DNA of 64,000 bases from positions 6,129 to 70,128 of the forward strand of contig CAINDO010000440.1 in the NCBI GenBank assembly GCA_903847385.1, read 5' to 3'. The notes under the pieces are model-generated. The model did not search any database. It was not told where the DNA came from and saw only the letters and a list, made by a program, of their open reading frames with translations. Position numbers and translations under genes: made by a program. Source of the stretch: an uncultured Myxococcales bacterium (GTDB lineage Bacteria > Myxococcota_A > Bradymonadia > UBA7976 > UBA1532). This document shows, piece after piece, positions 1 through 64,000 of this stretch. How positions within the stretch are numbered: position 1 is the stretch's first letter; the number at the start of each line of letters is the position of its first letter.

Positions 1-1764
1 GACTGCGCCACCAGCGACGCCTGCCCGGACAACCAGGCCTGTTTCGCCACGGGCGGCCTGCTCGGCGGCGCGTGTTTCCTGGCGAGCTGCCGCAATGATC
101 GCGACTGCGCCACGGACCCGCTGATCCAGTCGGTCTGCGACGCCGGGCAGTGCGTGCAGCAGAACGGCTGCGACCTGGCCACGGGCGAGGGCTGCGCCGC
201 CGGCCTCGAGTGCTGGCAGCACAACGGCGTGGGCGTCTGCCTGGAGAGCTGCAACTTCTTCTCGGATCCCGCCTGCGCCGGCGGCAACGCCTGCGCCCCG
301 GTGAGCGTGGACGGCGGCGGCTACTGCACGCCCGCCGGCCCCGGCGGCGTCGGCAGCCTGTGCGAGACGCAGGCGGACTGCGGCGCCAACCTGTACTGCG
401 TGGACGACGGCGTGGGCAACAAGAGCTGCCGCACGCTCTGCGACACCGAGAACGCCGCCGCCTGCCCCGGCGAGACCTGCATCAGCCTCGGCGGCAACGT
501 GGGCGTGTGCATCGCGCCCTGCGTCGGCGAGTGCAACGCCGGCGACGCGCGCTGCACCGCCCAGGGCGTGCAGACCTGCGGCCAGACGAACGACGACCTC
601 TGCCTGGAGTGGGTGCCCGCGGTGGCCTGCGGCGCGGGCCTCGGCTGCAACGACATCACCGGCACCTGCGAGCCGTCCTGCCGCAACGACGCCGACTGCG
701 CGGATCCCATCATCCCGATGGCCTGCGTGCAGGGCGCCTGCAAGGTCCAGAGCGAGTGCGATCCGGCGACGGGCATGGGCTGCCAGGCCCCCGAGCAGTG
801 CCTGCTCGCCACCAACAGCGGCGGCGGCGTCTGCCTGCAGTCCTGCGACGCCCTTTCCCCGGCCTGCGCCGGCGGCAACGCCTGCGTGCAGTTCGGCAAC
901 GCCGCCTACTGCCTGCCCCCGGGCCCCGTCCCGGCCGGCGGTGCGTGCGCCCTGGCCACGGACTGCGCGGCGGGCACCGCCTGCCTGCAGGACGCGGACG
1001 GCAGCCACTGTTACCCCCTGTGCAACGTGCAGATGCCCGGCAACGTCTGCGTCGCCGGCTCCGCCTGCACCGATCTCGGCATCGACGGCCGCCTCGGCGC
1101 CTGCGTGTCGAGCTGCCAGGACGAGTGCCTGGACGGCACGAGCCTCTGCTCCGCCGACGGCACCGGCACCCAGACCTGCGGCCAGTTCGACGACGACGCC
1201 TGCCTGGACCTCAGCCCGGTGACGGCCTGCGACAACGAGCAGCGTTGCAACCCCAACACCATCGCCTGCGAGTACTACTGCGACATCGACGCCCACTGCC
1301 CCGAGGGCTTCGGCGTGCCCTACGCCTGCGTGAACCACGAGTGCGTGGCGCGCGACTGCCGCGTGGGCATGGACAACTGCGCCCCCGGCGTGGCCAACAC
1401 GGTCTGCATCCCCTCGGACCCTGCCAACGCCGCCGTCGGCATCTGCCTGGGCAACTGCGATCCGCTGAACGCCGCGTCCTGCGGCGCCTTCGGGGCGTGC
1501 GACTACGTGGGCGGCGCCAACGGCACGCTCGAGTTCGTCTGCCTGCCCGCCGGCGCCACGGCCGAGTTCGAAGACTGCAGCCAGGCCCGCTGCCAACAGG
1601 GTCTGGGCTGCCTGCCCTTCAACGACCCGATGACCGGCGACTTCCAGGCCTGCGTGGCGTACTGCGACACCACACGCGGCAACGCCGACTGCGCCGGCTT
1701 CATGGGCACCACCTGCAGCCCGGTGCAGGACCTCGGCGCCAACGTCGGCATCTGCCTGCCCTGA
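1..1764 (+). CDS. Cys-rich repeat secreted protein; 5' end lies outside the window (frame open from base 1)
   Basis: Frame 1 is open from position 1 and is the same frame as ORF 154..1764. The protein repeats a roughly 45-aa module with spaced cysteines (DCA..G..C...C). GC3 is high. The next gene has a GAGGA ribosome-binding site downstream. Confidence 0.7.
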   Translation, partial: DCATSDACPDNQACFATGGLLGGACFLASCRNDRDCATDPLIQSVCDAGQCVQQNGCDLATGEGCAAGLECWQHNGVGVCLESCNFFSDPACAGGNACAPVSVDGGGYCTPAGPGGVGSLCETQADCGANLYCVDDGVGNKSCRTLCDTENAAACPGETCISLGGNVGVCIAPCVGECNAGDARCTAQGVQTCGQTNDDLCLEWVPAVACGAGLGCNDITGTCEPSCRNDADCADPIIPMACVQGACKVQSECDPATGMGCQAPEQCLLATNSGGGVCLQSCDALSPACAGGNACVQFGNAAYCLPPGPVPAGGACALATDCAAGTACLQDADGSHCYPLCNVQMPGNVCVAGSACTDLGIDGRLGACVSSCQDECLDGTSLCSADGTGTQTCGQFDDDACLDLSPVTACDNEQRCNPNTIACEYYCDIDAHCPEGFGVPYACVNHECVARDCRVGMDNCAPGVANTVCIPSDPANAAVGICLGNCDPLNAASCGAFGACDYVGGANGTLEFVCLPAGATAEFEDCSQARCQQGLGCLPFNDPMTGDFQACVAYCDTTRGNADCAGFMGTTCSPVQDLGANVGICLP

Positions 1765-1866
1765 TCCCCCCGCCGTCAGGGAGATAACGCTCTCTTCGGT
1801 ACGGTTCCTGCATGCCGCGCGGGCTTCCCGCACGTTCCGCTGCCGGACCCGAGGATACCGAAACCG

Positions 1867-3792
1867 ATGAAGACGCGTCTCTCCGCCCTCACCCTGCTCT
1901 CCGCCCTGGGCACCCTGGCCCTGGGCGGCTGCATCAACAACGCCGACAAAGCCTCCACCGACACCGAGGACGCCACGGCCAGCGGCGGCGCCGGCGGTGC
2001 GCCCGCCGAGGGAGACGCCGGCCCCGGCGGCGCCGGCGGCTCCGGTGCGCCTGATCGCGACGCCGCCGTCGAGGCCGACGCGGCGACCGGGGGCACGCTC
2101 ACGCCCGACGCCGCCGTGCCCCCGCCCCCCACCTGCGACCAGGAAGACGCCAACGCCGGCAACGGCGGTCAGGCCACGGCCACGCCGGTGCTCGTCGGCT
2201 CCAGCCGCAGCGACCTGTTCCTGTGCGCCGGCACCGAGGACTGGTACACGCTGACGCTGGACGCCGGCACCTACGTCGTCTTCCAGATCACCGCCGATCC
2301 GGTCGAGACCGACCTGGACCTCTTCCTGACGGACGCCGACGGCAACGTGCTCACCCAGAGCGCCACCGAGACGGGCGCCGAGCAGATCGCCTTCACGGCG
2401 GAGACGACGGGCGCGTACTTCCTGCGGGTCGTCGGCGGCTTCCGCGACGTGGCCGCCCCCTACGGCCTGAGCGTGACCTCGGCCTGCCGCCTGGACAGCG
2501 ACTGCGGCGCCGACCAGATCTGCTCGCTCTTCAGCGGTCAGTGCGAGGACGCGCCCGCCGCGGCCTGCGGCGCCGACGCCGCCGAGGAGAACGACCGCGA
2601 CGCCGCGGCCTTCGCGCTCGACGTGGCCGGTGGCCCCTTCGACGCCGTCATCTGCGGCGCCGATCCCGACTGGTTCAAGGTCACGGTCGCCGACGGCGAG
2701 GACCTGGACGTGCTCGTGAGTTTCCCCGCGGGCGAGGACCTCGACCTCGTCGTGCGCAACCTGAACACCGGCGCCCTGGTGGGCACGGCCGCCGGGGACG
2801 CCAACAGCAACCCCGAGCGTCTGCACCTGTCCCACCTCGCCGCGGGTGACTACGCCCTCGGCGTGCTGTTCTACGAGATGGACGCCGGCGGCACCCGCGA
2901 GGTGTCCTACCGCATCGACGCCGCCACGGCCGCGGGCAGCTGCGCCACGGACGCCGACTGCACCGGCGCCAACGGCCCCATCTGCGACGCCGCGACGGGC
3001 GCGTGCGGCCCCGTGCCGGACGCCGGCCGCGTGGCCATCGGCGGTCAGTGCGGCAACTCCGCCGACTGCGCGGACGAGGGCGCGTTCTGCGCGGCGGCCG
3101 GCCCCGGCGGCGCCGACAACTACTGCACGATCGAGTGCGGCGGCGACGACGCCGAGTGTGCCGCCCTGGGCGACGGCGCCTACTGTCTGCGCAGCATGGG
3201 CGTGCAGGTCTGCACCCGGGCCTGCAGCGCGGACAACCAGTGCAGCGCCACGCGCGAGTGTGTCGACGGCCGCTGCCAGCGCCGCGCGCAGTGCGCCTCG
3301 AACGATGACTGCGACGCCGGCCAGGTCTGCGCGCAGACGCCCTTCGGCGCCTTGGTCTGCCAGGACCTGCCCCCGCCCGCCGACTGCGGCCAGGACGCCA
3401 ACCCGGACGGCACCGTGCGCGTGGACGACGACGCCGAGCACGCCGTGGCCCTCGCGGCCGACGGCGCGCCCCTCGAGGGCCAGCACATCTGTGACGGCGA
3501 CCGCGACTGGTTCCGCGTGACCGTGCCCGCCGAAAGCGCCGCGGACGCCCTGGTGGCCACGCTGTCCTTCCGCGCCGGCGTGGACCTCGACCTCTATGTG
3601 CTCGACGCCGCGGGCAATACGATCGGCGGCGCCGCCAGCGCCGACCAGACGGATGAGATCGCCACGCTGCGATTCCTCCCGGCCGGTGACTACTTCCTGG
3701 TCGTCGACCAGTACGCCAGCGACGCCCTGGCCGACACCGACTACCGCATCGTGGCCGTGCTCCAGGCCAACGAGGACCGCTGCACGGTCTAG
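1867..3792 (+). CDS. Secreted lipoprotein with three PPC (pre-peptidase C-terminal-like) domains and Cys-rich modules; ends at an in-frame TAG
   Basis: MKTRLSALTLLSALGTLALGGC carries a lipobox. PPC-type motifs recur (DWYTLTLDAGTYVVFQITADP..DLDLFL, DWFKVTVADGEDLDVLVSFPAGEDLDLVV, DWFRVTVPAESA..DLDLYV). A GAGGA ribosome-binding site precedes the ATG. Confidence 0.75.
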   Translation: MKTRLSALTLLSALGTLALGGCINNADKASTDTEDATASGGAGGAPAEGDAGPGGAGGSGAPDRDAAVEADAATGGTLTPDAAVPPPPTCDQEDANAGNGGQATATPVLVGSSRSDLFLCAGTEDWYTLTLDAGTYVVFQITADPVETDLDLFLTDADGNVLTQSATETGAEQIAFTAETTGAYFLRVVGGFRDVAAPYGLSVTSACRLDSDCGADQICSLFSGQCEDAPAAACGADAAEENDRDAAAFALDVAGGPFDAVICGADPDWFKVTVADGEDLDVLVSFPAGEDLDLVVRNLNTGALVGTAAGDANSNPERLHLSHLAAGDYALGVLFYEMDAGGTREVSYRIDAATAAGSCATDADCTGANGPICDAATGACGPVPDAGRVAIGGQCGNSADCADEGAFCAAAGPGGADNYCTIECGGDDAECAALGDGAYCLRSMGVQVCTRACSADNQCSATRECVDGRCQRRAQCASNDDCDAGQVCAQTPFGALVCQDLPPPADCGQDANPDGTVRVDDDAEHAVALAADGAPLEGQHICDGDRDWFRVTVPAESAADALVATLSFRAGVDLDLYVLDAAGNTIGGAASADQTDEIATLRFLPAGDYFLVVDQYASDALADTDYRIVAVLQANEDRCTV

Positions 3793-4083
3793 GGCAACGA
3801 GTGCGCGGGCACCGAGCCCCTGCGCATGGCCTGCGACGCCATGACCGGCGCGTGCGGCAGCTTCGACGGCGCGGGCATGGTCGCGCTGGGCAGCCTCTGC
3901 GACAGCGACGACGACTGCGGCGCCGGCGCCGAGGTCTGCTGGACCTTCGAGGGCGCGGCCGGCTCCCAGCGCGGCGCCAACATCTGCACGCACACCTGCC
4001 AGGCCGAGGGTGACTGCGCCGACGTGCCCAACACGACCTGCGTGGACTTCCAGCAGGCCGCCGTCTGCCTGCCGGGCAACTGA
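3793..4083 (+). other. In-frame, protein-like continuation after the TAG at 3790-3792 (GNECAGTEPLRMACDAMTGACGS...CLPGN); a possible original C-terminus
   Basis: Same frame as 1867..3792. High GC3 and the same Cys-rich module style (GSLCDSDDDCGAGAEVC..ICTHTCQAEGDCADVPNTTC). There is no plausible ribosome-binding site of its own. Confidence 0.4.
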
Positions 4084-4150
4084 GACGCGCACGTCGTTGC
4101 GCTCTCGCCGCTGAACGTATCAGATGCGCGGACCTTCTCCGGAGTCCGCG

Positions 4151-5683
4151 ATGTCTTCACGCGTTCGATGTCTTGCGGGGCTGCTCGCGCTGGCCCCTGC
4201 GGCCGCCCGGGCGGCCGATGAGGCCCCCGCGCCGTTCCACCGGGTCGGCGAGCACACCCAGCCGCGCGCCCGCCTGACGTTCCGCCCCTGGGCCACGAAA
4301 CTCACGGCGCCGGTGTCGATGTCCCTGGGGGGCGAGGCCGTGGGCGCGTTCCCCGTCGACGCGGAGGGCACGCGCTACGCCCCCGACCCGGCGATGGACG
4401 CCGAGGTGCGCGTGGGCCTGGGCTTCTCCACGGCGGACGCGCTCTCGCTGCTGAACTTCGAGGCGCAGTACGAGCAGGACCTGCACACGGGCTGGATGCT
4501 CGGCGGCACGCAGGGCTTCGACGCCGTGGCCCCGCCCTTCACCGCCGGCACGGAGAACCCGCTGCGCAAGGCTTACGCCCGCCTGAGCGTCGGGCCGTTC
4601 GTCACGCTGACCGGCGGTTACATGACGAGCCACTGGGGCCTGGGTCTGTTGGCCAACGACGGCGCCCACGGCTTCGAGCCGGGCTCGGCACGTTTTGCCA
4701 AACCCCGTGGCGGTGACCGCGTGCTGCGCGGCGCCGTGGCGACGGGACCCTGGACGAGCGGCAAGGTGCTGCTGCAGGTGGCCTACGACCAGGTGCAGGG
4801 GGACGACGTGCTGCTGTACGACGACGAGGCGACGCAGATGGTCGCCGCGCTGATCGTGGGGTACGGCGCGCCGCGCACGGCGGGCCTGTACGGCGCGCGC
4901 CGGCACCAGAAGACGGACGACGGCCGCACGACGGACGTCACGGCCATCGACGCCTACGGCCGCTGGACCCAGACGCTCGGCACGCTGAAGCTCACGGGCG
5001 AGTTCGAGGCGGCCTACCTGACCGGCGAGACGCAGCTCTCGCCCACGCCCGAACACGTGCGCCACGACCTGCGCCAGTTCGGCGCCGCCGGGCGGATCGG
5101 CCTGGACGCGGGCTGTTTCGGCGGCGTGCTGGACGTGCTCTACGCCTCCGGCGACCAGAACCAGGACGACGCCGAGATCAACGCCTTCAAGGCCGACCCC
5201 AACTTCGAGATGGGTCTGTTCCTGTATCGGCACGTGCTCTCGGCCATGTCTTCGCGCGCGCCCATCCGGGCGGCCGATCCCGAGCTCGTGGGCCGCCCCG
5301 CGCCGGATCTGGACCGCGTGCCCACCCGCGGCAGCGCGACGAACACACTCGCGTTCTTCCCTCGCGCGTACTGGCGGCCCGTCGACGGTCTGGAAGTGTT
5401 CGGCGGCCCGCTGCTGGCCCTCTCGGCCGCGCAGCTCGCCGATCCGCGCAACACCCGCCTGGCGGGCGGCGATCCGCACAACGCCTTCGACGCCGAGCCC
5501 GGGCGCTACCTGGGCACGGAGCTGGACGCGGGCGTGCGCTACAGCCTGCTCCACGACGGCATGGTCGTCTCCGCGGGGGTCGAGGGCGGCGTGCTGCTGC
5601 CCGGCGGCGCCTTCGTGGACGCGGACGGCAAAGACATGGCGAGCGTCGCCGGGGGTCGCAGCACGCTGCGGCTCTCGTTCTGA
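4151..5683 (+). CDS. Putative outer-membrane beta-barrel protein
   Basis: Signal peptide MSSRVRCLAGLLALAPAAARAADEA. The protein alternates amphipathic Gly/aromatic-rich segments and ends in a C-terminal Phe (LRLSF), which is typical of outer-membrane proteins. GGAG lies 8 nt upstream of the ATG. Confidence 0.55.
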   Translation: MSSRVRCLAGLLALAPAAARAADEAPAPFHRVGEHTQPRARLTFRPWATKLTAPVSMSLGGEAVGAFPVDAEGTRYAPDPAMDAEVRVGLGFSTADALSLLNFEAQYEQDLHTGWMLGGTQGFDAVAPPFTAGTENPLRKAYARLSVGPFVTLTGGYMTSHWGLGLLANDGAHGFEPGSARFAKPRGGDRVLRGAVATGPWTSGKVLLQVAYDQVQGDDVLLYDDEATQMVAALIVGYGAPRTAGLYGARRHQKTDDGRTTDVTAIDAYGRWTQTLGTLKLTGEFEAAYLTGETQLSPTPEHVRHDLRQFGAAGRIGLDAGCFGGVLDVLYASGDQNQDDAEINAFKADPNFEMGLFLYRHVLSAMSSRAPIRAADPELVGRPAPDLDRVPTRGSATNTLAFFPRAYWRPVDGLEVFGGPLLALSAAQLADPRNTRLAGGDPHNAFDAEPGRYLGTELDAGVRYSLLHDGMVVSAGVEGGVLLPGGAFVDADGKDMASVAGGRSTLRLSF

Positions 5684-5694
5684 GGAGAGAACCC

Positions 5695-8600
5695 ATGAAG
5701 TCATTCAAGCACAGCGCTCTCCTCGCCTTCTCGCTCGGCCTCGCCGCGACGGGGTGTTTCTCGGACGCCCCCGAGGGCCTCGCCCAGGCGGACGACGCGC
5801 ACACCACGGTCAAGTTCGACTTCCTGCACAAGCCGCTGCCGGAGATCCCGCTGCCGAACGACGTGGCCACGCGCTACGACCCGGACTCGGCCACGCTCCG
5901 CCGCGTGAACGCCTCGATGATCGCGCCGACCGCGCTCGAGCGCCGCACCCGCACGCTGCTGGACGGCCTGGACGGCTGGGGTCTGTTCCAGCCCATCACG
6001 GTGCCTTTCACGGGCCCGCTGGACATCCAGTCGATTCTCGACGCCCACCGCGACGCCGACTACGACTTCAGCGATGATGTCATCTATCTCATCAATATCA
6101 CTCGGGATTCTCCGGACTTCGGCAAACCCGTGGCCCTCGACCTGGGCAACGGCAACTACCCCGCCGGCACCGAGAGCCGCGAGGACTTCTGGCCGAACGA
6201 TCCGCGCGCCGGCACCATGTCCATCACGTTCGAGGAGTTCGACGAGGACGAGAACGGCAACGGCGAGCTCGACCCCGGCGAGGACACGGACTCCGACGGC
6301 GTGCTCGACCGGCCGAACTACCTGCCGGGAAAGAAGCCGGCCTGGGACGATCTCGCCGCCCGCGAGGACGCCCTCATGTCGTTCTACGAGCGCGAGACGA
6401 ACACGCTGATCGCCGTGCCCGTGGTGCCGTTGCGCGAGCGCACGACCTACGCCGTCGTGGTCACGAAACGCCTGCGGGACGCGGACGGCGACCCCGTCGG
6501 CTCGCCCTTCCCCTTCATCAATCACGCGTCTCAAACCGAGGCGCTCTCGGTGCTGCCCGAGGTCCTGCCCAACGGTCTGTCGCTGGACGACGTCGCCTTC
6601 GCGTTCAGCTACACCACGCAGACCACCAGCAGCGAGTGGCAGGCCGTGCGCGACGGCCTGTACGGCCACGGCGTGCAGAAACACCTGGCCTCGGAGTTCC
6701 CCGCCGAGATCACCTCGCTGGAGTTGGCCAAGGACGCCGCACGGTTCCCCAAGTCCACGCGGCTGTCCACGCTCTTCGCCGAGGAGTTCGACATCCCGTT
6801 TCGTCTGTTGAACACGGCCATCGGCGGCATCGATCCCAGCTCCGAGGCCATGACCCGGCTGATGGACGGCTACCAATACATCGACTACCTGGTGATGGGC
6901 AGCTTCGACTCGCCGCAGCTCTTCGACCGCGAGGACGCCGAGGGCAACCCCCTGCCCATGGACGCGCAGTCCTGGCCGACGGACCTGGACCGCGTGCCCG
7001 CCAAGGCCCGCGCCGAGAAGGTCTATTTCACGCTCGTCACGCCCCGGAAGGAGATCAGTTCTCGGAAAGATGGCAAACCCGCGCCGGTCGTCATCCTGGG
7101 TCACGGCCACGGCGGCAACCGCTTCACGGCGCTGAACTTCGGGCCCTACTTCGCGCGGCATGGCATCGCCGTGCTGGCCATCGACAACCCCGGCCATGGC
7201 ATCAGCATCGCCCCCGAAGACAAGGAGCAGGCCAAGACGATCCTGGGCGGCTTCGGCATCGGGCCGTTCATCGACTCGGTGTTCAAGGACCGCGCGCTGG
7301 ACATGAACTTCGACGGTCTGACCGACTCCGGCGGCGACTTCTGGACGTTCTATCTGTTTCACACGCGCGACAACGTGCGGCAGTCCGCGCTCGATTACAT
7401 GCAGTTGATTCGGATCCTGCGCGGCTTCGACGGCAAACACCGCTGGGACATCGACGTGAACGGCGACGGCAAGAACGACCTGGCCGGCGACTTCGACGGC
7501 GACGGCGAGGTCGACGTCGGCGGCAGCGGCGCCATCACCATGACCGGCGGCTCCCTCGGCGGCATCATGGCCATGCTCATGGGCGACCTGGAGCCGGAGC
7601 TCGACGCCGTCGCCTCCATCATCGGCGGCGGCAGCCTGGGGACCATGTCGCGGCGTTCGATCAACGGCGCCGTGCGGCGCGCCATCGTGCTGCGCGCGTT
7701 CGGCCCGCTGTTTCTGGCCACGCCGACCGACGACGGCAAGACACGCGTCGAGACGATCGTGCCCGATCTGGACGGCACGCCGGCCACCCGCACGCTGGCC
7801 ACGATCGCGAAGATCCCCGCCGGCGCGACGATGGTGGTGGAGAACCTGGCCAACGGCGAGCTCGGCTGCGGCCTGCTCTCGGCGGACGCCCTCGGCCGCG
7901 CCCCCGTGGCCGCGGATCTGGGCGATCCGCTCCGCATCCGGTTCTACGCGGGCGACATCGTGCGCGGCAAAGACTGCGCGCTCGCCGACGGCGCCCGGGA
8001 GATCGCCGAAGTCTCGACCTTCGGCGAAGAGACCGTGTTTCAGGACCAGGCGTACGGCGCCGGCGATCCGCTCGTGGCGCTGGCCGAGGGCATGGGGCTG
8101 CAGCGCTCGTCGCCGGACTTCCGTCGGTTCGCCGGCCTGGGGCCGCTGGTCATGGACCGCGCGGACCCCGCCGTGTACGCGCGGCATCTGTTGAACGAGC
8201 CGCTGACCTACCCGGGCACCGGCCAGAAGACGGGCGCGCACGCGCTGGTCACCACCGCCATCGGCGACCTGAACGTGCCCGTGGACTCGGGCATGACCTT
8301 CGCCCGCGCCGCCGGCATCCTCGACTACCTGAAGCCCAACCCGGCCTTCGGCGTGCCGGACAACCAGGTGCTCATCGACCACCACGTGCCCGAGGGCATG
8401 GACGAGCTGAAGCGATACACCGATCCGGACGGCGTGGGTGTGTTGCTCGATCCCAACGACTTCAGCGGTGACACCGATCTGTGGGCCGGCCGCGTGCCGC
8501 GCCTGGACCCGCCGCTCCGCTCCGGCTTCGACACGAAGGACGCCCTCGGCGGCCGTTCTGCGGCGATCTTCGCCTACGGCAGCCCCCAGGGCATGCACGG

Positions 8601-8835
8601 CTTCGACCCCCCCGGCGAGATGATCGACGCCGCCCGCGAGCAGTGTGATGCCGCCTGCACCACCGGCGACTGCGACTGCAACACACTGGAAATCTTCGAC
8701 GTGGGCAGCTTCCACTTCAACCTGATCGCCGAGTACCTGCTCTCCGGGGGCACAACGCTCAACCCCGACCCGTGTCACAGCCGCAACGACTGCCCGGCGA
8801 TCCCGGCCCCGCCGGCCCGGCGGACGGGGCTTTGA
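5695..8835 (+). CDS. Large secreted lipoprotein with an alpha/beta-hydrolase-like core and Asp-rich calcium-binding-type repeats
   Basis: Lipobox LGLAATGC. Motifs VVILGHGHGGNRF and GGSLGG are a GxSxG-type nucleophile elbow. DVNGDGKNDLAGDFDGDGEVDVGG resembles TSP3 or EF-hand repeats. Confidence 0.6.
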   Translation: MKSFKHSALLAFSLGLAATGCFSDAPEGLAQADDAHTTVKFDFLHKPLPEIPLPNDVATRYDPDSATLRRVNASMIAPTALERRTRTLLDGLDGWGLFQPITVPFTGPLDIQSILDAHRDADYDFSDDVIYLINITRDSPDFGKPVALDLGNGNYPAGTESREDFWPNDPRAGTMSITFEEFDEDENGNGELDPGEDTDSDGVLDRPNYLPGKKPAWDDLAAREDALMSFYERETNTLIAVPVVPLRERTTYAVVVTKRLRDADGDPVGSPFPFINHASQTEALSVLPEVLPNGLSLDDVAFAFSYTTQTTSSEWQAVRDGLYGHGVQKHLASEFPAEITSLELAKDAARFPKSTRLSTLFAEEFDIPFRLLNTAIGGIDPSSEAMTRLMDGYQYIDYLVMGSFDSPQLFDREDAEGNPLPMDAQSWPTDLDRVPAKARAEKVYFTLVTPRKEISSRKDGKPAPVVILGHGHGGNRFTALNFGPYFARHGIAVLAIDNPGHGISIAPEDKEQAKTILGGFGIGPFIDSVFKDRALDMNFDGLTDSGGDFWTFYLFHTRDNVRQSALDYMQLIRILRGFDGKHRWDIDVNGDGKNDLAGDFDGDGEVDVGGSGAITMTGGSLGGIMAMLMGDLEPELDAVASIIGGGSLGTMSRRSINGAVRRAIVLRAFGPLFLATPTDDGKTRVETIVPDLDGTPATRTLATIAKIPAGATMVVENLANGELGCGLLSADALGRAPVAADLGDPLRIRFYAGDIVRGKDCALADGAREIAEVSTFGEETVFQDQAYGAGDPLVALAEGMGLQRSSPDFRRFAGLGPLVMDRADPAVYARHLLNEPLTYPGTGQKTGAHALVTTAIGDLNVPVDSGMTFARAAGILDYLKPNPAFGVPDNQVLIDHHVPEGMDELKRYTDPDGVGVLLDPNDFSGDTDLWAGRVPRLDPPLRSGFDTKDALGGRSAAIFAYGSPQGMHGFDPPGEMIDAAREQCDAACTTGDCDCNTLEIFDVGSFHFNLIAEYLLSGGTTLNPDPCHSRNDCPAIPAPPARRTGL

Positions 8836-8867
8836 TGCGGGGGGGGCGTTGACCGGGAATCGACGCG

Positions 8868-11800
8868 TCAGCGCCGTCGGGTCTCCCGTTCGGCCGATGC
8901 GCGGTAGTTCTCGGCCATCATGGTGCAGAGCCTCGCGGACTCTGGCCACTGCGTTCCGAGGCGCCGGGCGCTGTTCTCCAGCATCTCGGCGAGGATTCGC
9001 TCATGGTACGCGGGGTCGTGCGGGTCGATCTCACGAACGCCCTGGCGGTTGAAATGCGCACGTGCGATCGCCCGTCGGAGCCGCTCGGAGTCGTGCCGCT
9101 TCAGAATTTCGCGCGCCACCGGTGGCGGCCACAGGTCGACCTCGCCCAGGTCCGAGGCGAGGTTGCCGAGGATGTGACCGAGGAAGTCGGCACACCCGAC
9201 GGCGTGGCCCGTCGCGCGACACTGGGCGACGAACGCGTCCGCCCAATTGGGGAGCGTCTCGGGCAGGAACTTCAGATTCAGGCCGAACACCACTCTTTGC
9301 CCGATCCGGCCCAGGTTCGACTCGGGTTGGAGTCTCGTTTCCTCGCCGTCGGGCGTGAACGTCTGCCGGACCACGTCGGCGGCGAAGGCGGGGGAGGTCT
9401 CGAGTGCGCGTCGAATGCGCTCGGGAAGTGGCCCAAAGTCATCGCGAAGGGGCAAGAACTTCAGTTCGAGCGCGACGAGTTCTTCGACCTGAGCCCCGGT
9501 CGCCTCGAGCACGTCGAGGCCAAGCGCAACGACGTCCGAAAACCGGATATCGGGCCGGGTGGGCGTCTCCACGGCCGACAGCGCGGCACGCAGGTGCGTC
9601 GCCTGGGCGCGAACACTCGGCAGGCGTTCCGGCCAGTCCGCGGGCAACGATTCGAGAATCTGGCGCGCGCCACCCCACGCGAGCAACCCGCTCAGGAGAA
9701 TCGTTGCGAGATTGGCGTCCTCCGACCATGGATCGAAGGGCGCGGCCTCCCACCAGGCCGCCTGAATCGGCTCGGGACACGTCGCGAGCCAGTGCAAGAC
9801 AGCCTCCTCGGCGGGCAGCTCTCGCAGCAACGGCTGAGCGACTTCGATGGCACCCCGTCGAAGCAGCTCGTCGAGCCGGTGCAGCCGAGCCTCCACGTCG
9901 AGACGCCTGAAGTACCCAGCGCGGAGCCCGCCGGCGACCGGACCGCGGTCGAGGTCCCAGATCTCGCGGGCGACGCAGTCCGACCACTCCGCGTGTGCAG
10001 CGATGGCCCACCCGAGGCGCGCCGCGCTGTACTCATCGAATTCGGTGAGTTCTGCCGCGTGAAAGAGACAGTCCCCACGCCGGAGGGCGGCGTTCACGAC
10101 CTCCACCAGGCTCGCGTCCGCCCGGCGCAACTTCTCCGCCTCGAAGTCTCGGTACGCCGGAAACTCCCGAATCGACATGCCGTCGAGGTGGTCCGGCTGG
10201 GAGCCGAACATCCACGCGATGTCGCCGAGCCGCACCTCGTCCGGCGCCGGCTGGAGTGCGCCGTAGGCTTGCATCAGAGCTTCGACGGCGTCGCCCTTGA
10301 ACGACCACCATGCGTCGCGAAAGGTCTTGGCGTCGGCGAGATGTTTCCGAAGGGCCCCGCGAACTCGGCGTCGACCGGCCGGTTCGAGTGAGCCCTCTCG
10401 CGATGCTCGCCCCAAGGCATCGAGGCATTGTGTCAGCACATCCTGGCCGAGGATGGGAGAGAGCGCATGCACCAGCGAGGGCCAGACACTGAAGTCGCGC
10501 TCGGCCGTCTTCACGAGTCGATGCACGAGCCACTCGAGGTCACTGTCGGTCATCCGCCCTTGGCCCGGCGCACCCTCGGCCGGGGCGTCGTTGCGACCCT
10601 CCATGAACTCCGGTGGGCCCAAGCCCATCCACATCGCGCCCGAGGGCCGTGGGAGAAGGCCGAGCAGAATCGCGGCGAGCGCCCGGGTCGATGCCCCCCG
10701 CTCGTCCGCCGCGTCGAGCGCCCGCCGGCAACACTCGCCGCCGGTCGCGGAGCTTGCCCATCGAGTCCGCAGGATCGCGTGGAGCGAGGACAACGGACTG
10801 TTGCCGAGCCCGCCGTGCGGCCCGTCGTCTGCGTCTGCGAGCATCAACAGTCGATCGACCACACGCACGAACAGTGCCGGTCCCCACGGGAGCCGTTCCG
10901 GTGCCCACGAGAGCCGTTCCAGCGCCCAGAGCAGTGGAAGTCGGTGTCTCTTCAACGCCTCCGGGTCGAGTGCGTCGAGAAATGCCCCCGGCGCGGTCTC
11001 GGCCAGTGTCTCCAGACACGCCGCGGATGGGGCGGCGAGCGCCCGGCGCACGAGGGTGCCGGCGAGCTGTTCCGCGCGCGTCTTGTCACCCTGCGCGGCG
11101 AACGGGGACCAGCGGATCAGGGCAAGGGCCCGGACGAGGGCGTCGGCCTCGCTGCGCTCGATCGGCTCGGCGTTCTCGGCGACGAGCAGCGCTTCGGCGG
11201 CGTCGAGAATGCGGTGCGCGTTCCCGTTCAACCAGTGCCGTTCGGTCTTTCGCCAGGTGTCGACCGGCGTGCGCCAGCCCCACATCGTACCCCGATCTTC
11301 GAGCGCAATCGGTTCGGCATGGGCAAGGGCCTCGGTTGCGTCCACGACCCGCTCGACCTTCGCTCCAGCGAGGCGGCGAAGCACCACGCCGAGCGGCGCA
11401 CCCGATTTCGGAGACGCGCCGAGGACGAGCGCGGGCCAGACCTCGGCCAGGATCTCGCGCCTGGCCCACGACGCCGATGCGCTCAGGAGCCCTCGCAGCG
11501 CCAGAAACCCGTTGCCGGCGGCCCGCGCTGCCCTGTGAATCGCATCTTGTGGCCAGCGCTCGGCCTCCAGCAGGTCGTGCAATCGCGGCGGAGCGAGGAA
11601 CCGCAAGTGGATCACGGCCGGATCATCGGGCGGGCTTTGTGGCACGCTGGCGTCCGGGCGGCTCCATTCGGTGGATCGAATCACGACATGCGGAGCACGT
11701 GCCGGCAACCGCAGGCGGCCCTCGGGCGTGTCGTCGATGAGAATCAGCCGCTCCGGTGACGACTGGGCGGCGTCGAACGCGGTCCTCGTCGAGATGACGA

Positions 11801-12881
11801 GGGTACGATGGCGAAGCATGGCGAGGGAACCCACCGCATGAGCGGCGAACGCGACGCCCTCGTCCCTGTGCGAAGCCTGAACTTCGACCGAGTGAATCGC
11901 CGGTCGCATTACGGCGCCGAGCAGCGCCGCGACTTCAGCGCTTCGGCCCGCGGCGACTGCGGCCAGTGGCAGGCTCAGCGCCCGAGCGTCGTCGAAGACC
12001 GACTGATCTTCGTCGAAGACCGACTGGTCTTGCCATCGCTTTTCGAAGTCGTCCAGCGAAGAGAGACCGTCGTCCGCGAAGGGTGACCCGATCAACTTCG
12101 AGAACCACCGGCGCACGACCGGGGCCGCATCCAGCCAATGCAGGAGCTGCGGCCGGTCGATGACCCGAACAGCCCGGAAGCCGTGCTTTCGACACTGTGC
12201 GCTGGCCCAGTCCGCCGAGGTCGGCGGCGCGGACCCCCAGAGGTGGGGCGTCACGAACACGACGGTCACATCCGCTGGCAAACGCCCTTCCGCGGCGCAC
12301 TTCGTTTGCGCCGCCGCCAGATCCCGGCCCGCCTTGCTCCGTGCATCGGACTGAACGGAGAACTCCCAGAACGACGGACCCACCGGGACGAAGGGTCCGC
12401 CGAGCCCGCAGGTCACCGCCCCATCCCAACCCTTCCGCTCGGCGTCGTCGCGCAGGAGAAAACGCGGTTGGTCGAGGTCGCGCCACGGGACGGTCGCAAG
12501 TATGAGTCGCCAGACCAGCTCGGGCAACTGCCTCCGCGATTCGAGCGTCGCCGCCCAGCGGTCCAGGTCCATCCGGTTCGGGTCCCAGACACCCCCCGCC
12601 AGCGACCCGATGCGGCCGGTCGCGTCGCCCGCGCTCGGGTCCGGGTCGTCGAGGCGAACCAGACTGGCCACGGACCGGCGCAGCCCGATCGCGAGGCGCT
12701 CGAGGTCTGGACCGGTCAGCGAGGTCTGCTCGCCCGAGAGCAGCCGCGAGATCGTCGACTGCGAGAGGCCGATTCGCTGCGCCCAGGCCCGCTGCGAGAG
12801 GTTTTCAGAAGCGAGACGTTCGGCTATGATCCCGCCGACATCTCGAATCACCGAGATTCTCTCACCAGAGCGCCTGGCCAT
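8868..12881 (-). CDS. 1337-aa protein with an N-terminal XRE-family helix-turn-helix and a large uncharacterised helical body; no P-loop found
   Basis: The N-terminus (..NLSQRAWAQRIGLSQSTISRLLSGEQ) is a typical XRE HTH. The long ORF has non-Arg-biased composition. I found no Walker A motif. It sits divergently to an AbiE-like pair. Confidence 0.65.
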   Translation of the reverse strand: MARRSGERISVIRDVGGIIAERLASENLSQRAWAQRIGLSQSTISRLLSGEQTSLTGPDLERLAIGLRRSVASLVRLDDPDPSAGDATGRIGSLAGGVWDPNRMDLDRWAATLESRRQLPELVWRLILATVPWRDLDQPRFLLRDDAERKGWDGAVTCGLGGPFVPVGPSFWEFSVQSDARSKAGRDLAAAQTKCAAEGRLPADVTVVFVTPHLWGSAPPTSADWASAQCRKHGFRAVRVIDRPQLLHWLDAAPVVRRWFSKLIGSPFADDGLSSLDDFEKRWQDQSVFDEDQSVFDDARALSLPLAAVAAGRSAEVAALLGAVMRPAIHSVEVQASHRDEGVAFAAHAVGSLAMLRHRTLVISTRTAFDAAQSSPERLILIDDTPEGRLRLPARAPHVVIRSTEWSRPDASVPQSPPDDPAVIHLRFLAPPRLHDLLEAERWPQDAIHRAARAAGNGFLALRGLLSASASWARREILAEVWPALVLGASPKSGAPLGVVLRRLAGAKVERVVDATEALAHAEPIALEDRGTMWGWRTPVDTWRKTERHWLNGNAHRILDAAEALLVAENAEPIERSEADALVRALALIRWSPFAAQGDKTRAEQLAGTLVRRALAAPSAACLETLAETAPGAFLDALDPEALKRHRLPLLWALERLSWAPERLPWGPALFVRVVDRLLMLADADDGPHGGLGNSPLSSLHAILRTRWASSATGGECCRRALDAADERGASTRALAAILLGLLPRPSGAMWMGLGPPEFMEGRNDAPAEGAPGQGRMTDSDLEWLVHRLVKTAERDFSVWPSLVHALSPILGQDVLTQCLDALGRASREGSLEPAGRRRVRGALRKHLADAKTFRDAWWSFKGDAVEALMQAYGALQPAPDEVRLGDIAWMFGSQPDHLDGMSIREFPAYRDFEAEKLRRADASLVEVVNAALRRGDCLFHAAELTEFDEYSAARLGWAIAAHAEWSDCVAREIWDLDRGPVAGGLRAGYFRRLDVEARLHRLDELLRRGAIEVAQPLLRELPAEEAVLHWLATCPEPIQAAWWEAAPFDPWSEDANLATILLSGLLAWGGARQILESLPADWPERLPSVRAQATHLRAALSAVETPTRPDIRFSDVVALGLDVLEATGAQVEELVALELKFLPLRDDFGPLPERIRRALETSPAFAADVVRQTFTPDGEETRLQPESNLGRIGQRVVFGLNLKFLPETLPNWADAFVAQCRATGHAVGCADFLGHILGNLASDLGEVDLWPPPVAREILKRHDSERLRRAIARAHFNRQGVREIDPHDPAYHERILAEMLENSARRLGTQWPESARLCTMMAENYRASAERETRRR

Positions 12882-12917
12882 GATTCATTCCAGATTCAAT
12901 GCGAATGAATGAATCAT
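12880..12917. promoter_or_regulatory. AT-rich divergent operator: perfect 11-bp inverted repeat ATGATTCATTC / GAATGAATCAT with a 16-bp spacer
   Basis: The arms lie at 12880-12890 and 12907-12917. Local GC is about 30% in a genome of about 70%. Both divergent start codons lie in or next to the arms. Confidence 0.55.
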
Positions 12918-13472
12918 CTCGAATTCACCGCGCGGAGTCAAATCGTGCTGCAGCCCGTGGACCTCGTGGTCGCCCTGAAGCTTTGCTGCCACGCAGACGG
13001 CCAGCCCGTCTCGCGCGCCGAGAGCGCGGCGTCGCTCGGGATCTCGCGCCGCCGCTTCGACGATGCGGTGACGCGCCTGGTGGCGTCCCGCCTGGCCAGC
13101 GCCGAGAGCCTTCGGCCGCGCGCGCACTCGCTGATGGAGTTCCTCTGCGCGGGTGTCCCCTATTGGCTCCCCGCCGAGGTCGGTGCGATCGCTCGGGGTA
13201 TGCCCGCCGCCACATCCGGTCCGGGGCTCGAGGGACTCGGGCCGATTCAACTCGCCGAAGTGGGTGAATGGGTCTGGCCCGGCGCCCCGGCCCCGTTCGA
13301 TCGGCATGTCGGCAAGGCGCTCCAACCCATCGACCCCATCGTGCCGACGGCCGCGGCGCGCGATCAGCGGCTCTACGAACTTCTGAGCCTGCTCGACACC
13401 CTGCGGGTCGGTCATGTCCGTGAGCGCGACGCCGCGCGCGCCGGCCTGTCGCGACGCCTGGGGCTGACGTGA
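12909..13472 (+). CDS. HTH-containing small protein, AbiEi-like putative antitoxin or regulator
   Basis: A winged-HTH-like segment (VSRAESAASLGISRRRFDDAVTRLVASRL). Its stop overlaps the downstream GTG start as GTGA. Confidence 0.5.
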   Translation: MNHLEFTARSQIVLQPVDLVVALKLCCHADGQPVSRAESAASLGISRRRFDDAVTRLVASRLASAESLRPRAHSLMEFLCAGVPYWLPAEVGAIARGMPAATSGPGLEGLGPIQLAEVGEWVWPGAPAPFDRHVGKALQPIDPIVPTAAARDQRLYELLSLLDTLRVGHVRERDAARAGLSRRLGLT

Positions 13473-14158
13473 GTCGCGTGCCGATCAGCCGCGCGGTCTT
13501 CGCGACTGTCGCACGAGTGCTCCAGGCAGGCGGTGTGCGGGTCGTCTTCGTCGGCGGCGCGACCGTCCCACTGCGGGTCGATCTCGTCGCCGGCAACGCT
13601 CGGGTGACCGACGACATCGATTGCGTGGTCGATGCGGTGAGCTACGCCGAGTATGCCGCGCTGCTGGACCGGCTCCGTGCCCTGGGCTTCAGCGACGCCC
13701 CGGAAGAGGGCGTCACCTGCCGGATGCGTCTGGGCAGTGTCCTGATGGACTTCATGCCCCGCGCGAACCTCCCGCTGGCGCCGAGCAGTCCGTTCTTCGA
13801 GCGCATCTGGATGGACCCCGACAGCCTCGAGGTCGAGCCGGGCTTCACGATTCCCGTGGCCCGCATCGGCGATCTGTTCGCGACGAAGGTCGAGGCATTT
13901 CTGGACCGCGGTGCTGCCGATCCTTACGCGAGCAAGGACCTGGAAGACCTCGTGACGCTCCTGGACGGGAGAGCCGGCCTCCTCGACGAACTCGACGCAG
14001 CGAGGGCAGAGGTTCGAGTCGCCGCCGCGCGCTGGGCCGCCTGGATGAGCGCGCGCAGGGACGGTGAGGATCTCGTCGCGGCGTGGTTCTGGGGGAGAGA
14101 CGCAGAACGCCGCTCCGCAACGGTCTGGGCGTTGGTCAAACGGCTCGCCGCGCGCTGA
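13469..14158 (+). CDS. Nucleotidyltransferase-fold protein, AbiEii/DUF1814-like putative toxin
   Basis: N-terminal VVFVGGATVPLRV..ARVTDDIDCVVD matches the Gly-rich loop plus R-x-T-x-D-[IL]-D nucleotidyltransferase signature of AbiEii-family toxins, as I recall it. About 229 aa. The GTG start overlaps the upstream stop. Confidence 0.5.
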   Translation: MSRVPISRAVFATVARVLQAGGVRVVFVGGATVPLRVDLVAGNARVTDDIDCVVDAVSYAEYAALLDRLRALGFSDAPEEGVTCRMRLGSVLMDFMPRANLPLAPSSPFFERIWMDPDSLEVEPGFTIPVARIGDLFATKVEAFLDRGAADPYASKDLEDLVTLLDGRAGLLDELDAARAEVRVAAARWAAWMSARRDGEDLVAAWFWGRDAERRSATVWALVKRLAAR

Positions 14159-14279
14159 ACACCCGTTCGACGCCCCGTGACCTGGACGATGCTGAGCGGC
14201 GTCTCCTCGTAGACGAGGACCCCGCTCGCGGCGGGGGACGCGGCGCCCAATGCGACCATGAGCGCCATGGGGGCGTTCG

Positions 14280-15224
14280 TCATGGCCAGTCGGGCGCGAG
14301 GCACCGCAACTGGGAGCGCCCGTGGGGCTCCTCGGCGACCGCGCAACGCGCGCCGAACGTTGCGCAATCCAGCGCGACCTCCAAACCCTCCAGACACGCG
14401 CGAATGACGGCGCCGTCGCAGGACTCGCGCGTCTCGTCGCCGGCGCAGGCCGGATCGGGCGCGTTGGGCCGGCACCCCGGGCCCTCGTCCATCATCACGC
14501 AATCGTGGCGCGCGGAATACACTCGGCAGTCAAGACGCCCATCGACACGGGGGACGCCGCTCTCCCGGTCGCACCGGAGGGCCACGCCGTCGACGCACGC
14601 GTCGCCGCTGCATCCGGCGGACTCACCACAAGCGTGGAGACCCTCTTCGATCTCCAAACACGTCTGCCCGGCCAGCACACAAGCCCGGCGCCTCTCGTAC
14701 CCACCGATGCATTCGACGACGAAGTCACCTTCACACCGTGACACGCCCTCCACATCGCACGGCGCGCCGACGCAGCTCGGGTGAATGTCTTCGTCCTCGT
14801 TGGGGGCAAGGCGACACACGGACACCGGCCCCCCGACTGCGGGGCAGGAGGTGCGCTCGACGTAGGCCTCACCGTTCGGCTGACTCGAACACGAGGTGCG
14901 CGTCGTGTCCCCCTCACAGGCGGACAGCGTCGACTCGGCGTCACAGCGCTCGCCCAGGTCCAGACAGGCCAAGACCGCCGGACAGTCGGCCGCGCCACGG
15001 ACGCAATCGACTTGGTCGTGGAGGGCGACGCGCAGCGCAGGCCCGCCGACGGCGAGCCCCTGGAGGACTCTGCCGAGCGCCGCGCCCGCCGGAGACCCGG
15101 TGCATACGCTCATCCGCACCGCGTACGCGACGAGATAGGGGTCGTGAAGGCCGGTCGGCGACCGGTCCCCCGAGCACCCGCCGAAGAGCGCGATGCCGAC
15201 CCACGTTGTTTCGAAGCGTCCCAT
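14280..15224 (-). CDS. Cys-rich secreted lipoprotein
   Basis: [18 protein letters not shown] carries a lipobox, and the rest has spaced Cys modules. The start ATG overlaps the upstream gene's TGA as ATGA. Confidence 0.6.
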   Translation of the reverse strand: MGRFETTWVGIALFGGCSGDRSPTGLHDPYLVAYAVRMSVCTGSPAGAALGRVLQGLAVGGPALRVALHDQVDCVRGAADCPAVLACLDLGERCDAESTLSACEGDTTRTSCSSQPNGEAYVERTSCPAVGGPVSVCRLAPNEDEDIHPSCVGAPCDVEGVSRCEGDFVVECIGGYERRRACVLAGQTCLEIEEGLHACGESAGCSGDACVDGVALRCDRESGVPRVDGRLDCRVYSARHDCVMMDEGPGCRPNAPDPACAGDETRESCDGAVIRACLEGLEVALDCATFGARCAVAEEPHGRSQLRCLAPDWP

Positions 15225-16888
15225 CAAGCGCGCCGCCCCCGCCGCCGCACGAACATCCACCGCCCGACGAGCAGGCCGGCCATCCACGGCACCGACGTCG
15301 GCAGGCGCGGTCTCGCGGGGGCCTGCAGGGGCGCCGCGTCGGCCTCGATCCCATCGGCCGTGACGCTCTCGGGCCCGCCGCCCGGGCCGAAGCGCGGGGT
15401 GTTCGCCCCCACGGCCTCGCAGCGCACGAAGCCGCTCGGGTCGACGAACGCGCCGGCGCCGGCGCCGCAGACACAGGCCGGGAAGCCGTTCTTCAACACA
15501 CAGTGTCCGTCGCCGCACGCGTAGACGTTGCAGGGGTCGAAGCTGCCCTGGGCGCCCGCCGCCTCGTCCGTGATGCCCAGGGGGCTCTCGCGGGGCGTGC
15601 AGGTCACGCGCGCCCGGCGATCCGGGCCGATGACCGGCTGCGCAACGTCGCCCTCGGCGCAGAGACAGTGGGCGGCCTGGCCGGACTCGGCGGCACACTC
15701 CGCGCCCGCGCCGCAGTAGTTGTCGAAACATGCGCTCGGCGCGGCGGCGGCGGTGCAGGCGTCGATGGGCGTCTGGCTCGACAGGTCGACGATCGCGGGC
15801 GCGGTGTTTCGACCGGGTCCGGGCACGAAGACCGGGTCCTGGGTCATGTGTTGCGCGCTGAGGCGCGTGTAGAAGCGGGTGACCCAGGGGAAGCCCGTGG
15901 TCCGCTTTTCCATCCCGGGCAGGGGCAGGTCGACACCATGGGCGCCGGTGTATTCGAGCACCCAGCGCTGGCCGTCCGACTCGTCCGCGAGGCGCGCGAC
16001 CCACTCGAAGTAGTTGGTCTGCAGGGTCACCGGGTCGAAGACGATGCCCTCCGGATCGGGCAGCACGCTCTCACCGCCGAACCGCCCGAAGGTCGCGTCG
16101 CCGAGGATGTGAACGCCGATGCCCATCAGCGGCTGTGCGGCGACGGCGGTGAGCCGCAACGGGATGGCAGGCCCCGAGGCCTCGTAACACAGGACCACGG
16201 GGGCGATGTTCTGTGCGGTCTTGCCGTCCCGCAGGCGAAACGCCGCGAACTTCAGGTGCTCGTCGACATAGGCCGCGACGGCCGGGCGCATGTTGTCGGA
16301 GAAGTTGAAGCCGTTGTCGCGCAGCCACGTGATCAGCTCGTCGGCGCTCTCGCTGCCCACCACGACCGCCTCGTAGTTGTCCGTCGTGACCTCGGAGTAC
16401 ACCGTGACGGGCGGCTCGGTCTCGTCTGCGTTGCCACTGCCGCCGGCATCGCCCATGGCCGAGGTCGACGTGTCGTCGCCACACCCGCACCCGGACGACG
16501 CTTCGCCGCCACCGGAGTCCGGGAACCTGCACGCCGAGTAGTCGTACGGCGGCGGAAGCACCGTCAGCCCCGTCACCGCGTCCAGGCGCGCGAACAACGC
16601 CGGATCGGACTCGGCGATGGTGGGCACGGCGGGCACGGGCACGATCCAGGCGAAGGTGTCCGCGGCGCCGCGGTACTGGATCTGCACGTGGGAGCAGACG
16701 ATGCCGGCGGCGGAGTCGACCACGAAGACGATGCGCTCGCCGTTCTGGTCCACGGGCGCCGGCGCGCCGCCCCCGGCGCCGGTGTTGGCGCAGAAGAGCC
16801 CACCGCAAGCGAGCGCGGGCGCAGGCTCAAGAGCGGCGCCGAACAGCGAGAGCCCGAGCGCGACGCGATGATGGAACGCTGACCCCAT
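15224..16888 (-). CDS. Secreted protein whose mature N-terminus begins CGG (DUF2330-like) and which has a hydrophobic plus Arg-rich C-terminal tail
   Basis: Signal peptide [27 protein letters not shown], then CGGLFC. The C-terminus [20 protein letters not shown] is an anchor or sorting-like tail. GGGAGGG ribosome-binding site upstream. The 3' end is coupled to 14280..15224. Confidence 0.6.
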
Positions 16889-16941
16889 GGAACGCCCTCC
16901 CGCCGGGTGCCGAAGTCGACCGAGCGCCGACCATACCCCGA

Positions 16942-18000
16942 ATGGCCGACCCATCGCCACGCCGGCCCGCCTGCTCCTATGATGCCACCGTGCACGCGCT
17001 CCTCCCCCGCCCCGCGCCGGCCGACCTCGAGACGCTCGGCGTCCCGGCGGGGCTGCACTTCGACTGCGATGCCCCGGCGCGGCCCGGCTTTCGCGTCGAG
17101 CTCGCCGTCGGGCGTCGGATCCGCGTCGTGTCCGGCGCGCAGGTGCTCCTCCACGCGCGGCCCGGGCCTGCCTACCGGGGCGTGACGCTGCTGCGAGGCG
17201 CCGAGGCCGCGCCTTCACCCTGGCCTCACCTCGGCCCGCGCGACGTCGCCGCGGTCTCGCGAAACGCCGATCCGGGCGATGGGTTGGCGTGGTTCGACGC
17301 GTGGGCCCGGTACATCGTCCGCCTGCTGAACGCGCCCGCGCTGCGCCTCGCCGGCCCGCTCCACCGGGGCACGTGGCGCGTCGAACCGGCCGCCTTGCTC
17401 CGCCCCGATGCCGGTGCGCCACCGCCGGGCCACCGCGCTGTGTTCGCGCCGGATCACGACACCACCGGTTTCGGGCTCGACGCCGCGAGCCCCCTGAGCT
17501 TCGAGAGCTGGTGGCTCAACGGCTCGGGCGCGCTCTTGCCGATGCGCGCGGCGAGCCCCGCCGAGGCCGGCCGGGTCAAGGCGCTGCACAAGCTCGCCCG
17601 CGCCGGGACACTCCCGCCGCTCGTCCTGCTGTTCGTCAGCGGGCTGGACATGTACCTGCTGCTCGATGGCCACGCTCGCCTTCGCGCCGGGCTGCTGGAG
17701 GGTCGGCTGCCGCCGGCGCTGGCGTTGTCGCGCGTCCGCTACTTCCCCTATGCGCCGGACCCGCGGCGCGACACCGCCCTCGCCGGGATGGAGCGCGCGT
17801 TGGACCACGCGCAGGGGCCCGCGACGATCGAGCGCCTCAACCGGAGTGTCCTGGCGCTGTTCGCCGAGGGCGACTGGCGGGCCCGCACGCGCGGTTGGCC
17901 CGTGCCCGGAGGCGCCGGCGCGTGGGACGCCGAGGTCGCCGATCGTTTGCGCACGCTGGGTCTGACCGGCGCGCCGGAAGCGGCGGGGCTGCTCGGCTGA
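16942..18000 (+). CDS. Hypothetical protein
   Basis: High GC3, non-Arg-biased composition, divergent from the 16888 gene. The true start may be a little downstream. Confidence 0.4.
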
Positions 18001-18003
18001 GGC

Positions 18004-19797
18004 TCAGGGACAGCGCAGCGCCGGGTCCGCGGGCTCGGCCTCGAGGATGACCCGCCCGCCCCCGGGCGGCGGCTGCGTGAGGACGACCGCCACCCGCTCG
18101 GGGCAGGCCTCGGCGCGCTCGACGATGTATTCGCCGGCGCCCAGGCGTGTCTTCGGCAGCGCGATCTCACATGCGCCCCCTTCGGCCGCGGTCTGCGTAC
18201 ACTCCACGGAGACCGTCAGGCCGGCGGTCAGGTTCGCCGGGTCGTCGAACTCCTCGGGGGACACACAGCCGGCGGGGCCGTCCGGTGTGTCGACGACGCA
18301 GGGCGGCCGCCGCTCGAGACAGTATCGGCCCACGCTCCGGCCGAGTTTGTCGCGCACCCGCTCCAGGGGGCGGGCGAAGTCGGCGCCGCAGATGCTGAGA
18401 CAGGCGTCGCCCGTCGCCCCGGGCGGGCACCCCAAACCGTTGTCCCCGAACGCCTCGGCGACTTCGAGATAGCGCCCGCCGGTGAACGCCGTCAGACCTT
18501 CGGGGGTCTCGCAGGTCGGCGCGGCGCCGCCCGTACAGACCCCCTTCGGGCAACAGGAGGCCGAGACCTCGGACGTGTTGAACTGCGGCGTGCCCTGGGC
18601 GTCCGTGGATTGGCACGCCTCGGACGGCGTGCCCTCCGCGTTCGTGACCTCGACCCGCTGCCCGCCGGCTTCGAGGAAGGCCCGCTCGCCGACGACGCTC
18701 GCCACGATGAGGGCGCGATCGGGCTCCTTCTTCAACGACCGCAGGAAGTCGACGTAGTCGGACACCGGTGTCAGCGCCTCGCGGTGCCAGACGCAGTTGG
18801 CGTCATCGCCGCGGTCGATGACACAGCGCTTCGCGTAACAGACCTCCGGCGCCAACCCCCCGCACTCGTCGCGCTGGCACGCCGCTGGGCCGCCGGGGCA
18901 CAGCGCCGCGTCGGTGAAGGCGTCGGGGAGATCGTCCGCATCGTCGCCGTCCGCCGGCCCGTGGCGGCAGATGGCCCGCTCGCTCGCGCCGGGGTTCGAG
19001 GCCGGGTCCGAGCAGTCGTAGGCGTCGGAGACGAAAAAGACCACGAGCGTGGCGTTGGGGCGCAGGAACGCGGGCTCCTCCCCGGGGCCGAGGCGCGCGG
19101 CGCAGTCGGCGTCGTAGGTCGAGCCGAGCCGCGTGCCGTCCGGGGCCGTCCGGTCCAGGCAGCACGGAGCGAAGAGCGCCCGGTTCGGCCCGTCGCACGA
19201 GAGCGCGAGGCGCGCCGCCTCGAGGCCCTTCTCGAAGCTGTCGCCCATCACACCGACCCGGGCCGCGCAGTCGAACACATGCTCGAGCTCGGCCTGCGTC
19301 GTGCCGACGTTGCCGCCCTCCTCCGGCGTGCCGGACCGGATGATCGGTCCGAAGCGCCACCGGTCGGGCTCGGGGGGCTCGCCGCTGCCATGCACGATCA
19401 CGTCCTCGCAGGCCGCCAACGCCTCGCAGGCCGCGGGATCGCGGTCGCACGCGGGCAGCAGGCGCGGCGGCCCGTCCCGAAAGGCGCCCTGGGCAGACTC
19501 GCTCCGGAGGTCCGTCGTCGTGAACGCGAAGCGGTAGTCGGCGCGGCCGGCCAGGGTCTCGTGCAGGAACCGCGCGACGACGCGGAAGTTCGCCGCGAGG
19601 CTCGCCTGATGGGGCCCCATGCTCCCGGAGTCGTCGATCATCCAGAGGAAGTCGAAGCGGCTCTTCGCCGGCACGTCGACGACCTGGCGGAGCCCTTCGG
19701 GCGCGACACAGGCATCGACCAGTGTCTCTTCGCCGCTGAACGGCGGCCTGGACAGACACCCGGCGAGCGCAACGGCGAGCCCGAGTGCGCGCTTCAT
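18004..19797 (-). CDS. Secreted von Willebrand factor A-domain lipoprotein with a Cys-rich C-terminal region
   Basis: Lipobox LAVALAGC. A MIDAS motif DFLWMIDDSGSM (DxSGS). The start ATG overlaps the upstream TGA as ATGA. Confidence 0.65.
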   Translation of the reverse strand: MKRALGLAVALAGCLSRPPFSGEETLVDACVAPEGLRQVVDVPAKSRFDFLWMIDDSGSMGPHQASLAANFRVVARFLHETLAGRADYRFAFTTTDLRSESAQGAFRDGPPRLLPACDRDPAACEALAACEDVIVHGSGEPPEPDRWRFGPIIRSGTPEEGGNVGTTQAELEHVFDCAARVGVMGDSFEKGLEAARLALSCDGPNRALFAPCCLDRTAPDGTRLGSTYDADCAARLGPGEEPAFLRPNATLVVFFVSDAYDCSDPASNPGASERAICRHGPADGDDADDLPDAFTDAALCPGGPAACQRDECGGLAPEVCYAKRCVIDRGDDANCVWHREALTPVSDYVDFLRSLKKEPDRALIVASVVGERAFLEAGGQRVEVTNAEGTPSEACQSTDAQGTPQFNTSEVSASCCPKGVCTGGAAPTCETPEGLTAFTGGRYLEVAEAFGDNGLGCPPGATGDACLSICGADFARPLERVRDKLGRSVGRYCLERRPPCVVDTPDGPAGCVSPEEFDDPANLTAGLTVSVECTQTAAEGGACEIALPKTRLGAGEYIVERAEACPERVAVVLTQPPPGGGRVILEAEPADPALRCP

Positions 19798-20507
19798 GGG
19801 CGCCCCCAGAGCAGGAGCCCCGCGCCCGTCGCCACACACGCCGCCCCGGCCGCGGTGGTCCCGATCGCCAGGCCGTTGGCCGAGTCGAGGTCGTCCAGGT
19901 GGCCCTCGTAGGCGTCGCGCCGGCGCGCGGTCTCCGCGGCAGACTGGGCGTCGAAGGCCTCGACCCAGGCAAACGTGCCCACGCCGAGGAGCGCCACACC
20001 CACGCCCACGCCGACCCAACCGGCGATGGTCACGCCGTGCCCGGGCTCCGCGGGCGGCGGCGGGGCGGCCGTCAGGCGGGCCTCCAGCGGGGCCGACGTC
20101 GGCGGGGCGCTGGGCGGCGGTGCGCTCGGCGGCGGGGCCGCGTCGGTCTCGCACAGTTTCGCCGCCTCGGGGAGCATGGGCGTGAGCCGCGCGCGCTTCT
20201 CCGACGCGGAGTCGGGCAGGCCCAGGTAGGTATCGATGAGGTCGCGGGCCCGACAGGCGGCCGCCGGCGTGCCCAGGGTCAGCGCGGCGCGGGCCGCCCC
20301 GTAGATGGCCGGCGCGCGCAACGCGTGGCCCTCGGACACCGCGTCGAGCACCCACTGGAAGAGCGCCAGGGCGACCTCGGCCCGGCCCTCCTGCCCGGCC
20401 AGCACGGCGTCCTGGTAGCGTGCCTCGAGCTCCGCATCCGAGGGCGGTGTGATCGGGGGCGCGGTCAGGGCCAGGGCGAGGACGCCGGCGAGGACTCGGG
20501 CGGCCAT
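19794..20507 (-). CDS. TPR-like membrane-anchored protein, partner of the vWA lipoprotein
   Basis: Signal peptide MAARVLAGVLALALTAPP, then a helical TPR-like region, then a C-terminal transmembrane segment VTIAGWVGVGVGVALLGVGTFAWV. The stop overlaps the downstream ATG. Confidence 0.55.
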   Translation of the reverse strand: MAARVLAGVLALALTAPPITPPSDAELEARYQDAVLAGQEGRAEVALALFQWVLDAVSEGHALRAPAIYGAARAALTLGTPAAACRARDLIDTYLGLPDSASEKRARLTPMLPEAAKLCETDAAPPPSAPPPSAPPTSAPLEARLTAAPPPPAEPGHGVTIAGWVGVGVGVALLGVGTFAWVEAFDAQSAAETARRRDAYEGHLDDLDSANGLAIGTTAAGAACVATGAGLLLWGRP

Positions 20508-20724
20508 CAAGACGCCGGCCCGGAACGCGGATACGGATGGGGTGAGCGGGTCTCCACGGGCGTCCCATAACACATCGACCCGCCGATGGCGACGCGACGC
20601 GCAGGCCCCGCGCTCGGGGAGCGCCCACCCTCGTACGCGGAGATCACCCGAGGCGAGCCGTGGGGCGTAACAGACGGCGCCGCCAGCGTCTCATCTCCTC
20701 GAAACGCCACGAACGGAGTCGTCC

Positions 20725-21135
20725 ATGTCGCCCCGCGCCCTCGCCCTCACCCTCGTCGCCGCGCTCTCCCTGGCCGCCTGCAGCGGCTCGACCGCGCCCT
20801 CACATGCGGCCCCCGTCGCGCCCGGACCGGTCGGGGCCGCGGGCCCGCTCGCCGCCCTCGCCGCGCAGCCGGACACGCTCCTGCTCGACGTGCGCCGCCC
20901 GGAGGAGTTCGCCGCCGGTCACGTCGAGGGCGCCGTCAACGTCCCGCTCGGAGAGACCGTGCAGATGGCCGCCGTCATCGGCCGCAAGGATCGCGCCGTC
21001 ATCCTGCACTGCCGGTCCGGCAACCGTTCGGGCAAGGCCATGGCGGAGTTGCAATCGGCCGGCTTCACGGCGCTGCACAACGCCGGTGGCTACGAGGCCA
21101 CCGCGCAGGCCACCGGCCGCCGCGTCGTGCGCTGA
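20725..21135 (+). CDS. Rhodanese-domain sulfurtransferase lipoprotein
   Basis: Lipobox LSLAACS. Active-site loop HCRSGNRS (C-x-x-G-x-R). GGAG ribosome-binding site. Confidence 0.75.
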   Translation: MSPRALALTLVAALSLAACSGSTAPSHAAPVAPGPVGAAGPLAALAAQPDTLLLDVRRPEEFAAGHVEGAVNVPLGETVQMAAVIGRKDRAVILHCRSGNRSGKAMAELQSAGFTALHNAGGYEATAQATGRRVVR

Positions 21136-21154
21136 ACGTCGGACGGCGACCCGC

Positions 21155-21940
21155 TCAGCGCACCGCCGACACCAGCGCGAACAGCGCGCCCTGCGGGTCG
21201 AAGAACTGGGCGATGTACATGGGCCCCGGGACCTCGTGGGGTCCCATGAGGAGCTTGCCGCCCGCCGCGGTGGCGCGTTCCATGCCAGCGCCGAGGTGGT
21301 CGACCTCGATGTAGTAGAGCCAGAACGGCCGCGGCGAGTCGGGCATGCGGGTCATCATGCCGCCCACCGCCGGGGACCCCTCGCCGCCCGTCGAGAACAT
21401 GCGATAGACGCCCAGCGGCCCCATGTCCATCCGGCTCGACTCGCTCCAGCCGAAGAGGGTCCCGTAGAACTGGAACGCGGCCTCGCCGTCCCCGGCGTGC
21501 AATTCGCGCCAGCCGATGCTCCCCTGGGTTCCGGGGGCAATCGTCTGCAGCGGCGTGAGGATGCTCGGCTTGAGAAGCCCGAACGCGGCCCCGTGCGGGT
21601 CGGCCACGACGGCGAAGGCTCCCGCGCCGTGCAGGTCCATCGGCCCCATCTGCACGCTGCCGCCCGCGGCGCGCAGGCGCTCCACGTGGCCGTCCACGTC
21701 GTCGACGCCGACATAGCCGACCCACACCGGAGCCGCGCCCTGGGCGCACATCTCGGCGGTCAACTCCAGCACGCCGCCGATGCCCGCCTCGCCCACGGAC
21801 AAGACGGTGTAGGGCACCGGCCCGATGCCCGCGGCCTGGGCCTTCCAGCCGGCGACGCTCTGGTAGAAAGACACGGCCGCGGCCACGTCCGTGGTCATCA
21901 GCTCGTACCAGACGAACGGGTGTGTCTTCGATGCGCTCAC
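21155..21940 (-). CDS. VOC (glyoxalase/bleomycin-resistance) family protein with two tandem domains
   Basis: THPFVWYELMTTDVAAAVSFYQSVAGW, with a second half-repeat SIGWRELHAGDGEAAFQFYGTLFGW. GTG start with GGAGAG upstream, overlapping the tetR stop as GTGA. Confidence 0.7.
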   Translation of the reverse strand: MSASKTHPFVWYELMTTDVAAAVSFYQSVAGWKAQAAGIGPVPYTVLSVGEAGIGGVLELTAEMCAQGAAPVWVGYVGVDDVDGHVERLRAAGGSVQMGPMDLHGAGAFAVVADPHGAAFGLLKPSILTPLQTIAPGTQGSIGWRELHAGDGEAAFQFYGTLFGWSESSRMDMGPLGVYRMFSTGGEGSPAVGGMMTRMPDSPRPFWLYYIEVDHLGAGMERATAAGGKLLMGPHEVPGPMYIAQFFDPQGALFALVSAVR

Positions 21941-22566
21941 GGACTCTCCGTTTGGGGTGAGATCGGCGTGGCCGACCGGTTGAACAACAACTCCACATAC
22001 CGTTTCAGGTGGTCCACGCTGGCGATGGCCACGTCCGGCCCCCCGCTGGCCTTGGCGAGCACGAACGCCCCCTGCAGGACGGCCTGGGTGTGCAGGGCCA
22101 GGCCCTCCGCGGACCAGGGGGCGTCCGGCGCGTGTCGCTCGCGCGCGAGCGCGATGTCCTTCGCCACCACGGCCGCGTGGTCGACGATGCAGCGCTCGCA
22201 GGCCGCGCGGATGGCCGGGGACGTGTCGAAGGTCTCCTGAACGGTCGTGCCGGCGAAACACGTGAACTCGGCGGGCGCCCCGCGCAGCAATGCCCGGCGG
22301 AAGTCCAGGTAGCCCAGGAAGCGGTCGAGGGGGTCTTCGTGCGCGTGGTAGGGGGCGGCGGCGAAGAGGGCGCCCGTCGTCGCGCTCCAGTGCTCGGCGG
22401 CGGCGACGGCCAGGGCCTCTTTGCTCTCGAAGTGGTGAAAGAACGCACCCTTGCTCACGCCGGCGGCGGCGCAGAGATCCGCGACGCCGGTGGCCGTGTA
22501 GCCCCGTGCCCGGACCACGGAAAGGGCGGCGTCCAGCAGGCGGGTGCGGGTGTCGGGCGAGCTCAT
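21937..22566 (-). CDS. TetR/AcrR-family transcriptional regulator
   Basis: N-terminal HTH TRTRLLDAALSVVRARGYTATGVADLCAAAGVSKGAFFHHFESKEAL is a canonical TetR signature. Confidence 0.85.
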   Translation of the reverse strand: MSSPDTRTRLLDAALSVVRARGYTATGVADLCAAAGVSKGAFFHHFESKEALAVAAAEHWSATTGALFAAAPYHAHEDPLDRFLGYLDFRRALLRGAPAEFTCFAGTTVQETFDTSPAIRAACERCIVDHAAVVAKDIALARERHAPDAPWSAEGLALHTQAVLQGAFVLAKASGGPDVAIASVDHLKRYVELLFNRSATPISPQTESP

Positions 22567-22605
22567 GGCGCGACCATACCAACCGGTCGGTTTCGACGCA
22601 ACGCC

Positions 22606-22628
22606 AAAAAAACGGGCCCGCGGGCCCC
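22606..22628 (-). terminator. Intrinsic-terminator-like hairpin (GGGCCC-GC-GGGCCC) followed by U7 on the minus strand, about 40 nt upstream of the tetR start
   Basis: The minus-strand RNA would read GGGGCCCGCGGGCCCGUUUUUUU: a perfect GC stem plus a U tract. Confidence 0.5.
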
Positions 22629-23002
22629 AGAAATGGAACGGGCGGCGGACCTTGCGATCCGCCGCCCGGAAGAGGACGCCTCACACGAGGTGTCAGCGAA
22701 TCCGGCACCTCGTCAAAAGAACACTCGGGTTACCCATTCTGCAGTTCCTCCTCCGGTCGGGACCGGCACCTGGGGGGCCTTCGGCAGACTTCACGCGCCC
22801 GACTCCAGGTGTTCCTTCGTCTGGGAAGGCAGGGCCTTCGCTGTCGTCGCCGGTCTCGGACCATTCCGGGGCATCGCCCACCGGCTTCACTGAGGAGCAA
22901 CACGGGGACCCCGGCGGCTCATTTCCAGAATCGACGGGGGGCGTGTCGATTTTTCGGGACCGCAGTCCAGGCGGGGCGACCGACCGCCCCGGGTCACAGG
23001 GT

Positions 23003-23036
23003 GTCCCCGGGGGCGTCCCCGGGGTCGTCCCCGGGG
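23003..23036. repeat. Three direct copies of GTCCCCGGGG at a 12-bp period, about 135 bp upstream of the ricin-lectin gene
   Basis: GTCCCCGGGG(G)C GTCCCCGGGG TC GTCCCCGGGG. Each unit contains the palindrome CCCCGGGG. Confidence 0.6.
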
Positions 23037-23171
23037 CTGGCGGGCCCCGCGGAGATGCCAATGGTCAGACGTCACTGTAATCATTCATCTTTCTCGACCA
23101 CCAGCAGCTGGCACGGTCGTTGAAATGTCGGGGACCACGCGGACTTCACCGCCCCGAACGACGGAGACACC

Positions 23172-24611
23172 ATGTCCATGCCCCGACCCCGCCCGCATCA
23201 CATCGCCCTGCTCGCCCTGTGGACCGCCGCCGCCTGTGGCGGCCCGGAGTTCGACGCCGCTGACGCGCCCGAAGACCTCGAGACCGCCGAGATGGCCCTC
23301 AGCAGCGTGACGACGATCCAGCGCCTGAACACACAGAAGTGCCTGGACGTGGAGAACGGGTCCGTCGACAGCCACGCGCTGATCAAGCAGTTCGGCTGCC
23401 ACGGCGGCGCGAACCAGCAGTTCCTCTTGGACGAGGTCGTCGGTCGGCCCGGTCAGTACACCGTGATGAACATGCACAGTCAGCGCTGCATCGACATCCC
23501 CTTCGCCAGCCTCAGCGCCGGCGCGAGCGTGCAGCAGTTCACCTGTCTGCCCCAGGACAATCAGCGCGTCGAGCTGCTCGCGTCGGGCGCCGGCCACATG
23601 CTGCGCATGGTGCACAGCCAGCTCTGCCTCTCCGTGCCGAACGGCTCGTTGAACGACCTCGCGCTCCAGCAGCAGCCCTGCACCGGCGCGGCGGGCCAGG
23701 TGTTTCAGCTCACCCGGCCGGCGGCCCCGCCGCCCCCGGCCACGCAGCCGCCGCCGCCGCCCCCGCCGCCCCCGGCCCCCGACTTCTCGCTCCAGGCCTC
23801 GGCGCTCCCCGCCCGCATCACCTGGGGCGACACGGCGACGTCGCAGATCTCGCTCTCCGCGCTGAACGGCTTCAACGCGGCCGTCGCGCTCTCCGTCTCG
23901 GGCAACCTCGCCGGGGCGGCGTTCGCGCCGGCCGGCATCACCCCCGGACAGACCAGCACGCTCACGCTGCCCAGCACCCGCGTGAACGCCGCGCTCGGCG
24001 CCCGGAACCTCACGGTCACGGGTGTCGGCGGGGGGCTGCGCCGAACGGCCGCGCTGCGCTACCGCGTGGGCCGCCAGGCCGGGGCGTTCACGGTGCAGCA
24101 GGGCGTGGGCTGGGGCGCCGGCCAGTGCGGCACGATCAGCGCGACGATCAGCGGCAGCGGCGCCGGCGCCCAGGTGACGTTCCGGGACTCGGCCACGGGC
24201 CGCAGCTCCACGCACCCCGTGTCGGCGGGTTACCGATTCTCGCCCGGCTGCAAGGTGGCGATCGTGATCCCCCCCAACGCCGCGGGCCCCGTGGCCCACG
24301 TCGTCGACCTGGGCACGTTCGGGCAAGGTTTCGGCACGGCGCTGTCCATCCCGCACCCCTTCCACTACGCCTTCTCCCCGGACGACAGCCTGCTCGTGAC
24401 CGATCCGGCCGTGACCGGTGCCGCCGGGCAGCAGACGGCCACGCTCTACGACCTGGCGGGGCGGCGTGGGCCCATCGGCGCCTCGGGCAACTTCACCGGC
24501 AACGTGACGGGGGTCGTCCTCAACGCCCGGGCCAACCAGGCCACGGATCAGGTGGTCATCACGGTGCGGACGAACGCCGGTGTCCAGACGACCTCGGTGA
24601 ACGTGAACTGA
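23172..24611 (+). CDS. Secreted ricin-B (beta-trefoil) lectin-domain lipoprotein with a Pro-rich linker and C-terminal beta-rich domains
   Basis: Lipobox LWTAAAC. Ricin-type Q-x-W/Q-x-F repeats (QKCLDV..QFGCHGGANQQF; QRCIDIP..QQFTCL; QLCLSVP). A Pro-rich linker of about 30 residues. Confidence 0.7.
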   Translation: MSMPRPRPHHIALLALWTAAACGGPEFDAADAPEDLETAEMALSSVTTIQRLNTQKCLDVENGSVDSHALIKQFGCHGGANQQFLLDEVVGRPGQYTVMNMHSQRCIDIPFASLSAGASVQQFTCLPQDNQRVELLASGAGHMLRMVHSQLCLSVPNGSLNDLALQQQPCTGAAGQVFQLTRPAAPPPPATQPPPPPPPPPAPDFSLQASALPARITWGDTATSQISLSALNGFNAAVALSVSGNLAGAAFAPAGITPGQTSTLTLPSTRVNAALGARNLTVTGVGGGLRRTAALRYRVGRQAGAFTVQQGVGWGAGQCGTISATISGSGAGAQVTFRDSATGRSSTHPVSAGYRFSPGCKVAIVIPPNAAGPVAHVVDLGTFGQGFGTALSIPHPFHYAFSPDDSLLVTDPAVTGAAGQQTATLYDLAGRRGPIGASGNFTGNVTGVVLNARANQATDQVVITVRTNAGVQTTSVNVN

Positions 24612-24635
24612 GCGGCCGCGCATCCCCGGGCACGC

Positions 24636-26828
24636 TTGATGCATTCAGCCCCGCCCATGCGACTCGCACTCACCCTGGCCCTCGCCTCGTTCTCCCTCCT
24701 GCCCGCCTGCTCGGACGACGCCACGGACGTCGAGACCGCCGCGGTGGCGGACGGGGACGGCCCCGACACGGTCGAATTCGGTGACTTCAAGGCGGACGCG
24801 CCACCCACCCCGACCACGGTGGTGGCCACCAGCCTTGGCAACTCCAGTGGCCAGGGGGCGGTGCTGGAGCTCGTGGTGACCGACGTCTGGGGTCGCCTGC
24901 CCGACCGCAAGAGCCGCGTGCGCCTCGTGCGTCAGGCCGACGGCAAGGTCCTCACGCTCGACGGCTACCTGAAGCCGCTGCTGGTGCGCCTCGCCACCCC
25001 GGGCAAGTACCGCCTCGAGGCCGAGATCCCCGAGCACGAGAAAGAGGCGATGGTCTTCGAGGTCCTGAATCGCAACGGCGTGTTCTCGATCCCGCAGCCG
25101 GCCGACCAGGTCACGCACTGGAGCTTCAGCGCCGATCCCCGCACGCTCGCGGGCCGCAGCGAGGCCGTGCACAGCCTGTACATCGGCCTGCCCCACGAGA
25201 TCTTCGCCGCCAGCGGCCCGCCCCCCCGGCGCGGCAACGAGATCACCCTGTTCGACAACGGCCGCGACACGTTCGACACCATGGCCGGCGACTTCCTGGC
25301 CGCCGAGAAGAGCCTCTCGTTGTCGCTGTGGCTGATGAAGGCCGACTTCGAGCTGCGCCGCAGCGCCGACTGGCGGCTCGACTCGGACGCCACGCGCAAG
25401 CAGGAGTTCATCGTCGCCTACCTGAAGCGCATGAAGGGCACGCGCCGCATCCTGCTCTCGGAGTTCAACGGCCGCGAGGACGGCCTGAACGAGGCCGTGC
25501 TGGACGACGACATCCAGGCCTTCGGCGAGCGGCGCGGCGACGGCGTGGAGCTGATGCTCCAGGCCAACGAGACCGAGGTGCCCTACTACGGCGAGGTCCC
25601 TGTGAACGCCGGCGGCTGGTCCTACCGCGCGCGCCTGCTGGACAAGTACCCCGAGTGGAAGGGCCGCCGCTTCACCAACCAGGAGCACTTCAAGGTCGGC
25701 AAGTACGACCGCAGCGTGAGCTGGTCGGACCTGCAGGCCGCCAGCTACCACCAGAAGTTCGCCGTGGTGGACAACGAGGTCGGCTACCTGGGCGGCATGA
25801 ACATGAACTACGCCGACTGGGACCGCCCGGAGCTGGCGGTGTTCGACCCGCAGCGAGCCGAGGCCGGCACGAGCGCCAGCGATCGCGCGGACATCGAAGC
25901 CGGCCTCGATGACAGCGGCATCAACCCGCGCAAGGACTACATGGCCCGGGTCGAGGGCCCCCTGGTCCACGACATCGACACGCTGTTCCATCGGCGGTGG
26001 GCCCAGGGTCGGAAGGACGGCGGCCTCTACAACGAAGACACCTCGGACTACACGGTGCCGCCGGTCTTCGACGATCCGGATCCGACCGACGAGGGCGTGC
26101 AGGCGCAGCTCAACGTGACGATGCCCATGCCCTTCTGGGAGCACTCCATCCTCGAGGGGTTCCAGCGCGCCATCGCCCACGCGGACGACTTCATCTTCAT
26201 CGAGGACCAGTACTTCCGGGCGCCGATGCTCAACGCGATGATCCTCGACCGCATGGCCGTGGACCCGGACTTGAAGCTCATCGTGATCACCAAGGACGTG
26301 CCCTACAAGGATCCGGGCCGCAAGTGGACCGCGCTGAGCCAGAAGGCGTTCACCGACCGCTTTCCGGACCGGTTCCTGTTCCTCACGCTGCGGGCGAGCG
26401 ACCTGCGCGAGCGCGACGGCGATGTCATCGCGACGTTTGCCGACGTCGACATCCACGCCAAGATGTTCATCGTCGACGACGAGATCATGTCCGTGGGCTC
26501 CTGCAACAAGAACAACCGCGGCGTGATCTACGAGGGCGAGGCCAACCTGCTCATCCGCGACACGTTCTTCGTCGCCGAGGCGCGCCGGCACGAGTGGGCG
26601 CGCATGGTCGGCCCGGACTACGCCGAACAGATGGCCGATCCCGAGATCGGCTTCGAGGTCTTCCGCAACCTGGCCGAGCGCAACGACGCCGTGTACCGCG
26701 CCTGGGACGACCTGGACGGCGAGCTGCCGGCGACGCAGATGATGGACTCGCTGCGCCCCACGGGCCTGGTGTACGGCCTGGAGCTGCCGCAGGAGTGGTG
26801 GTTCAACCCGGGTCCGGACTTCTACTGA
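24636..26828 (+). CDS. Secreted phospholipase D-family lipoprotein with two HKD motifs
   Basis: Lipobox LLPAC. HKD motif 1 is SYHQKFAVVDNEVGYLGGMN. HKD motif 2 is DIHAKMFIVDDEIMSVGSCNKNNRG. Confidence 0.8.
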   Translation: MMHSAPPMRLALTLALASFSLLPACSDDATDVETAAVADGDGPDTVEFGDFKADAPPTPTTVVATSLGNSSGQGAVLELVVTDVWGRLPDRKSRVRLVRQADGKVLTLDGYLKPLLVRLATPGKYRLEAEIPEHEKEAMVFEVLNRNGVFSIPQPADQVTHWSFSADPRTLAGRSEAVHSLYIGLPHEIFAASGPPPRRGNEITLFDNGRDTFDTMAGDFLAAEKSLSLSLWLMKADFELRRSADWRLDSDATRKQEFIVAYLKRMKGTRRILLSEFNGREDGLNEAVLDDDIQAFGERRGDGVELMLQANETEVPYYGEVPVNAGGWSYRARLLDKYPEWKGRRFTNQEHFKVGKYDRSVSWSDLQAASYHQKFAVVDNEVGYLGGMNMNYADWDRPELAVFDPQRAEAGTSASDRADIEAGLDDSGINPRKDYMARVEGPLVHDIDTLFHRRWAQGRKDGGLYNEDTSDYTVPPVFDDPDPTDEGVQAQLNVTMPMPFWEHSILEGFQRAIAHADDFIFIEDQYFRAPMLNAMILDRMAVDPDLKLIVITKDVPYKDPGRKWTALSQKAFTDRFPDRFLFLTLRASDLRERDGDVIATFADVDIHAKMFIVDDEIMSVGSCNKNNRGVIYEGEANLLIRDTFFVAEARRHEWARMVGPDYAEQMADPEIGFEVFRNLAERNDAVYRAWDDLDGELPATQMMDSLRPTGLVYGLELPQEWWFNPGPDFY

Positions 26829-26873
26829 GCCGAGCGCCGACCGCGAATTGTACAACGCGGACCGAGATTTGGG

Positions 26874-26942
26874 TTGACCCGGATCAATGCCTGCCGCATA
26901 GAGCTTGAAATCTCCCAAAGCTCATTTGCGCAGGAGCCCATG
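26874..26942 (+). promoter_or_regulatory. Putative sigma70-type promoter (TTGACC, 17-bp spacer, CATAGA) and AGGAG ribosome-binding site for the polyamine operon
   Basis: A low-GC stretch of about 50% GC. TTGACC at 26874-26879, 17-nt spacer, CATAGA at 26897-26902. AGGAG at 26932-26936 lies 4 nt before the ATG at 26940. Confidence 0.4.
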
Positions 26943-27888
26943 CGGCCCGTACTCCAGGTCTTCACGGCGGCCACGCTGCCCGAGCGTCCGGCGCCGTTCC
27001 AGGCGCTCGACCGACTCGCGGCGGTCGAGCTCGGCGACGAGCTGCCCCCGGAGACCTACGCCGCGATCCAGGCCACGCTCTGGACGCACCCCTTCTCTCG
27101 CACGGCCCTCGAGGCCTGGCTGCTCGAGGTCGAGGGGGGAGCCCGTCGCCATGTTCGAAGCCTTCCGCGTGACCGCCCGTCGCCGCGTCTTGCCGGATGC
27201 GCCCGTCGAGCACCTGCAGGCGATGGTGCTCGGCAGCGGCTTCGTGCCCCGGGGCCTGCGCCGGGCCGGCCACGGGCGCACGCTGGCGGATGCCGTGTGC
27301 GACCACCACGTCGCCCAGGGCGCCGCGCTCGCCTACGGGCTCGTCGAGGCGTCGCTCAAGGTCTACAGCCACGCCGACCAGACGCGCCCCGTCGTCGAGC
27401 GGTGGTTCCCCGCCGCCCCGGACGCGGCCGCCGATTCGACGGCGGAGGGCCTGGAGCCCCTGTTCGACCTCGCGGGCTGGACGCCGCCGCCGCTGCTCGG
27501 GACGGTGGACGTGCTCCTCACGGCCGAGATGCTCGACTGGCGCCTGGAGCGGGTCGCGCTGGAGCGCCCGCAGGACCGCGCCCGCCCCATCGGCGCGCGC
27601 CTCGGGGCCGACTTCATCGTCTGGTCCACGGAGGCCGACGACGACGCCCTGGAGATCCTGCACCTGCGCGCCGACGACGCGCGGGTGCCCGCCCTGATCG
27701 CCGCCGCCTGCCGCGAGGCCGCCGCCCGCGGATTGAAGGCCGCAAAAATCTGGGAATCGACCAGGCTGGATACGTGTTTGCCCCCGGGCGCTCGCCGAAC
27801 GCTCGACGCGGTTTTCGCAGTGGGTCGCTACCTCCCCGGCATCGACGCCGAGGGGTGGCTGGACCTTCAGATCGGCCATATTTTCTAG
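26940..27888 (+). CDS. Hypothetical protein (possibly GNAT-like), first gene of the polyamine operon; interrupted by a +1 frameshift in a G6 run at 27134-27139
   Basis: Protein-like composition runs in frame A from 26940 to about 27139 (..EAWLLEVEGG), then continues in frame B (EPVAMFEAFRVTARR...IGHIF, stop at 27888). Frame A beyond the G-run is Arg-rich junk. If one G is removed the two parts join as ..LEVEGEPVAMFEAF.. Confidence 0.5.
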
Positions 27889-27923
27889 CGCGCACGGTTT
27901 CGTGCATTCCATTCGAGGACTCG

Positions 27924-28928
27924 ATGAACCATCTGGGTGTCCACTGGACGTCCGAGCTGTACGGGTGCGACCCGCAGCTCCTCGACGATGTCGCCCACAT
28001 CGGCAACCTGATGCTCGAAGCCGCCCGCGTGGCCGGCGCGACCATCGTCTCGAGCAGCTTCCACCGCTTCGCGCCCCAGGGCGTGTCCGGCGTGGTCGTC
28101 ATCGCCGAGTCGCACCTGGCCATCCACACCTGGCCCGAGCTGGGCTACGTGGCGCTGGACGTCTTCACCTGCGGGGACGTCCTCCAGGCCGAGGTCGGCT
28201 TCCGCTGGCTCGCCGAGCGGTTCCACGCCACGCGAGTGGAGTCGCAGCGCCAGGTGCGCGGTGATCCGCGCCGCATCGAGACCTTCCGCCACCATCACAC
28301 CTACACGCCGCTCCACCCGGAACTCTTCCGCTACGACGCCGACTTCGCCGCGCGATTCGTCTCGGTGAGCGAGGTCGAGGAGCTCGCCGAGCAGGTGTAC
28401 CTTTTCCAGCTCTTCACGCCGGAGTTCTGCCGGCTCCTCATCGAGGAGTGCGAGCACCACGCCGGGTGGGTCACCGTGCTCGAGCCGACGCCGGCGGCGC
28501 ACTCCGCCGTCGACGGCGTCGAGGACACCTACGAGCCGGACACCACGCTCACGTGGGAGGCCCTGCCCGGCCTCGAGGCCGTCTACAAAGAGGTCATCAA
28601 ACGCCACGTGCGGCCCATCGTCGAGCGCCTGTGGCCCACCTGGACGCTGCAGAAGTGGGACCCGCCGGCCACGCGCCGCTACGAGCCCAACGTGGTCGCC
28701 GGCATGGCCCTGCACAACGACGCCGAGGCCGTGGCGATGGTCGGTTACCTGAACGCGGAGTTCGCCGGCGGCGGCACCTACTTCCCACGGTGGGAGCTCA
28801 CCGTCGGACACGCGGAGATGGTGCGGGTCGGCAGCATGGTCGTCTTCCCCGGGGGTGTGTCGCACGAGCACGCCGCGCGGCCCGTCACGGCCGGGCGTCG
28901 ATACACGCTGGCCAACTCGTTCTATTGA
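27924..28928 (+). CDS. speH: Small-type (SpeH-like, pyruvoyl) S-adenosylmethionine decarboxylase fused to a C-terminal 2-oxoglutarate/Fe(II) oxygenase (P4H-like) domain
   Basis: N-terminal 125 aa: MNHLGVHWTSELYGCD...GATIVSSSFHRFAPQGVSGVVVIAESHLAIHTWPELGYVALDVFTCGD. This matches bacterial and archaeal class-1b AdoMetDC, including the ESH autocleavage site and HTWPE. The C-terminal domain has HxD (LHNDAE), GGGTYFPRW and a distal HEH..R-x-Y-T motif. Confidence 0.75.
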   Translation: MNHLGVHWTSELYGCDPQLLDDVAHIGNLMLEAARVAGATIVSSSFHRFAPQGVSGVVVIAESHLAIHTWPELGYVALDVFTCGDVLQAEVGFRWLAERFHATRVESQRQVRGDPRRIETFRHHHTYTPLHPELFRYDADFAARFVSVSEVEELAEQVYLFQLFTPEFCRLLIEECEHHAGWVTVLEPTPAAHSAVDGVEDTYEPDTTLTWEALPGLEAVYKEVIKRHVRPIVERLWPTWTLQKWDPPATRRYEPNVVAGMALHNDAEAVAMVGYLNAEFAGGGTYFPRWELTVGHAEMVRVGSMVVFPGGVSHEHAARPVTAGRRYTLANSFY

Positions 28929-28954
28929 GCCCGCCGGGCGCAGAGGAGTCTCCG

Positions 28955-30001
28955 ATGTCTTCGATCGACCTGACGCGCCCCGAGCGCCAGATCCTCGCTG
29001 CGCTCGCGCAGCACGGCCCGCTGCCCTGGGGCCGCCTCCTGGACGCCCAGGACGGCTGCATCGCCGAGTTCGTCGGCGCGCTGCAGGCGCTGCGGGACAA
29101 GGACCGCGTGACGGTCGGCCAGGGTGTCGTGACGCTGCGCCCCCAGGCCGGCGCCCCCACGCCGCCGACCGCACTCGACTGTCTGTGCAAGGCCTGCGAC
29201 GGTCGCGGCTACACCGTCGCGAGCGAGGACCCGGCGCTGCAACGGCTCGAGGAGGCCCTGCGCGGCCGCCCCGCCCCGAACTTCGCCTTCGACCAGGGCG
29301 CCATCTCCGCCGCCGACTCGTTGCTGCGCGCCGCCTCGATGCAGGATCGCGGCGATCTCGCCGGTCAGTCCGTGCTCTTCGTGGGCGACTTCGATCTGAC
29401 CAGCGTGGCCCTCGTGCTCACTCGCCAGCCCGAGCGGGTGGTGGTGCTGGACATCGATCCGCGGGTCACGGACTTCGTGAACACACTCGGCGCGCGCTCC
29501 GGCCTGCCCCTGAGCGGCCGCGGGTTCGACGTGCGTCAAGCGTTGCCGGACGACCTGCGGCGCCAGTTCGACGCCTTCGTCTGCGACCCCGTGGAGACCG
29601 TGCCGGGCATTCGTCTGTATCTGTCGCGCGGGGCCGCCGCGCTGCGCGGTGAAGGCAGCGCCGTGTGGCTGGGCCTGACGACCATCGAGGCCTCGCGCCG
29701 CAAGTGGCACGCCGTGCAGTCGATGCTGATCGAGATGGGCTTCGCGATCACGGACGTCCGCCGCAAGTTCAGTGGTTACCCCGATCACGACGAGGTCCTC
29801 GACGAGCCGGGGCTGGCCTGGCCCGTGCTCTCGGAGCTCGGCCCCGAGGGCGCCGCCCACCGCTGGTACACCGCCGCGTGGCTCCGCGCCGAGGCCGTGC
29901 GCCTGCCCGAGCCCCTGGTGGACGGCGACGTCGAGATGGGCGAGGAGCTCTACATCGACGACGAGGCCTGGGCCACCCCGCGGGCGGTGGAGAAGGCGTG
30001 A
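28955..30001 (+). CDS. DUF43/BpsA-like aminopropyltransferase (branched-chain polyamine synthase family): N-terminal winged helix plus Rossmann-like domain
   Basis: PERQILAALAQHGPLPWGRLL (wHTH). SVLFVGDFDLTSVALVL and VVVLDIDPRV are Rossmann-type motifs matching DUF43 as I recall it. AGAGGAG ribosome-binding site. The gene sits next to the AdoMetDC and SpeE genes. Confidence 0.5.
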   Translation: MSSIDLTRPERQILAALAQHGPLPWGRLLDAQDGCIAEFVGALQALRDKDRVTVGQGVVTLRPQAGAPTPPTALDCLCKACDGRGYTVASEDPALQRLEEALRGRPAPNFAFDQGAISAADSLLRAASMQDRGDLAGQSVLFVGDFDLTSVALVLTRQPERVVVLDIDPRVTDFVNTLGARSGLPLSGRGFDVRQALPDDLRRQFDAFVCDPVETVPGIRLYLSRGAAALRGEGSAVWLGLTTIEASRRKWHAVQSMLIEMGFAITDVRRKFSGYPDHDEVLDEPGLAWPVLSELGPEGAAHRWYTAAWLRAEAVRLPEPLVDGDVEMGEELYIDDEAWATPRAVEKA

Positions 30002-31284
30002 CGCAGCGGCTGGCGCGACTGCTCGGGCTGCGACCCGAAGAGTTCGGGCGCGCGTCCGCGCTCTTCGCGCTGTCGTTCGTGCTGGGTCTGTCGCTCGTGT
30101 CGCTCGAGTTGGCGTCGTCGACGGGCCTGCTGGTCACGCTGGAGGGCGCGCAGCTCGCCTGGTCGCACGTCGCGGTCGCCGCCGCCCTGCCCCTCGCCGG
30201 CCTGGCCCTGGCGTGGCTTCGGCCCCGGGTGTCCGTGGCGAGCTACGTGACGCTGCCGCTCGCCGCGTTCTCCCTCGTGGTGTTCGCCGCGGGCTGGTCC
30301 GCCGGCGACGGGACGCCCGGCGCCCTCACCGTGCTCGGTCTGTGGGCGGGCGCGAAGGCGCTCTCGGCGACCGCCATCGTCGGGTTCTGGACGCTGGCCG
30401 CGCGCACCTTCGACGTCGAACAGAGCCGCCGTGTGTACGGTCTGATCGGCGCGGGCGAGCTGATCGCCGGCGTCCTGGGCGGCGTCGGCGCGGGCGCGCT
30501 GCAGGCCGCGCTGCCGCGCACGGACCTCATCGCACTGACGGTCGCCGGCGTGCTCGGGGGTGTGTTGCTGACGCTGCCCCTGGCCCGGAATCTGGTGCCC
30601 GAAGCCCCGGCTGCGCCCGCGGACGCGGGGGCCAGCGCGCTGGTGCGCGCCCATCAACGGCGCTGCATCGCCTACTTCGGCGCCAGCAACTTCACCTACG
30701 ACATCCTCGAGTTCCTGGTGCTGGTGTCCATTCAGCGCGCCTACCCGGGGCAGCCGGAGGCCATGGCCGGTCTCCTCGGCGGTCTGTTCGCCGCGCGGCT
30801 CACGCTGAGCGCGCTGATCCGTGTGTTCGTGACCGGCCACGTGCTGGGACGCCGCGGCCTCGGCCCGGCGCTCGCCGGTCCGCCCGCCACCGTGAGCGGT
30901 CTGGCCCTGGCCGCCGTGGCGCTGCACCCCATGGCCGTGTCGCTGCTGGTGGCCACCGTGGCGCTGCAGATGGCCGAGGGGATCGTGCGCAACGGCTTCG
31001 GCAAGCCGGCCTTCATGGCGGCGCAGCGTCCCCTGCCCACGCCGACCCGCGACCAGACGCTCCTGCTCATCGAGACGGCCGTGGAGCCCGCGACCACAGG
31101 GCTCGCCGGACTGGCGCTGCTGCTCTTGCCCGTGCAGGCCCTCGCCGGCACGGCGCTGCTGCTGCTGCCCGTGCCGGGCGCCGCCGTGTGGCTGTTCTTC
31201 GCCCGGAACCTGAATCGATCGTACCGCGCGCTCGCCCCGAGCGCCGCGGCCATCCCGACCACACCGACCCCCACCCCGACCTGA
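29998..31284 (+). CDS. Polytopic membrane transporter (MFS-like), putative polyamine exporter
   Basis: About 11-12 hydrophobic helices. The GTG start overlaps the upstream TGA as GTGA. Confidence 0.55.
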   Translation: MTQRLARLLGLRPEEFGRASALFALSFVLGLSLVSLELASSTGLLVTLEGAQLAWSHVAVAAALPLAGLALAWLRPRVSVASYVTLPLAAFSLVVFAAGWSAGDGTPGALTVLGLWAGAKALSATAIVGFWTLAARTFDVEQSRRVYGLIGAGELIAGVLGGVGAGALQAALPRTDLIALTVAGVLGGVLLTLPLARNLVPEAPAAPADAGASALVRAHQRRCIAYFGASNFTYDILEFLVLVSIQRAYPGQPEAMAGLLGGLFAARLTLSALIRVFVTGHVLGRRGLGPALAGPPATVSGLALAAVALHPMAVSLLVATVALQMAEGIVRNGFGKPAFMAAQRPLPTPTRDQTLLLIETAVEPATTGLAGLALLLLPVQALAGTALLLLPVPGAAVWLFFARNLNRSYRALAPSAAAIPTTPTPTPT

Positions 31285-31292
31285 GAGCGCTG

Positions 31293-31919
31293 ATGGCACC
31301 GACCCGTTTGCACCCCGAGATCTACACCTACGACCCCCGCTTCATCGGCGCCGCGCTGCGCGACGGCGTGGAGAACGTGGTCACCGAGGACGTCGAACAG
31401 ATCTATCGCTTCGAGCTGTTCACGCCGGAGTTCTGTCGACTGCTGCTCGAGGAGGCCGAACACAACGGCCAGTGGAAGACGGGGCAGGACACCGACGCCA
31501 ACCCCTTCGCCGACGACGTGGACGAGGTCTCCGAGCCCGACACCACGCTGCATCTGCACAAGATGCCCGGCATGGAGGAGGTCTACGCGGAGATCATCCG
31601 GCGCCACCTGAAGCCGCTCGTCGAGCACCTGTGGCCGGTGTTCAAGGTGCAGAAGTGGGACCCGCCGTTCCTGCTGCGCTACGAGCCCCATGTCATCAAG
31701 AGCATGGCCGCGCACTACGACCTGGAGACGTGTTCGATCGTCTGTTACCTGAACACGGAGTTCGAGGGCGGCGGCACGTACTTCCCGCGGTGGGATTACA
31801 CCCCCGGCAAGGCGCAGCCCGGCACGGCCGTGGTCTATCCGGGCGGCCTGTCGCACGTGCACGAGGCCCGCGCCATCACCGCCGGGCGCCGCTACGTGCT
31901 CTGTTCCTGCTTCTTCTGA
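31293..31919 (+). CDS. Stand-alone 2-oxoglutarate/Fe(II) oxygenase (P4H-like), paralogous to the C-terminal domain of 27924..28928
   Basis: YRFELFTPEFCRLLLEEAEHNGQW aligns with YLFQLFTPEFCRLLIEECEHHAGW. HxD (AHYDLE). GGGTYFPRW. HVHEARAITAGRRY. Confidence 0.7.
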   Translation: MAPTRLHPEIYTYDPRFIGAALRDGVENVVTEDVEQIYRFELFTPEFCRLLLEEAEHNGQWKTGQDTDANPFADDVDEVSEPDTTLHLHKMPGMEEVYAEIIRRHLKPLVEHLWPVFKVQKWDPPFLLRYEPHVIKSMAAHYDLETCSIVCYLNTEFEGGGTYFPRWDYTPGKAQPGTAVVYPGGLSHVHEARAITAGRRYVLCSCFF

Positions 31920-31957
31920 GACCACCGAACACCGAACCCCGACCGGAAGAGACGCCC

Positions 31958-33504
31958 ATGAGTCAGTCGAACGAAGCCCAGTCCGCGGGCCCCCCCGACG
32001 TCCTGCGCTCGGTGCATTACACCACCGGCGGCGAGTACGAGATCGCCGTGCGGCGCCGCGTGGTCGCGCGCACGTCGCGCTTCCAGAACATCGTCGTCGT
32101 CGACACCGACGCCTACGGCCGCTGCCTGGTGATCGATGGCGTGATGCAGACCGCCAGCACCGACCACCATCTGTATGACGAGGCCATCCTCGCGCCGATG
32201 CGGCCGACGGATCGCGAGGTGCTCGTGGTCGGCGGCGGCGACGGCTACGTGTCGCGCACCGCGTTCGCGCGCAATCCCGCGTTGCGCCTCGTGATGGTCG
32301 ACATCGACCCGGAGGTCGTGGCGGTCGCCGAGGCCCACCTGAACCCTGGGTTCTCACACGATCCGCGGCTGAAGCTGCACATCGGCGACGGCGTCGCGTT
32401 CGCGCGGTCCCTGGAGCCGAAGTCCTTCGACGGCGTGGTGCTCGATCTGACGGACATCCCGCTCGATCCGGCGCGCTCCGTCGACATCGTGCGGCTGTAC
32501 GAGGACATGCTGACCGCCGTGCTGCCGCTGCTGCGCGCGGGTGGCTGGCTCTCCATGCAGGGCGGGCCCTCCGAGGTCCAGCCCGGCGTGCCGGACGTGG
32601 CCTCGCGCATCGCCGAGATGCTCGACGGCCGGCTGGACGCCCTGGAGCGGCTGGATGTGTTCATCCCCAGCTATGCGGAGAAGAACGCGTTCTTTCACGG
32701 CCACGTGCGGCCCGAGGTCACCTGGCACGACTGCACGTTCGGCATCGGCCTTTCCACCACGTTGACGATGCGGCCGGTCTTCGCGACGGGCGCGGTCGAG
32801 GTCTACGAGCACGACCGCCTGGGGCGGGCGCTCGTGGTCGATGGCACGCTGCAGGACATCGACCAGGACCCGGTGTGGCGCGAGATGCTGGCGCACGTGC
32901 CGCTGTTGGGCGCGGCCACGCCGCCGCGGCGGGTGCTCGTCGTCGGCGGCGGCGATGGGCTTCTGCTGCGGGAGATCCTGCGGCACGACTTCGTCGAGCG
33001 TGCGGTGGTCTGGGATGACACGGCCGGGCTCGGCGAGGCCGGCGGCCGGTTCCTGGGCACGGGCGCGGCCCTGGCCGATCCGCGGACGCAGGTGGTCGCG
33101 GACGCCGGGGCCGTCGACGGCCCGTTCGACCTGATCTTCAACGCCCGCGCCGATCTGCGGCGCCCCGGAGACGCCAAGGCGGTCGGCGCGCGCCTGGGCG
33201 CGTGGCTCGCCCCCGCCGGCGCCGTGGTGGACGCGGACGCCGTGGTGATGTATCGCAGCGGCGTGCGCTGGTACCGCGACCTCGCCGACGCCGGGCCGGC
33301 CCTGCCCGCCACGCTCGCGCTGCCCGAGCAGGCCCGCTGGTTCGGCCACGGCGCCGTCGTGCCCGGCGGCTACTACGGCTTCACCCTGCGCGCCGCGCAG
33401 CCCCACGACTGGTCCCGCGCCCGCGCCGACTTCGAGGCGCGCCACTACAACACCGCGCTGCACCGGGCCGCCTTCGCCCTGCCGCGCGTGATCCGGGAGT
33501 TGCC

Positions 33505-33508
<4 letters not shown>
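31958..33508 (+). CDS. Tandem spermidine-synthase-like (aminopropyltransferase) protein with two SpeE-like halves, the second degenerate
   Basis: First half: SRFQNIVVVDTDAYGRCLVIDGVMQTASTDHHLYDEA..VLVVGGGDGY..VDIDPEVV. Second half: VEVYEHDRLGRALVVDGTLQDIDQD..VLVVGGGDGLLLREILRH. Confidence 0.65.
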
Positions 33509-34379
<871 letters not shown>

Positions 34380-34383
<4 letters not shown>

Positions 34384-35306
34384 CCCCCGCGGGGACCAGC
34401 GCGCTGACCGTGGACCCCGAGGACGTCGCCCCCCGCGAGCGGGCCCGCGTCGAGGAGATCCTGCGCACGGTCACCCTCGCCGAGGTCCGCGACCCCGACG
34501 CGCCGGTGTTCCACGAGGTCTTCGACCTGCTCGACGCGTTCTTCGGGCCGAGCGGGGAGATGGAGTCGCGCGAGGCGCTCGCCGACTTCGTGCGGGCGCG
34601 GCGCCTGGACTACGCGCCCGGGCTGTCGGGCACGTACCATCTGGTCGGCGCGTGGCATGCGGGCGCGCTGGTGGCCGCGCGCGACTGCTACGTGGACGTC
34701 GACGCCGCGACCGGGGTGTGTGTCGTGGCCCTGGCCCATGTGTTCGTGGCGCCGGCGTGGCGCCGCACCGGGCTGGCGAGCGCCCTGCGTGCGCTGCCCT
34801 CGACGCTGGCGCGCGCGGTGGTCACGGAGCGGTTCGGCGCGCCGCTGCCCACGCTCGTCGTGGCCGAGATGGAGCCGGCGGACGCGACCGACCCGGACAC
34901 GCTGCTGCGCCTGTGCGCTTACGGGCGCAGCGGTTTCGCCGTCCTCGACCCCCGGCGGCTGCCGTACTCGCAGCCCGAGTTCCGCGACCTGCCGGACGCG
35001 CACCACACGGGCATCCCGCTGCTGATGCTGCTGCGCGCGACGCCGGCCTTCGCCGACGGCGTGCCCGTCTCGATGGCCGAGTCGCTGCCGCGGCTGTTCT
35101 ATGCCGCGCACCGGTTGCACACGCCCGCGGCGCGGGTCGACCCGTCCGAGGCGCACGTGCTCGGCGTGCTGCGGCAAAGCGACGCCCCCGTGTCCCTGCT
35201 GCCGCTGCCGGAGTCGCTCGACGCCCCGGAGCGGCTCACGCCCCTTCGACGCGAGGTCGTGCTGCCCCTGTATCCGCCGGGGCTCCGCGGCCCCGAACAC
35301 GCCTGA
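34380..35306 (+). CDS. GNAT-family N-acetyltransferase, putative polyamine acetyltransferase
   Basis: A GNAT motif-A-like VFVAPAWRRTGLASALRA. The GTG start overlaps the speE stop as GTGA. Confidence 0.5.
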
Positions 35307-35384
35307 GGACGGGCCACCGTTTCTTTCGGCGCGGGATTGTGGTACCCGGGCGCGGTCCCACCCACCTGCCCATCTGGAGGTCCC

Positions 35385-36284
35385 ATGAAGACGACCCTTC
35401 GCGCCCTGGCGCTCGCGCCCCTCGCCCTCTTCGCCTGCAACAAGGCCCCCGAGACCGCCGCCCCCGTGGCGCCGGCCACCGCCCCGGCCGCCGCGTCCAA
35501 GGCCGCCGCGGTGACCGCCGCGGCCATCGCCGGCGAGAGCCCGCACGCGGGGACCATCCCCGGCGAGAACCCGCACGCGGCGCCCGCCGCCGCTGGCGCC
35601 GGCAGCGTGAGTGGCAAGGTCGCCGAGCGCATGAACGCCGGCGGCTACACCTACCTGCGCCTGACCACGGCCCAGGGGGACGTCTGGGCCGCCGTGCCCG
35701 AGACCACCACGGCCGTCGGGGCGGACGTGGTCATCGAGAAGCCGATGCCCATGAACGGCTTCGAGAGCAAGACGCTCGGCCGCAAGTTCGACCAGCTCTA
35801 CTTCGGCACGCTCGGCGGCGCCGGCGGTGGCGCGGCCCCCGTCGCGGCGCAGGGCGCGAGCGGCAGCCAGCCCACCACGGGCGCGGGCTCGCAGCCCATG
35901 GCCCTCGACCCCAACATGCCCCATGGCCCGACGGCCACCGTGCCCGCGGCCATGGGACCCATCAGCGTGGCCAAGGCGACGGGGCCCGACGCCCGCACCG
36001 TGTCCGAGGTCTTCGCCCAGAAGGCCGCGCTCAAGGACAAGCCCGTCACCGTGCGCGGCAAGGTCGTGAAGTTCTCCGGCGGCGTGATGGGCAAGAACTG
36101 GGTGCACCTCCGCGACGGCTCCGGTGGGGACGCCACGAAGGACAACGACCTGACCTTCACCACGCAGAGTGTCGTCGCCGTCGGCGACGAGGTCACCGCC
36201 AAGGGGGTCGTCCACACGGACAAGGACTTCGGCGCCGGCTACTTCTACGCCGTGATCGTCGAAGAGGCGACCGTCACCAAGTGA
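35385..36284 (+). CDS. Secreted lipoprotein with an Ala/Pro-rich linker
   Basis: MKTTLRALALAPLALFACN carries a lipobox. GGAGG ribosome-binding site. Confidence 0.6.
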   Translation: MKTTLRALALAPLALFACNKAPETAAPVAPATAPAAASKAAAVTAAAIAGESPHAGTIPGENPHAAPAAAGAGSVSGKVAERMNAGGYTYLRLTTAQGDVWAAVPETTTAVGADVVIEKPMPMNGFESKTLGRKFDQLYFGTLGGAGGGAAPVAAQGASGSQPTTGAGSQPMALDPNMPHGPTATVPAAMGPISVAKATGPDARTVSEVFAQKAALKDKPVTVRGKVVKFSGGVMGKNWVHLRDGSGGDATKDNDLTFTTQSVVAVGDEVTAKGVVHTDKDFGAGYFYAVIVEEATVTK

Positions 36285-36300
36285 CGCCCGCCGGGACCTG

Positions 36301-37368
36301 TCAGAAGCAGGTCTCGGAGTCGCTGTCGCAGCTCCCGGAGCAGCAGTCGGAGTCGAAGCTGCAGCTGTCGCCGGAGGCGGTGCAATCACCGCCGCCGCCG
36401 CTGCCGCCCGCGCCGCCACCGCTGCTGCCGCCCGCACCACCGCCGGTGTTGCCGCCGCCGGTGTTCCCGCCGCCGCTCTGGCACAGGCCCCACTGCGTCG
36501 GCACGCAGTAGTTGCCCGAGTTGCTGCCGTTGGTCGACTGGATCGCCTGACACTGCCAGGCGCCGTCGTTCGTGCAGTTGCTGCCGACGCTGACGCCCTG
36601 GAGCTCCGAGCAGGCGATGATGCAGATGCACTCGCCGTTGCTGAAGTTGATGAAGTCGCCGCGCGTGCAGTTCGTGGGCGCCGCGCCGTTGCAGGCCGCG
36701 CCGATCTGGCTCGGATCGTCGCTGACCACCGGGGTGCTGCCGAGGCTGAAGTCGCCCACGCAGCTCGAACCGCCGCCGGTGTTGCCGCCGCCGCTGCCGC
36801 CGGCGCCGTTGCCCGAGCCGCTGCCGTTGCCGCTGCCGCTGCCATTGCCGCTGCCACTGCCGTTGCCGCTGCCGCTGCCGCTGCCGTTGCCGCTGCCGTT
36901 GTTGGCCGCGGCGTCGGCGACGCAGGAGCCGGCGTACTGGGTCGACCCGCTCGCGCCGGCGTCGGGGCCGTTGCCGGCGTTGCCGTTGCCGGAGCCGTTG
37001 CCGGAGCCGTTGCCGGAGCCGGTGCCGGCCCCGGGGTCGCCGCCGAAGCCGCCGGAGATGTCACCGCCGGCGCCGCCCGAGGGGTCGCCGCCGCCACCAC
37101 CGCCGCCGCCGCACTGGGCCGCGCACAGGTTCGCGCAGTCGTCGAAGCCCATGGCCTCGCACTGCGCCTCGCACCCGGCCTGGCAGGCCTCGTTCTGGGC
37201 GCCCTGCGCCTGACCGGTGCTGCAGTGGTAGCCGTTGTTGCAATCCGAATCCGAATTGCAGCCCTGGGCCGCGCCGCCGTCGTCGTCACTGGAGCAGGCG
37301 GGGGCGGCGAACAGGGACAGGAGGGCGACGGCCCCCCAACGCAGCGTGGTCTTCTTGGAAGCCTTCAT
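36301..37368 (-). CDS. Low-complexity Gly/Ser/Asn-rich Cys-containing lipoprotein
   Basis: Lipobox LLSLFAAPAC, (GSGN)n arrays, terminal Cys clusters. AGGAGA ribosome-binding site. Confidence 0.6.
   Translation of the reverse strand: MKASKKTTLRWGAVALLSLFAAPACSSDDDGGAAQGCNSDSDCNNGYHCSTGQAQGAQNEACQAGCEAQCEAMGFDDCANLCAAQCGGGGGGGGDPSGGAGGDISGGFGGDPGAGTGSGNGSGNGSGNGNAGNGPDAGASGSTQYAGSCVADAAANNGSGNGSGSGSGNGSGSGNGSGSGNGSGSGNGAGGSGGGNTGGGSSCVGDFSLGSTPVVSDDPSQIGAACNGAAPTNCTRGDFINFSNGECICIIACSELQGVSVGSNCTNDGAWQCQAIQSTNGSNSGNYCVPTQWGLCQSGGGNTGGGNTGGGAGGSSGGGAGGSGGGGDCTASGDSCSFDSDCCSGSCDSDSETCF
36790..37030. repeat. Tandem hexanucleotide-class repeats (GCCGCTGCCGTT-type) that encode the (GSGN)n arrays
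   Basis: Two blocks (about 36790-36905 and about 36965-37030) of near-perfect 6/12-nt periodic repeats. Confidence 0.6.
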
Positions 37369-37530
37369 CGGGTATCTCCTGATTGAACTACGGTGAATTC
37401 CGGCGCGCGAACGGCTACCAGTTTTGCAGGACCCCGGCAAATCGGATTTGTCCCCGGCCAAGGCCGTCGATGGAGGGGCCCGCGGCGAAGACTCGACACC
37501 GCGCGCGGCCGGTGGTCTTCTCTGTGCCGC

Positions 37531-38388
37531 ATGTTCACGCTGCACCCCACCCCCGCCGACTTCCTGAGCGCCGCCGAGGCGTTCCTGCTTCGGTCGCCCG
37601 TGGTGAATCAGCTCCCGCTGGCCATCGCGCGGCAGTGCCTCTCGACGCCGGAGCGCTACCCGGCCGGCGTGCGGTGCGCGACGCTGCACGACGCTTCCGG
37701 ACACCTGACGGGCGCGGCGGTGCAGACCGTGCCGTGGCCGGTGCTGCTGGCCGCCGGCACGGCCGAGGCGGCCCACGCGCTCGGTCGGCACTTCGCCGCC
37801 CTGGACCCCGCCCTGGCCGGTGCCAACGGACCGGACGACTCGGCCGCGGCCTTCGCCGCCGGTTTCGCCGAGGTCGCCGGCGTGCGCGTGGCGACGGACT
37901 ACGCGATGGGACTCTTCGAGCTGACCGAGGTCGCGCCCCTGCCCCGGCCGAGCGGCGCCTTCGTTCAGGCTGCGCCGGAGCACGCCGCCCTGCTGCAGGC
38001 CTGGCTGACGGCGTTCCGCGACGAGGCCACGCCGCAGGATCCCGCGCCCGCGCCCGAGGCCGGCCAACGCGCTGCCACGGGCGGCCGGGCCTGGCTCTGG
38101 TGCCTGCCGGACGCGACGCCCGTCGCCTTCGCCTACAACGGCCGCACCCTCGAGGGCTGGGCCTCCGTGGGGCCCGTGTACACGCCGCCGCACCTGCGCG
38201 GGCGCGGCTACGCCACGGCCCTGGTGGCCGACCTGAGCGCGCACCTGCTGCGCGACCACCGCGGCTGCACCCTGTTCACCAATCTGAGCAACGCGACCTC
38301 CAACGCCATTTACGAGCGGATCGGGTACCGACGCGTCGGGACCGCGCTCCGTCTGGCCTTCACCCCCGCGAGCGGACCCGCCCCATGA
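37531..38388 (+). CDS. GNAT-family N-acetyltransferase
   Basis: VYTPPHLRGRGYATALVADL is a GNAT motif A. The stop overlaps the next ATG. Confidence 0.6.
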   Translation: MFTLHPTPADFLSAAEAFLLRSPVVNQLPLAIARQCLSTPERYPAGVRCATLHDASGHLTGAAVQTVPWPVLLAAGTAEAAHALGRHFAALDPALAGANGPDDSAAAFAAGFAEVAGVRVATDYAMGLFELTEVAPLPRPSGAFVQAAPEHAALLQAWLTAFRDEATPQDPAPAPEAGQRAATGGRAWLWCLPDATPVAFAYNGRTLEGWASVGPVYTPPHLRGRGYATALVADLSAHLLRDHRGCTLFTNLSNATSNAIYERIGYRRVGTALRLAFTPASGPAP

Positions 38389-39356
38389 GCATCGTCCTGA
38401 AACCCGCCCCCCGCCGCTTCGCCATGCTCGGCGCGGCCGGCTTCATCGCGCCGCGCCACATGAAGGCGATCCACGACACCGGCAACGTGCTGGTCGCCGC
38501 CTGCGATCCCTACGACGGCGTGGGCATCCTCGATCGCTACTTCCCCGACTGCCGGTTCTTCACCGAGGTCGAGCGCTTCGACCGCCACCTGGAGAAGCTG
38601 CGGCGCCGCGCCCCCGAGGAGCGGGTGGAGATGGTCACCATCTGCACGCCCAACTACCTGCACGACGCCCACTGCCGCCTGGCCCTGCGCCTGGGCGCCG
38701 CGGCGCTGTGCGAGAAGCCCCTCGTGATCAGCCCCTGGAACCTCGACCAGCTCGCCGAGATGGAAGAAGAGCACGGCGGCCGCATCTACAACGTGTTGCA
38801 ACTGCGCCTGCACGACAACGTGCGCCGCCTGAAGGCGCAGCTCGACGCCGAGAAGAACCGCTCCAAGGTCGACATCGAGCTGACCTACGTGACGCGCCGC
38901 GGCCCCTGGTACCACCAGAGCTGGAAGGGCCACGCCGACCGCTCCGGCACGCTGGCCATGAACATCGGCATCCACTTCTTCGACATGCTGCTGTGGCTGT
39001 TCGGGGGCGTGGAGCGCAGCGTGGTGCACGTGCGCACGCCCACCCGCCTCGCCGGGTACGTCGAGCTCGAGTGGGCGCGGGTGAAGTGGTTCCTGAGCAT
39101 CGAGGTGGGCGACCTGCCCACGGGGTTCCTGGCGGCGGGCAAACACGCCCACCGCGGGCTGACCTTCGACGGCCAGGACTTCGACTTCTCCACCGGCTTC
39201 GACGACCTGCACACCAAGGTGTACCAGGACATCCTGTCCGGCGGCGGGTACGGCATCGAAGATGCTCGCCCGTCCATCGAGCTGGTGCATCAGGTGCGGA
39301 CCTGCGACCTCAGCCCGGTCGGTCCGGAGACCCACCCGCGGGTGCGCCAGATCTGA
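38385..39356 (+). CDS. Gfo/Idh/MocA-family NAD(P)-dependent oxidoreductase (WbpB-like sugar dehydrogenase type)
   Basis: FAMLGAAGFIAPRHMKAIHDTGNVLVAACD is the N-terminal Rossmann region of Gfo/Idh/MocA proteins. EKP..S. Confidence 0.7.
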   Translation: MSIVLKPAPRRFAMLGAAGFIAPRHMKAIHDTGNVLVAACDPYDGVGILDRYFPDCRFFTEVERFDRHLEKLRRRAPEERVEMVTICTPNYLHDAHCRLALRLGAAALCEKPLVISPWNLDQLAEMEEEHGGRIYNVLQLRLHDNVRRLKAQLDAEKNRSKVDIELTYVTRRGPWYHQSWKGHADRSGTLAMNIGIHFFDMLLWLFGGVERSVVHVRTPTRLAGYVELEWARVKWFLSIEVGDLPTGFLAAGKHAHRGLTFDGQDFDFSTGFDDLHTKVYQDILSGGGYGIEDARPSIELVHQVRTCDLSPVGPETHPRVRQI

Positions 39357-39378
39357 GCGCAACCGCGGCGGGTCCGGT

Positions 39379-42072
39379 TCAGCGCCGCGCGCGGCGCCGG
39401 CGGACGAGCAGGCCGGGCACGACGAGCAGCAGAAGCGCCGCCGAGGTGCCCGTGCGGCCGCCACCGAGTTCGCAGGCGCAGCCCGCGCCCGAGGTGCTCA
39501 GCGAGTCGTTGCCGCCGTCCGTATCACCCTCGAGGGCCGCGTCGGCGCGCGTGGCGTCGCCGGTGCCGCCGCCGATGTCGCCGGGGTTGCCCGTCACCGC
39601 GTCCGTCGTCGGGGGGGCCGCGTCCGTCGTCGGGGAGGCCGCGTCGGGCTCGCTCACGCCGGCGTCCGGCAGGGGCGGCTCGACGGGCGTCACCGAGTCG
39701 GCGCACTGCGCGCGGCCGTCGCGCTGCACGGTGCAGAGCTGGCCGGGGGGGCAGGTGATGTCGTTGCACGGATCGATCAGGCAGGTGCCGTCGATGCACA
39801 CGCGGCCCGTCGCGCAGGTGACGGCGAGGCAGAGGTCGCTCTCGCACTCGCCCAGGCGGCAGAACGTGTTCTCCGGGCACATCACGCCATAACACAGGTC
39901 GGGCACGCAGTTGCCGTCGTTGCAGCGCTGGTCGAGGCCGCAGGCGATGCCCGCGCAGCTGATCACGCACTCGCCGTCGCGGCAGAACTCGCCGGAGCCG
40001 CAGGTCACGCCGGTGCAGGGGTCCGCCTCGCAGCCGATCTCGCGGCAGCGCTGCTCGGCCTCGCAGCCCGTGGACAGGCAGTCGTCGGGCACGCACTGAC
40101 CGCCCCAGCAGATGAGCGGCGCCTCGCAGGTCACGCCCGCGCAGGGGTCCGTGCAGTTGCCGAGCTCGCAGTTCCAGCCGCGGGGGCACTCCGCGTACAC
40201 GCAGAGGTCCACGCAGAAGCCCTCCTCGCACTGGAAGCCGGTGGCGCACTCCACGCCGGCGCACGGGTCTTCACACACACCGTGGGCGCAGCGCTCGCCC
40301 TCGGGGCAGGCCGCCTCGTCGTCCGCGACGCCGTCGCAGTCGTTGTCCAGGCCGTCGCAGGCCTCGGCGGGCACGGAGGGTTCGCAGGTGCCGCAGGCGT
40401 TGCGCACGTTCTCGTCGATGTGGCCGTCGCAGTTGTCGTCCACGCCGTTGCAGATCTCGTCCAGGGGCTGGCGGACGGGCTCGCAGGCGATGCTGCCCTC
40501 GACGCAGGCGCCGATGCCGCGGGCGCAGAGGCCGCCGAGGCCCGTGGCGCAGGAGAACTCGCCGAGGTCCTCGTCGATCAGGTCGTCACAGTCGTCGTCG
40601 ACGCCGTTGCAGACCTCGGTGCGAGGGTTGTCCGGGCAGGCCTCGCAGGCGTCGCCGATCCCGTCGGCGTCCGCGTCGAGCTGCTCGCGGTTGGGCGACG
40701 CGGCGCAGTTGTCGCAGGCGTCGCCGATGCCGTCGCCGTCCGCGTCGAGCTGATCGCGGTTGGCGACGTTCGGGCAGCGGTCCTCGGTGTCGCAGACGCC
40801 GTCGCTGTCCGTGTCGTTGCAGCCGCCGCCCAGGGAGCGCTCCAGCACCAGGATGGAGTAGGCCTGTTCGGCCCGCCCGTCCCACTGCGCGTTGAAGGGG
40901 CCGGGCTGGAAGAACCCGCTGTCGTCCTGAAGCGTGATCAGGGTGTAGGCGTAGTCGTAGTACCAGCCGCGCAACAGGTTGGGCGCGTCGTAGTAGCCGA
41001 CGCCCTCGACGCCGAACGCGGGCACCCGCGTGTCCGCCGCCGGGTCGCGGTGGTTGAGCCGGAAGGCCGCCGCCGGCGCGCCGGCGGGGTCGAGCATGCC
41101 CAGTTCATCGACGGACACGTTGCCCGCCAACGGCGCGATGCCGGCGTCCTGCAGGAACTTGAAGCCCTTGGCCGAGGACCACAGGAAGTACTGGTAGCTG
41201 TTGGCCCAGCCGCCGCTCGCCGCCGAGGTCGACTCGTAGTTGTAGTGATTGCGCAGCCAGCGCAGGTACCCCTGCACCGAGGGGTCGTTCAGATCGGCGC
41301 CGCCGATGATCTGGCCCCACATGCCCGAGGCGGTCTGCTGGTAGCTGCAGGCGTAGCTGTCGTGAATCGAGCCACCGTTGTAGCCGTGGCACTTCTCCAG
41401 CTCGGGCTCCAGGTCGCCGGCCTTGCCGAAGGTCGTGTAGGCCGTGCGTGTGTTCGCGGCCAGGGTGTTCAGCGTGGCGAGGCGCGCGGCGTCCCCCGTG
41501 ACGGGATCGCTGAAGACGCCCTTGACCGAGGCCAGACCCGCCATCACGAGCTGCGTGGTCGAGGAGTCCGGACAGGAGCCGTCCGTGTAACACCAGTAAC
41601 CCTCGGCGCCCTGGTTCGCGGCGATGCGGTCGAACGTCAGGGCGACGGCGGTGGCCGCCTCCTGGGCCATCGGCCCGCCCGTGCGCAGGTAGACCGACAG
41701 CGCCATCAGGTCGGCGCCGTCCCGGTAGGCCGAGAAGCTCGTGTCCGGGCTGCCGGCGCGCTCGATGACGAACGCCATGATGGCGTCGATCCGGGCCTTG
41801 TCCGCGGGCAGGGCGTTGCTGTAGCCCAGGGGCGGCGAGTTGGGATCGGCGCTCTCGCGCTTCTCCAGCAGGGCCAGGGCGCTCAGGCCCGCGCCCTCAC
41901 CCGCCGTGCTCGGGTTCTGGAAGACGCCGTTCTGGTCCATCCACCGCAGGCCGCGGTCGATGGACGTCGCCACATCCCGGCTGAAGTTGGTGACCTGGGC
42001 GAAGGCGCCGTGACCGGTCGCGAGCACACCCACGGCGGCGAGGGCCGCCCATGTCAGCGTGTGGGTCTTCAT
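39379..42072 (-). CDS. Secreted multidomain protein: alpha-alpha toroid-like N-terminal domain, TSP3 repeats, about 5 MopE-type CNGxDDDCDGxxDE motifs, Cys-rich EGF-like modules, MYXO-CTERM tail
   Basis: Signal peptide MKTHTLTWAALAAVGVLATGHGAFA. DTDSDGVCDTEDRCPNVANRDQLDADGDGIGDACDNC. EVCNGVDDDCDDLIDED. C-terminus GAGCACELGGG..AALLLLVVPGLLVRRRRARR. AGGAGG ribosome-binding site. Confidence 0.7.
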   Translation of the reverse strand: MKTHTLTWAALAAVGVLATGHGAFAQVTNFSRDVATSIDRGLRWMDQNGVFQNPSTAGEGAGLSALALLEKRESADPNSPPLGYSNALPADKARIDAIMAFVIERAGSPDTSFSAYRDGADLMALSVYLRTGGPMAQEAATAVALTFDRIAANQGAEGYWCYTDGSCPDSSTTQLVMAGLASVKGVFSDPVTGDAARLATLNTLAANTRTAYTTFGKAGDLEPELEKCHGYNGGSIHDSYACSYQQTASGMWGQIIGGADLNDPSVQGYLRWLRNHYNYESTSAASGGWANSYQYFLWSSAKGFKFLQDAGIAPLAGNVSVDELGMLDPAGAPAAAFRLNHRDPAADTRVPAFGVEGVGYYDAPNLLRGWYYDYAYTLITLQDDSGFFQPGPFNAQWDGRAEQAYSILVLERSLGGGCNDTDSDGVCDTEDRCPNVANRDQLDADGDGIGDACDNCAASPNREQLDADADGIGDACEACPDNPRTEVCNGVDDDCDDLIDEDLGEFSCATGLGGLCARGIGACVEGSIACEPVRQPLDEICNGVDDNCDGHIDENVRNACGTCEPSVPAEACDGLDNDCDGVADDEAACPEGERCAHGVCEDPCAGVECATGFQCEEGFCVDLCVYAECPRGWNCELGNCTDPCAGVTCEAPLICWGGQCVPDDCLSTGCEAEQRCREIGCEADPCTGVTCGSGEFCRDGECVISCAGIACGLDQRCNDGNCVPDLCYGVMCPENTFCRLGECESDLCLAVTCATGRVCIDGTCLIDPCNDITCPPGQLCTVQRDGRAQCADSVTPVEPPLPDAGVSEPDAASPTTDAAPPTTDAVTGNPGDIGGGTGDATRADAALEGDTDGGNDSLSTSGAGCACELGGGRTGTSAALLLLVVPGLLVRRRRARR

Positions 42073-42202
42073 TCTGCCTCCTGCTTTCTGTCCCCGCGGG
42101 ACGCGTATCCGTAAATCCACGGATTCGCCTTACGGAGGACTGGGTAGAAAACCTGAGGCGTTCTCTGCAAATGGCAAGGGCCCGGACGTGACCGGGAACA
42201 AG

Positions 42203-43147
42203 TCAGCGGGCGGCAATCCACGCTTTGAAGGGCGCGCTGGCGGCGAACGTGCGGACGAGCGGGGCCGCTTTTGTGATCGTCTCGGTGCGCCAGGCCTCGA
42301 CCGCGCCGGCCTCCGTCAGGATCTCGCCCAGCGTGCGCGACCCCTCGACCTCCAGGAAGGCCCGGACCTCGTCCAGGATGCCCGCGCGGATCTCCGGGCG
42401 GGCCAGATTGTGGGCGATCAGGCCGGGCACGATCGCCAGCAGCTCGTCCACGGGGAGCTTCATGGCCTGCGCCCACACGCGCCCGGTCTTCTGCTTCAGG
42501 GCCTCGTCGAAGCCGGTCTGGTTCATGCGCCCGAGCTTCACGCCCGTGTCCGGAGCGGCCAGGAGCGTGACCACGCGGTCCATCACCACGTTCATGGAGC
42601 TGGCGATGAACGTGCTCGCCGCCGCCTTGAGCTGCTGCTCCATCTGCGCGCCCAGCCCGCCGAGGATGCCCTTGCCCAGGCCGCTGGCGAACCCCACGGC
42701 GCCGCGCCCCATGGCCCCGAGCACGCCGCCGCCGGAGCCGCCCGGCTTGAGCGTCTGCAGGAACCGGTCGAGGGTCTCCTCGACCACGCTGCGGACCAGG
42801 TGCGTCACGGCCTCCTGCTTCACCAGCCCCTCGAGGAACGAGCGCTCGAGGCGGACGGGGCGGCCGGCCAGGGCACGCAGCGTCTCTTTGCCCTGCGGCG
42901 TGAGCCAGTCGCCCACCCGGTCGCCGCGAGCCTCGGCGCGGGCCTGCTCGCGGTCCAGGAACGGCCGCACGTGGCGGGCGAGGGCGGCCTCTGTCATGGC
43001 CTCGCTCAGCGCGCGATCCACGTGCGCCAGGAGCAGTTCGGGCTCGATGAACGTGCGCACGGGCTGCTCGAGGGCGAAGTCGAACGCCAGGCCGACCAGG
43101 GTCTCCGTCTTGGTCTCGTCGGCCAGCGCGGCCAGCAGCTTCTTCAT
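42203..43147 (-). CDS. Hypothetical cytoplasmic protein
   Basis: MKKLLAALADE.. has good composition. A Gly-rich internal loop. GGAG ribosome-binding site. Confidence 0.5.
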   Translation of the reverse strand: MKKLLAALADETKTETLVGLAFDFALEQPVRTFIEPELLLAHVDRALSEAMTEAALARHVRPFLDREQARAEARGDRVGDWLTPQGKETLRALAGRPVRLERSFLEGLVKQEAVTHLVRSVVEETLDRFLQTLKPGGSGGGVLGAMGRGAVGFASGLGKGILGGLGAQMEQQLKAAASTFIASSMNVVMDRVVTLLAAPDTGVKLGRMNQTGFDEALKQKTGRVWAQAMKLPVDELLAIVPGLIAHNLARPEIRAGILDEVRAFLEVEGSRTLGEILTEAGAVEAWRTETITKAAPLVRTFAASAPFKAWIAAR

Positions 43148-43254
43148 GGGGACGGCTCCATCGTGGGGCAGAAACACAGGGGAAAGCACCGCGCGGTGCG
43201 GTCCGAGGTCGAAGTGACGTTGACCCACCGCGAAGATCCTCGCAAGGTGATGGC

Positions 43255-44340
43255 GTGCACAATCGCCGGAAATCCACTCGCGCGCGGACGCCGCTCCGCT
43301 GGCTGCTGCCCCTCTGGGGCCTCGGCGCGGGGTGTTTCATCGATCTGCCCGAGCGCCTGACGGACGGTGGCGTGGAAGGCCACGAGGCGGACATCCTCTT
43401 CGGGATGGCTCCCGGCACGACCCCCGACTCGCCCGGCACGAAGCCGCCACGAACGGCCGACCCGGATCTGGGCGCATCGGGCGTCGGGCCGGCGCCCCCA
43501 CCGGCCACTCAGGCGCCTTCGGGTGGTCCGGAGCCGCCGACGATGGCGCCGACGGGGGCGCCCTCGGACCCGCCCCTCCCCTGCGAGCCAGGCGTTTGCC
43601 ATGCCTGCGACGGCGATCGCCTCGTGCCCTCGGAGAACGACGCCCGATGCGACCCGGTGGACTGCCTGCCGTTCCCGCTCGTCATGCTGGAGCAGGACGC
43701 CGAGACCGGGACGGACGTGTGCAATGGGTACGCGAGCCGATTGGCCAGCCTCTGCGATCCGTCGGGCGTCTGCCGAGTGGCCTCCGCGGAGACGTGTACG
43801 AGCACCGACGGCGTCCCCATCGAATTCGTGCGCGCCTCGTCGTGCCAGCACGTCGAGAACTGCATGCCGGGTGTCATCGCCCGCCTCGTGAGCATCCCGG
43901 TGGGACAACCGTGCATCGGGGTGGCCGGCGTCTGCGACGGTCTCGGGAACTGCATCGAGATCCCGAGCGGCGGCAACGCCGCCGAGGTCTGCGAGCACCT
44001 GCCCTTGAGATCGACGATTGCCGGCGCGCCTCAGACCTTCTGCGAAGCCCAGAACCTCGACGCGAACGTGTGTCGCTTCGCGCTTCAGCTGGGTTCGATC
44101 GAGGCCGACCCGAATCCGGCCGACCTCAACCCCGAAGTGAATTGCGGGCACTTCTGTGCGCGCTACGGCTGGACGTGCGTCGCCGCAAGGGAGAACGAGC
44201 GCTGGAACCAGTGCGAGCCCCGTGGCGGGAACGTCGACGACGCCATCGTCGAGAACGGCTGCGACCGCACCATCGTTTTCGATCGGAACGACGACGTCGA
44301 CGTGTTCAACGGAATTCTGTGCGAGTGTCGCCTGCAATGA
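43255..44340 (+). CDS. Cys-rich secreted lipoprotein
   Basis: Lipobox WGLGAGC. A Pro-rich linker. Many paired Cys. The stop overlaps the next ATG. Confidence 0.55.
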   Translation: MHNRRKSTRARTPLRWLLPLWGLGAGCFIDLPERLTDGGVEGHEADILFGMAPGTTPDSPGTKPPRTADPDLGASGVGPAPPPATQAPSGGPEPPTMAPTGAPSDPPLPCEPGVCHACDGDRLVPSENDARCDPVDCLPFPLVMLEQDAETGTDVCNGYASRLASLCDPSGVCRVASAETCTSTDGVPIEFVRASSCQHVENCMPGVIARLVSIPVGQPCIGVAGVCDGLGNCIEIPSGGNAAEVCEHLPLRSTIAGAPQTFCEAQNLDANVCRFALQLGSIEADPNPADLNPEVNCGHFCARYGWTCVAARENERWNQCEPRGGNVDDAIVENGCDRTIVFDRNDDVDVFNGILCECRLQ

Positions 44341-45521
44341 GATCCCTCTGCCTCACGTCGTTCCTGTTCTCGTGGGCGACCCTGGCGCACGCCCAGGTCC
44401 CCTGCCCGCCGCTCACCGTGCGCGTGGACAACGACGCGCCCGGCTCGGGGTACTCCGAGGAGCGGCCCGAGAACTGGGAGAGCCGCAACGTCAACCCGTG
44501 CGCCCAGACCTATCGCTACCTGAGCCACACCGTCGGGGACGGCTCGCGCATCGGCAAGGCCATCTGGCGGCCGAACATCGCCGCGGACGGCTGGTACAGC
44601 GTGGAGATCAGCTACCGGGCCACGGAGAACCGCTCGGACCACGTGCGTTATCTGTTGCACGACGATCTGGGCGGCACGCGGGAACACTTCGAGAACCAGG
44701 CGCACGCGGGGGACTGCACGCGGGTGGACGTCGGCGAGATCTTCTGCCGCGTCGGCGGCGAGTGCCGCGTGGTGCTGGACGGCAACGACGGCGAGTCGCC
44801 CGCCGCGGACGAGACCGTGTTCCGCCGCACGCGCTGCGACGCCGGCGAGCCGCCCCCGCCGGGACCGTGCGACGGCATCCGCAACTCCGCGGGCTTCGAG
44901 GTCTGCGCCGAGACGCCGACGACCTGCGCGGGCGTGTTCAGCAACGGCGCCGGCTGCGTGGCCTACTGCGCGGCGGCCGGCATGGTCTGCCGCGCGCGGT
45001 TCGGCGGGGAGCCCGGGTGCATGCAGGAGCCGAACGCCCCCCTGGATTGCGGTGCCGACAACGGCCACGCCTCGGACTGGTGCGAGTGCGAGGCCCCGCC
45101 CGCCCCGCCGCCACCACCCCCGCCCCCGCCGGACGCCGGGGCGCCGCCGACCTCGCCCCCCCCGCCCCCGCCCGATGCGAGCCCCCTGCCCGGGGGAGAC
45201 GCCGAACCGAGCGCCGCGGCGGACGCGGTCGTCCCGGGTCGGCTCGACGCTTCGACGACCGACGACGCGGGGCGCTTCGCCGACCCCGAGGCCGACGCCG
45301 ACCCGGCGCGCGCCGACGCCGCCGCTCCGCCCAACCGCGGCATCCTGCTCGGCGATGCCGGCGGCAGCGACGCGGAGTCGCAGCAGTACGACGCGCCGGG
45401 GTGCGTCGTCACGGGCCGGGCCGGTCGCGGGGCCGGCGCCTGGGCAGCGCTGCTCGGCCTCGCCGGCCTCTTCAGGGCGCGAAGAGTCGCCAGATCGAGA
45501 AGCCCAGGCCCCCGGCGATGA
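44337..45521 (+). CDS. Secreted protein with an N-terminal beta-rich domain, a poly-Pro linker and a MYXO-CTERM-like tail
   Basis: Signal peptide MRSLCLTSFLFSWATLAHAQ. PPAPPPPPPPPPDAGAPPTSPPPPPPD. C-terminal GCVVTG..AALLGLAGLFRARR. Confidence 0.55.
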   Translation: MRSLCLTSFLFSWATLAHAQVPCPPLTVRVDNDAPGSGYSEERPENWESRNVNPCAQTYRYLSHTVGDGSRIGKAIWRPNIAADGWYSVEISYRATENRSDHVRYLLHDDLGGTREHFENQAHAGDCTRVDVGEIFCRVGGECRVVLDGNDGESPAADETVFRRTRCDAGEPPPPGPCDGIRNSAGFEVCAETPTTCAGVFSNGAGCVAYCAAAGMVCRARFGGEPGCMQEPNAPLDCGADNGHASDWCECEAPPAPPPPPPPPPDAGAPPTSPPPPPPDASPLPGGDAEPSAAADAVVPGRLDASTTDDAGRFADPEADADPARADAAAPPNRGILLGDAGGSDAESQQYDAPGCVVTGRAGRGAGAWAALLGLAGLFRARRVARSRSPGPRR

Positions 45522-45574
45522 CGAACACCGCCAGGACGACCCAGCGCCCCTGAACGCGCTGGCCACTCATCGCG

Positions 45575-46402
45575 TCAGAACCGGAAGTCGAAGGTGGCCT
45601 GGGCGCCGCCGGGCGTCGGCGTGACGCCGGCCCGCGGGGCGCCGTCGCGACCGCCGCGCTCGCCCGTCAGCAGCACCACGACGCCGGCCACGACCGCCGC
45701 ACCGGCGCCGCCGAAGAAGATGTCCGCCGCCAGGGCGCGCTGCTGACCGCGGTCGCGCAGGTCGCGCTTCTCCACGATGTCGCCGCTGTCCGTGAAGGCG
45801 TGCTCGTCGTCCTCGGCGAGGCCGCCGAAGATGCCCCCGGCGACACCCAGCGCCGCACCGAGCCCCACCAGGCCCCAGCCCACGGCCAGGCGCGTCGTGG
45901 ACAGCCCGCCGTCGGAACCGGACCGCGCGTCCGCCCCGGCGTTCGGGGTCGCTTCGGCCGTCGACGCCGGCGCCGGCGCCGGACGGGAAGCGGGCGCGCT
46001 CGCCGCCACCGCGGCCGCCGCCTCCCGCTGCGCGCGGAGCTCCTGGATGCGCTGCGTGGCCTTGGTCACGGCCTCGGGATCGGCGCCCGGGTCCATGATG
46101 TAGCGCCGGTAATACTCCGTGGCGATCTCCGGATCGCGGACCTGCTGGTCGTAGATCACCGCCACGTTGTAGAGAATCGCGGGCTCGGCCACGAGCTGGT
46201 GGGCCTGCAGGTAGAGGCGGATGGCGTCCTGGTACTTGCCCTCGGCGTACTTCGCCTGAGCCTCGGCTGCCAGGGCCTCGACCTTCTTCACCTGATCGTC
46301 GGCCGTGGCGGGCGCCGCGGGCTGGGCCACGACCGGGGCCGGCAGCGCCAGCGCCACGGCGACCCACATGCAGCCCATCCGGTAGACCGGCTTGCTCACC
46401 AT
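45575..46402 (-). CDS. TPR-like secreted or periplasmic protein with a Gly-rich C-terminal region ending in Phe
   Basis: Signal peptide. YAEGKYQDAIRLYLQAHQL..ILYNVAVIYDQ are TPR-like helices. AGGAGG ribosome-binding site. Confidence 0.55.
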   Translation of the reverse strand: MVSKPVYRMGCMWVAVALALPAPVVAQPAAPATADDQVKKVEALAAEAQAKYAEGKYQDAIRLYLQAHQLVAEPAILYNVAVIYDQQVRDPEIATEYYRRYIMDPGADPEAVTKATQRIQELRAQREAAAAVAASAPASRPAPAPASTAEATPNAGADARSGSDGGLSTTRLAVGWGLVGLGAALGVAGGIFGGLAEDDEHAFTDSGDIVEKRDLRDRGQQRALAADIFFGGAGAAVVAGVVVLLTGERGGRDGAPRAGVTPTPGGAQATFDFRF

Positions 46403-46545
46403 CGGGAATCCTCCTGCATCACTCGTCCACACACAGCGTGCCATCGTAAACGCGGTCGACGCCGGGGGCCAGAATCCGCACCGAAAACCCGAATTCTTGA
46501 CAGGGTTCATCACCATGGGTTCGATGCCATAGGGAAAAAGGAGGA

Positions 46546-48078
46546 ATGCGCATGTCGAGTCGGACGCGTCGTCGTGGATTGTTCATGGGGCTCGCATTGG
46601 CCGGAGCCGCCGGGTGTTCCGCCGTGGTCGACTTCGACCAGTGCTCGACCAACGAGGACTGCAAGGCCGGCCAACTCTGCGATCCTCAGAGCCACGGTTG
46701 CTACGACGGCGAGGCCACGGGCGGCACTGGCGGGCAAGGCGCCGGCGGCGAGGCCACGGGCGGCAACGGCGGACAGGGCGCGGGCGGCGCGGTGAACCCC
46801 GCGGGCAAGGACTTCGGCGAGGCCTGCGAGCGCGACGTCGAGTGCAGGAGCAGCTTCTGCTCCCCGAACGACGCACGCTGCACGCGCGAGTGCGCTCAGG
46901 ACAACGACTGCCCGGGCGAGGCCAGCCTGGTGCGCTGCGCCGACGGCGCCTGCGCCTTCAACATCGCCTCGGCCCTCCCCGAGCCGGTCAAGGTCGGTTT
47001 CCTCTACGTCGGGCCCGTGGCCGACTTCGGCTGGACGAAGACCCACGACGACGGCCGCAAGGCGCTCGAGCGCTTCTTCACGGACAAGGGCATCGCCGTC
47101 GAGACGACCTTCGAGCCGGCCGTGGCGCCCGAGGCCGCGCCCTCGGTCATCGACAACATGCTGGCCAACGAGGTCGACGTGGTCGTCGGCACGAGCTTCG
47201 ACTTCGTCCCGGCCCTTCAGGAGGCCTCCGGGGCGCACCCCCACGTGCGTTTCCTGTCCTGCTCCGGCTTCGTGACCGCGGACGAGAAGGACAAGAACCT
47301 CGGCTCCTACTTCGGCAAGATGCAGCAGGCCGTGTACCTGGCCGGCAAGATGGCCGCCAAGGCCAGCAAAACCAAGGTGGTCGGCGTCATCGGCTCGGTG
47401 CCCATCCCCGAGCTCGTCCGCCACATCAACGCCTTCGCCATCGGCGCGCGGCAGGAGAAGCCGGACATCGAGGTCCAGGTCCGCTGGGTGGACGCCTTCT
47501 TCGCCCCCGACAAGGAGGAGGCCGCCGCCGAGGAGCTCATCGCCGCCGGCGCGGACGTCATCTGGTCCTCCACGGACACCCAGATCGCCATGCAGGTGGC
47601 CAAGCGCAGCCAGACGGCGGCCGGCGACCCGGTCTACGCGCTCGGCAACGACAACCCCAACGCCTGCGACTTCGCGCCGGACATCTGCATCACCACGCCT
47701 TACTGGAACTGGGGCCCCGTGCTCATCCAGCAGGTGCAGGGCATGCTCGACGGCACCTGGGACTACCGAAACCTCATCTGGGAGGGCATCAAGGGCGACA
47801 GCGAGGAGAGCATGGTCTACCTTGCGCCCGTGAACGGCGACATCCTGCCCAATGCCGCGCTGGACGTGGAGACCCTCATCCAGCAGATGGCGCAGGGCAC
47901 GCTCGACCCGTTCGATGGTCCCTTGAACGACAACACGGGGCGCGAACGCGTGGCCGCCGGCGAGCGCGTCTCGGACTCCGAGTCGCTGAGCATGTGCTGG
48001 TTCGCCGAGGGCATCTTCGAGCCCGGCACGAACCATATGCCGGCCACCGTGCCCCCCTTGTGCGACGGCACCCGCTAG
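46546..48078 (+). CDS. BMP-family (PnrA-like) ABC-transporter substrate-binding lipoprotein fused to an N-terminal Cys-rich module and a Gly-rich linker
   Basis: Lipobox LALAGAAGC. KVGFLYVGPVADFGWTKTHDDGRKALE matches BMP/Med family substrate-binding proteins. Confidence 0.65.
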   Translation: MRMSSRTRRRGLFMGLALAGAAGCSAVVDFDQCSTNEDCKAGQLCDPQSHGCYDGEATGGTGGQGAGGEATGGNGGQGAGGAVNPAGKDFGEACERDVECRSSFCSPNDARCTRECAQDNDCPGEASLVRCADGACAFNIASALPEPVKVGFLYVGPVADFGWTKTHDDGRKALERFFTDKGIAVETTFEPAVAPEAAPSVIDNMLANEVDVVVGTSFDFVPALQEASGAHPHVRFLSCSGFVTADEKDKNLGSYFGKMQQAVYLAGKMAAKASKTKVVGVIGSVPIPELVRHINAFAIGARQEKPDIEVQVRWVDAFFAPDKEEAAAEELIAAGADVIWSSTDTQIAMQVAKRSQTAAGDPVYALGNDNPNACDFAPDICITTPYWNWGPVLIQQVQGMLDGTWDYRNLIWEGIKGDSEESMVYLAPVNGDILPNAALDVETLIQQMAQGTLDPFDGPLNDNTGRERVAAGERVSDSESLSMCWFAEGIFEPGTNHMPATVPPLCDGTR

Positions 48079-48098
48079 GAGCCGACCCCGGCGTCCCC

Positions 48099-49241
48099 AT
48101 GGCCCCTCCCCCGCGCGGCGTCCTGCCGTCCCTGCTCCTCCAGCAAGTCCGAAACACCGCCGACTGGGCATTCCCCGACCACGCCGACACGGGCTGGATC
48201 CGCGCGCTCGTGGTCGCCCCGGCCCTGGACGAGCGCTACACGACCGCCGAGGCGCGCCCGGACTGGCTGCGCGTGCTCCTGGCGGCCCACCAGGCCACGG
48301 TGGGCACGTTCGTTCCGACGGACGTGGACTCCCAGATCCGCCACCACGTGTGGGCGGCCTGCCGCAACGTGGACGAGCTGCGCGCCCTGGCCGCGGTGTC
48401 CGCCGAGGTCCTCGATTGGGACCCGCGCCCGGTCTCGGCTCGCACGGTGGACCTGGGCGCCGATGGGGTGCTCTCGGGCCACGCCGGCGAGTGGCTGAGC
48501 GTGCAGGCCGGCGCCCTCGGCCGCGCGCTCGCTTTGGGCTGCGCGGACGTCGCCGACGCGCAGATCGCCGCGATCGAGGCCGAGCTGCAGCGCGAGGCCC
48601 GCGCGGTGACCGCGTGCACACAACGCAAACCCGGCGCCGAGCAGGAGGCCTGCTGCATCATCGTCACGGTGGCCCACAACCTGGGCGACCTGAGCCGCGT
48701 GATCGAGGCCTGGCCCGCCGGCACGCCCCGCACGGACGAGTTCAAGGCGCGCTTCACCCGCCTGGGGCACGAGGATCCGCGCCGCTTCGGGGGCGCCTTC
48801 GTGCTCGCCGGCGAGATCAACAAGGCCGTGATGGCCCTCGAGAGCCACCGCTACCTGCCCCTGCGGCCGGCGCGGGCGCTGCGGGCGAGCCGCTCGCTCC
48901 TGCTGCCGTTCCCGCCGTTCCTGGACGCGTGGGGCGCCCACCTGGCCCGCGCGCTGGACGCCGACGGCGTGGCCGAGGTGGTCGCGGCCCTGCACGAGGG
49001 GCACGCGCAGTATCCGCGGCAGACGGCCTGGGCGCGGGCGTTGTGCGGCCTCGAGGGCGCTCTCCCCGGCGGCCTGGGCCGCGCGCTGGGTCAGACCGCG
49101 GCGCGCCTGAAGAAGCTCACCGTGGCCGGCCCCGTGCGCGAGCTGATGTCCGTGGACCGCGAGCGCTTCGAGGCCCGCTGGGCCAAGAGCTTCCGCACGG
49201 CGCTGGACGCGGCGCGGAAGAGCCCGAGCCTCCGGGCCTGA
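48099..49241 (+). CDS. Hypothetical protein
   Basis: High GC3, no Arg bias. Start is uncertain because the nearest ribosome-binding site (TAGGAG) is 18 nt upstream. Confidence 0.4.
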   Translation: MAPPPRGVLPSLLLQQVRNTADWAFPDHADTGWIRALVVAPALDERYTTAEARPDWLRVLLAAHQATVGTFVPTDVDSQIRHHVWAACRNVDELRALAAVSAEVLDWDPRPVSARTVDLGADGVLSGHAGEWLSVQAGALGRALALGCADVADAQIAAIEAELQREARAVTACTQRKPGAEQEACCIIVTVAHNLGDLSRVIEAWPAGTPRTDEFKARFTRLGHEDPRRFGGAFVLAGEINKAVMALESHRYLPLRPARALRASRSLLLPFPPFLDAWGAHLARALDADGVAEVVAALHEGHAQYPRQTAWARALCGLEGALPGGLGRALGQTAARLKKLTVAGPVRELMSVDRERFEARWAKSFRTALDAARKSPSLRA

Positions 49242-49247
49242 GCGGCC

Positions 49248-50579
49248 TCAGGGCGTGGAGAGCTTCAGCGAGTAGGTGGTGCTGGCCTGGCGGAAGCCGA
49301 GCACCTTCACCAGCGCCGGGCCGCTGTGCTGGAACGCCTCGTGTCCGGTGGTGCCCTCGCTGCCGATGATGTTGCCGTTCACGCGCAGGGGCTCGTTCGT
49401 GGCCGGGTCCCAGACGTAGACGTCCAGGTCGGCCTGGGCGGCGTCGAAGTCGAGCTCGAACTGCCACGGGCCGGCCTCGCCGACCTGGTAGAAGTCGCCC
49501 ACGGCGTCGCACACGCCGCCCTGCACCGTGTCGCCGAGGGCGAGCGGCGTGGCCTGGGCCGGGCTGTCGTTGGGCTCGCCGGGCTCTTCGTCGGCGGGGC
49601 CGCAGTTGCCGTGGAACTCCACGGGCGGCGGGTTCTGCCAGTCGGCCTCGGGGTCGAGCGCGACGTCCACCAGCGAGCGGTCGCCGATGATGTCCGCGGT
49701 GGTGATGACCGTCATGTCGCGGCGCCGCACCACGTACACCGTCGGCAGCCCCTGCACCTCGGCGTTGTTCGTCAGGAACAGGTTGCCCGGCCGCGTGTCG
49801 AGATCGCCGACGCGGATGCCCGGGCCGTTGCCGATGAGCGAGGACAGGTGCTCGTAGGCGAAGTGGCTGTCCGTGGGCTCGTAGTTCATGTCCTGGAGCT
49901 CGACGTACACGATGCGACCGCCGGCGGCCTCGAAGGCCTCGGCCTCGGCGTTCAGGCGCATGGAGTAAGCGCTGCAGGCGCCGCACCAGGCCGCGCCGAG
50001 CACGAAGACGATCACGCTGACGTCCTCGTCGCAGGCCACGTCCTCGAGCTTGTAGGTGACCTGCCGGCCGTCGCCGGTGTAGGCGTTCTCCCAGTACATC
50101 GGCGGGATGGACTGGCCGAGCGCCATGCGCAGGTCGTAGTCGGGGTACTGGCAGGCCTTGCCGAGCTTGACCTCGCCCGAGACGTCCCCGAGCGAGGCGG
50201 TGATCGTCACGCTGCCGATCTTCTCGACGTGCACGCGGCCCTTGTCGCGGCCCTCGTTCTCCACGGTGGCGACGCTGGGGTCGCTCGACGACCAGGTGAC
50301 CGCGGCGGTGATGTCCTTGGTGGCGCCGCCGTACTCGCCCATGGCCTGCATCTGGCGAGAGCGGCCGGGCTGGATCTGCGGGGCCTCGGGCAGGAGCTTG
50401 ATCGCCGTGAGGCCGACGGCCTCGGGCGGCAGGGCCGCGTCGGGCGATGCGGGGGTGCCGCCGGTGGCGGCCGCGTCGGCCGTGGACTCCGCGCCGCCGG
50501 CCGCGTCGCCGCCGTCGTCGCCCATGCAGCCCGCCAAGAACAAACCGACCAGTACCGCCTGCCGAGATCCGCGCATGTC
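49248..50579 (-). CDS. Thioredoxin-fold (TlpA/ResA-like, WCGAC) lipoprotein with a Big_2-like Ig domain and a C-terminal PPC domain
   Basis: Lipobox VGLFLAGC. AAWCGACS is a CxxC motif. ATVENEGRDKGRVHVEKIGSVTITASL (Big_2). GDFYQVGEAGPWQFELDFD..DLDVYVWD (PPC). Confidence 0.6.
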   Translation of the reverse strand, partial: DMRGSRQAVLVGLFLAGCMGDDGGDAAGGAESTADAAATGGTPASPDAALPPEAVGLTAIKLLPEAPQIQPGRSRQMQAMGEYGGATKDITAAVTWSSSDPSVATVENEGRDKGRVHVEKIGSVTITASLGDVSGEVKLGKACQYPDYDLRMALGQSIPPMYWENAYTGDGRQVTYKLEDVACDEDVSVIVFVLGAAWCGACSAYSMRLNAEAEAFEAAGGRIVYVELQDMNYEPTDSHFAYEHLSSLIGNGPGIRVGDLDTRPGNLFLTNNAEVQGLPTVYVVRRRDMTVITTADIIGDRSLVDVALDPEADWQNPPPVEFHGNCGPADEEPGEPNDSPAQATPLALGDTVQGGVCDAVGDFYQVGEAGPWQFELDFDAAQADLDVYVWDPATNEPLRVNGNIIGSEGTTGHEAFQHSGPALVKVLGFRQASTTYSLKLSTP

Positions 50580-50655
50580 GCCTCCCCGATGGTGCGTTCG
50601 CCCCCGCGCGATGCGGGGAACCCTCAATCTACGGCAGGGGGCGGCGTCGGGCGAA

Positions 50656-50684
50656 GTTCAATCGTTCGATCGTTCAATCGTTCG
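50656..50684. repeat. Direct repeat GTTCAATCGTTCG x2 (3-bp spacer) straddling the cutA stop
   Basis: Exact 13-bp duplication at 50656-50668 and 50672-50684. Confidence 0.5.
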
Positions 50685-51003
50685 GCCGCGTCTCGTTGAT
50701 CACCCACTCCAGGTAGGCGGGCAGCGACGCCGTGCCGTCCACGCGCAGCACCACGAACTCGGGGACCGTGTGGGGGTGCAGCGCCAGGATGCCCTCGCGC
50801 AGCGCCTCGACGCGGTCCGAGGCCGTCTTGATGAGCAGCGTGACCTCGGCGTCCGCGCGGACGCTGCCCTCCCAGCGGTACAGGCTCGTGACACCGGGCA
50901 GCAGGTTGACGCAGGCGGCCAGCCGCTGCTCCACGAGGGCGCGGGCCAGGGGCTCCGCCTGCTCGGCGGGGCAATTGCACAGAACGACGTTGATCGAGCT
51001 CAC
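50674..51003 (-). CDS. cutA: Divalent-cation tolerance protein CutA
   Basis: The 109-aa protein MSSINVVLCNCPAEQAEPLARALVEQRLAACVNLLPGVTSLYRWEG..VEALREGILALHPHTVPEF matches CutA1 family length and motifs. Confidence 0.8.
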   Translation of the reverse strand: MSSINVVLCNCPAEQAEPLARALVEQRLAACVNLLPGVTSLYRWEGSVRADAEVTLLIKTASDRVEALREGILALHPHTVPEFVVLRVDGTASLPAYLEWVINETRPND

Positions 51004-51233
51004 GGGGCACTCCTGGGGGCGGGCGTCGACCGCCTCGTTTCAACGCGGGTGGTGGTATCAGAGTGGACGGAGCCAGGCCACCCGGTTCTCATCGACCGAT
51101 CTCGGCGCCGACGTTCCGCGAGGGCCGCGCCTCGTTCGGGCGCGCTCGCGCGTCGGCTTGAAATCCTCGTCCTGCGTGCATACCGTGACGGAGCAGGGTG
51201 GGCGTGCAATCGACAGGAGCTGGAGTCCGCCAA

Positions 51234-51950
51234 ATGGATGCAACGGATGCGTGGAAAGCGCGCGGATGCGGGTCATTCGAACTCGCGGTCCTCACAATCG
51301 TCCTGGCGGCGTGCACGCAAAGCGCGGACATCAATCGTCACGATGCGGGAGAAGACGTGGCCGACGCGGCCCCGACGGCGCCTGAGCCCTACTCGTGTTT
51401 CACGGAGCCGAACGGCGAGACGAACTTCGAGCTTCCCCGGGAGAATCCGATGAACCGGTGCGTGGTCAACCCCTACCCGGAGGGGGGCGACTGCTACGCC
51501 TGCGCGCTCGAGCGGTGTTGCAGCCGCCTGCTGTGCTGCGGAGAGTCCGGCCGGGCCAGCTTCAACGTGCTGTACACCAGCCCGAAGGGCCATGTGCTCA
51601 CGAAGGTCGTGTATGGGTGCATCGTCACCCCGATGACTTGCATCCAGCAGTGTTTCGGCGACGCCGTGGCCGCTCGCGGCGAGACGCCGGGCGGTCGTGC
51701 GGCGTCCCGCGAAGTGGTCCTGTCGTGCGCCGAGCGCTGCATCGCCGCGACGATCGCGGACCCCCCGACCGGGGACGTCCCCAACCCCGAGTTCGCCGGC
51801 TACGCGCGCGACTGGGTCGAGTGCCTGCTGAGCGACGCGCCCGATCCGCTCGACGCCTACTTCTCGGCTCTGTCCTCGGAGGTGCCGGACGACCTGCCGC
51901 GGCCGTTCGCGGACACCTCGTGCGCGGAGGCCTGCTTCGCCGGGTATTGA
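51234..51950 (+). CDS. Cys-rich secreted lipoprotein
   Basis: Lipobox TIVLAAC, many Cys pairs (CYACALERCCSRLLCCG). Confidence 0.5.
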   Translation: MDATDAWKARGCGSFELAVLTIVLAACTQSADINRHDAGEDVADAAPTAPEPYSCFTEPNGETNFELPRENPMNRCVVNPYPEGGDCYACALERCCSRLLCCGESGRASFNVLYTSPKGHVLTKVVYGCIVTPMTCIQQCFGDAVAARGETPGGRAASREVVLSCAERCIAATIADPPTGDVPNPEFAGYARDWVECLLSDAPDPLDAYFSALSSEVPDDLPRPFADTSCAEACFAGY

Positions 51951-52037
51951 AGTCGCCCGTCGGCAGGCGGCGCGCCCCGCGCGAATCCAGGCGGATCCGG
52001 GTGGATTCCCGGCGCGCCTCTCGCTATATGCGGCCCC

Positions 52038-52772
52038 ATGAAGATGCCCAAGCGACTCGAACGCGTCTACGAAGGCCCCGAGGCCCTCGCCCGCCTGCTC
52101 CAGACCTCCGGCTGCAAACTCTCCGTGGACGAGGTGCAGGAGGAGTTCCTGGCGTCCCTGGAAGAGGGCACGCCCGCCGCCGAGATCATCCCGCTCCTGT
52201 GGGAGTCGGAGCCGCGCTTCAAGACCCCGGAGCTGGCCCGCCAGACCTTCAGCAATCTCTTCGGCCTCTGGGATCTCGTGGCCAAGGAGCTCGCCGGCGA
52301 CGAGGTCGTGCCCGAGCAGGACCCGGCCGAGCCGCTGAGCTCGACCTTCGTCGACCGCGCCTGGCTCGAGCTCGACGGCCTCTCCGACAAGGAGATCCGC
52401 CGCGCCCGGGACCGCTTCGACAACGTGCACCACGACCTGGCAGTGTGGACGTTCGAGCAGCTCAAGGGGTCGTCGTCGCTGGGTCAGGAGCTGGCGCTGG
52501 ACCTGGCCTTCGAGACCTTCTGGTTGTGCGAGCGGGCGCGCGGCGAGAAAGGCGTGCCCCGGGCCCGCCGCGAGGCGCTGGACGCCGCCCTGAACGACGC
52601 CGACCGCCTGGCCGAGGAGACGGAGCCGGCCCTGGCCTCGCTCGTCTCGGCGACCCTGTGGGAGCAGGCGGCGGACGAGGAGAACCCCCTGCCCGAGGCC
52701 GACATCCCGGCGATCGAAAATGTCCTGCGGGCGGCCCGCCAGGTGCTCGCCCCCCGCCCCGCCCAAGCCTGA
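52038..52772 (+). CDS. Hypothetical cytoplasmic protein
   Basis: Acidic helical protein with good codon bias. Confidence 0.45.
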   Translation: MKMPKRLERVYEGPEALARLLQTSGCKLSVDEVQEEFLASLEEGTPAAEIIPLLWESEPRFKTPELARQTFSNLFGLWDLVAKELAGDEVVPEQDPAEPLSSTFVDRAWLELDGLSDKEIRRARDRFDNVHHDLAVWTFEQLKGSSSLGQELALDLAFETFWLCERARGEKGVPRARREALDAALNDADRLAEETEPALASLVSATLWEQAADEENPLPEADIPAIENVLRAARQVLAPRPAQA

Positions 52773-52784
52773 GCGGGCCTCCGC

Positions 52785-56786
<4,002 letters not shown>

Positions 56787-56914
56787 CGTGCGACTCCCCG
56801 GATTCCCCCGAACCCGCAAACCCCGAATATCCGCCCGCGCGCACCACGACGCAATCTTACCCGCGCGTCGAATCACGGCGTGCGCGCCGCGAATTCGCGT
56901 GCGATCATGGGCGC

Positions 56915-57184
56915 ATGCTCAGCCTGCGTTTCACCCCAGCCCTCGTCGCCATCGCGCTCTTCACGGCCGCCGCCGCCTTCGCCCAGACCCCCGCCAGCGC
57001 CGCGCCCACGCTCGGCCCGCCGTCTGCTCGCGCCTTCGAAGAGCCCGGCCGGGTGAGCCCGCCCCCGCCCGCCGAGCGGCCGGCGTGGCTGCCGCTGATG
57101 TTCGTCGTCGGGCCCGCGCTGGGGGCCGGCGCCATCTTCCTGGCGTTGCGCCGGAACAAGCGGGGCGGTCCCCCGAGCGCCTGA
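56915..57184 (+). CDS. Small secreted or membrane-anchored protein
   Basis: Signal peptide, Pro-rich, C-terminal transmembrane segment plus RRNKRGG. Confidence 0.35.
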   Translation: MLSLRFTPALVAIALFTAAAAFAQTPASAAPTLGPPSARAFEEPGRVSPPPPAERPAWLPLMFVVGPALGAGAIFLALRRNKRGGPPSA

Positions 57185-57244
57185 CCCGCGCGGCGCGCGG
57201 TCTGCAATTGCGGCGGCGCGGGCGGGCGACTAAGCTGCGCCCCC

Positions 57245-58225
57245 ATGTCCGCCTCCGACCCGACCCAGGACGACGCCCTCGTCGAACTCATCGCCCAGAC
57301 CGTCCGCGCCCGCCTCATGGCCGGGGGCACCGGACCGGGTTACACCCGCGAGCAACTGCCCGTGCTGTCGCCGGCCGCCAAGGCCCCGGTCAACACCGCC
57401 GGCATGACGCAGGAGCAGCTCCGCGAGACCCCCTGCCACGAGGACCCGACCGGGTGCTCGAGCTGCGGCATGTGTGTGGTCCGGCGCCCGTGGGACGCGC
57501 GGATCATCGTCGAGGAGGGCGCGGCCCGCATCGCCGCCGGCCCCGGCACGGGCAAACCCGAGGCCGGCCTGGCGCCGTACATCGACCATACGCTGCTCAA
57601 GCCCGAGGCCACCCGCGAGGAGTTCTTCAAGCTCGCCGAGGAGGCCCGCAAGTACAAGTTCGCCAGCGTGTGCGTGAACTCGGCCAACGTGCGCATGATG
57701 GCGCAGTTGCTCGAGGGCAGCGGCGTGCCGGTGTGCGCGGTCGTCGGGTTCCCCCTCGGCGCCATGACGCCCCACGCCAAGGCCTTCGAGACGCGTGAAG
57801 CCGTCCGCTGCGGCGCCCGCGAGATCGACATGGTGCTCAACATCGGCGCCATGAAGAGCCACGACTACGCCCTCGTCGAGTCGGACATCCGCGCCGTGGT
57901 GGACGCCGCCAAGCCCGTCCTGGTCAAGGTCATCCTCGAGACCTCCAAGCTCGACCAGGAGGAGAAGATCATCGCCTGCGCGCTCTCCAAGGCCGCCGGC
58001 GCCGCCTTCGTCAAGACCTCCACGGGCTTCGGCGGCGGTGGGGCGACCGCCGAGGACATCGCCCTGATGCGCCGCATCGTGGGCAAGGAGATGGGCGTGA
58101 AGGCCTCGGGTGGCATCCGCGACACGGCCACCGCCCAGCAGATGATCGCCGCCGGGGCCAGCCGCCTCGGCGCGAGCGCGTCCGTGGCCATCGTCACCGG
58201 CGCCAAGTCCAACGCGGCCTACTGA
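57245..58225 (+). CDS. deoC: Deoxyribose-phosphate aldolase with an N-terminal extension of about 105 aa that carries a 4-Cys cluster
   Basis: [58 protein letters not shown] are canonical DeoC blocks. The extension contains [14 protein letters not shown]. Confidence 0.75.
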
Positions 58226-58284
58226 CCGGCCGCCCGACCCGGCCACCCTTCCCGCACTTCCATCGAGCATCACCGGAGACCACC

Positions 58285-58563
58285 GTGGGCAAGAAGATCA
58301 GCGTCACGCGCAAGCACAGCCTGGGCGTGGACGTCGCCAGCCAGAAGCTGAACGACCTGGCCGGCCAGTTCGCCGAGAAGTACGGCGTCAAGGCCGACAT
58401 CCGCGGGCCCCGCGCCCAGTTCAGCGGCAAGGGCGTCGAGGGCAACGTGCAGGTCACGGCCGACTCGGTCACCGTCAACCTGGAGCTCGGGCTGCTGCTC
58501 GGCGCGCTGTCCGGCAAGATCGAGGACGGCGTCCAGCGCCAGCTCGAGAAGCACTTCGCTTGA
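58285..58563 (+). CDS. Small protein resembling the polyhydroxyalkanoate-system PHA_gran_rgn family
   Basis: 92 aa, GTG start, GGAGA ribosome-binding site. The length and the pattern GVKADIRGPRAQFSGKGVEGNVQV are consistent with that family, from memory. Confidence 0.4.
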   Translation: MGKKISVTRKHSLGVDVASQKLNDLAGQFAEKYGVKADIRGPRAQFSGKGVEGNVQVTADSVTVNLELGLLLGALSGKIEDGVQRQLEKHFA

Positions 58564-60011
58564 GCGGCGCCGACCTGCTCGAGGTCGCGCTCGCCAGCGC
58601 CCGGTCCGCGGGCGCACGTTTCGTCGAGGCCCGCCTCGTCACCCGGACGCGCGAGCGCCTCGCCTTCAAGGACGGTGAGCTCGACGGCGCCGTGAACGAG
58701 TCGGACCGCGGCCTGGGCGTGCGCGCCCTGGTCGGCGACGCCTGGGGCTACGCCGGCACCAACCGGCTGGACCCCGCGGGCGTGCGCGCCGCCGCCGAGG
58801 CCGCCGTGCGCGCCGCCGGGGCCGCCCGCAGCGCCCGCGCCGTGGAGATCCCCCCGCCGGTCACGGGCCGTTACGCCACGCCGCTGGTCGAGGACCCCTT
58901 CGCCGTGCCGCTCTCGGACAAGATCGCGATCTTCCGCGAGGCGGACGCCGCCATGCGCGACGCCATGGGCGCCGAGCCGAGCTTCAAGGGCAGCCGCGGA
59001 GAGCTGTCGGCGCTGCGCATCGAGACGCACTTCCGCACGACGACGGGCACGGACATCGTGCAGCGCATCACCACCTGCGGCGCCAAGATCGCGGCCATCG
59101 CCGCCTCGGCGGACGACTTCCAGATGCGCAGCTGGCCCAAGAGCTTCGAGGGCAACGTCCGGCAGACGGGCTTCGAGTTCATCCGTGAGCTGGATCTGGT
59201 GCAGCACGCGCCGGAGATGGCCCGCGAGGCCGTGGCGCTGCTCTCCGCCGAGACCCTGCCCCCCGGAAAACGCACGCTCGTGCTCGATGGCTCCCAGCTC
59301 TCGCTGCAGATCCACGAGTCCGTGGGCCACCCGACGGAGCTCGACCGCGCCTTCGGCGAGGAGATCAGCCTGGCCGGCTCGAGTTTCCTCATCCCCGAGC
59401 GGCTGGACGCCCTGCGCTTCGGCTCCGAGCGCGTGAACCTGGTCGCCGACTCCACCTCGCCCCAGGGCCTGGGCACCTACGGCTTCGACGACGAGGGCAC
59501 GCCGGCCACCTGCGCGCCCCTGGTGCAGAACGGTCTCTTCGTCGGCTACCTGAGCGGCCGGGACGCCGCCGCGCGCCTGGGCCGCCCCTCGGCCAGTACG
59601 CTGCGCGCCGAGAGCTGGTACGGCCTGCCCATCGTGCGCATGAGCAACGTGAACCTGCTGCCCGGCGAAGGGTCCTTCGAGGACCTGATCGGCGGCGTGG
59701 ACGACGGCGTGCTGCTCTCGGCCAACAAGAGCTGGTCCATCGACGACCTGCGGCTGAACTTCCAGTTCGCCTGCGAGATCGCTTACGAGATCAAGGGCGG
59801 CCGGCGCACGGGACGCATCTTCAAGAACCCCGTGTACTGGGGCCGAAGCCCGGAGTTCTGGGGCAACTGCACCGCCATCGCCGGGCCCCAGGCCTGGGAG
59901 ATGTGGGGCTGGCTGTTCTGCGGCAAGGGAGATCCCGTGCAGATCATGCACGTGGGCCACGGCTGCGCGCCGGCCCGCTTCGACGACGTGAACTTCGGAG
60001 CCCGCTCGTGA
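58560..60011 (+). CDS. tldD: TldD-family metallopeptidase
   Basis: LDGSQLSLQIHESVGHPTELDR (HExxxH-like). Typical length for TldD. Confidence 0.75.
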   Translation: MSGADLLEVALASARSAGARFVEARLVTRTRERLAFKDGELDGAVNESDRGLGVRALVGDAWGYAGTNRLDPAGVRAAAEAAVRAAGAARSARAVEIPPPVTGRYATPLVEDPFAVPLSDKIAIFREADAAMRDAMGAEPSFKGSRGELSALRIETHFRTTTGTDIVQRITTCGAKIAAIAASADDFQMRSWPKSFEGNVRQTGFEFIRELDLVQHAPEMAREAVALLSAETLPPGKRTLVLDGSQLSLQIHESVGHPTELDRAFGEEISLAGSSFLIPERLDALRFGSERVNLVADSTSPQGLGTYGFDDEGTPATCAPLVQNGLFVGYLSGRDAAARLGRPSASTLRAESWYGLPIVRMSNVNLLPGEGSFEDLIGGVDDGVLLSANKSWSIDDLRLNFQFACEIAYEIKGGRRTGRIFKNPVYWGRSPEFWGNCTAIAGPQAWEMWGWLFCGKGDPVQIMHVGHGCAPARFDDVNFGARS

Positions 60012-61423
60012 GCGCCCGCGACTTCGACGCCACTGCGGAGCAGACCCTGGCCTTCGAGGCCCTGGACACCGCCCTCGCCGCCGGGCGCGCCGCCGGGGCG
60101 GACGCGGTCGAGGCCGTGCACCGCGGTCAATCGTCTCAGCTCCTGCGCCTGGGCGACGGCCGCATCACGCAAGCGCAGTCCATCGTGGAGAGCCGCGTGA
60201 TCGTGCGCGCGCTTTGCCACGGGGCCGAGGCCTACGCCTCGACGACGGACCTGAGCGCCGAGGGCCTCGCCGCCTGCGCCCGGGTGGCCGCCGAGCGCGC
60301 CGCCGCCCTGCCCACGCCGCGGGAGCTCGCCGAGCTGCCCCCGCCCGCGGCCACGGCGCCGACCTCGGTGAACGCCTGGGACACCGCGACCGCGGCCCTG
60401 ACGACCGCCGAGAAGGCCGACTGGCTCGCCCCGGCCCTCGCCGCCCACGAGAAGGACTCGCTGGCCCTGGCCGGGCGCTTCCACACGGGCGTGCGCAGCC
60501 TGGGCGTGCGGTCGACCACCGGCGTGTCGGCCTGGCACGCGGGCACGTACTGCGACCTGGCGCTCTCCACCCTGGAGCGCCCCGCCGGCCACCACGCCAG
60601 CAGCTTCCGCGCCCGCTACGACCTGCGCGCGCACCCGGAGACCGTGTTCGCGATGGCCGAGGCCACCCGCGCCGAGTGCCACCAGGCCCACGACCCCATC
60701 GACATCGAGCCGGGCCGCTGGGACGTCGTGCTGGCGCCCACCGCGGTCGCCGATCTGCTCGACTGGTTCGGCATGATCGGCTTCGGCACCGAGGCCTTCG
60801 ACGACGGCCGCAGCTTCGTGCAGGGCCGCTTCGGCGAGGCCGTCACGGGGCCCGCCGTCACCCTGCTGGACGACGGCACCATGGCCCACGGCCTGGGCGT
60901 GCCGCTGCCCATCGACGCCGAGGGCCAGCCTCGCCAGCGTACGCTCCTCCTGGAGCGGGGCGTGGCGCGGGGCAGCGTTTGGGACCACAAGGGCGGCCGC
61001 CGACACGGCTGCGCGCCCACGGGGCACGCGCTCGGTGTGGATCTGTTCTCCACGGGCGGCGCCGGGCCGGCCCACCTGAGCTTCGAGCCGGGCACGGCCT
61101 CGCTCGAGTCCCTGCTCGGGCGGCTCGACCGCGGGCTCTACATCACGCGGTTCCACTACGTGAACGGCCTGATCGAGCCGAAACGCGCGGTGATGACCGG
61201 TCTGCTGCGGGACGCGGCGTTCCTCGTCGAGGGCGGCCGCATCCGCCGCGGCGTGCGCCCCATCCGCTTCACCGAGGCCATCCTCGAGGCCTTCGCGCGC
61301 ATCCCCGGCCTGGACGCCGTCGGCGCCGCCCTGGAGCCCCACGGCGGCATCAACTCCGAGGGCAAGTGCACCGTGTGCCCTGCGCTCTACATCCCGGGCT
61401 TCGCGTTCACCAGCGGGCGGTGA
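60008..61423 (+). CDS. pmbA: PmbA/TldE-family protein, partner of TldD
   Basis: The GTG start overlaps the tldD stop. Conserved C-terminus GLYITRFHYVNGLIEP..GG. Confidence 0.7.
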   Translation: MSARDFDATAEQTLAFEALDTALAAGRAAGADAVEAVHRGQSSQLLRLGDGRITQAQSIVESRVIVRALCHGAEAYASTTDLSAEGLAACARVAAERAAALPTPRELAELPPPAATAPTSVNAWDTATAALTTAEKADWLAPALAAHEKDSLALAGRFHTGVRSLGVRSTTGVSAWHAGTYCDLALSTLERPAGHHASSFRARYDLRAHPETVFAMAEATRAECHQAHDPIDIEPGRWDVVLAPTAVADLLDWFGMIGFGTEAFDDGRSFVQGRFGEAVTGPAVTLLDDGTMAHGLGVPLPIDAEGQPRQRTLLLERGVARGSVWDHKGGRRHGCAPTGHALGVDLFSTGGAGPAHLSFEPGTASLESLLGRLDRGLYITRFHYVNGLIEPKRAVMTGLLRDAAFLVEGGRIRRGVRPIRFTEAILEAFARIPGLDAVGAALEPHGGINSEGKCTVCPALYIPGFAFTSGR

Positions 61424-61444
61424 GCCGCCGCGCCGGGGGCGTCC

Positions 61445-63553
61445 TCAGGGGCGCGCCCGGTAGGTGACCTGAATGTCGCCGGTGTCGCCGTGGTAGCCCT
61501 CGACCACGGCGAAGTACATGTGCCCCGCCGTGGCGTCGAACTGGATGGACGCGTAGATCGAGCCGCCGGCGTCGTCGACGCACGGCCGCCCCGCGCCGAC
61601 CTGAGCGCCGCAGTCGTCGTAGATGCTGAGCACGGTGTCGGCGCGGCTCCCCGTCGTCTCGATGCGCGCCGGGCCGTCGTGATCGGGCACGAAGGCGAAC
61701 ACGCGCTCGGCGCCGTGGGGGCCGTTGCAACCGTCCCCCGTGGGCACGGCGTCCGGCGTGGCGGCGTCCAGCGTGCCCATCGCAGGCACGCCGGGCTGGA
61801 GGGCCACCGCGTCCGCGCAGAGGCCGGCCGGGATGGGATCACAGGACGTGGCAAAACAGGCTTCCCCCGCGGGGCAGTCGGGCGCGCCGGGGCCGCAGGC
61901 GAGCACGGGCGCCGCCTCGAAGGCCAGGTTCAAGGTGAAGGGCCCGCTCTCGCCGGAGTAGCCCTCGACGACCACGTAGTAGTCCGCGCCGGCCACGACC
62001 TCGGCGGCCACGCGCGACCACTGGCCGCCGGCCCCGTTGTCGTCGTTGCAGGCGAGCTCGTTCGCGGCCGCCGCGCAGTCCGAGCGGAGCGAGAGCACCG
62101 TGTCGAAGCCCGAGCCCTCGGTGGTGAAGGTCGCCGTACCGGCCACCGCGGGCCGGTAGTGCACGATGGTCTCCGGGGCGCTGCCCGAGTCCACGCAGGC
62201 CACGGACGTCGCGTCCGCGCCGGTGTCCGTGTCGCCCGCGAGCACACCGCCCGCGGGCATCTCGAGCGGCTCGGCGCAGGTGCCCACCGCGTCCACGGGC
62301 GGGGGCGGCGGGGGCGGCGGGGGCGGCGGATCGACGGGCCCGCCGCCGCCTCCGCCCGGGACCGACTCGTCCACGAGCAGCGTGAAGGTCCCGCCCGTAC
62401 CCCACGTGTCGACGATGATCGCGTAGGTCTGGCCGGCGCGCGCCGTGAAGGTCAGCTCGGCGTCCGAGTTCAGGAAGTCGTTCTCGGTGTCGTCGTTGCA
62501 GGCCAGCTCGGTGCCCGGGTCCAGGCAGTCCGTGCGCACGTAAAGGACCGTATTCACGAACAAATCGCCCATGGCGTAGAGCGTGACCTCGGTGTCGGCG
62601 TCCCGGGTGAGCGTGAAGGCCGACTCGCCGCCGCCCGTGGGGAAGAACCCACAGCTCCCCTCGTCGCCGTTGCCGCCGGTCGCGCCGGGGTAGTCACCCG
62701 GGCCGGGGATGTCCTGGGCCGAGCCGCAAGCCGCGCCCGGCGGGGCCAGGGGCGCGTTGAAGTCCAACCCGCCGCCCCCGCCACCGCCGCCCCCGGGATC
62801 GAGGGGGTCGCCGCCGGTGCAGTGGCCGGTGTCGTCACAGGTCTGGCCCGGCGCACAGTCGGCGCTGCGCTGGCAGCACCGCTCGTTGGGGAAGTCTTCG
62901 TCGATGACACCGTCGCAGTCGTTGTCCAGGCCGTCGCAAATCTCGGGCACGCCGCCGGAGCCCGGCGGCAACTGGCACTCCACGCCGCTGCCGTCGGCCT
63001 TGCACACGAACACACCCTCGCCCTGGCAGTCGCCGCCGGCCTGGCAGGCGGTGCCCACGCTGGGGAAGTTCTCGTCGATCTCGCCGTCGCAGTCGTCGTC
63101 GCGGTCGTTGCAGGTCTCCGGCGGCGGGCTGCAGTCGCTCCACATGCCGTCCCGGCAGACCTGCAGGCCGCCGACGCAGCCCTCGGCCTGGCAGGCCTGC
63201 CGCTCGCCCTCGGTGCAGGCGCCCATGGCCGGGGGTTCCGTGGGCGGCGCCGCCGCATCCCCCATCCACGGAACCGCGGCGTCCGTGTCCGCCGCCGTGC
63301 CGCCCGTACCCGGCTGCGTGCCACCGCTGCCGGGCGTGCCGCCGATGGCCTCGGGGTCGATGGTGTACCCGCCCTGATCGCGGTCCGCCGGGGGCGCGCC
63401 GAAGCCGTAGTCCGCCTCCACCAGGGCCTTGGCGGCGTCCTCGCCACACGCCGGCAGGAGCGAGACGCCGCCGAGCAGCGCCCACGTCAGCAGGGCGTTC
63501 GAGGGGGACGGGCGGCGAAGACGGACGGAGCGGCCGGAGCGGCGATCAATCAT
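61445..63553 (-). CDS. Secreted lipoprotein with MopE-type repeats, a poly-Gly/Pro linker and three PPC-like beta domains
   Basis: Lipobox LLPAC. ETCNDRDDDCDGEIDENF and ICDGLDNDCDGVIDEDF. GGGGGGGG and PPPPPPPPPPP linkers. Confidence 0.65.
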   Translation of the reverse strand: MIDRRSGRSVRLRRPSPSNALLTWALLGGVSLLPACGEDAAKALVEADYGFGAPPADRDQGGYTIDPEAIGGTPGSGGTQPGTGGTAADTDAAVPWMGDAAAPPTEPPAMGACTEGERQACQAEGCVGGLQVCRDGMWSDCSPPPETCNDRDDDCDGEIDENFPSVGTACQAGGDCQGEGVFVCKADGSGVECQLPPGSGGVPEICDGLDNDCDGVIDEDFPNERCCQRSADCAPGQTCDDTGHCTGGDPLDPGGGGGGGGGLDFNAPLAPPGAACGSAQDIPGPGDYPGATGGNGDEGSCGFFPTGGGESAFTLTRDADTEVTLYAMGDLFVNTVLYVRTDCLDPGTELACNDDTENDFLNSDAELTFTARAGQTYAIIVDTWGTGGTFTLLVDESVPGGGGGGPVDPPPPPPPPPPPVDAVGTCAEPLEMPAGGVLAGDTDTGADATSVACVDSGSAPETIVHYRPAVAGTATFTTEGSGFDTVLSLRSDCAAAANELACNDDNGAGGQWSRVAAEVVAGADYYVVVEGYSGESGPFTLNLAFEAAPVLACGPGAPDCPAGEACFATSCDPIPAGLCADAVALQPGVPAMGTLDAATPDAVPTGDGCNGPHGAERVFAFVPDHDGPARIETTGSRADTVLSIYDDCGAQVGAGRPCVDDAGGSIYASIQFDATAGHMYFAVVEGYHGDTGDIQVTYRARP

Positions 63554-63751
63554 GGACGACTCCCGGGGGGGACGGAGGAATCGGCGCCAAGGTAATGAGG
63601 GTGCCCGAGAGGGTCAAATCGCCACGCGTGACACGGGGCCGACGTCGAAGATTCGCAGCGAACGAGGATCTTCGACACTATCGGGGTTCAGCATCGGTTT
63701 CTGTCGCCTCATCGGCGGGCCAGCACGGCCCTGCACGCCCCGGGAGTGTCC

Positions 63752-64000
63752 ATGCGTTCATCTCGAGCCGCCCGCGCGCTTCGCGCCGTGATGTGTGTCG
63801 CGTTCGTCTCGGCCTGTGGCCAGGGGGCCGACCCGGCATCCTCGTCCGGTGGGGACGCGGCCGTGAGCTCGGGCGGGTCGGGCGGGTCGGGCGGGTCGGG
63901 CGGGTCGGGTGGCTCCGGGGGCCAGGTTTTGCCCGGCGGCACGCCCGCGCCCGGCGGCTCCGGCGGCGAACCCGCGCCCGGCGGCTCCGGCGGCACGCCC
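63752..64000 (+). CDS. Lipoprotein with (GGS)n repeats; 3' end runs off the window
   Basis: MRSSRAARALRAVMCVAFVSAC carries a lipobox. GGGAG ribosome-binding site 6 nt upstream. No stop before the window ends. Confidence 0.45.
   Translation, partial: MRSSRAARALRAVMCVAFVSACGQGADPASSSGGDAAVSSGGSGGSGGSGGSGGSGGQVLPGGTPAPGGSGGEPAPGGSGGTP

What the first reader, a model, noticed from the sequence alone, without database searches (positions are those of the whole stretch)
8868..12881. 1337-aa XRE-HTH protein with no recognisable enzymatic motif, divergent from a toxin-antitoxin-like pair
The N-terminal 60 aa form a classic XRE helix-turn-helix. The remaining 1270 aa are helical-looking, and I found no Walker A/B, kinase or nuclease motifs. 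Its size, its HTH and its position next to an AbiE-like pair resemble the single-gene sensor/effector giants of defence islands. It could equally be a large regulator or scaffold. The gene carries an internal 21-bp tandem duplication (QSVFDEDQSVFDD).
Basis: partly seen in the sequence, partly recalled or inferred. Interest (0 to 1): 0.6.

Follow-up and report, generated by a model that had tools for sequence, protein, structure and literature searches.

The report
HTH-fused nuclease–solenoid candidate phage sensor
The 1337-aa gene is real and belongs to a very large, unnamed family of giant single-gene proteins (a nuclease-like head on a long helical "sensor" body) that sit in phage-defence islands and mobile elements, so it is most likely a self-regulated anti-phage sensor-nuclease, although nobody has tested this.

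Summary
The ORF (8868-12881, minus strand, 1337 aa), its XRE helix-turn-helix, the divergent AbiEii pair and the 21-bp duplication are all confirmed. The claim that there is no enzymatic motif and that the rest is helical is not. Residues ~100-275 model confidently (pLDDT 90) as a restriction-endonuclease-like (PD-(D/E)xK) fold, with D153, E173, K183 and D187 invariant in 90 relatives. A small alpha/beta domain without Walker motifs follows, then a winged helix and a ~790-aa alpha-solenoid.

An exhaustive HMMER scan finds 9,356 clusters of relatives, about 1,260 aa each; 31% of 160 sampled members carry an N-terminal extension of HTH size. None is covered by Pfam, NCBIfam or PADLOC beyond the HTH. 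In about 18 independent loci the gene stands alone, with no conserved partner. It lies beside R-M, CBASS, AbiE, RES-Xre, Fic, retron-like, transposase or recombinase genes, on plasmids, and in an E. coli P2-like prophage. Its G+C is lower than its flanks. Related proteins keep the solenoid module but swap or lose the N-terminal head.

The nearest known system is Avs8/PD-lambda-4, but only through weak, collinear HMM hits. The family is not GAPS6b.

Best reading: an Avs/DSR2-like pattern-recognition nuclease with a fused autorepressor. Function is inferred only.

The parts
8868..12881 (-). Whole ORF, 1337 aa plus stop codon
   Evidence: GC3 is 0.81 against 0.93-0.97 in flanking genes. dN/dS is 0.26 against the 89%-identical orthologue in L001.
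12666..12824 (-). XRE/Cro-C1 helix-turn-helix, aa 20-72
   Evidence: Pfam HTH_3 and HTH_31 are above their cut-offs. HTHs of other family members best match the R-M 'Control_protein' and capH models of PADLOC.
12057..12584 (-). Restriction-endonuclease-like (PD-(D/E)xK-like) domain, aa ~100-275; candidate catalytic residues D153, E173, K183, D187
   Evidence: The AF2 model of aa 95-300 has pLDDT 89.7 and pTM 0.84, with an a-bbb-a-b-a-b order. The named Foldseek hits are mostly nucleases: Card1, EcoT38I, Avs4, BstEII, Can2, Mus81, HamA, LmuA; viral restriction endonuclease, Mrr and endonuclease I. All are weak (E 6e-4 to 0.1). D/E/K/D are invariant in 90 sequences.
11989..12031 (-). 21-bp in-frame tandem duplication (QSVFDED x2) in the inter-domain linker
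   Evidence: TRF. It is absent from P0001 and P0002. pLDDT is low at this position.
11604..11969 (-). Small alpha/beta domain, aa ~305-426, in the position of a STAND nucleotide-binding domain but without Walker A/B. Family motifs: AGR(D/E)xE helix, (S/T)xxEAxAF, GHHV.
   Evidence: AF2 model of aa 290-1337: pLDDT 86, strands at model residues 42-47, 71-74, 91-94, 110-116, 134-136. No GxxxxGK[ST] at this position in 160 members.
11247..11591 (-). Helical bundle plus winged-helix domain, aa ~431-545
   Evidence: Secondary structure of the AF2 model. Homologous E. coli proteins that lack the head start at this domain (hhalign).
8871..11246 (-). Alpha-solenoid, aa ~546-1337; presumed ligand-binding sensor
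   Evidence: The AF2 model is all-helical here. Foldseek PDB hits are HEAT/ARM solenoids (CRM1, importins, CAND1), plus SAMD9 at rank 29; E 5e-5 to 8e-4, TM about 0.2.
10635..10952 (-). Most conserved helical segment (LLWALExLAWxP...NRPxxSL), aa 644-749. In other family members this region gives weak collinear hits to the PADLOC PD-Lambda-4_A (Avs8) model.
   Evidence: The target itself gives no such hit.
10877..10928 (-). Second 21-bp in-frame tandem duplication, inside the conserved segment
   Evidence: TRF. It appears as a 7-aa insert in the alignment, shared with P0001 only.
8871..9263 (-). Conserved C-terminal cap, aa ~1207-1337 (family motif WP...NxRG...GGxQERxLA...Y). Partly degenerate in the target: R1280Q and GG1290-91PA.
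   Evidence: Conservation analysis of 160 members; alignments.
12880..12913 (.). Operator-like palindrome, ATGATTCATTC-N12-GAATGAATCAT, spanning both divergent start codons in the 27-bp AT-rich spacer
   Evidence: Read from the sequence. The core ATTCATTC/GAATGAAT is conserved in L001 and L002 while the flanks diverge.
12909..13472 (+). 187-aa wHTH-like protein; putative AbiEi-type antitoxin of the neighbouring module
   Evidence: It overlaps AbiEii by 4 bp. Pfam hits are only sub-threshold: HTH_29 at 0.009 and AbiEi_4 at 0.097.
13469..14158 (+). AbiEii nucleotidyltransferase toxin; neighbouring module that shares the low-GC3 islet
   Evidence: Pfam PF08843 at 2e-9; GC3 0.83. The arrangement is conserved only in the close relatives L001 and L002.

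Best explanation
The gene encodes an HTH-fused member of a large, unnamed family of about 1,260-aa single-gene proteins that are carried by defence islands and mobile elements.

Shown:
- The domain order is [XRE HTH] - restriction-endonuclease-like domain with an invariant D/E/K/D set - small alpha/beta domain lacking Walker motifs - helical bundle and winged helix - ~790-aa alpha-solenoid with a conserved C-terminal cap.
- The family moves horizontally and has no conserved partner gene.
- The winged-helix plus solenoid module recurs with other N-terminal heads.

Inferred mechanism:
- The solenoid acts as a pattern-recognition sensor that binds a phage or other invader protein.
- Binding relieves auto-inhibition, or drives oligomerisation through the alpha/beta and winged-helix 'switch'. 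This would happen without ATP hydrolysis.
- The N-terminal nuclease is thereby activated and degrades DNA, stopping the infection. This is how Avs proteins with Mrr/Cap4 heads work. DSR2 follows the same sensor-effector logic with a SIR2 head.
- The fused XRE HTH most likely represses the gene's own promoter through the palindrome over its start codon, keeping a potentially toxic nuclease at a low level.
- The adjacent AbiE pair is an independent module of the same 5.3-kb low-GC3 islet.
For: Family size and lack of annotation:
- 9,356 50%-identity cluster representatives at E<=1e-3 and 4,962 at E<=1e-30, nearly all matched end to end.
- No Pfam, NCBIfam or PADLOC family beyond the HTH.
- No sequence relative in the PDB.

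Nuclease head:
- The AF2 model has pLDDT 89.7.
- The named fold hits are mostly PD-(D/E)xK nucleases, including the nuclease heads of Avs4, Card1, Can2, HamA and LmuA.
- D153, E173, K183 and D187 are invariant in 90 sequences and kept in the target.
- dN/dS of this domain is 0.18.

Body:
- The AF2 model has pLDDT 86 and pTM 0.71: alpha/beta domain, winged helix and solenoid.

Modularity:
- E. coli EC96 (1180 aa) and S. baltica OS117 (1187 aa) share the ~890-aa winged-helix plus solenoid module (EC96: hhalign E 2e-126; OS117: tblastn over query residues 353-1246) but carry a different ~280-aa head.
- An E. coli P2-like prophage gene has the module alone (E 3e-97), preceded by a GapS6a-family small gene.

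Context:
- AbiE (window, L001, L002); Fic (L004).
- SMODS + Cap17-like (CBASS-type genes), QueC, HTH-M78/PIN and a PLD-SNF2 helicase (L006).
- Resolvase (L007); RT + SLATT, a Shedu fragment and IS elements (L009).
- RES-Xre x2, Abi, SIR2 and AbiEii (L011); Abi and SieB (L013).
- HTH/ImmA, a PDDEXK nuclease and DUF4238 (L017).
- SNF2-NOV_C helicase, DUF1156 and DUF499 (L018).
- R-M, KAP NTPase and DndB (L020); HTH-M78/DUF3368 (L021); XamI R-M (L022).
- 24 plasmids of very diverse phyla carry a relative.
- G+C is lower than the flanks in L003-L005 and in the window.

Link to Avs8:
- 7 of 38 members (plus 1 on a second PD-Lambda-4_A model) give weak (best 3.9e-5) hits to PD-Lambda-4_A. This is the only non-HTH PADLOC family hit by more than one member.
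- The hits whose coordinates were listed are collinear and map to the same segment.
- Avs8A is an Mrr-nuclease/NTPase/repeat sensor of capsid protein (10.1101/2025.07.02.662641).
- A natural Avs8 homologue without nucleotide-binding residues (KpAvs8) is described in 10.64898/2026.01.04.697583.

Autoregulation:
- The palindrome lies over the start codons and is conserved in orthologues.
- Other HTH-fused members also have palindromic motifs just upstream, shared between unrelated taxa.
Against: - No member has been tested, so the defence role rests on association and architecture.
- Structural matches of the head are weak (best PDB E 0.014, TM 0.36-0.45).
- The lysine is not in the canonical (D/E)xK position. 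It lies on the following helix.
- The alpha/beta domain could not be compared structurally on its own. Nothing shows that it derives from a P-loop domain, and no member has a Walker A at that position.
- The target itself gives no PD-Lambda-4 hit.
- The target clade is the most divergent of 160 members. It keeps only 64% of the positions that are >=85% conserved in the family (median 94%). It has lost R191, R213, R1280 and the C-terminal GG, so its activity may be altered or lost.
- Three contexts (L003, L015, L016) show no recognisable defence neighbours.
- The palindrome could equally be the operator of the divergent AbiEi-like gene.
Confidence: 0.55

Rival explanations
1. It is a large signal-sensing transcription regulator. 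The XRE HTH binds DNA, and the rest of the protein senses a ligand and modulates repression, as in MalT/LAL-type giant regulators.
For: The HTH passes Pfam cut-offs. A palindrome overlaps the promoter region. Source databases call it a 'transcriptional regulator with XRE-family HTH domain'.
Against: 103 of 160 family members have no N-terminal extension and no detectable DNA-binding domain. The most conserved polar residues lie in a nuclease-like domain. There is no conserved regulated neighbour; every distant relative has different neighbours.
Confidence: 0.1
2. It is a selfish addiction or stabilisation module of mobile elements, in effect a fused antitoxin-toxin. The HigA-like HTH would restrain a toxic nuclease whose role is element maintenance or competition with other plasmids, not phage defence.
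For: Some sources name members 'HigA family addiction module antitoxin'. The gene is frequent on plasmids next to ParB, IS elements and recombinases. It neighbours TA pairs.
Against: Most members lack the HTH 'antitoxin' part. An ~890-aa conserved winged-helix plus solenoid module is unnecessary for a simple TA system. The gene also occurs in chromosomal R-M/CBASS islands and in a P2-like prophage cargo position. This reading also overlaps largely with abortive-infection defence.
Confidence: 0.12
3. In this particular lineage the protein is a degenerating or re-purposed copy. Its sensor or nuclease no longer works as in the rest of the family, and it survives mainly as an HTH repressor of the shared promoter region with the AbiE pair.
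For: It is the lowest of 160 members in retention of family-conserved positions (64% against a median of 94%). It has lost R191, R213, R1280 and the C-terminal GG, and has two recent in-frame 21-bp duplications, one inside the most conserved motif. It is linked to the AbiE pair only in this clade.
Against: dN/dS is 0.26 over the whole length and 0.18 in the nuclease-like domain, with no frameshift or stop codon in 4 kb. The D/E/K/D set is intact. AF2 models the target sequence itself with high confidence.
Confidence: 0.15
4. It is a housekeeping DNA-repair or recombination scaffold nuclease of the host.
For: It has a nuclease-like fold with Mus81/XPF-type structural neighbours, and HEAT-like solenoid hits include FANCI and DNA-PKcs-type proteins.
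Against: Distribution is patchy and horizontally transferred: 14 of 5,426 E. coli genomes carry a relative, and there is none among the GTDB species representatives for the target clade. G+C is atypical. The contexts are mobile elements, and synteny is not conserved.
Confidence: 0.04

Closest known systems
Avs8 / PD-lambda-4 A (antiviral STAND; senses HK97-fold major capsid protein)
   Same: - Similar size: the PADLOC profile is 1283 positions against ~1260 aa for the family.
- Same domain order: N-terminal PD-(D/E)xK-type nuclease, a central alpha/beta 'switch' region, then a long helical repeat sensor.
- Avs8A alone suffices for defence.
- Weak hits of 7 of 38 family members (plus 1 on a second model) to the PD-Lambda-4_A model; those with listed coordinates are collinear.
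- A natural Avs8 homologue without nucleotide-binding residues (KpAvs8) is described in 10.64898/2026.01.04.697583.
   Different: - No Walker A/B in any of 160 members.
- The target itself does not hit the model.
- The head is not recognised as Mrr_cat by Pfam.
- There is no Avs8B-like partner.
- Many members carry a fused XRE HTH.
Avs1-4 / AVAST with Mrr or Cap4 nuclease heads
   Same: It works alike in outline: a nuclease effector plus a repeat sensor in one polypeptide, located in defence islands. Chains of the Avs4 structure (8dgf), which has an N-terminal nuclease head, are among the top structural neighbours of the target's head.
   Different: Avs proteins need an ATP-bound STAND NTPase for tetramerisation. 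This family lacks the motifs. Its solenoid resembles HEAT/ARM repeats more than TPR. There is no sequence similarity.
DSR2 (SIR2 head plus HEAT-like sensor that binds the phage tail tube)
   Same: It is an NTPase-free single-protein sensor-effector, with an enzymatic N-terminal head and a large helical sensor. This is the best analogy for how a sensor could work without ATP.
   Different: The head is SIR2 (an NADase), not a nuclease. No sequence or fold hit to DSR2 appeared in the top 50. DSR2 has no winged-helix or alpha/beta switch region.
GAPS6 (GMT-island anti-phage system 6, Vibrio)
   Same: A GapS6a-family small protein (NCBIfam NF047935, 3e-40) directly precedes a truncated member of this family (winged helix plus solenoid only) in E. 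coli, Buttiauxella and Photobacterium.
   Different: - Fragments of the validated GAPS6b, and the 1116-aa partner in V. coralliilyticus and Pantoea, show no similarity to the family.
- GAPS6b is described as TPR plus PINc.
- The window has no GapS6a-like gene in the operon position.
R-M controller (C) proteins and CapH-type XRE repressors of defence operons
   Same: HTHs of family members best match the PADLOC 'Control_protein' and capH models. A palindromic operator lies at the gene's own promoter.
   Different: Here the repressor domain is fused to the effector protein and is not a separate gene.

Membership tests
XRE/Cro-C1 helix-turn-helix (Pfam HTH_3 / HTH_31) | Profile match above the curated cut-off | tested here: met
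   HTH_31 scores 31 bits (cut-off 27) and HTH_3 scores 29.9 bits (cut-off 23), at aa 20-72.
PD-(D/E)xK (restriction-endonuclease-like) nuclease superfamily | Core alpha-beta-beta-beta-alpha-beta fold | tested here: met
   The AF2 model (pLDDT 89.7) shows the element order H-E-E-E-H-E-H-E. Named structural neighbours are mostly PD-(D/E)xK nucleases, but the scores are weak: PDB E 0.014-0.1, BFVD 6e-4 to 2e-2.
PD-(D/E)xK (restriction-endonuclease-like) nuclease superfamily | Catalytic D ... (D/E)xK motif on strands 2 and 3 | tested here: inconclusive
   D153 at the start of strand 2 and E173 at the end of strand 3 are invariant. The residue two positions after E173 is S or G, not K. An invariant K183 and D187 lie on the next helix. 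This could be a relocated-lysine variant, but that is unproven.
PD-(D/E)xK (restriction-endonuclease-like) nuclease superfamily | Sequence-profile match to a known nuclease family (e.g. Mrr_cat, Cap4) | tested here: not met
   No Pfam, NCBIfam or PADLOC hit in aa 95-300, for the target or for 45 other members.
PD-(D/E)xK (restriction-endonuclease-like) nuclease superfamily | Metal-dependent nuclease activity | not testable with these tools
   This requires biochemistry.
Avs / STAND NTPase pattern-recognition receptors | P-loop NTPase with Walker A (GxxxxGK[ST]) and Walker B | tested here: not met
   No Walker A at the beta1-alpha1 loop in 160 members. That position reads (S/T)xxEAxAF. The hhhhDD stretch is not conserved.
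Avs / STAND NTPase pattern-recognition receptors | NBD-HD1-WHD module between effector and sensor | tested here: inconclusive
Avs / STAND NTPase pattern-recognition receptors | C-terminal repeat sensor and N-terminal effector in one protein | tested here: met
Avs8 / PD-lambda-4 A | Match to the PADLOC PD-Lambda-4_A profile | tested here: inconclusive
   The target gives no hit. Seven of 38 members (plus 1 on a second PD-Lambda-4_A model) and 2 further members match at 4e-5 to 1e-2. Every match with listed coordinates falls within profile positions ~560-726. This is far below a membership-level score.
GAPS6 | Adjacent GapS6a small protein | tested here: not met
   The gene upstream of the target is a divergent 187-aa wHTH protein, 27 bp away. 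No ORF lies in the operon position. The 187-aa protein was not scanned against NCBIfam.
GAPS6 | Homology to GAPS6b | tested here: not met
   hhalign of the family profile against two 133-aa fragments of the validated GAPS6b gives probability 0.1%. tblastx gives no hit.
AbiE type IV toxin-antitoxin (neighbouring pair, not the target) | AbiEii nucleotidyltransferase plus an upstream AbiEi wHTH antitoxin in one operon | tested here: inconclusive
   AbiEii is met (PF08843, 2e-9). The 187-aa partner overlaps it by 4 bp but gives only sub-threshold hits: HTH_29 at 0.009 and AbiEi_4 at 0.097.

The most novel reading that the evidence does not exclude
The family is a widespread class of NTPase-independent intracellular pattern-recognition receptors that has not been described. 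It would consist of a conserved ~890-aa winged-helix plus HEAT-like sensor module with a conserved C-terminal cap. This module would be combined with interchangeable heads: a new PD-(D/E)xK-like nuclease, an unrelated ~280-aa head, or a separate GapS6a adaptor. It would often be fused to its own XRE autorepressor. Such a receptor would signal without any nucleotide switch. That would make it either a NOD-less parallel to Avs/NLR immunity or a lineage of Avs8 that dispensed with ATP altogether.
Probability: 0.3. Interest if true: 0.75.

Novelty: new variant of a known kind. Interest (0 to 1): 0.6.

Why it matters
If the reading is right, thousands of genes now labelled 'hypothetical' or 'HTH transcriptional regulator' across Proteobacteria, Bacteroidota, Actinomycetota, Cyanobacteria and this high-G+C organism are immune sensors.

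They would show how a sensor-nuclease can be switched on without the ATP-driven oligomerisation that defines Avs and NLR proteins. They would also give a clean example of effector-head swapping on a fixed sensor module.

The E. coli relatives make the idea directly testable with existing coliphage panels and phage-gene libraries. These relatives are a P2-like prophage cargo gene pair and an IS-flanked single gene.

For annotation, the result warns that a 60-aa HTH has been naming a 1,300-aa protein.

Tried and rejected
Protein searches:
- The word-indexed search found only 8-9 relatives and wrongly suggested a rare family. The exhaustive HMMER scan corrected this.
- Scans of GTDB species genomes with the target and with the flanking 1046-aa gene found nothing. 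The organism and an 'empty site' could therefore not be identified.

Structure searches:
- PDB sequence searches with 9- and 38-sequence profiles gave only HTH or noise hits.
- The Foldseek search of the 1048-aa model was swamped by generic solenoids.

GAPS6b membership was considered after finding a GapS6a gene next to an E. coli relative. It was rejected:
- the Vibrio/Pantoea partner is unrelated to the family;
- fragments of the validated GAPS6b recovered from the paper's supplement are also unrelated.

Other checks:
- No Avs8A sequence could be obtained, so the Avs8 link rests on PADLOC profile hits only.
- The different head of the E. coli EC96 variant gave no PDB sequence hit. Its nuclease-like motif (DDLIV...GQIK) is an impression by eye only.
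- No direct repeats or att-like sites flank the 8868-14158 islet.
- Literature searches for accession numbers of family members returned nothing.
- A functional link between the giant gene and the AbiE pair was rejected, because the pairing occurs only in the >=85%-identical relatives.

Full report
**1. The observation**

The ORF at 8868-12881 on the minus strand is real: 1337 codons from an ATG. The window has 72% G+C and many long shadow ORFs, so coding potential was checked by codon-position G+C.
- The ORF shows the expected pattern (0.74/0.53/0.81) along its whole length.
- Its GC3 (0.81) is clearly below that of the genes on its left (0.93-0.97).
- It shares this lower GC3 with the two genes on its right, at 12909-13472 and 13469-14158 (0.82-0.83).

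Pfam finds HTH_31 and HTH_3 at residues 20-72, both above their curated cut-offs, and nothing else. PADLOC and NCBIfam also see only the HTH. The divergent pair is a 187-aa wHTH-like protein and an AbiEii toxin (PF08843, 2e-9) that overlaps it by 4 bp.

The 21-bp duplication at 11989-12031 is found by TRF. It is a 7-aa insert absent from the two close orthologues. A second 21-bp in-frame duplication lies at 10877-10928.

**2. Family size**

The word-indexed protein search returned only 8-9 relatives: two at 85-89% identity and six or seven at about 23% that align end to end. This was misleading. A profile of residues 100-1267 was scanned exhaustively against 1.84 billion cluster representatives.
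- It found 9,356 proteins at E<=1e-3 and 4,962 at E<=1e-30.
- The best 150 all matched over essentially the whole profile.
- Typical members are about 1,260 aa.
- Of 160 sampled members, 103 have no N-terminal extension, 49 (31%) have a 71-140-aa extension, and 6 have a longer one. Where tested, the 71-140-aa extension is an XRE, MerR or other HTH.
- Sources call these proteins 'hypothetical protein', 'helix-turn-helix transcriptional regulator' or 'HigA family antitoxin'.
- No Pfam, NCBIfam or PADLOC family covers the body, in the target or in 45 other members.
- Profiles of the family find nothing in the PDB by sequence.

**3. Anatomy**

The protein was modelled in two pieces, with alignments of 90 and 91 family members.

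Residues 95-300 (pLDDT 89.7, pTM 0.84):
- The element order is helix, three strands, helix, strand, helix, strand. This is the core order of restriction-endonuclease-like (PD-(D/E)xK) nucleases.
- Foldseek scores are weak (best PDB E 0.014). However, the named neighbours are mostly nucleases of that fold: Card1, EcoT38I, Avs4 (whose N-terminal head is a nuclease), BstEII, Can2, EcoO109I, Mus81, HamA, SgrAI and LmuA.
- In the viral library the named hits include 'restriction endonuclease', 'Mrr domain-containing protein' and 'endodeoxyribonuclease I'.
- In 90 aligned sequences the only invariant residues of this domain are D153, E173, K183 and D187, in target numbering.
- D153 and E173 sit at the canonical positions, the start of strand 2 and the end of strand 3. 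K183 and D187 are on the next helix, so the motif is not the textbook (D/E)xK.

Residues 290-1337 (pLDDT 86, pTM 0.71):
- a five-stranded alpha/beta domain, ~305-426;
- a helical bundle, 431-466;
- a winged helix, 475-536;
- an uninterrupted alpha-solenoid to the C-terminus.
- Structural neighbours of the solenoid are generic HEAT/ARM proteins at low TM-score, plus SAMD9 at rank 29.

The alpha/beta domain begins with the family motif AGR(D/E)xE...L, followed by a strand. This recalls the entry into a STAND or ORC-type NTPase. Where the P-loop would be, however, all 160 members read (S/T)xxEAxAF, and no Walker A or conserved Walker B exists.

The most conserved parts of the solenoid are two:
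- a segment at 644-749 (LLWALExLAWxP...NRPxxSL);
- a C-terminal cap (WP...NxRG...GGxQERxLA).

**4. Modularity**

Two proteins share the last ~890 residues with the family, from the winged helix onward, but carry an unrelated ~280-aa head:
- a 1187-aa protein on a Shewanella baltica plasmid (tblastn over query residues 353-1246);
- an 1180-aa protein in an IS-flanked E. coli island (hhalign E 2e-126).

In E. coli E110019 a 930-aa protein consists of this module alone (hhalign E 3e-97).
- A 106-aa protein precedes it by 5 bp and is a clear NCBIfam GapS6a (3e-40).
- The pair lies inside a P2-like prophage, between ogr and the tail gene annotated VgrG/Pvc8.
- The same pair occurs on Buttiauxella and Photobacterium plasmids.

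A fixed sensor-like module with interchangeable heads is the pattern seen in known defence sensor-effector proteins. That comparison rests on general knowledge of Avs, CBASS and Thoeris effectors.

**5. Context**

No gene is consistently found next to the family gene.

| Locus | Neighbouring genes |
|---|---|
| Window, L001, L002 | AbiEii pair |
| L004 | Fic/DUF4172 gene, divergent |
| L006 | SMODS + Cap17-like (CBASS-type genes), QueC, HTH-M78 + PIN/DUF3368, PLD-SNF2 helicase |
| L007 | serine resolvase |
| L009 (R. tropici plasmid) | IS elements, group II intron, RT + SLATT, Shedu fragment |
| L010 | IS3 and ParB |
| L011 | two RES-Xre pairs, an Abi protein, SIR2, AbiEii |
| L013 | Abi and SieB |
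| L017 | HTH + ImmA/IrrE, a PDDEXK nuclease, DUF4238 |
| L018 | SNF2-NOV_C helicase + DUF1156 + DUF499 |
| L020 | transposases, an Eco57I-type methylase, BsuBI/PstI endonuclease, KAP NTPase, DndB |
| L021 | HTH-M78 + DUF3368 |
| L022 | XamI-type R-M system ending 8 bp upstream |
| L005 | the gene and three small ORFs interrupt sufB-sufD |
| L003 | a decayed GH88 paralogue |

- L003, L015 and L016 show no recognisable defence neighbours.
- In L003-L005 and in the window the gene has lower G+C than its flanks.
- Relatives occur on 24 plasmids from Alpha-, Beta- and Gammaproteobacteria, Bacteroidota and Actinomycetota.
- They occur in only 14 of 5,426 complete E. coli genomes and in one phage record.

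This is the distribution of an accessory, horizontally moving, stand-alone defence or conflict gene. It is not that of a core regulator. The AbiE pairing is limited to the closest relatives, so the pair is a neighbour in the same 5.3-kb low-GC3 islet and not a partner. No flanking direct repeats mark the islet.

**6. The HTH and its likely operator**

The two divergent start codons are 27 bp apart, in a strikingly AT-rich spacer. A perfect 11-bp inverted repeat, ATGATTCATTC-N12-GAATGAATCAT, covers both. Its core ATTCATTC/GAATGAAT is conserved in the orthologous loci while the adjacent sequence has diverged.

Other HTH-fused members also have palindromic motifs directly upstream, and these are shared between unrelated hosts:
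- TGTGTnGCGTTACACGnTAC in a Shewanella plasmid and in a 70%-G+C metagenome contig;
- TTGACGTCATA in R. tropici and in another metagenome contig.

The HTHs of members best match PADLOC's R-M 'Control_protein' and capH models. The inference is that the fused HTH is an autorepressor, as C-proteins and CapH are for their systems. The palindrome in the window could instead serve the AbiEi-like protein. This was not resolved.

**7. State of the target copy**

Against its 89%-identical orthologue, dN/dS is 0.26 overall and 0.18 in the nuclease-like domain. There are no frameshifts, so the gene is under purifying selection.

Yet this clade is the most divergent of the 160 members.
- It keeps 64% of the positions that are >=85% conserved in the family, against a median of 94%.
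- It has lost R191, R213, R1280 and the C-terminal GG.
- The D/E/K/D set is intact.

**8. Comparison with known systems**

The only non-HTH PADLOC family hit by more than one member is PD-Lambda-4_A.
- Seven of 38 members hit it, plus one on a second PD-Lambda-4_A model and two further members scanned separately. The best E-value is 3.9e-5.
- Every hit with listed coordinates falls within profile positions ~560-726. Two were mapped onto the target and correspond to residues 644-749.
- The target itself gives no hit.

PD-lambda-4 is now called Avs8.
- Avs8A has an Mrr-family nuclease head, a P-loop NTPase and a repeat sensor.
- It binds HK97-fold capsid protein and then degrades DNA (10.1101/2025.07.02.662641).
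- A natural homologue, KpAvs8, lacks the nucleotide-binding residues (10.64898/2026.01.04.697583).

The family therefore works most like an Avs8-type sensor-nuclease and may be distantly related to it. It fails the defining STAND feature (Walker motifs: tested, not met), and no Avs8A sequence could be obtained for a direct test.

GAPS6 membership was considered and rejected.
- The 1116-aa partner of GapS6a-like genes in Vibrio coralliilyticus and Pantoea is unrelated to the family.
- Two 133-aa fragments of the validated GAPS6b, recovered from the paper's supplement, are also unrelated.
- GapS6a-type small proteins thus accompany at least three unrelated large proteins.

DSR2 is the best functional analogy for an NTPase-free sensor-effector, but it is not related in sequence or fold.

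**9. Verdict**

What is shown:
- the domain architecture;
- a large, unannotated family;
- horizontal mobility and defence-island or mobile-element context;
- modular heads;
- purifying selection.

What is inferred:
- nuclease activity;
- ligand sensing by the solenoid;
- ATP-independent activation;
- autorepression by the HTH.

I rate it a new variant of a known kind (single-protein sensor-nuclease). Confidence in the overall explanation is 0.55 and interest is 0.6. The interest comes mainly from three things: the family is huge, it is invisible to current annotation and defence-finder libraries, and it has E. coli members that make it directly testable.

Noticed in passing
window 10877-10928: A second in-frame 21-bp tandem duplication (2.1 copies, 91% match). 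It inserts 7 aa into the family's most conserved helical motif (LLWALERLSWAPE[RLPWGPAL]F). It is present in the 89% orthologue P0001, and absent from P0002 and all distant members.
   Followed up: partly
window 12880-12913: A perfect 11-bp inverted repeat (ATGATTCATTC / GAATGAATCAT) in a 27-bp AT-rich spacer covers the start codons of both divergent genes. This implies overlapping, face-to-face promoters or leaderless transcripts. The core is conserved in L001 and L002.
   Followed up: partly
L004 ~9940-9965 and L010 ~95-120; L007 ~2880-2895 and L009 ~6665-6680: HTH-fused family members from unrelated hosts share near-identical upstream motifs: TGTGTnGCGTTACACGnTAC in one pair of loci and TTGACGTCATA in the other. 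These look like operators that travel with the gene.
   Followed up: partly
L024 8675-11793; L012 4549-7643; L026 6001-9811; L027 6001-9685: GapS6a-family small proteins precede at least three unrelated large partners. These are the validated Vibrio GAPS6b, a 1116-aa protein in V. coralliilyticus and Pantoea, and a 922-930-aa truncated member of the present family in E. coli and Buttiauxella. GapS6a may be a generic adaptor or regulator.
   Followed up: partly
L005 8758-16528: A family member plus three small or unknown ORFs lie between sufB and sufD of an actinobacterial-type suf operon. The inserted stretch has lower G+C.
   Followed up: no
P0084 residues 1290-1422: One family member carries a C-terminal AIG2/GGACT (gamma-glutamyl cyclotransferase-like) domain fused after the conserved cap.
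   Followed up: no
L006 4634-6193; L021 7879-9484; L017 4932-5826: An HTH-Peptidase_M78 (ImmA/IrrE) gene with a PIN/DUF3368 partner lies beside the family gene in two unrelated loci. A split HTH + ImmA/IrrE pair lies beside it in a third. This could be a recurrent regulatory or TA companion.
   Followed up: no
L013 4128-5000; L025 7546-8385: The alternative ~280-aa head of the S. baltica OS117 and E. coli EC96 variants begins NPFSTGGGGxxFE...DDLIV...GQIK. By eye this looks like another D...QxK nuclease. It has no Pfam, PADLOC or PDB sequence hit.
   Followed up: partly
window 8826-8857: A 17-bp G-rich tandem repeat (1.9 copies) overlaps the last bases of the convergent 1046-aa gene (ends 8835) and fills most of the 32-bp gap before the target's stop codon (8868). 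It is possibly a shared terminator region.
   Followed up: no
window 52785-56876 and 61445-63553: Large proteins with Cu-binding MopE-type repeats, together with PPC and Ricin-lectin secreted proteins, suggest a myxobacterium-like host. No relative of the flanking genes exists among the GTDB species representatives.
   Followed up: partly

Follow-up and report, generated by a model that had tools for sequence, protein, structure and literature searches.

A perfect inverted repeat between divergent genes, probably the autoregulatory operator of a PDC-M21-type gene pair

Autoregulation through inverted repeats at the promoter is well established for toxin-antitoxin and abortive-infection operons. 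A perfect inverted repeat lies between two divergent genes in a 64-kb stretch of DNA from an uncultured Myxococcales bacterium (contig CAINDO010000440.1; this whole stretch is called the window hereafter), and each of the two genes encodes a protein with a predicted helix-turn-helix (HTH). A preliminary description read the repeat as the autoregulatory operator of an HTH protein, with a giant XRE protein or an AbiEi-like protein as candidate binders. Is the repeat indeed an operator and, if so, which of the two proteins would bind it?

The inverted repeat and its neighbours

The repeat, ATGATTCATTC-N16-GAATGAATCAT, was found at 12880-12917 exactly as previously described, with two perfect 11-bp arms. 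Its AT-richness against a GC-rich background was also confirmed, 12 of its 38 bases being G or C (32% GC), as compared with 70-78% GC in the surroundings. An equally good inverted repeat was present in about 5 of the 3186 other 80-nt segments of the 64-kb sequence (p ~0.0016); such a repeat is thus rare in the window, and this one is unlikely to be a chance occurrence. The window contained no further exact copy of the arms, and matches with two mismatches were at chance level. We rejected a dispersed repeat or the end of a mobile element, because there is no second copy in the window and all relatives have the repeat at the same place. The window contains no tRNA genes. The features of the region are the following, A and B denoting the two genes of the plus-strand operon.

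8868-12881, minus strand: giant gene, encoding a 1337-aa protein with an N-terminal XRE-type HTH; divergent, and found beside the A/B pair only in this clade
12879-12884, plus strand: CATGAT, candidate -10 hexamer of the A/B operon; -10-like hexamers stand at the left edge of the operator in most relatives
12880-12890, no strand: left arm ATGATTCATTC; 12880-12881 are shared with the start codon of the giant gene
12891-12906, no strand: spacer of 16 nt, which differs between loci
12907-12917, no strand: right arm GAATGAATCAT; its core GAATGAAT (12907-12914) is invariant in the six-locus alignment
12909-12911, plus strand: ATG in the right arm, likely no start codon and a by-product of the GAATGAAT motif
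12913-12941, minus strand: candidate promoter of the giant gene, with -35 TTGACT (12941-12936), a 17-nt gap and -10 GATGAT (12918-12913)
12934-12937, plus strand: GGAG ribosome-binding site, 7 nt before GTG 12945; GGAG is kept in six loci
12945-13472, plus strand: A gene, encoding a 175-aa winged-helix protein (PADLOC candidate PDC-M21A); putative antitoxin/repressor and proposed binder of the repeat
13469-14158, plus strand: B gene, encoding an AbiEii/DUF1814-type nucleotidyltransferase (PDC-M21B); its GTG start overlaps the TGA stop of the A gene

The A and B genes form a translationally coupled pair, with stop and start overlapping as GTGA (13469-13472), and the A-then-B order was held in every locus with both genes. 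Both proteins match the two profiles of PDC-M21, a candidate defence system of PADLOC: the A protein with an E value of 3.7e-25 over profile positions 58-202 of 205, and the B protein with 4.6e-41 over positions 13-227 of 234. PDC-M21 is a bioinformatic candidate only and does not include the giant XRE gene. Our literature search found no paper that names PDC-M21, and no description of its regulation, operator or function. The B protein also passed the Pfam AbiEii model (PF08843; 38.2 bits for a cut-off of 22.5, E 2e-9) and has a nucleotidyltransferase-like GG...DDID motif, while the AbiEii models of PADLOC matched it only weakly.

Assignment of the A protein to AbiEi was rejected, since it scored 13.2-13.5 bits with AbiEi_4, below the Pfam cut-off of 25, and 1 of 37 family members matched this model. 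Neither AbiEi nor Rv2827c structures were among its Foldseek matches in the PDB or its PDB sequence matches. An N-terminal domain of three helices plus a wing is seen in the AlphaFold2 model (pLDDT 86). In its first 70 residues the block-mean pLDDT is 88-97, and helices 4-14, 24-31 and 35-47 are followed by short beta bridges. The closest PDB folds found by Foldseek were the winged helices of Rrf2 (NsrR), DtxR-type and MarR proteins, with E values of just 0.1-1, and members of the A family weakly matched AsnC, MarR and IclR HTH models. The N-terminus of the A protein is thus predicted to adopt a winged-helix fold. The family comprises at least 716 proteins, occurs on 107 PLSDB plasmids and is without a Pfam model.

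Start of the plus-strand gene and conservation of the arms

The start codons of both divergent genes had been placed within the repeat, with 27 bp between the genes, and it was suspected that one of the annotated starts might be wrong. This suspicion was probably right. The start codon of the giant gene (12879-12881) does overlap the left arm, by 2 nt, and is the first possible start because there is an in-frame TGA two codons upstream. ATG 12909, on the other hand, very probably does not serve as a start, the reading frame and its relatives pointing to GTG 12945 as the most likely beginning of the plus-strand gene. Relatives P0003 and P0004 start at the residue that matches GTG 12945. In L005 an in-frame TGA, three codons upstream of the GTG, separates the latter from the in-arm ATG, which therefore cannot be the start. 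The 12 'extra' codons ahead of the GTG are not conserved as protein (HLEFTA, IGAHVV, HRHTLPG), and family lengths are mostly 168-192 aa among the 120 best-scoring of 716 members. P0129, encoded on a 42-kb contig, is of the 175-aa form in NCBI and Logan, with 187 aa in the JGI call. The corrected start gives a product of 175 aa and not 187. Since the gene would begin at GTG 12945, the true gap extends from 12882 to 12944 and measures 63 bp. The GGAG ahead of this GTG also argues against a leaderless plus-strand transcript.

A DNA alignment of the six loci of the clade that carry the giant gene showed that positions 12879-12890 and 12907-12914 are invariant. Outside the arms, 1 of the 16 columns of the spacer and 2 of the 19 columns of the next stretch were invariant. 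The arms are unchanged in these loci even though the identity of the A protein falls to 60% and that of the giant protein to 45%. A third ATTC unit, in the spacer (12894-12897), was kept in four of the six clade loci and also in L017, a plasmid locus dealt with below.

An alternative that we consider unlikely is that the repeat is a shared or competitive operator: the winged-helix protein and the giant protein, the latter through its XRE HTH, would each bind in or near it, and the 63 bp would act as a two-repressor switch with face-to-face promoters. Consistent with this, the left arm borders the giant start codon in each of the six loci, both HTHs are present and conserved in them (that of the giant protein highly so), and no non-coding elements other than the arms and the ribosome-binding-site region are conserved. 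The giant protein does have an HTH by sequence, as it passed the HTH_3 and HTH_31 models with 29.9 and 31 bits. Furthermore, the -10 of the sigma-70-like candidate promoter for the giant gene extends into the right arm; this promoter has 9 of 12 consensus matches, and none was found in 50 shuffles. The promoter hexamers of the region are, however, weak consensus matches, driven by AT-rich DNA. The spacing of the arms, 27 bp from centre to centre, is atypical for a simple XRE dimer. There is just one conserved dyad near the giant gene, and it is also found in L017, where the giant gene is missing.

The distant homologs of the giant protein bear on the same question. Four of them (L050, L051, L052 and L069) are without the motif and two of these without the HTH, while P0123-P0128 have neither A/B neighbours nor such a motif. 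We rejected the giant protein as the binder for these reasons, the conservation of both HTHs within the clade not being discriminating. It is nevertheless a possible second binder, both HTHs being conserved in the six loci. L069, a distant homolog with an HTH, has an inverted repeat of its own over its start codon, with 17-nt arms that are 82% complementary. This repeat may be cited in favour of the shared operator as well as of an operator that serves the giant protein alone.

Palindromes in relatives and the choice of binder

To see what accompanies the A gene elsewhere, we considered 20 other distinct loci in which relatives of this gene occur: 14 genomes from four phyla, one viral contig, the metagenome locus L062 and four plasmids of cultured bacteria (those that retain the B gene), the whole set spanning seven phyla. 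The 14 genomes and the viral contig contained no detectable homolog of the giant protein, and no gene of giant size adjoining the A gene was called in L062 or in the plasmid loci. In most of the 20 loci the A start is preceded, at a distance of 5-30 nt, by a palindrome whose sequence is specific to the clade. When the upstream region of the A gene was compared in each locus with all other 80-nt segments of the same locus, Fisher's combined p was ~1e-14 for 14 representative loci. The gap between the arms is 0-2 bp in most relatives, as compared with 16 bp here, where the half-sites lie about 2.5 helical turns apart, a difference that speaks against the operator reading given below.

The 4-mer unit of the operator changes together with the predicted recognition helix of the A protein. 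'SEVH'-type helices go with ATTC-GAAT, 'SK[ST]E[IV]' with GTCC-GGAC, 'AEVN' with GTTC-GAAC and 'SASMQRS' with GTAC-GTAT. The same motif as in the window clade, ATTCATTC-N16-GAATGAAT, also occurs next to parA on L017, a RepA/ParA plasmid that lacks the giant gene. There ATTCATTC-N16-GAATGAATCAT stands 16 nt upstream of an A homolog with 31% identity, followed by a B homolog. The recognition helices differ (RRRFDDAVTRL in the window clade, SSEVHASFKRA in L017) while the motif is identical, and this sharing of a motif by unlike helices is not predicted by a simple helix-to-base code.

The palindromes that accompany the A/B pair in relatives without the giant gene, and the identical motif that precedes, on the plasmid L017, an A homolog of 31% identity, are the reasons why we favour the AbiEi-like winged-helix protein. 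Comparison of these loci suggests that the repeat is probably the autoregulatory operator of the A/B operon, bound by the 175-aa winged-helix protein. The core of the preliminary proposal, an operator of an HTH protein, is thus supported by comparative evidence, with binding itself predicted only; of its two candidates the AbiEi-like one stands and the giant one is less favoured. It is hardly conceivable that the giant XRE protein alone uses the repeat as its operator and that the place of the repeat upstream of the A/B operon is incidental. The geometry would fit, with the start codon at the arm and an XRE HTH, and L069 offers an analogue. This reading would nevertheless turn the motif of L017 into a coincidence and disregard the family-wide palindromes before A homologs that have no giant neighbour, and the co-variation follows the helix of the A protein.

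Two further explanations do without a dedicated local repressor or without DNA binding. The arms could be paired AT-rich promoter elements, or the site of a global regulator of the host. Their outer ends are -10-like (CATGAT on the plus strand, GATGAT on the minus strand) and they make up an AT-rich region inside a 70% GC genome. Yet the palindrome differs by clade and tracks the A helix in hosts from seven phyla, behaviour not expected of a generic promoter or a host factor, and a promoter needs no dyad symmetry; this explanation is highly improbable. Very unlikely too, if slightly less so, is an RNA hairpin in the 5' untranslated region of either or both transcripts, which would for instance mask the giant start codon and a weak ribosome-binding site or stabilise the A/B mRNA. 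Either strand can fold into a hairpin of 11 bp plus 4 bp (-13.1 to -13.7 kcal/mol), and the 3' arm of the minus transcript takes in the AU of the AUG. However, the z-scores were just -1.6 to -1.8, marginally better than shuffled sequence, a longer context gave no signal, and no relevant Rfam match was obtained at E <= 1 in 12600-13200. In addition, the arm sequences are invariant rather than co-varying in the six loci, and the gap-free palindromes of most relatives are typical of dimeric protein sites. With the favoured promoter positions, no transcript would hold both arms.

A scan of metagenome contigs with the DNA motif only gave 27 loci, mostly chance matches in AT-rich DNA; L017 was among them. 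Twelve Lake-Tanganyika contigs with ATGATTCATTCCTCGCTGATAATGCGAGAATGAATCAC were rejected as evidence, as they are unrelated to the A/B pair. Their ATGATTCATTCCTCGCTGATAATGCGAGAATGAATCAC lies at the start codon of a gene for an IS-type transposase, and in several cases the contig stops exactly 47 nt further on.

Proposed control of the A/B operon and comparison with known systems

In the mechanism that we favour, autoregulation of the A/B operon, two copies of the winged-helix protein would sit on the two 11-bp arms, whose centres are 27 bp apart. By covering the -10/transcription-start region of the A/B promoter they would repress the operon that encodes them. Since the left arm shares bases with the giant start codon, the promoter of the giant gene would have to lie in or beyond the repeat, and this gene is in this clade probably co-repressed by the same occupancy. 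Face-to-face promoters are a reasonable possibility. We infer the binding, its stoichiometry, the promoter positions and the co-repression from the arrangement of the locus.

The nearest parallels are AbiE of Streptococcus agalactiae and Rv2827c-Rv2826c of M. tuberculosis. There too a winged-helix gene comes first and a DUF1814/AbiEii nucleotidyltransferase gene second, the genes overlap, and inverted repeats stand at the promoter or transcription start, with arm centres ~26-27 bp apart. AbiEi monomers bind two 23-bp inverted repeats separated by 3 bp, that is with centres 26 bp apart, the Rv2827c repeats have a gap of 13 bp, and both sets of repeats overlap the transcription start (PMC7319586). 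Known systems, too, differ in the gap between their arms (3 or 13 bp). The present case differs from both in that the 175-aa A protein is no recognisable AbiEi and has a different C-terminal domain. Furthermore, the arms measure 11 bp, not 23 bp, and the operator reaches into the start codon of a divergent gene, that of the 1337-aa XRE protein. MenAT of M. tuberculosis (MenA/MenT) is similarly described as combining a DUF1814-type nucleotidyltransferase with an upstream partner gene of variable type. XRE/Cro-CI switches share an AT-rich dyad between divergent genes, one of them with an XRE HTH, and possibly face-to-face promoters. In contrast to these, the comparative evidence ties the dyad here to the winged-helix protein rather than to the XRE protein, and two alternative states are not evidenced.

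The element itself is unsurprising, being of an ordinary regulatory kind, in an uncharacterised protein family. It would give the A family a likely DNA target, and its sequence suggests an operator grammar in which an 11-bp half-site consists of a 4-mer, 3 variable bases and a second 4-mer, two such half-sites being inverted. This grammar could serve to predict sites and specificity determinants throughout the family. The clade also presents a conserved physical link between the operator and a giant XRE-fused protein. One could extend the favoured mechanism to a three-gene module, in which the repeat is the shared control point and the winged-helix antitoxin sets both the toxin and the 1337-aa alpha-solenoid protein. 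Two face-to-face promoters would then each have their -10 in one arm, and the antitoxin would possibly compete with the XRE HTH of the giant protein. We regard this extension as doubtful, a little more so than the shared operator; if true, it would mean that an AbiE-like toxin-antitoxin pair is coupled to a large protein of the sensor type. The fold of the giant alpha-solenoid protein is distantly Avs4-like.

The inverted repeat and the start of the A gene

The repeat lies between the gene for a 1337-aa XRE-HTH protein (the giant protein) and a divergent pair encoding a winged-helix protein (A) and a nucleotidyltransferase (B). The sequence at 12879-12918 reads C-ATGATTCATTC-cagattcaatgcgaat-GAATGAATCAT-C.

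Features of the region (positions in the window)
8868..12881, minus: giant gene; its ATG is the complement of CAT 12879-12881
12879-12884, plus: CATGAT, candidate -10 of the A/B promoter (analogy with relatives)
12880-12890: left arm, 11 nt (repeat finder)
12907-12917: right arm, 11 nt (repeat finder)
12909-12911, plus: in-arm ATG, preceded by in-frame TGA 12906-12908
12941-12913, minus: TTGACT, 17-nt gap, GATGAT, candidate giant promoter (consensus scan; 0 in 50 shuffles)
12934-12937, plus: GGAG, 7 nt before GTG 12945, kept in 6 loci
13469..14158, plus: B gene; PDC-M21B E 4.6e-41, above the Pfam AbiEii threshold

The preliminary description of a perfect, AT-rich 11-bp inverted repeat was confirmed: the repeat finder gave arms that were 100% complementary and 16 nt apart, and the GC content of the 38 bases, described as about 30%, was 32% by hand count, against 70-78% in the adjoining 100-nt windows. 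The best inverted repeat was scored in each 80-nt window across the 64 kb, and about 5 of 3186 windows reached the score of the 12880-12917 repeat (p ~0.0016). The search for further copies that had been proposed was run on this 64-kb sequence and gave no second exact copy of the arm, matches with 2 mismatches being at chance level.

We then compared the DNA surrounding the A proteins P0001-P0004 (loci L001-L008), where the giant gene was always divergent from the A/B pair. In an alignment of 6 loci, 12879-12890 and 12907-12914 were invariant, including in L005 (A protein 60% identical, giant protein 45%), in which the arms extend over 13 bp and are separated by 10 nt. Variation was seen in the spacer, in 12915-12933 and at synonymous sites in the first codons of the giant gene. 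Judged from this alignment, the sequence of the arms is itself under strong purifying selection. A nearly exact direct repeat, CATCTCGAAT(T)CACC, lies on both sides of the inverted repeat (12838-12852 and 12914-12929), one copy within the first codons of the giant gene and the other directly after the right arm. It was found in the window and in L006 (whose coding copy has one more mismatch), and not in L001, L002 or L005; it is probably due to chance or to a recent event.

The repeat had been described as embedding both divergent start codons within a 27-bp gap. The giant ATG does overlap the left arm and, because an in-frame TGA lies two codons upstream on the minus strand, is the first possible start. 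An ATG is also present in the right arm, but sequence comparison places the A start at GTG 12945, so that the noncoding gap is 12882-12944, i.e. 63 bp. The suspicion that one annotated start was wrong thus held for the plus-strand gene, as indicated by several observations: the first residue of P0003 (77% identity) and P0004 (60%) corresponds to V13 of the 187-aa form; L005 has an in-frame TGA three codons 5' of its GTG, and the in-arm ATG is therefore not possible as its start; GGAG precedes the GTG; and a 175-aa form is on record. The latter (P0129; NCBI and Logan, cluster look-up) starts at GTG/TTG (12945-13472), while JGI reports 187 aa from the in-arm ATG (12909-13472) on the same 42-kb contig. 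P0002, at 91% identity, has the unrelated IGAHVV in place of HLEFTA at residues 3-8 and is nearly identical over the remainder. A profile search returned 716 A relatives, the best 120 of which are mostly 168-192 aa long; the homologs that we read begin with ML[RQK]P[VQ]D or M-x-LKPQD. Since the in-arm ATG is still in frame in 5 of the 6 loci, it may be used occasionally.

Palindromes upstream of A genes and candidate binders

A protein-pattern scan in which each species was represented by a single genome yielded another 14 A/B loci (Acidobacteriota, Desulfarculaceae, Melainabacteria/Obscuribacterales, Solirubrobacterales), to which we added a viral contig, metagenome locus L062 and plasmids from Deinococcus, Bradyrhizobium, Novosphingobium, Legionella, Hymenobacter and Picosynechococcus. 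No giant homolog was detectable in the 15 genome and viral loci, and no gene of giant size was called beside the A gene in L062 and the plasmids. Most family loci contained a palindrome 5-30 nt 5' of the A start. Comparison of the upstream 80 nt with all other 80-nt windows of the same locus gave a Fisher's combined p of 1.2e-14 for 14 representative loci.

Examples of upstream palindromes
ATTCGCAATTCG / CGAATTGCGAAT, abutting (no gap)
ATTCTATATTCGCGA-T-TCGCGAATATAGAAT
ATTCAAAATTCG / CGAATTTTGAAT, abutting (no gap)
GTTCATTATTC-TT-GAATAATGAAC
GTCCTCAGTCCT / AGGACAGAGGAC, abutting (no gap)
GTACTATGTATC / GATACATGGTAC, abutting (no gap)
TTCATTGTTCA / TGAACACTGAA, abutting (no gap); intact in L041

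These gap-free palindromes in most relatives argue against an RNA hairpin, as do a z-score of only about -1.7 and the lack of a match to an Rfam family, although the window repeat would fold with -13 kcal/mol on either strand. We read the operators as two inverted 11-bp half-sites, each consisting of two 4-mers separated by 3 variable bases; the window arms have exactly this length. Most loci have a spacer of 0-2 bp; L039 and L043 have 7-9 bp, and the window clade and locus L017 have 10 or 16 bp. When A proteins were aligned beside their operators, the 4-mer unit tracked the predicted recognition helix.

Recognition helix and operator unit
SxSEVH: ATTC/GAAT
SK[ST]E[IV]: GTCC/GGAC
AEVN: GTTC/GAAC
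SASMQRS: GTAC/GTAT

The window clade is an exception: its helix is RRRFDDAVTRL and that of L017 is SSEVHASFKRA, yet the motif is identical, for which the helix-unit scheme offers no explanation. Neither a bare promoter nor a site for a global regulator of the host fits operator sequences that are clade-specific and spread over seven phyla.

L017 came from metagenome contigs that were scanned, at the DNA level only, for ATGATTCATTC-N16-GAATGAAT; the scan gave 27 loci, most of them chance matches in AT-rich DNA. In this plasmid-like locus (52% GC, RepA_C and ParA genes), ATTCATTC-N16-GAATGAATCAT lies 16 nt 5' of the ATG of an A homolog (31% identical), which is followed by a B homolog, and no giant gene is present. 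An unpaired third ATTC unit at +11 is common to L017 and the window repeat. The proposal of an operator for an HTH protein was supported, with the A protein as the probable binder. The giant protein as sole binder is hard to reconcile with the motif of L017 and with palindromes upstream of A across the family, in loci without a giant neighbour. It may be a second binder beside the A protein: its HTH and the A helix are equally conserved, and a distant HTH-bearing homolog, in L069, has an imperfect inverted repeat over its own start codon. This repeat (2888-2923, GTCATAGGTTAAATATG / CATATTTTATATATGAC, 82% complementary, no A/B neighbours) covers the ATG, and its geometry is therefore analogous to that of the window repeat; the sequence differs.

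We also noted a second perfect palindrome, TGTAATTACA, unlike the operator, at 3494-3503 of L017 (and in L054-L061), directly upstream of a divergent parA and presumably the partition operon's own operator. In the Melainabacteria/Obscuribacterales MAGs L041 and L048, the A-homolog frame breaks after 27-40 codons (frameshift or assembly error), and the TTCATTGTTCA / TGAACACTGAA palindrome is partly eroded in L048. Plasmid pAQ6 of the model cyanobacterium Picosynechococcus sp. PCC 7002 (L063, 92745-93254) has an A homolog preceded by a ATTCGGAATTTGCGAATATAGAAT element. Only a 159-nt ORF follows, so the nucleotidyltransferase partner seems to have been lost or to have decayed; other toxin-antitoxin pairs (nucleotidyltransferase/HEPN, Phd/VapC) flank the locus.

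Twelve Lake-Tanganyika metagenome contigs with the same arm sequence were rejected as unrelated to the window repeat. They share ATGATTCATTCCTCGCTGATAATGCGAGAATGAATCAC (at 1301-1335 in L011; also in L012, L015, L018-L020, L022, L023, L027, L030, L031 and L033), which overlaps the start codon of a transposase-like gene of 363 aa (IS5/IS1182-like by reading of the sequence). Several stop exactly 47 nt past the motif, a pattern expected where a multi-copy insertion sequence ends.

Flanking proteins and proposed regulation

The 187-aa ORF from ATG 12909 had only sub-threshold Pfam matches (HTH_29, AbiEi_4), and the A ORF matched the PADLOC candidate profile PDC-M21A (E 3.7e-25). The A and B genes overlap as GTGA. 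Modelled with AlphaFold2 from an alignment of 37 sequences (pLDDT 86, pTM 0.86), the 175-aa protein showed helices at 4-14, 24-31 and 35-47 and a wing, followed by a beta-rich and helical C-terminal part. Its Foldseek matches in the PDB were N-terminal only (Rrf2/NsrR, DtxR-type, MarR and IclR winged helices, E 0.1-1); PDB sequence and Pfam searches also gave a weak winged-helix signal, and no AbiEi signal. Since B passed the AbiE toxin test and A failed the AbiEi test, we filed the pair as a PDC-M21-type AbiE-like module, not as AbiE.

By analogy, the operon would work in an AbiE-like manner. AbiEi of Streptococcus agalactiae binds cooperatively, as monomers, to two 23-bp inverted repeats with 3 bp between them; the repeats bound by Mycobacterium tuberculosis Rv2827c are separated by 13 bp. 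In either system the repeats overlap the transcription start, and the operon is repressed (PMC7319586). The arm centres are 27 bp apart in the window, compared with 26 bp in AbiE. The repeat is probably an operator through which a toxin-antitoxin or defence operon regulates itself, an already known sort of element; its local peculiarity is the overlap with the start codon of the giant XRE gene, which is divergent and conserved.

Most relatives have a -10-like hexamer within -7 to +4 of the operator left edge (4 or more of the 6 bases matching, A being required in position 2 and T in position 6), with a perfect TATAAT in L053. By analogy, A/B transcription from the candidate CATGAT would start near 12891. 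The GATGAT of the candidate giant promoter overlaps the right arm, and giant transcription from TTGACT/GATGAT would start near 12906. Should both assignments be correct, the promoters would point towards each other across the spacer, and a repressor occupying the two arms would silence them both, an arrangement that we infer from weak consensus matches.

The sole clear domain of the giant protein is the XRE-type HTH (residues ~20-72; HTH_31 31 bits, HTH_3 29.9 bits). An AlphaFold2 model of residues 141-1337 (9 sequences; pLDDT 75, pTM 0.42) predicted alpha/beta domains in the N-terminal part and then a long alpha-solenoid. Among PDB entries, Foldseek ranked Avs4 in complex with a phage portal first (E 9e-5, TM only 0.15-0.17), ahead of generic HEAT-repeat proteins; we take a possible Avs4-like fold as a lead only. 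The family is small (1250-1450 aa; window 8868-12881 (-), L050, L051, L052, L069), and the N-terminal HTH is optional, being absent in P0127 and P0123. The L069 homolog adjoins a resolvase, and that of L052 lies in a CBASS-like defence neighbourhood, next to SMODS, Cap17-like and QueC genes.

Follow-up and report, generated by a model that had tools for sequence, protein, structure and literature searches.

Between positions 12909 and 14158 of the window (the whole 64,000-nt stretch of DNA analyzed here), two overlapping genes raise the question of whether they form a classical AbiE abortive-infection system, as the initial annotation proposed with its AbiEi/AbiEii-like reading, or another kind of toxin-antitoxin (TA) module. 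The upstream gene encodes a putative DNA-binding partner, and the downstream gene a nucleotidyltransferase (NTase).

Gene structure and coding evidence

The two-gene layout first described holds: co-directional forward-strand open reading frames are present at 12909-13472 (ATG start, 187 aa) and 13469-14158 (GTG start, 229 aa), meeting in a GTGA junction (Table 1) that is also found in the relatives L001 and L094. This arrangement implies a putative translational coupling of partner and NTase. The 4-nt overlap holds if the NTase starts at GTG 13469; an alternative start, GTG 13478, lies 5 nt beyond the stop of the partner gene, and its equivalent was picked by the gene caller in L001. Among the frames of this region, only those of the two ORFs show coding-type GC3 (0.83-0.84, versus 0.90-0.93 in the flanking genes). 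Compared with L001, a metagenome relative 91-96% identical that served as the reference for codon-difference counts, the partner gene has 29 synonymous and 11 non-synonymous differences and the NTase gene 32 and 11. Both genes are under purifying selection, and the coding-type GC3 together with the mostly synonymous differences indicates that both ORFs are real genes. Neither protein had any match in NCBIfam or PHROGs, and no intrinsic terminator-like site was detected 3' of the NTase gene.

The upstream 187-aa ORF exists as annotated; its true start, by sequence comparison, is most likely not ATG 12909 but GTG 12945, giving a protein of 175 aa. The first 12 codons of the longer ORF are the least conserved part of the partner alignment and differ from L001 at 0 synonymous and 6 non-synonymous positions, a Shine-Dalgarno-like GGAG precedes the GTG, MLQPVD is the protein start in L094 and in the close relatives P0110 and P0111, family members are typically 167-180 aa long, and a minus-strand promoter-like site lies within the in-frame extension. 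Together, these observations argue for the GTG start.

Table 1. Coordinates of the gene pair, its motifs and the surrounding regulatory features in the window
Feature	Position	Strand	Details
Divergent neighbor, 1337 aa	8868-12881	-	N-terminal XRE/HigA-like HTH (HTH_31 and HTH_3 matches)
Sigma-70-like promoter match TTTTCA-17-TATGAT	12802-12830	+	Could drive the pair; inside the 5' end of the divergent gene; consensus match only
Putative operator	12880-12917		Perfect 11-bp inverted repeat, ATGATTCATTC (12880-12890) and GAATGAATCAT (12907-12917); ATTC/GAAT units; spans the divergent start region
In-frame ORF extension	12909-12944	+	Probably 5' UTR and promoter DNA, non-coding; pLDDT <50 for residues 1-8
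Sigma-70-like promoter match TTGACT-17-GATGAT	12913-12941	-	Could drive the divergent 1337-aa gene; consensus match only
Shine-Dalgarno-like GGAG	12934-12937	+	7 nt 5' of GTG 12945; kept in L001
Partner gene (putative antitoxin and auto-repressor)	12945-13472	+	Probable GTG start, 175 aa; mechanical ORF from ATG 12909, 187 aa
Winged helix-turn-helix (wHTH) of partner	12954-13118	+	Residues 16-70 of the 187-aa ORF; AlphaFold model
C-terminal alpha/beta domain of partner	13122-13457	+	Residues 72-183; proposed toxin-neutralizing domain
Start/stop overlap GTGA	13469-13472	+	Stop TGA 13470-13472, start GTG 13469-13471
NTase gene (putative toxin)	13469-14158	+	DUF1814/AbiEii superfamily; 229 aa, short MenT1/COG4849-like form
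Motif I, G29-G30 of hG[G/S] (V28-G29-G30)	13553-13558	+	G29 in 59/59 and G30 in 58/59 relatives
Motif II, R45-V-T47-D-D49-I-D51	13601-13621	+	Family-specific Arg, Thr and metal-binding DxD; kept in 58-59/59 relatives
D94	13748-13750	+	Third conserved acidic residue of the NTase core; invariant in alignment A1; 58/59 relatives
Motif III, K140-V-E-A-F-L-D-R147	13886-13909	+	KLxAaxxR, COG4849 type; K140 in 59/59 and R147 in 57/59 loci
Motif IV, K156-D157-L-E-D160	13934-13948	+	+DxxD; D157 and D160 in 59/59 relatives

The nucleotidyltransferase and its partner

By sequence profile and structural model, the second gene encodes a known kind of NTase, of the AbiEii/MenT family, in agreement with the DUF1814/AbiEii identity originally assigned. 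The Pfam search suggested at that stage places PF08843 (AbiEii) on residues 21-181 at 38.2 bits, above the gathering score of 22.5 (E 2e-9), and the same model is matched by 23 of 30 NTase relatives. MenT1 (8an4) ranked first in a profile search of the PDB (E 2.3e-5) and was reached by the family profile only, a single-sequence phmmer search against the PDB having returned nothing relevant. Structurally, the AlphaFold model (pLDDT 92) also retrieves MenT1 chains as the top Foldseek matches (E ~1e-6), with moderate superposition (TM 0.5-0.63, rmsd 8-9 Å).

Sequence analysis reveals all four motifs described for DUF1814 proteins, namely hG[G/S], an Arg-containing DhD, a Lys motif (KLxAaxxR in COG4849) and +DxxD (Dy et al. 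2014, PMC3985639), and each is kept in 57-59 of 59 independent loci. The Gly-rich loop (V-F-V-G-G-A-T, residues 26-32) and the R-V-T-D-D-I-D signature (residues 45-51) noted initially are both in place, and the catalytic Asp pair, whose absence would have spoken against this family, is present on alignment. Variation is seen at F144, the aromatic position of KLxAaxxR, and at K156, the positive position of +DxxD; the G-to-D spacing between motifs I and II is 18 residues, versus 15 reported for AbiEii. In the profile alignment, T47, a Thr in 58 of 59 loci, stands opposite the Thr of the R-F-T-R-D-V-D motif of MenT1. This is the position of the phospho-acceptor Ser/Thr (T39 in MenT1, S78 in MenT3), which precedes the first catalytic Asp by two residues.

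Two labels attached to the NTase in the initial annotation are unsafe. The first is ‘GTP-dependent’, since toxins of the MenT and AbiEii types extend the 3' ends of tRNA by added nucleotides, preferring pyrimidines in several cases (PMC11375011; bioRxiv 10.64898/2026.01.19.700257). The second is ‘type IV’: MenT and AbiEii are neutralized via antitoxin-induced auto-phosphorylation, and AbiE has for this reason been reclassified as type VII (PMC11375011; bioRxiv 10.64898/2026.01.19.700257).

The partner (AlphaFold model, pLDDT 88.8) has the predicted wHTH architecture that had been proposed for it. Its N-terminal domain matches MarR/ArsR/Rrf2-type wHTH proteins only, both in Foldseek and in PDB sequence searches, weak Pfam wHTH matches occur across the family, and the recognition helix falls at approximately residues 47-59 (S-R-R-R-F-D-D-A-V-T-R-L). 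The C-terminal domain had no Pfam, PDB-sequence or Foldseek match. It contains a conserved R-G-x-P-T-A loop, and residues G82, G97, W123, G135, P140, R166, G168, R171 and E172 are invariant in the family. Clustered at 50% identity, the family comprises at least 3,616 clusters, from many phyla. On sequence grounds, the putative DNA-binding partner represents an uncharacterized, widespread protein family, and its proposed neutralizing role is drawn solely from gene context, since the C-terminal domain is unlike any known antitoxin.

Several features would fit a classical AbiE system, that is, AbiEi (COG5340) with a GTP-binding AbiEii acting in abortive infection as a type IV, non-interacting pair. 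The AbiEii Pfam score is above threshold, the antitoxin gene comes first in an overlapping bicistronic layout, the partner combines a wHTH with a C-terminal domain, and an inverted repeat lies in the promoter region. These traits extend to the wider AbiE group of COG5340-COG2253 pairs (AbiE of Lactococcus lactis and Streptococcus agalactiae, MenAT3, MenAT4, RlegTA, SanaTA and SdenTA), which has toxins of PF08843 with the four motifs and antitoxins with an N-terminal wHTH and a C-terminal domain. The abiE operon itself is bicistronic and overlapping, and AbiEi binds inverted repeats in its promoter for auto-repression (PMC3985639); for the window, such binding is predicted.

However, the partner is not COG5340/AbiEi by Pfam, PDB sequence search or Foldseek, and the AbiEi identity first proposed for it did not survive. 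AbiEi_4 (PF13338), the second Pfam model named for checking, scores 13.2 bits (cut-off 25) and is matched, even weakly, by just 2 of 68 partner-family members; AbiEi (6y8q) and MenA are absent from the best 50 Foldseek matches in the PDB, and a C-terminal domain of the AbiEi type seen in the 6Y8Q and MenA3 structures was not found. A profile comparison with the AbiEi-like DUF6088 protein of L063 gave a probability of 0.7%, with similarity in the HTH region only, and this link was rejected. The toxin differs as well: it is ~230 aa long with a COG4849-type motif III and closest to MenT1, whereas the AbiEii-type ORFs of L033 and L063 have 331-369 aa, and the NTase aligns to long AbiEii over the N-terminal catalytic region only. 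AbiE itself is now reported to work by complex formation and auto-phosphorylation, not as type IV. The classical AbiE reading is therefore quite improbable. As for function, AbiE of S. agalactiae was not protective in a test with 32 coliphages.

Among characterized systems, MenAT1 of Mycobacterium tuberculosis (Rv0078B-Rv0078A) provides the best solved-structure match to the NTase by both profile and fold. It shares the short toxin form (~200-230 aa) and the antitoxin-first order, and the residues tested in MenT1, T39 (the phospho-acceptor), D41, K137 and D152 (PMC11375011), are conserved here as T47, D49, K140 and D160, the last by a mapping extrapolated 3 residues past the end of the profile alignment. 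Toxin identity is ~21-23%, and the antitoxins differ: MenA1 is a MazE-related protein of 68 aa that has no DNA-binding domain, and MenAT1 is not auto-regulated (PMC7450476), whereas the window partner (175-187 aa) has a predicted wHTH, a structured C-terminal domain and a conserved putative operator. MenAT2 (Rv0837c-Rv0836c) and the COG4861-COG4849 pairs can be likened to the window pair, or set apart from it, by published descriptions only. The motif III form fits the KLxAaxxR motif described for COG4849 NTases, which were reported downstream of a putative wHTH regulator (PMC3985639), but COG4861 partners are described as far exceeding their toxins in size (PMC7450476), and the partner here is smaller than the toxin.

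Palindrome, promoter-like sites and the divergent neighbor

In many phyla, 69 of 85 loci carry a 24-bp palindrome, composed of ATTCGCnATTCG and CGAATnGCGAAT, 5' of the partner gene, versus 0 of 4,915 background windows; the putative operator of a canonical family member would read ATTCGCTATTCGCGAATAGCGAAT. The sequence itself is conserved, and no co-variation links its two variable N positions. This speaks for a DNA site, and the reading as an RNA hairpin was rejected. A recognition-helix motif, S-x-S-E-[V/I], is present in 63 and absent from 6 members with the palindrome, versus 3 and 15 without it (Fisher p = 1.3e-9). The window clade has another helix (S-R-R-R-F) and another arrangement of ATTC/GAAT repeats, kept in L001 and L094. 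Its inverted repeat at 12880-12917 (inverted-repeat score z 3.8, reached by 1 of 100 shuffles) persists in both relatives while the flanking spacer diverges, and is built from the same half-sites as the family-wide palindrome. The window clade carries a variant of the family palindrome as its putative operator. Against a role in auto-repression, this repeat matches the family consensus at only 12 of 22 positions, and it lies between two genes for HTH proteins, which means that the protein binding it could be the large XRE protein and not the partner. Two sigma-70-like sites were found in the region, versus 0.0 expected in shuffles (Table 1).

The divergent 1337-aa gene shares this operator region with the pair and is linked to it in the window lineage only. 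Its protein might be a co-regulated sensor or effector, making a three-gene unit of the window lineage that would amount to a larger defense or stress island. Synteny with the pair extends to L001 and L094 and holds even where identity has dropped to 45% in the large protein and ~60% in the pair, and the intergenic inverted repeat is kept in all three loci. The gene's GC3 of 0.81 is close to that of the pair, so that 0.81-0.84 is common to all three genes, versus the higher values of the flanks, and the protein matches the phage family phrog_18693 (E 1.8e-30). Against this, the 1337-aa protein was not seen among the called genes of 6 further pair contexts, relatedness of the genomes may be all that the synteny of the three loci reflects, and the third component that PADLOC associates with such pairs, PDC-M21C, is a different protein. 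A metagenome scan with the 1337-aa protein found nothing, and one with the three-sequence alignment found a single distant relative, L095, with no adjoining pair, which indicates that the cassette does not in general include this neighbor. A three-gene unit is distinctly unlikely. No known defense genes flank the pair in the window.

Distribution and proposed function

Genomic neighborhood analysis covered 89 non-redundant loci, made up of 78 genome loci reached through the partner, the contexts reached through the toxin, and the window. The pair is intact in 58 of the 89, with an overlap of 1-26 nt in 53 and the start codon in the NTGA position in 14; the overlap first read as typical of TA pairs is thus widespread in the family. 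In all 8 distinct contexts reached through the toxin, the partner lies directly upstream on the same strand. Neighboring genes vary between loci. The partner is intact beside a fragmented NTase in 13 loci and stands alone in 13 others, counts that are biased toward intact partners because loci were retrieved through the partner. Decay of this kind would be expected of a cassette in which the NTase does the harm. Judged by sequence and gene order, the pair behaves like a translationally coupled TA cassette, probably a horizontally acquired, ordinary-looking TA module and not classical AbiE. The idea of a typically phage-borne cassette was rejected, since the partner-family scan of 2.9 million viral contigs gave 2 loci only, on 2 contigs.

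Could the pair instead be non-toxic, with an NTase that acts on a protein or on a small molecule such as an antibiotic, in the manner of ANT(2'')-Ia, and a wHTH protein that is only its transcriptional regulator? Ordinary metabolic genes surround the pair in several loci, and ANT(2'')-Ia and JHP933 are among the fold matches of the NTase (E 1e-4 to 1e-3). Both rank behind MenT1, however. MenT1 and Pfam AbiEii outscore the ANT enzymes, so membership in an unrelated aminoglycoside NTase family, a possibility raised at the outset, does not fit. Furthermore, the NTase keeps the phospho-acceptor Thr as well as motifs III and IV, which are specific to DUF1814; the tight overlap, patchy cross-phylum spread, atypical composition and frequent NTase decay beside an intact partner are TA hallmarks; and a plain repressor role leaves the conserved C-terminal domain unexplained. 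A regulator-enzyme pair of this kind is very unlikely.

The polarity could also be reversed, with the NTase as antitoxin, as in HEPN-MNT pairs, and the upstream protein as toxin, an option to which two minimal-NTase families, DUF2204 and DUF6036, lend some color, since the NTase resembles both weakly, below threshold. The HEPN-MNT reading was rejected, since no HEPN-like Rx4-6H occurs among the conserved residues of the partner and orphan partners are common: a toxin would not be tolerable alone or beside a broken NTase, as the partner is in 13 and 13 loci. The partner also carries a predicted DNA-binding domain and a conserved putative operator, and reversed polarity is extremely improbable.

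The most likely explanation from the combined analysis is therefore a self-repressed TA module with a tRNA-modifying toxin. Its fuller form, to which we assign a probability of roughly 75%, is a self-contained, horizontally mobile two-gene cassette in which a tRNA-modifying DUF1814 toxin is combined with a self-repressing, phosphorylation-inducing partner. By homology, the NTase would use its GG...DxD...K...DxxD site to extend tRNA at the 3' CCA end by further nucleotides, which would block aminoacylation and translation. The wHTH protein would repress the operon at the ATTC/GAAT-based inverted repeat in the promoter region, and its C-terminal domain would neutralize the toxin, most likely by binding it and causing it to auto-phosphorylate at the invariant Thr47, in the way that MenA1 acts on T39 of MenT1. 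Toxicity, the tRNA target, the nucleotide used, phosphorylation, DNA binding and any role in phage defense are what we infer for this pair.

DUF1814 toxins (AbiEii, MenT1-4) currently serve as a model for toxins that target tRNA and for the newly described auto-phosphorylation induced by antitoxins, which has so far been demonstrated for only two unrelated antitoxin types. With this cassette, a third partner family may be added, one that is structurally unrelated to the others and very widespread, and the palindrome, kept across phyla and co-varying with the recognition helix, makes DNA recognition and toxin control directly testable. A bolder and on balance unlikely proposal would make the partner a new pan-phylum antitoxin class for MenT-like toxins that induces Thr47 auto-phosphorylation and reads an unusually conserved 24-bp operator. 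Control by phosphorylation would then be intrinsic to the system, with PDC-M21C, as an optional third gene, re-arming the toxin, and in the window lineage the 1337-aa XRE-HTH protein would be wired in as a sensor through the shared operator. For the window, the practical result is one of annotation, as a TA module and not a classical AbiE system.

Both proteins also match PADLOC families, the partner PDC-M21A (E 3.7e-25) and the NTase PDC-M21B (E 4.6e-41). In the accessible part of Payne et al. (bioRxiv 10.1101/2024.01.29.577857), PDC-M21 is a phage-defense candidate defined as a three-family cassette (166 occurrences), and a two-gene form (713 occurrences) did not pass the curation, for which that text states no reason. 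The window pair contains the A and B families but differs from the three-family definition in having no C: PDC-M21C was absent from the scanned neighbors, and no ORF in the window or in the other loci is related to the C protein of L002. That Sinorhizobium meliloti locus is the only one of the 89 non-redundant loci with PDC-M21C. The PADLOC PDC-M21A/B models thus appear to detect a MenT-like TA pair, usually without the third gene. A PDB match of PDC-M21C to BurrH proved to be an artefact of repeats, none of the matching stretches being significant by itself. As a separate observation, PDC-M21C looks weakly PP2C-like.

The nucleotidyltransferase and its winged-helix partner

For this gene pair, the reading with the best support is a DUF1814-superfamily toxin-antitoxin cassette that represses itself. 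The initial annotation had read the pair as an AbiEi/AbiEii-like module, correctly as regards the toxin and the logic of the cassette, wrongly as regards the antitoxin family. Two co-directional ORFs are present as that annotation described, with GTGA common to both at 13469-13472. Both have coding-type codon-position composition (GC3 0.83-0.84) amid the many spurious ORFs of a window with 72% G+C. Relative to L001, a metagenome locus 91-96% identical, both genes are under purifying selection, with 29 synonymous and 11 non-synonymous codon differences in the partner and 32 and 11 in the nucleotidyltransferase.

Features of the pair and the divergent gene (nucleotidyltransferase residues are numbered on the 229-aa ORF)
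Feature	Position	Strand	Description
1337-aa protein gene	8868-12881	-	N-terminal XRE/HigA-like HTH
Perfect 11-bp inverted repeat	12880-12917		Window variant; ATGATTCATTC (12880-90), GAATGAATCAT (12907-17)
Partner ORF	12909-13472	+	ATG, 187 aa
Nucleotidyltransferase ORF	13469-14158	+	GTG, 229 aa
Motif hGG	G29-G30		Nucleotidyltransferase
Arg-containing DxD	R45, D49, D51		Nucleotidyltransferase
Motif KLxAaxxR	K140-R147		Nucleotidyltransferase
Motif +DxxD	K156-D160		Nucleotidyltransferase

The downstream protein is a DUF1814/AbiEii nucleotidyltransferase, as proposed (Pfam AbiEii, PF08843, DUF1814, 38.2 bits against a threshold of 22.5). It contains all four motifs defined for DUF1814 toxins (Dy et al. 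2014, PMC3985639), including KLxAaxxR, the form described for COG4849. Among 59 non-redundant intact homologs from independent loci, the motif residues are kept in 57-59, the variable positions being F144 (the aromatic of motif III) and K156 (the positive residue of motif IV). The best solved relative by family profile is Mycobacterium tuberculosis MenT1 (8an4, E 2.3e-5), and MenT1 chains also head the Foldseek matches of the AlphaFold model (pLDDT 92; E about 1e-6, TM 0.5-0.63), followed by a fungal DUF1814 protein, ANT(2'')-Ia and JHP933. The MenT1 residues proven important by experiment, T39, D41, K137 and D152 (PMC11375011), correspond to T47, D49, K140 and D160, and Thr occupies the T47 position in 58 of the 59 homologs. 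Given the motifs, the Pfam match, the precedence of MenT1 and the conserved residues, the protein neither lacks the catalytic Asp pair nor belongs to an unrelated family such as the aminoglycoside nucleotidyltransferases. By analogy, the presumed MenT1/COG4849-like toxin would extend tRNA 3' ends, with a target and nucleotide preference that are likewise predicted. In three Bacteroidia loci (L052 5494-6981, L057 4758-6242, L065 4322-5827), the domain begins an ORF of ~495 aa, an apparent fusion of the toxin with roughly 265 additional C-terminal residues.

The upstream protein does contain the proposed wHTH, modeled as a winged helix at residues 16-70 of the 187-aa ORF, followed by an alpha/beta domain at 72-183 (pLDDT 88.8). 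It is not an AbiEi: AbiEi_4 scores 13.2 bits against a cut-off of 25, and only 2 of 68 family members touch this model. All Pfam matches of the protein are sub-threshold and of wHTH type (HTH_29, 16.5 bits, and AbiEi_4), and Pfam found no match to the C-terminal two-thirds in any of the 68 members. Foldseek and PDB profile searches matched the winged helix alone, to MarR/ArsR/Rrf2-type proteins, and never returned AbiEi or MenA. A tie to an AbiEi-like DUF6088 protein was dropped, as the comparison showed HTH similarity alone. The partner would neutralize the toxin, probably through induced auto-phosphorylation of T47. Its family comprises at least 1,710 clusters at 90% identity, at least 3,616 at 50% identity (E up to 1e-3; 1,086 reach E 1e-30) and at least 524 loci in one-genome-per-species data, and occurs in Verrucomicrobiota, Acidobacteriota, Bacteroidota, Myxococcota, Cyanobacteria, Proteobacteria, Ignavibacteria and others. 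The partner domain is also N-terminal in two very large proteins, P0302 (1020 aa) and P0359 (1468 aa), which may join the module of wHTH and C-terminal domain to other functions.

Codons 1-12 of the 187-aa ORF are not coding-like: all 6 of their differences from L001 are non-synonymous (0 synonymous), no stretch of the alignment is less conserved, and model residues 1-8 have pLDDT <50. The related locus L094 and the close protein relatives P0110 and P0111 begin with MLQPVD, family members are usually 167-180 aa long, GGAG lies 7 nt 5' of GTG 12945, and a promoter-like site on the minus strand spans 12913-12941. Together these place the partner start probably at GTG 12945, yielding a 175-aa protein. 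The 4-nt overlap follows from a nucleotidyltransferase start at GTG 13469, a junction called identically in L094; the L001 gene caller took the next GTG, equivalent to 13478. The genes are coupled whichever GTG is used, and overlaps of 1-26 nt occur in 53 of 58 intact pairs from other genomes.

A candidate operator upstream of the partner gene

An inverted-repeat search 5' of the partner gene returned one common 24-bp palindrome, with halves ATTCGCnATTCG and CGAATnGCGAAT, in 69 of 85 loci (at least 18 of 22 specified positions), in most cases 22-60 nt ahead of the inferred partner start; the 4,915 background windows drawn from these loci contained no match of that score. Bearers include L006, L015, L021, L050, L062, L064, L075 and 62 others. 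Because its sequence is kept across many phyla and its two free positions do not co-vary, the palindrome is read as a putative site for protein binding on DNA and not as an RNA hairpin. It co-varies with the wHTH recognition helix, which starts with S-x-S-E-[V/I] in 63 of 69 loci with the canonical palindrome vs 3 of 18 without it (Fisher p = 1.3e-9). An S-A-S-T-V sub-group has outer half-sites GTTC...GAAC, and the window clade (S-R-R-R-F) has the same ATTC/GAAT units in another arrangement.

The window repeat is kept in L001 and L094, while the adjoining spacer diverges. These patterns lend in-silico support to a partner that would bind this DNA and repress its own operon, as is known for AbiEi (PMC3985639). 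The start region of the divergent XRE-HTH gene lies partly within the repeat, and the product of this gene could bind the repeat in place of the partner. The toxin family is already known, and the putatively self-repressing partner would represent an uncharacterized putative antitoxin family with a distinctive candidate operator.

Distribution, decay and genomic context

The module is already catalogued as PDC-M21, one of the untested 'phage defence candidates' obtained by guilt-by-embedding (bioRxiv 10.1101/2024.01.29.577857), and any phage-defense role is putative. The partner matches PADLOC PDC-M21A (E 3.7e-25) and the nucleotidyltransferase PDC-M21B (E 4.6e-41). The supplementary table of that study lists PDC-M21 as a three-family cassette (166 occurrences), and the two-family form (713 occurrences) as rejected. 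At the Sinorhizobium meliloti locus L002 (CP140960.1), the pair is followed by PDC-M21C (6883-7464, E 2.5e-63), which was found neither in the window nor in any other examined locus. It has a sub-threshold PP2C_2 match (15.1 bits, E 0.017) and the motifs GDCVLG and ATDGFW. Since a PP2C-type phosphatase dephosphorylates AbiEii in vitro (bioRxiv 10.64898/2026.01.19.700257), a PP2C-like phosphatase would fit phospho-control of the toxin, a weak lead.

Toxin-first retrieval found the partner directly upstream in all 8 distinct contexts. The survey covered 89 non-redundant loci (78 genome loci retrieved via the partner, the toxin-first contexts and the window): the pair is intact in 58, the nucleotidyltransferase is fragmented beside an intact partner in 13 and absent downstream in 13, and a contig end limits the reading in 5, decay counts that are biased because most loci were retrieved through the partner. 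Such decay would be expected if the nucleotidyltransferase were the harmful gene of the two. Neighbors are highly variable (transposases, helicases, a WYL regulator, plain metabolic genes), which fits an autonomous mobile cassette. Only 2 of 2.9 million viral contigs scanned carry the partner family.

Some copies of the pair adjoin defense-like genes: L003 (6805-12079) encodes a DEAD/MZB helicase (SngC/DruE/BrxH models) and a UvrD helicase (GajB models), and L006 (4692-5417) a match to PADLOC candidate PDC-S24 (E 9e-53). In two Bacteroidota loci, the partner lacks its cognate nucleotidyltransferase and is followed by a different AbiEii-type pair (DUF6577 + AbiEii, L033 1596-3519; DUF6088 + AbiEii, L063 5619-7357).

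In the window, known defense models matched none of the pair's neighbors. The 1337-aa gene is divergent from the pair across a 27-63 bp spacer and syntenic with it in L001 and L094 (45% identity); the pair is absent beside one distant relative, L095. Its product matches phage family phrog_18693 (E 1.8e-30), and Pfam found nothing beyond the N-terminal HTH. The GC3 of the pair is below that of the flanking genes (0.90-0.93) and close to that of the 1337-aa gene (0.81). This low G+C and GC3 suggests that the pair and the divergent gene form a horizontally acquired segment. Across the window, G+C is 0.68-0.70 at 6000-14000 vs 0.71-0.77 over most of the remainder, and GC3 is 0.81-0.84 in these three genes vs 0.90-0.97 in most others. 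Downstream lie, on the minus strand, a Cys-rich, probably secreted repeat protein (14280-15300), replaced in L001 by a different 861-aa gene, and a protein judged DUF2330-like by eye and synteny (15224-16900).
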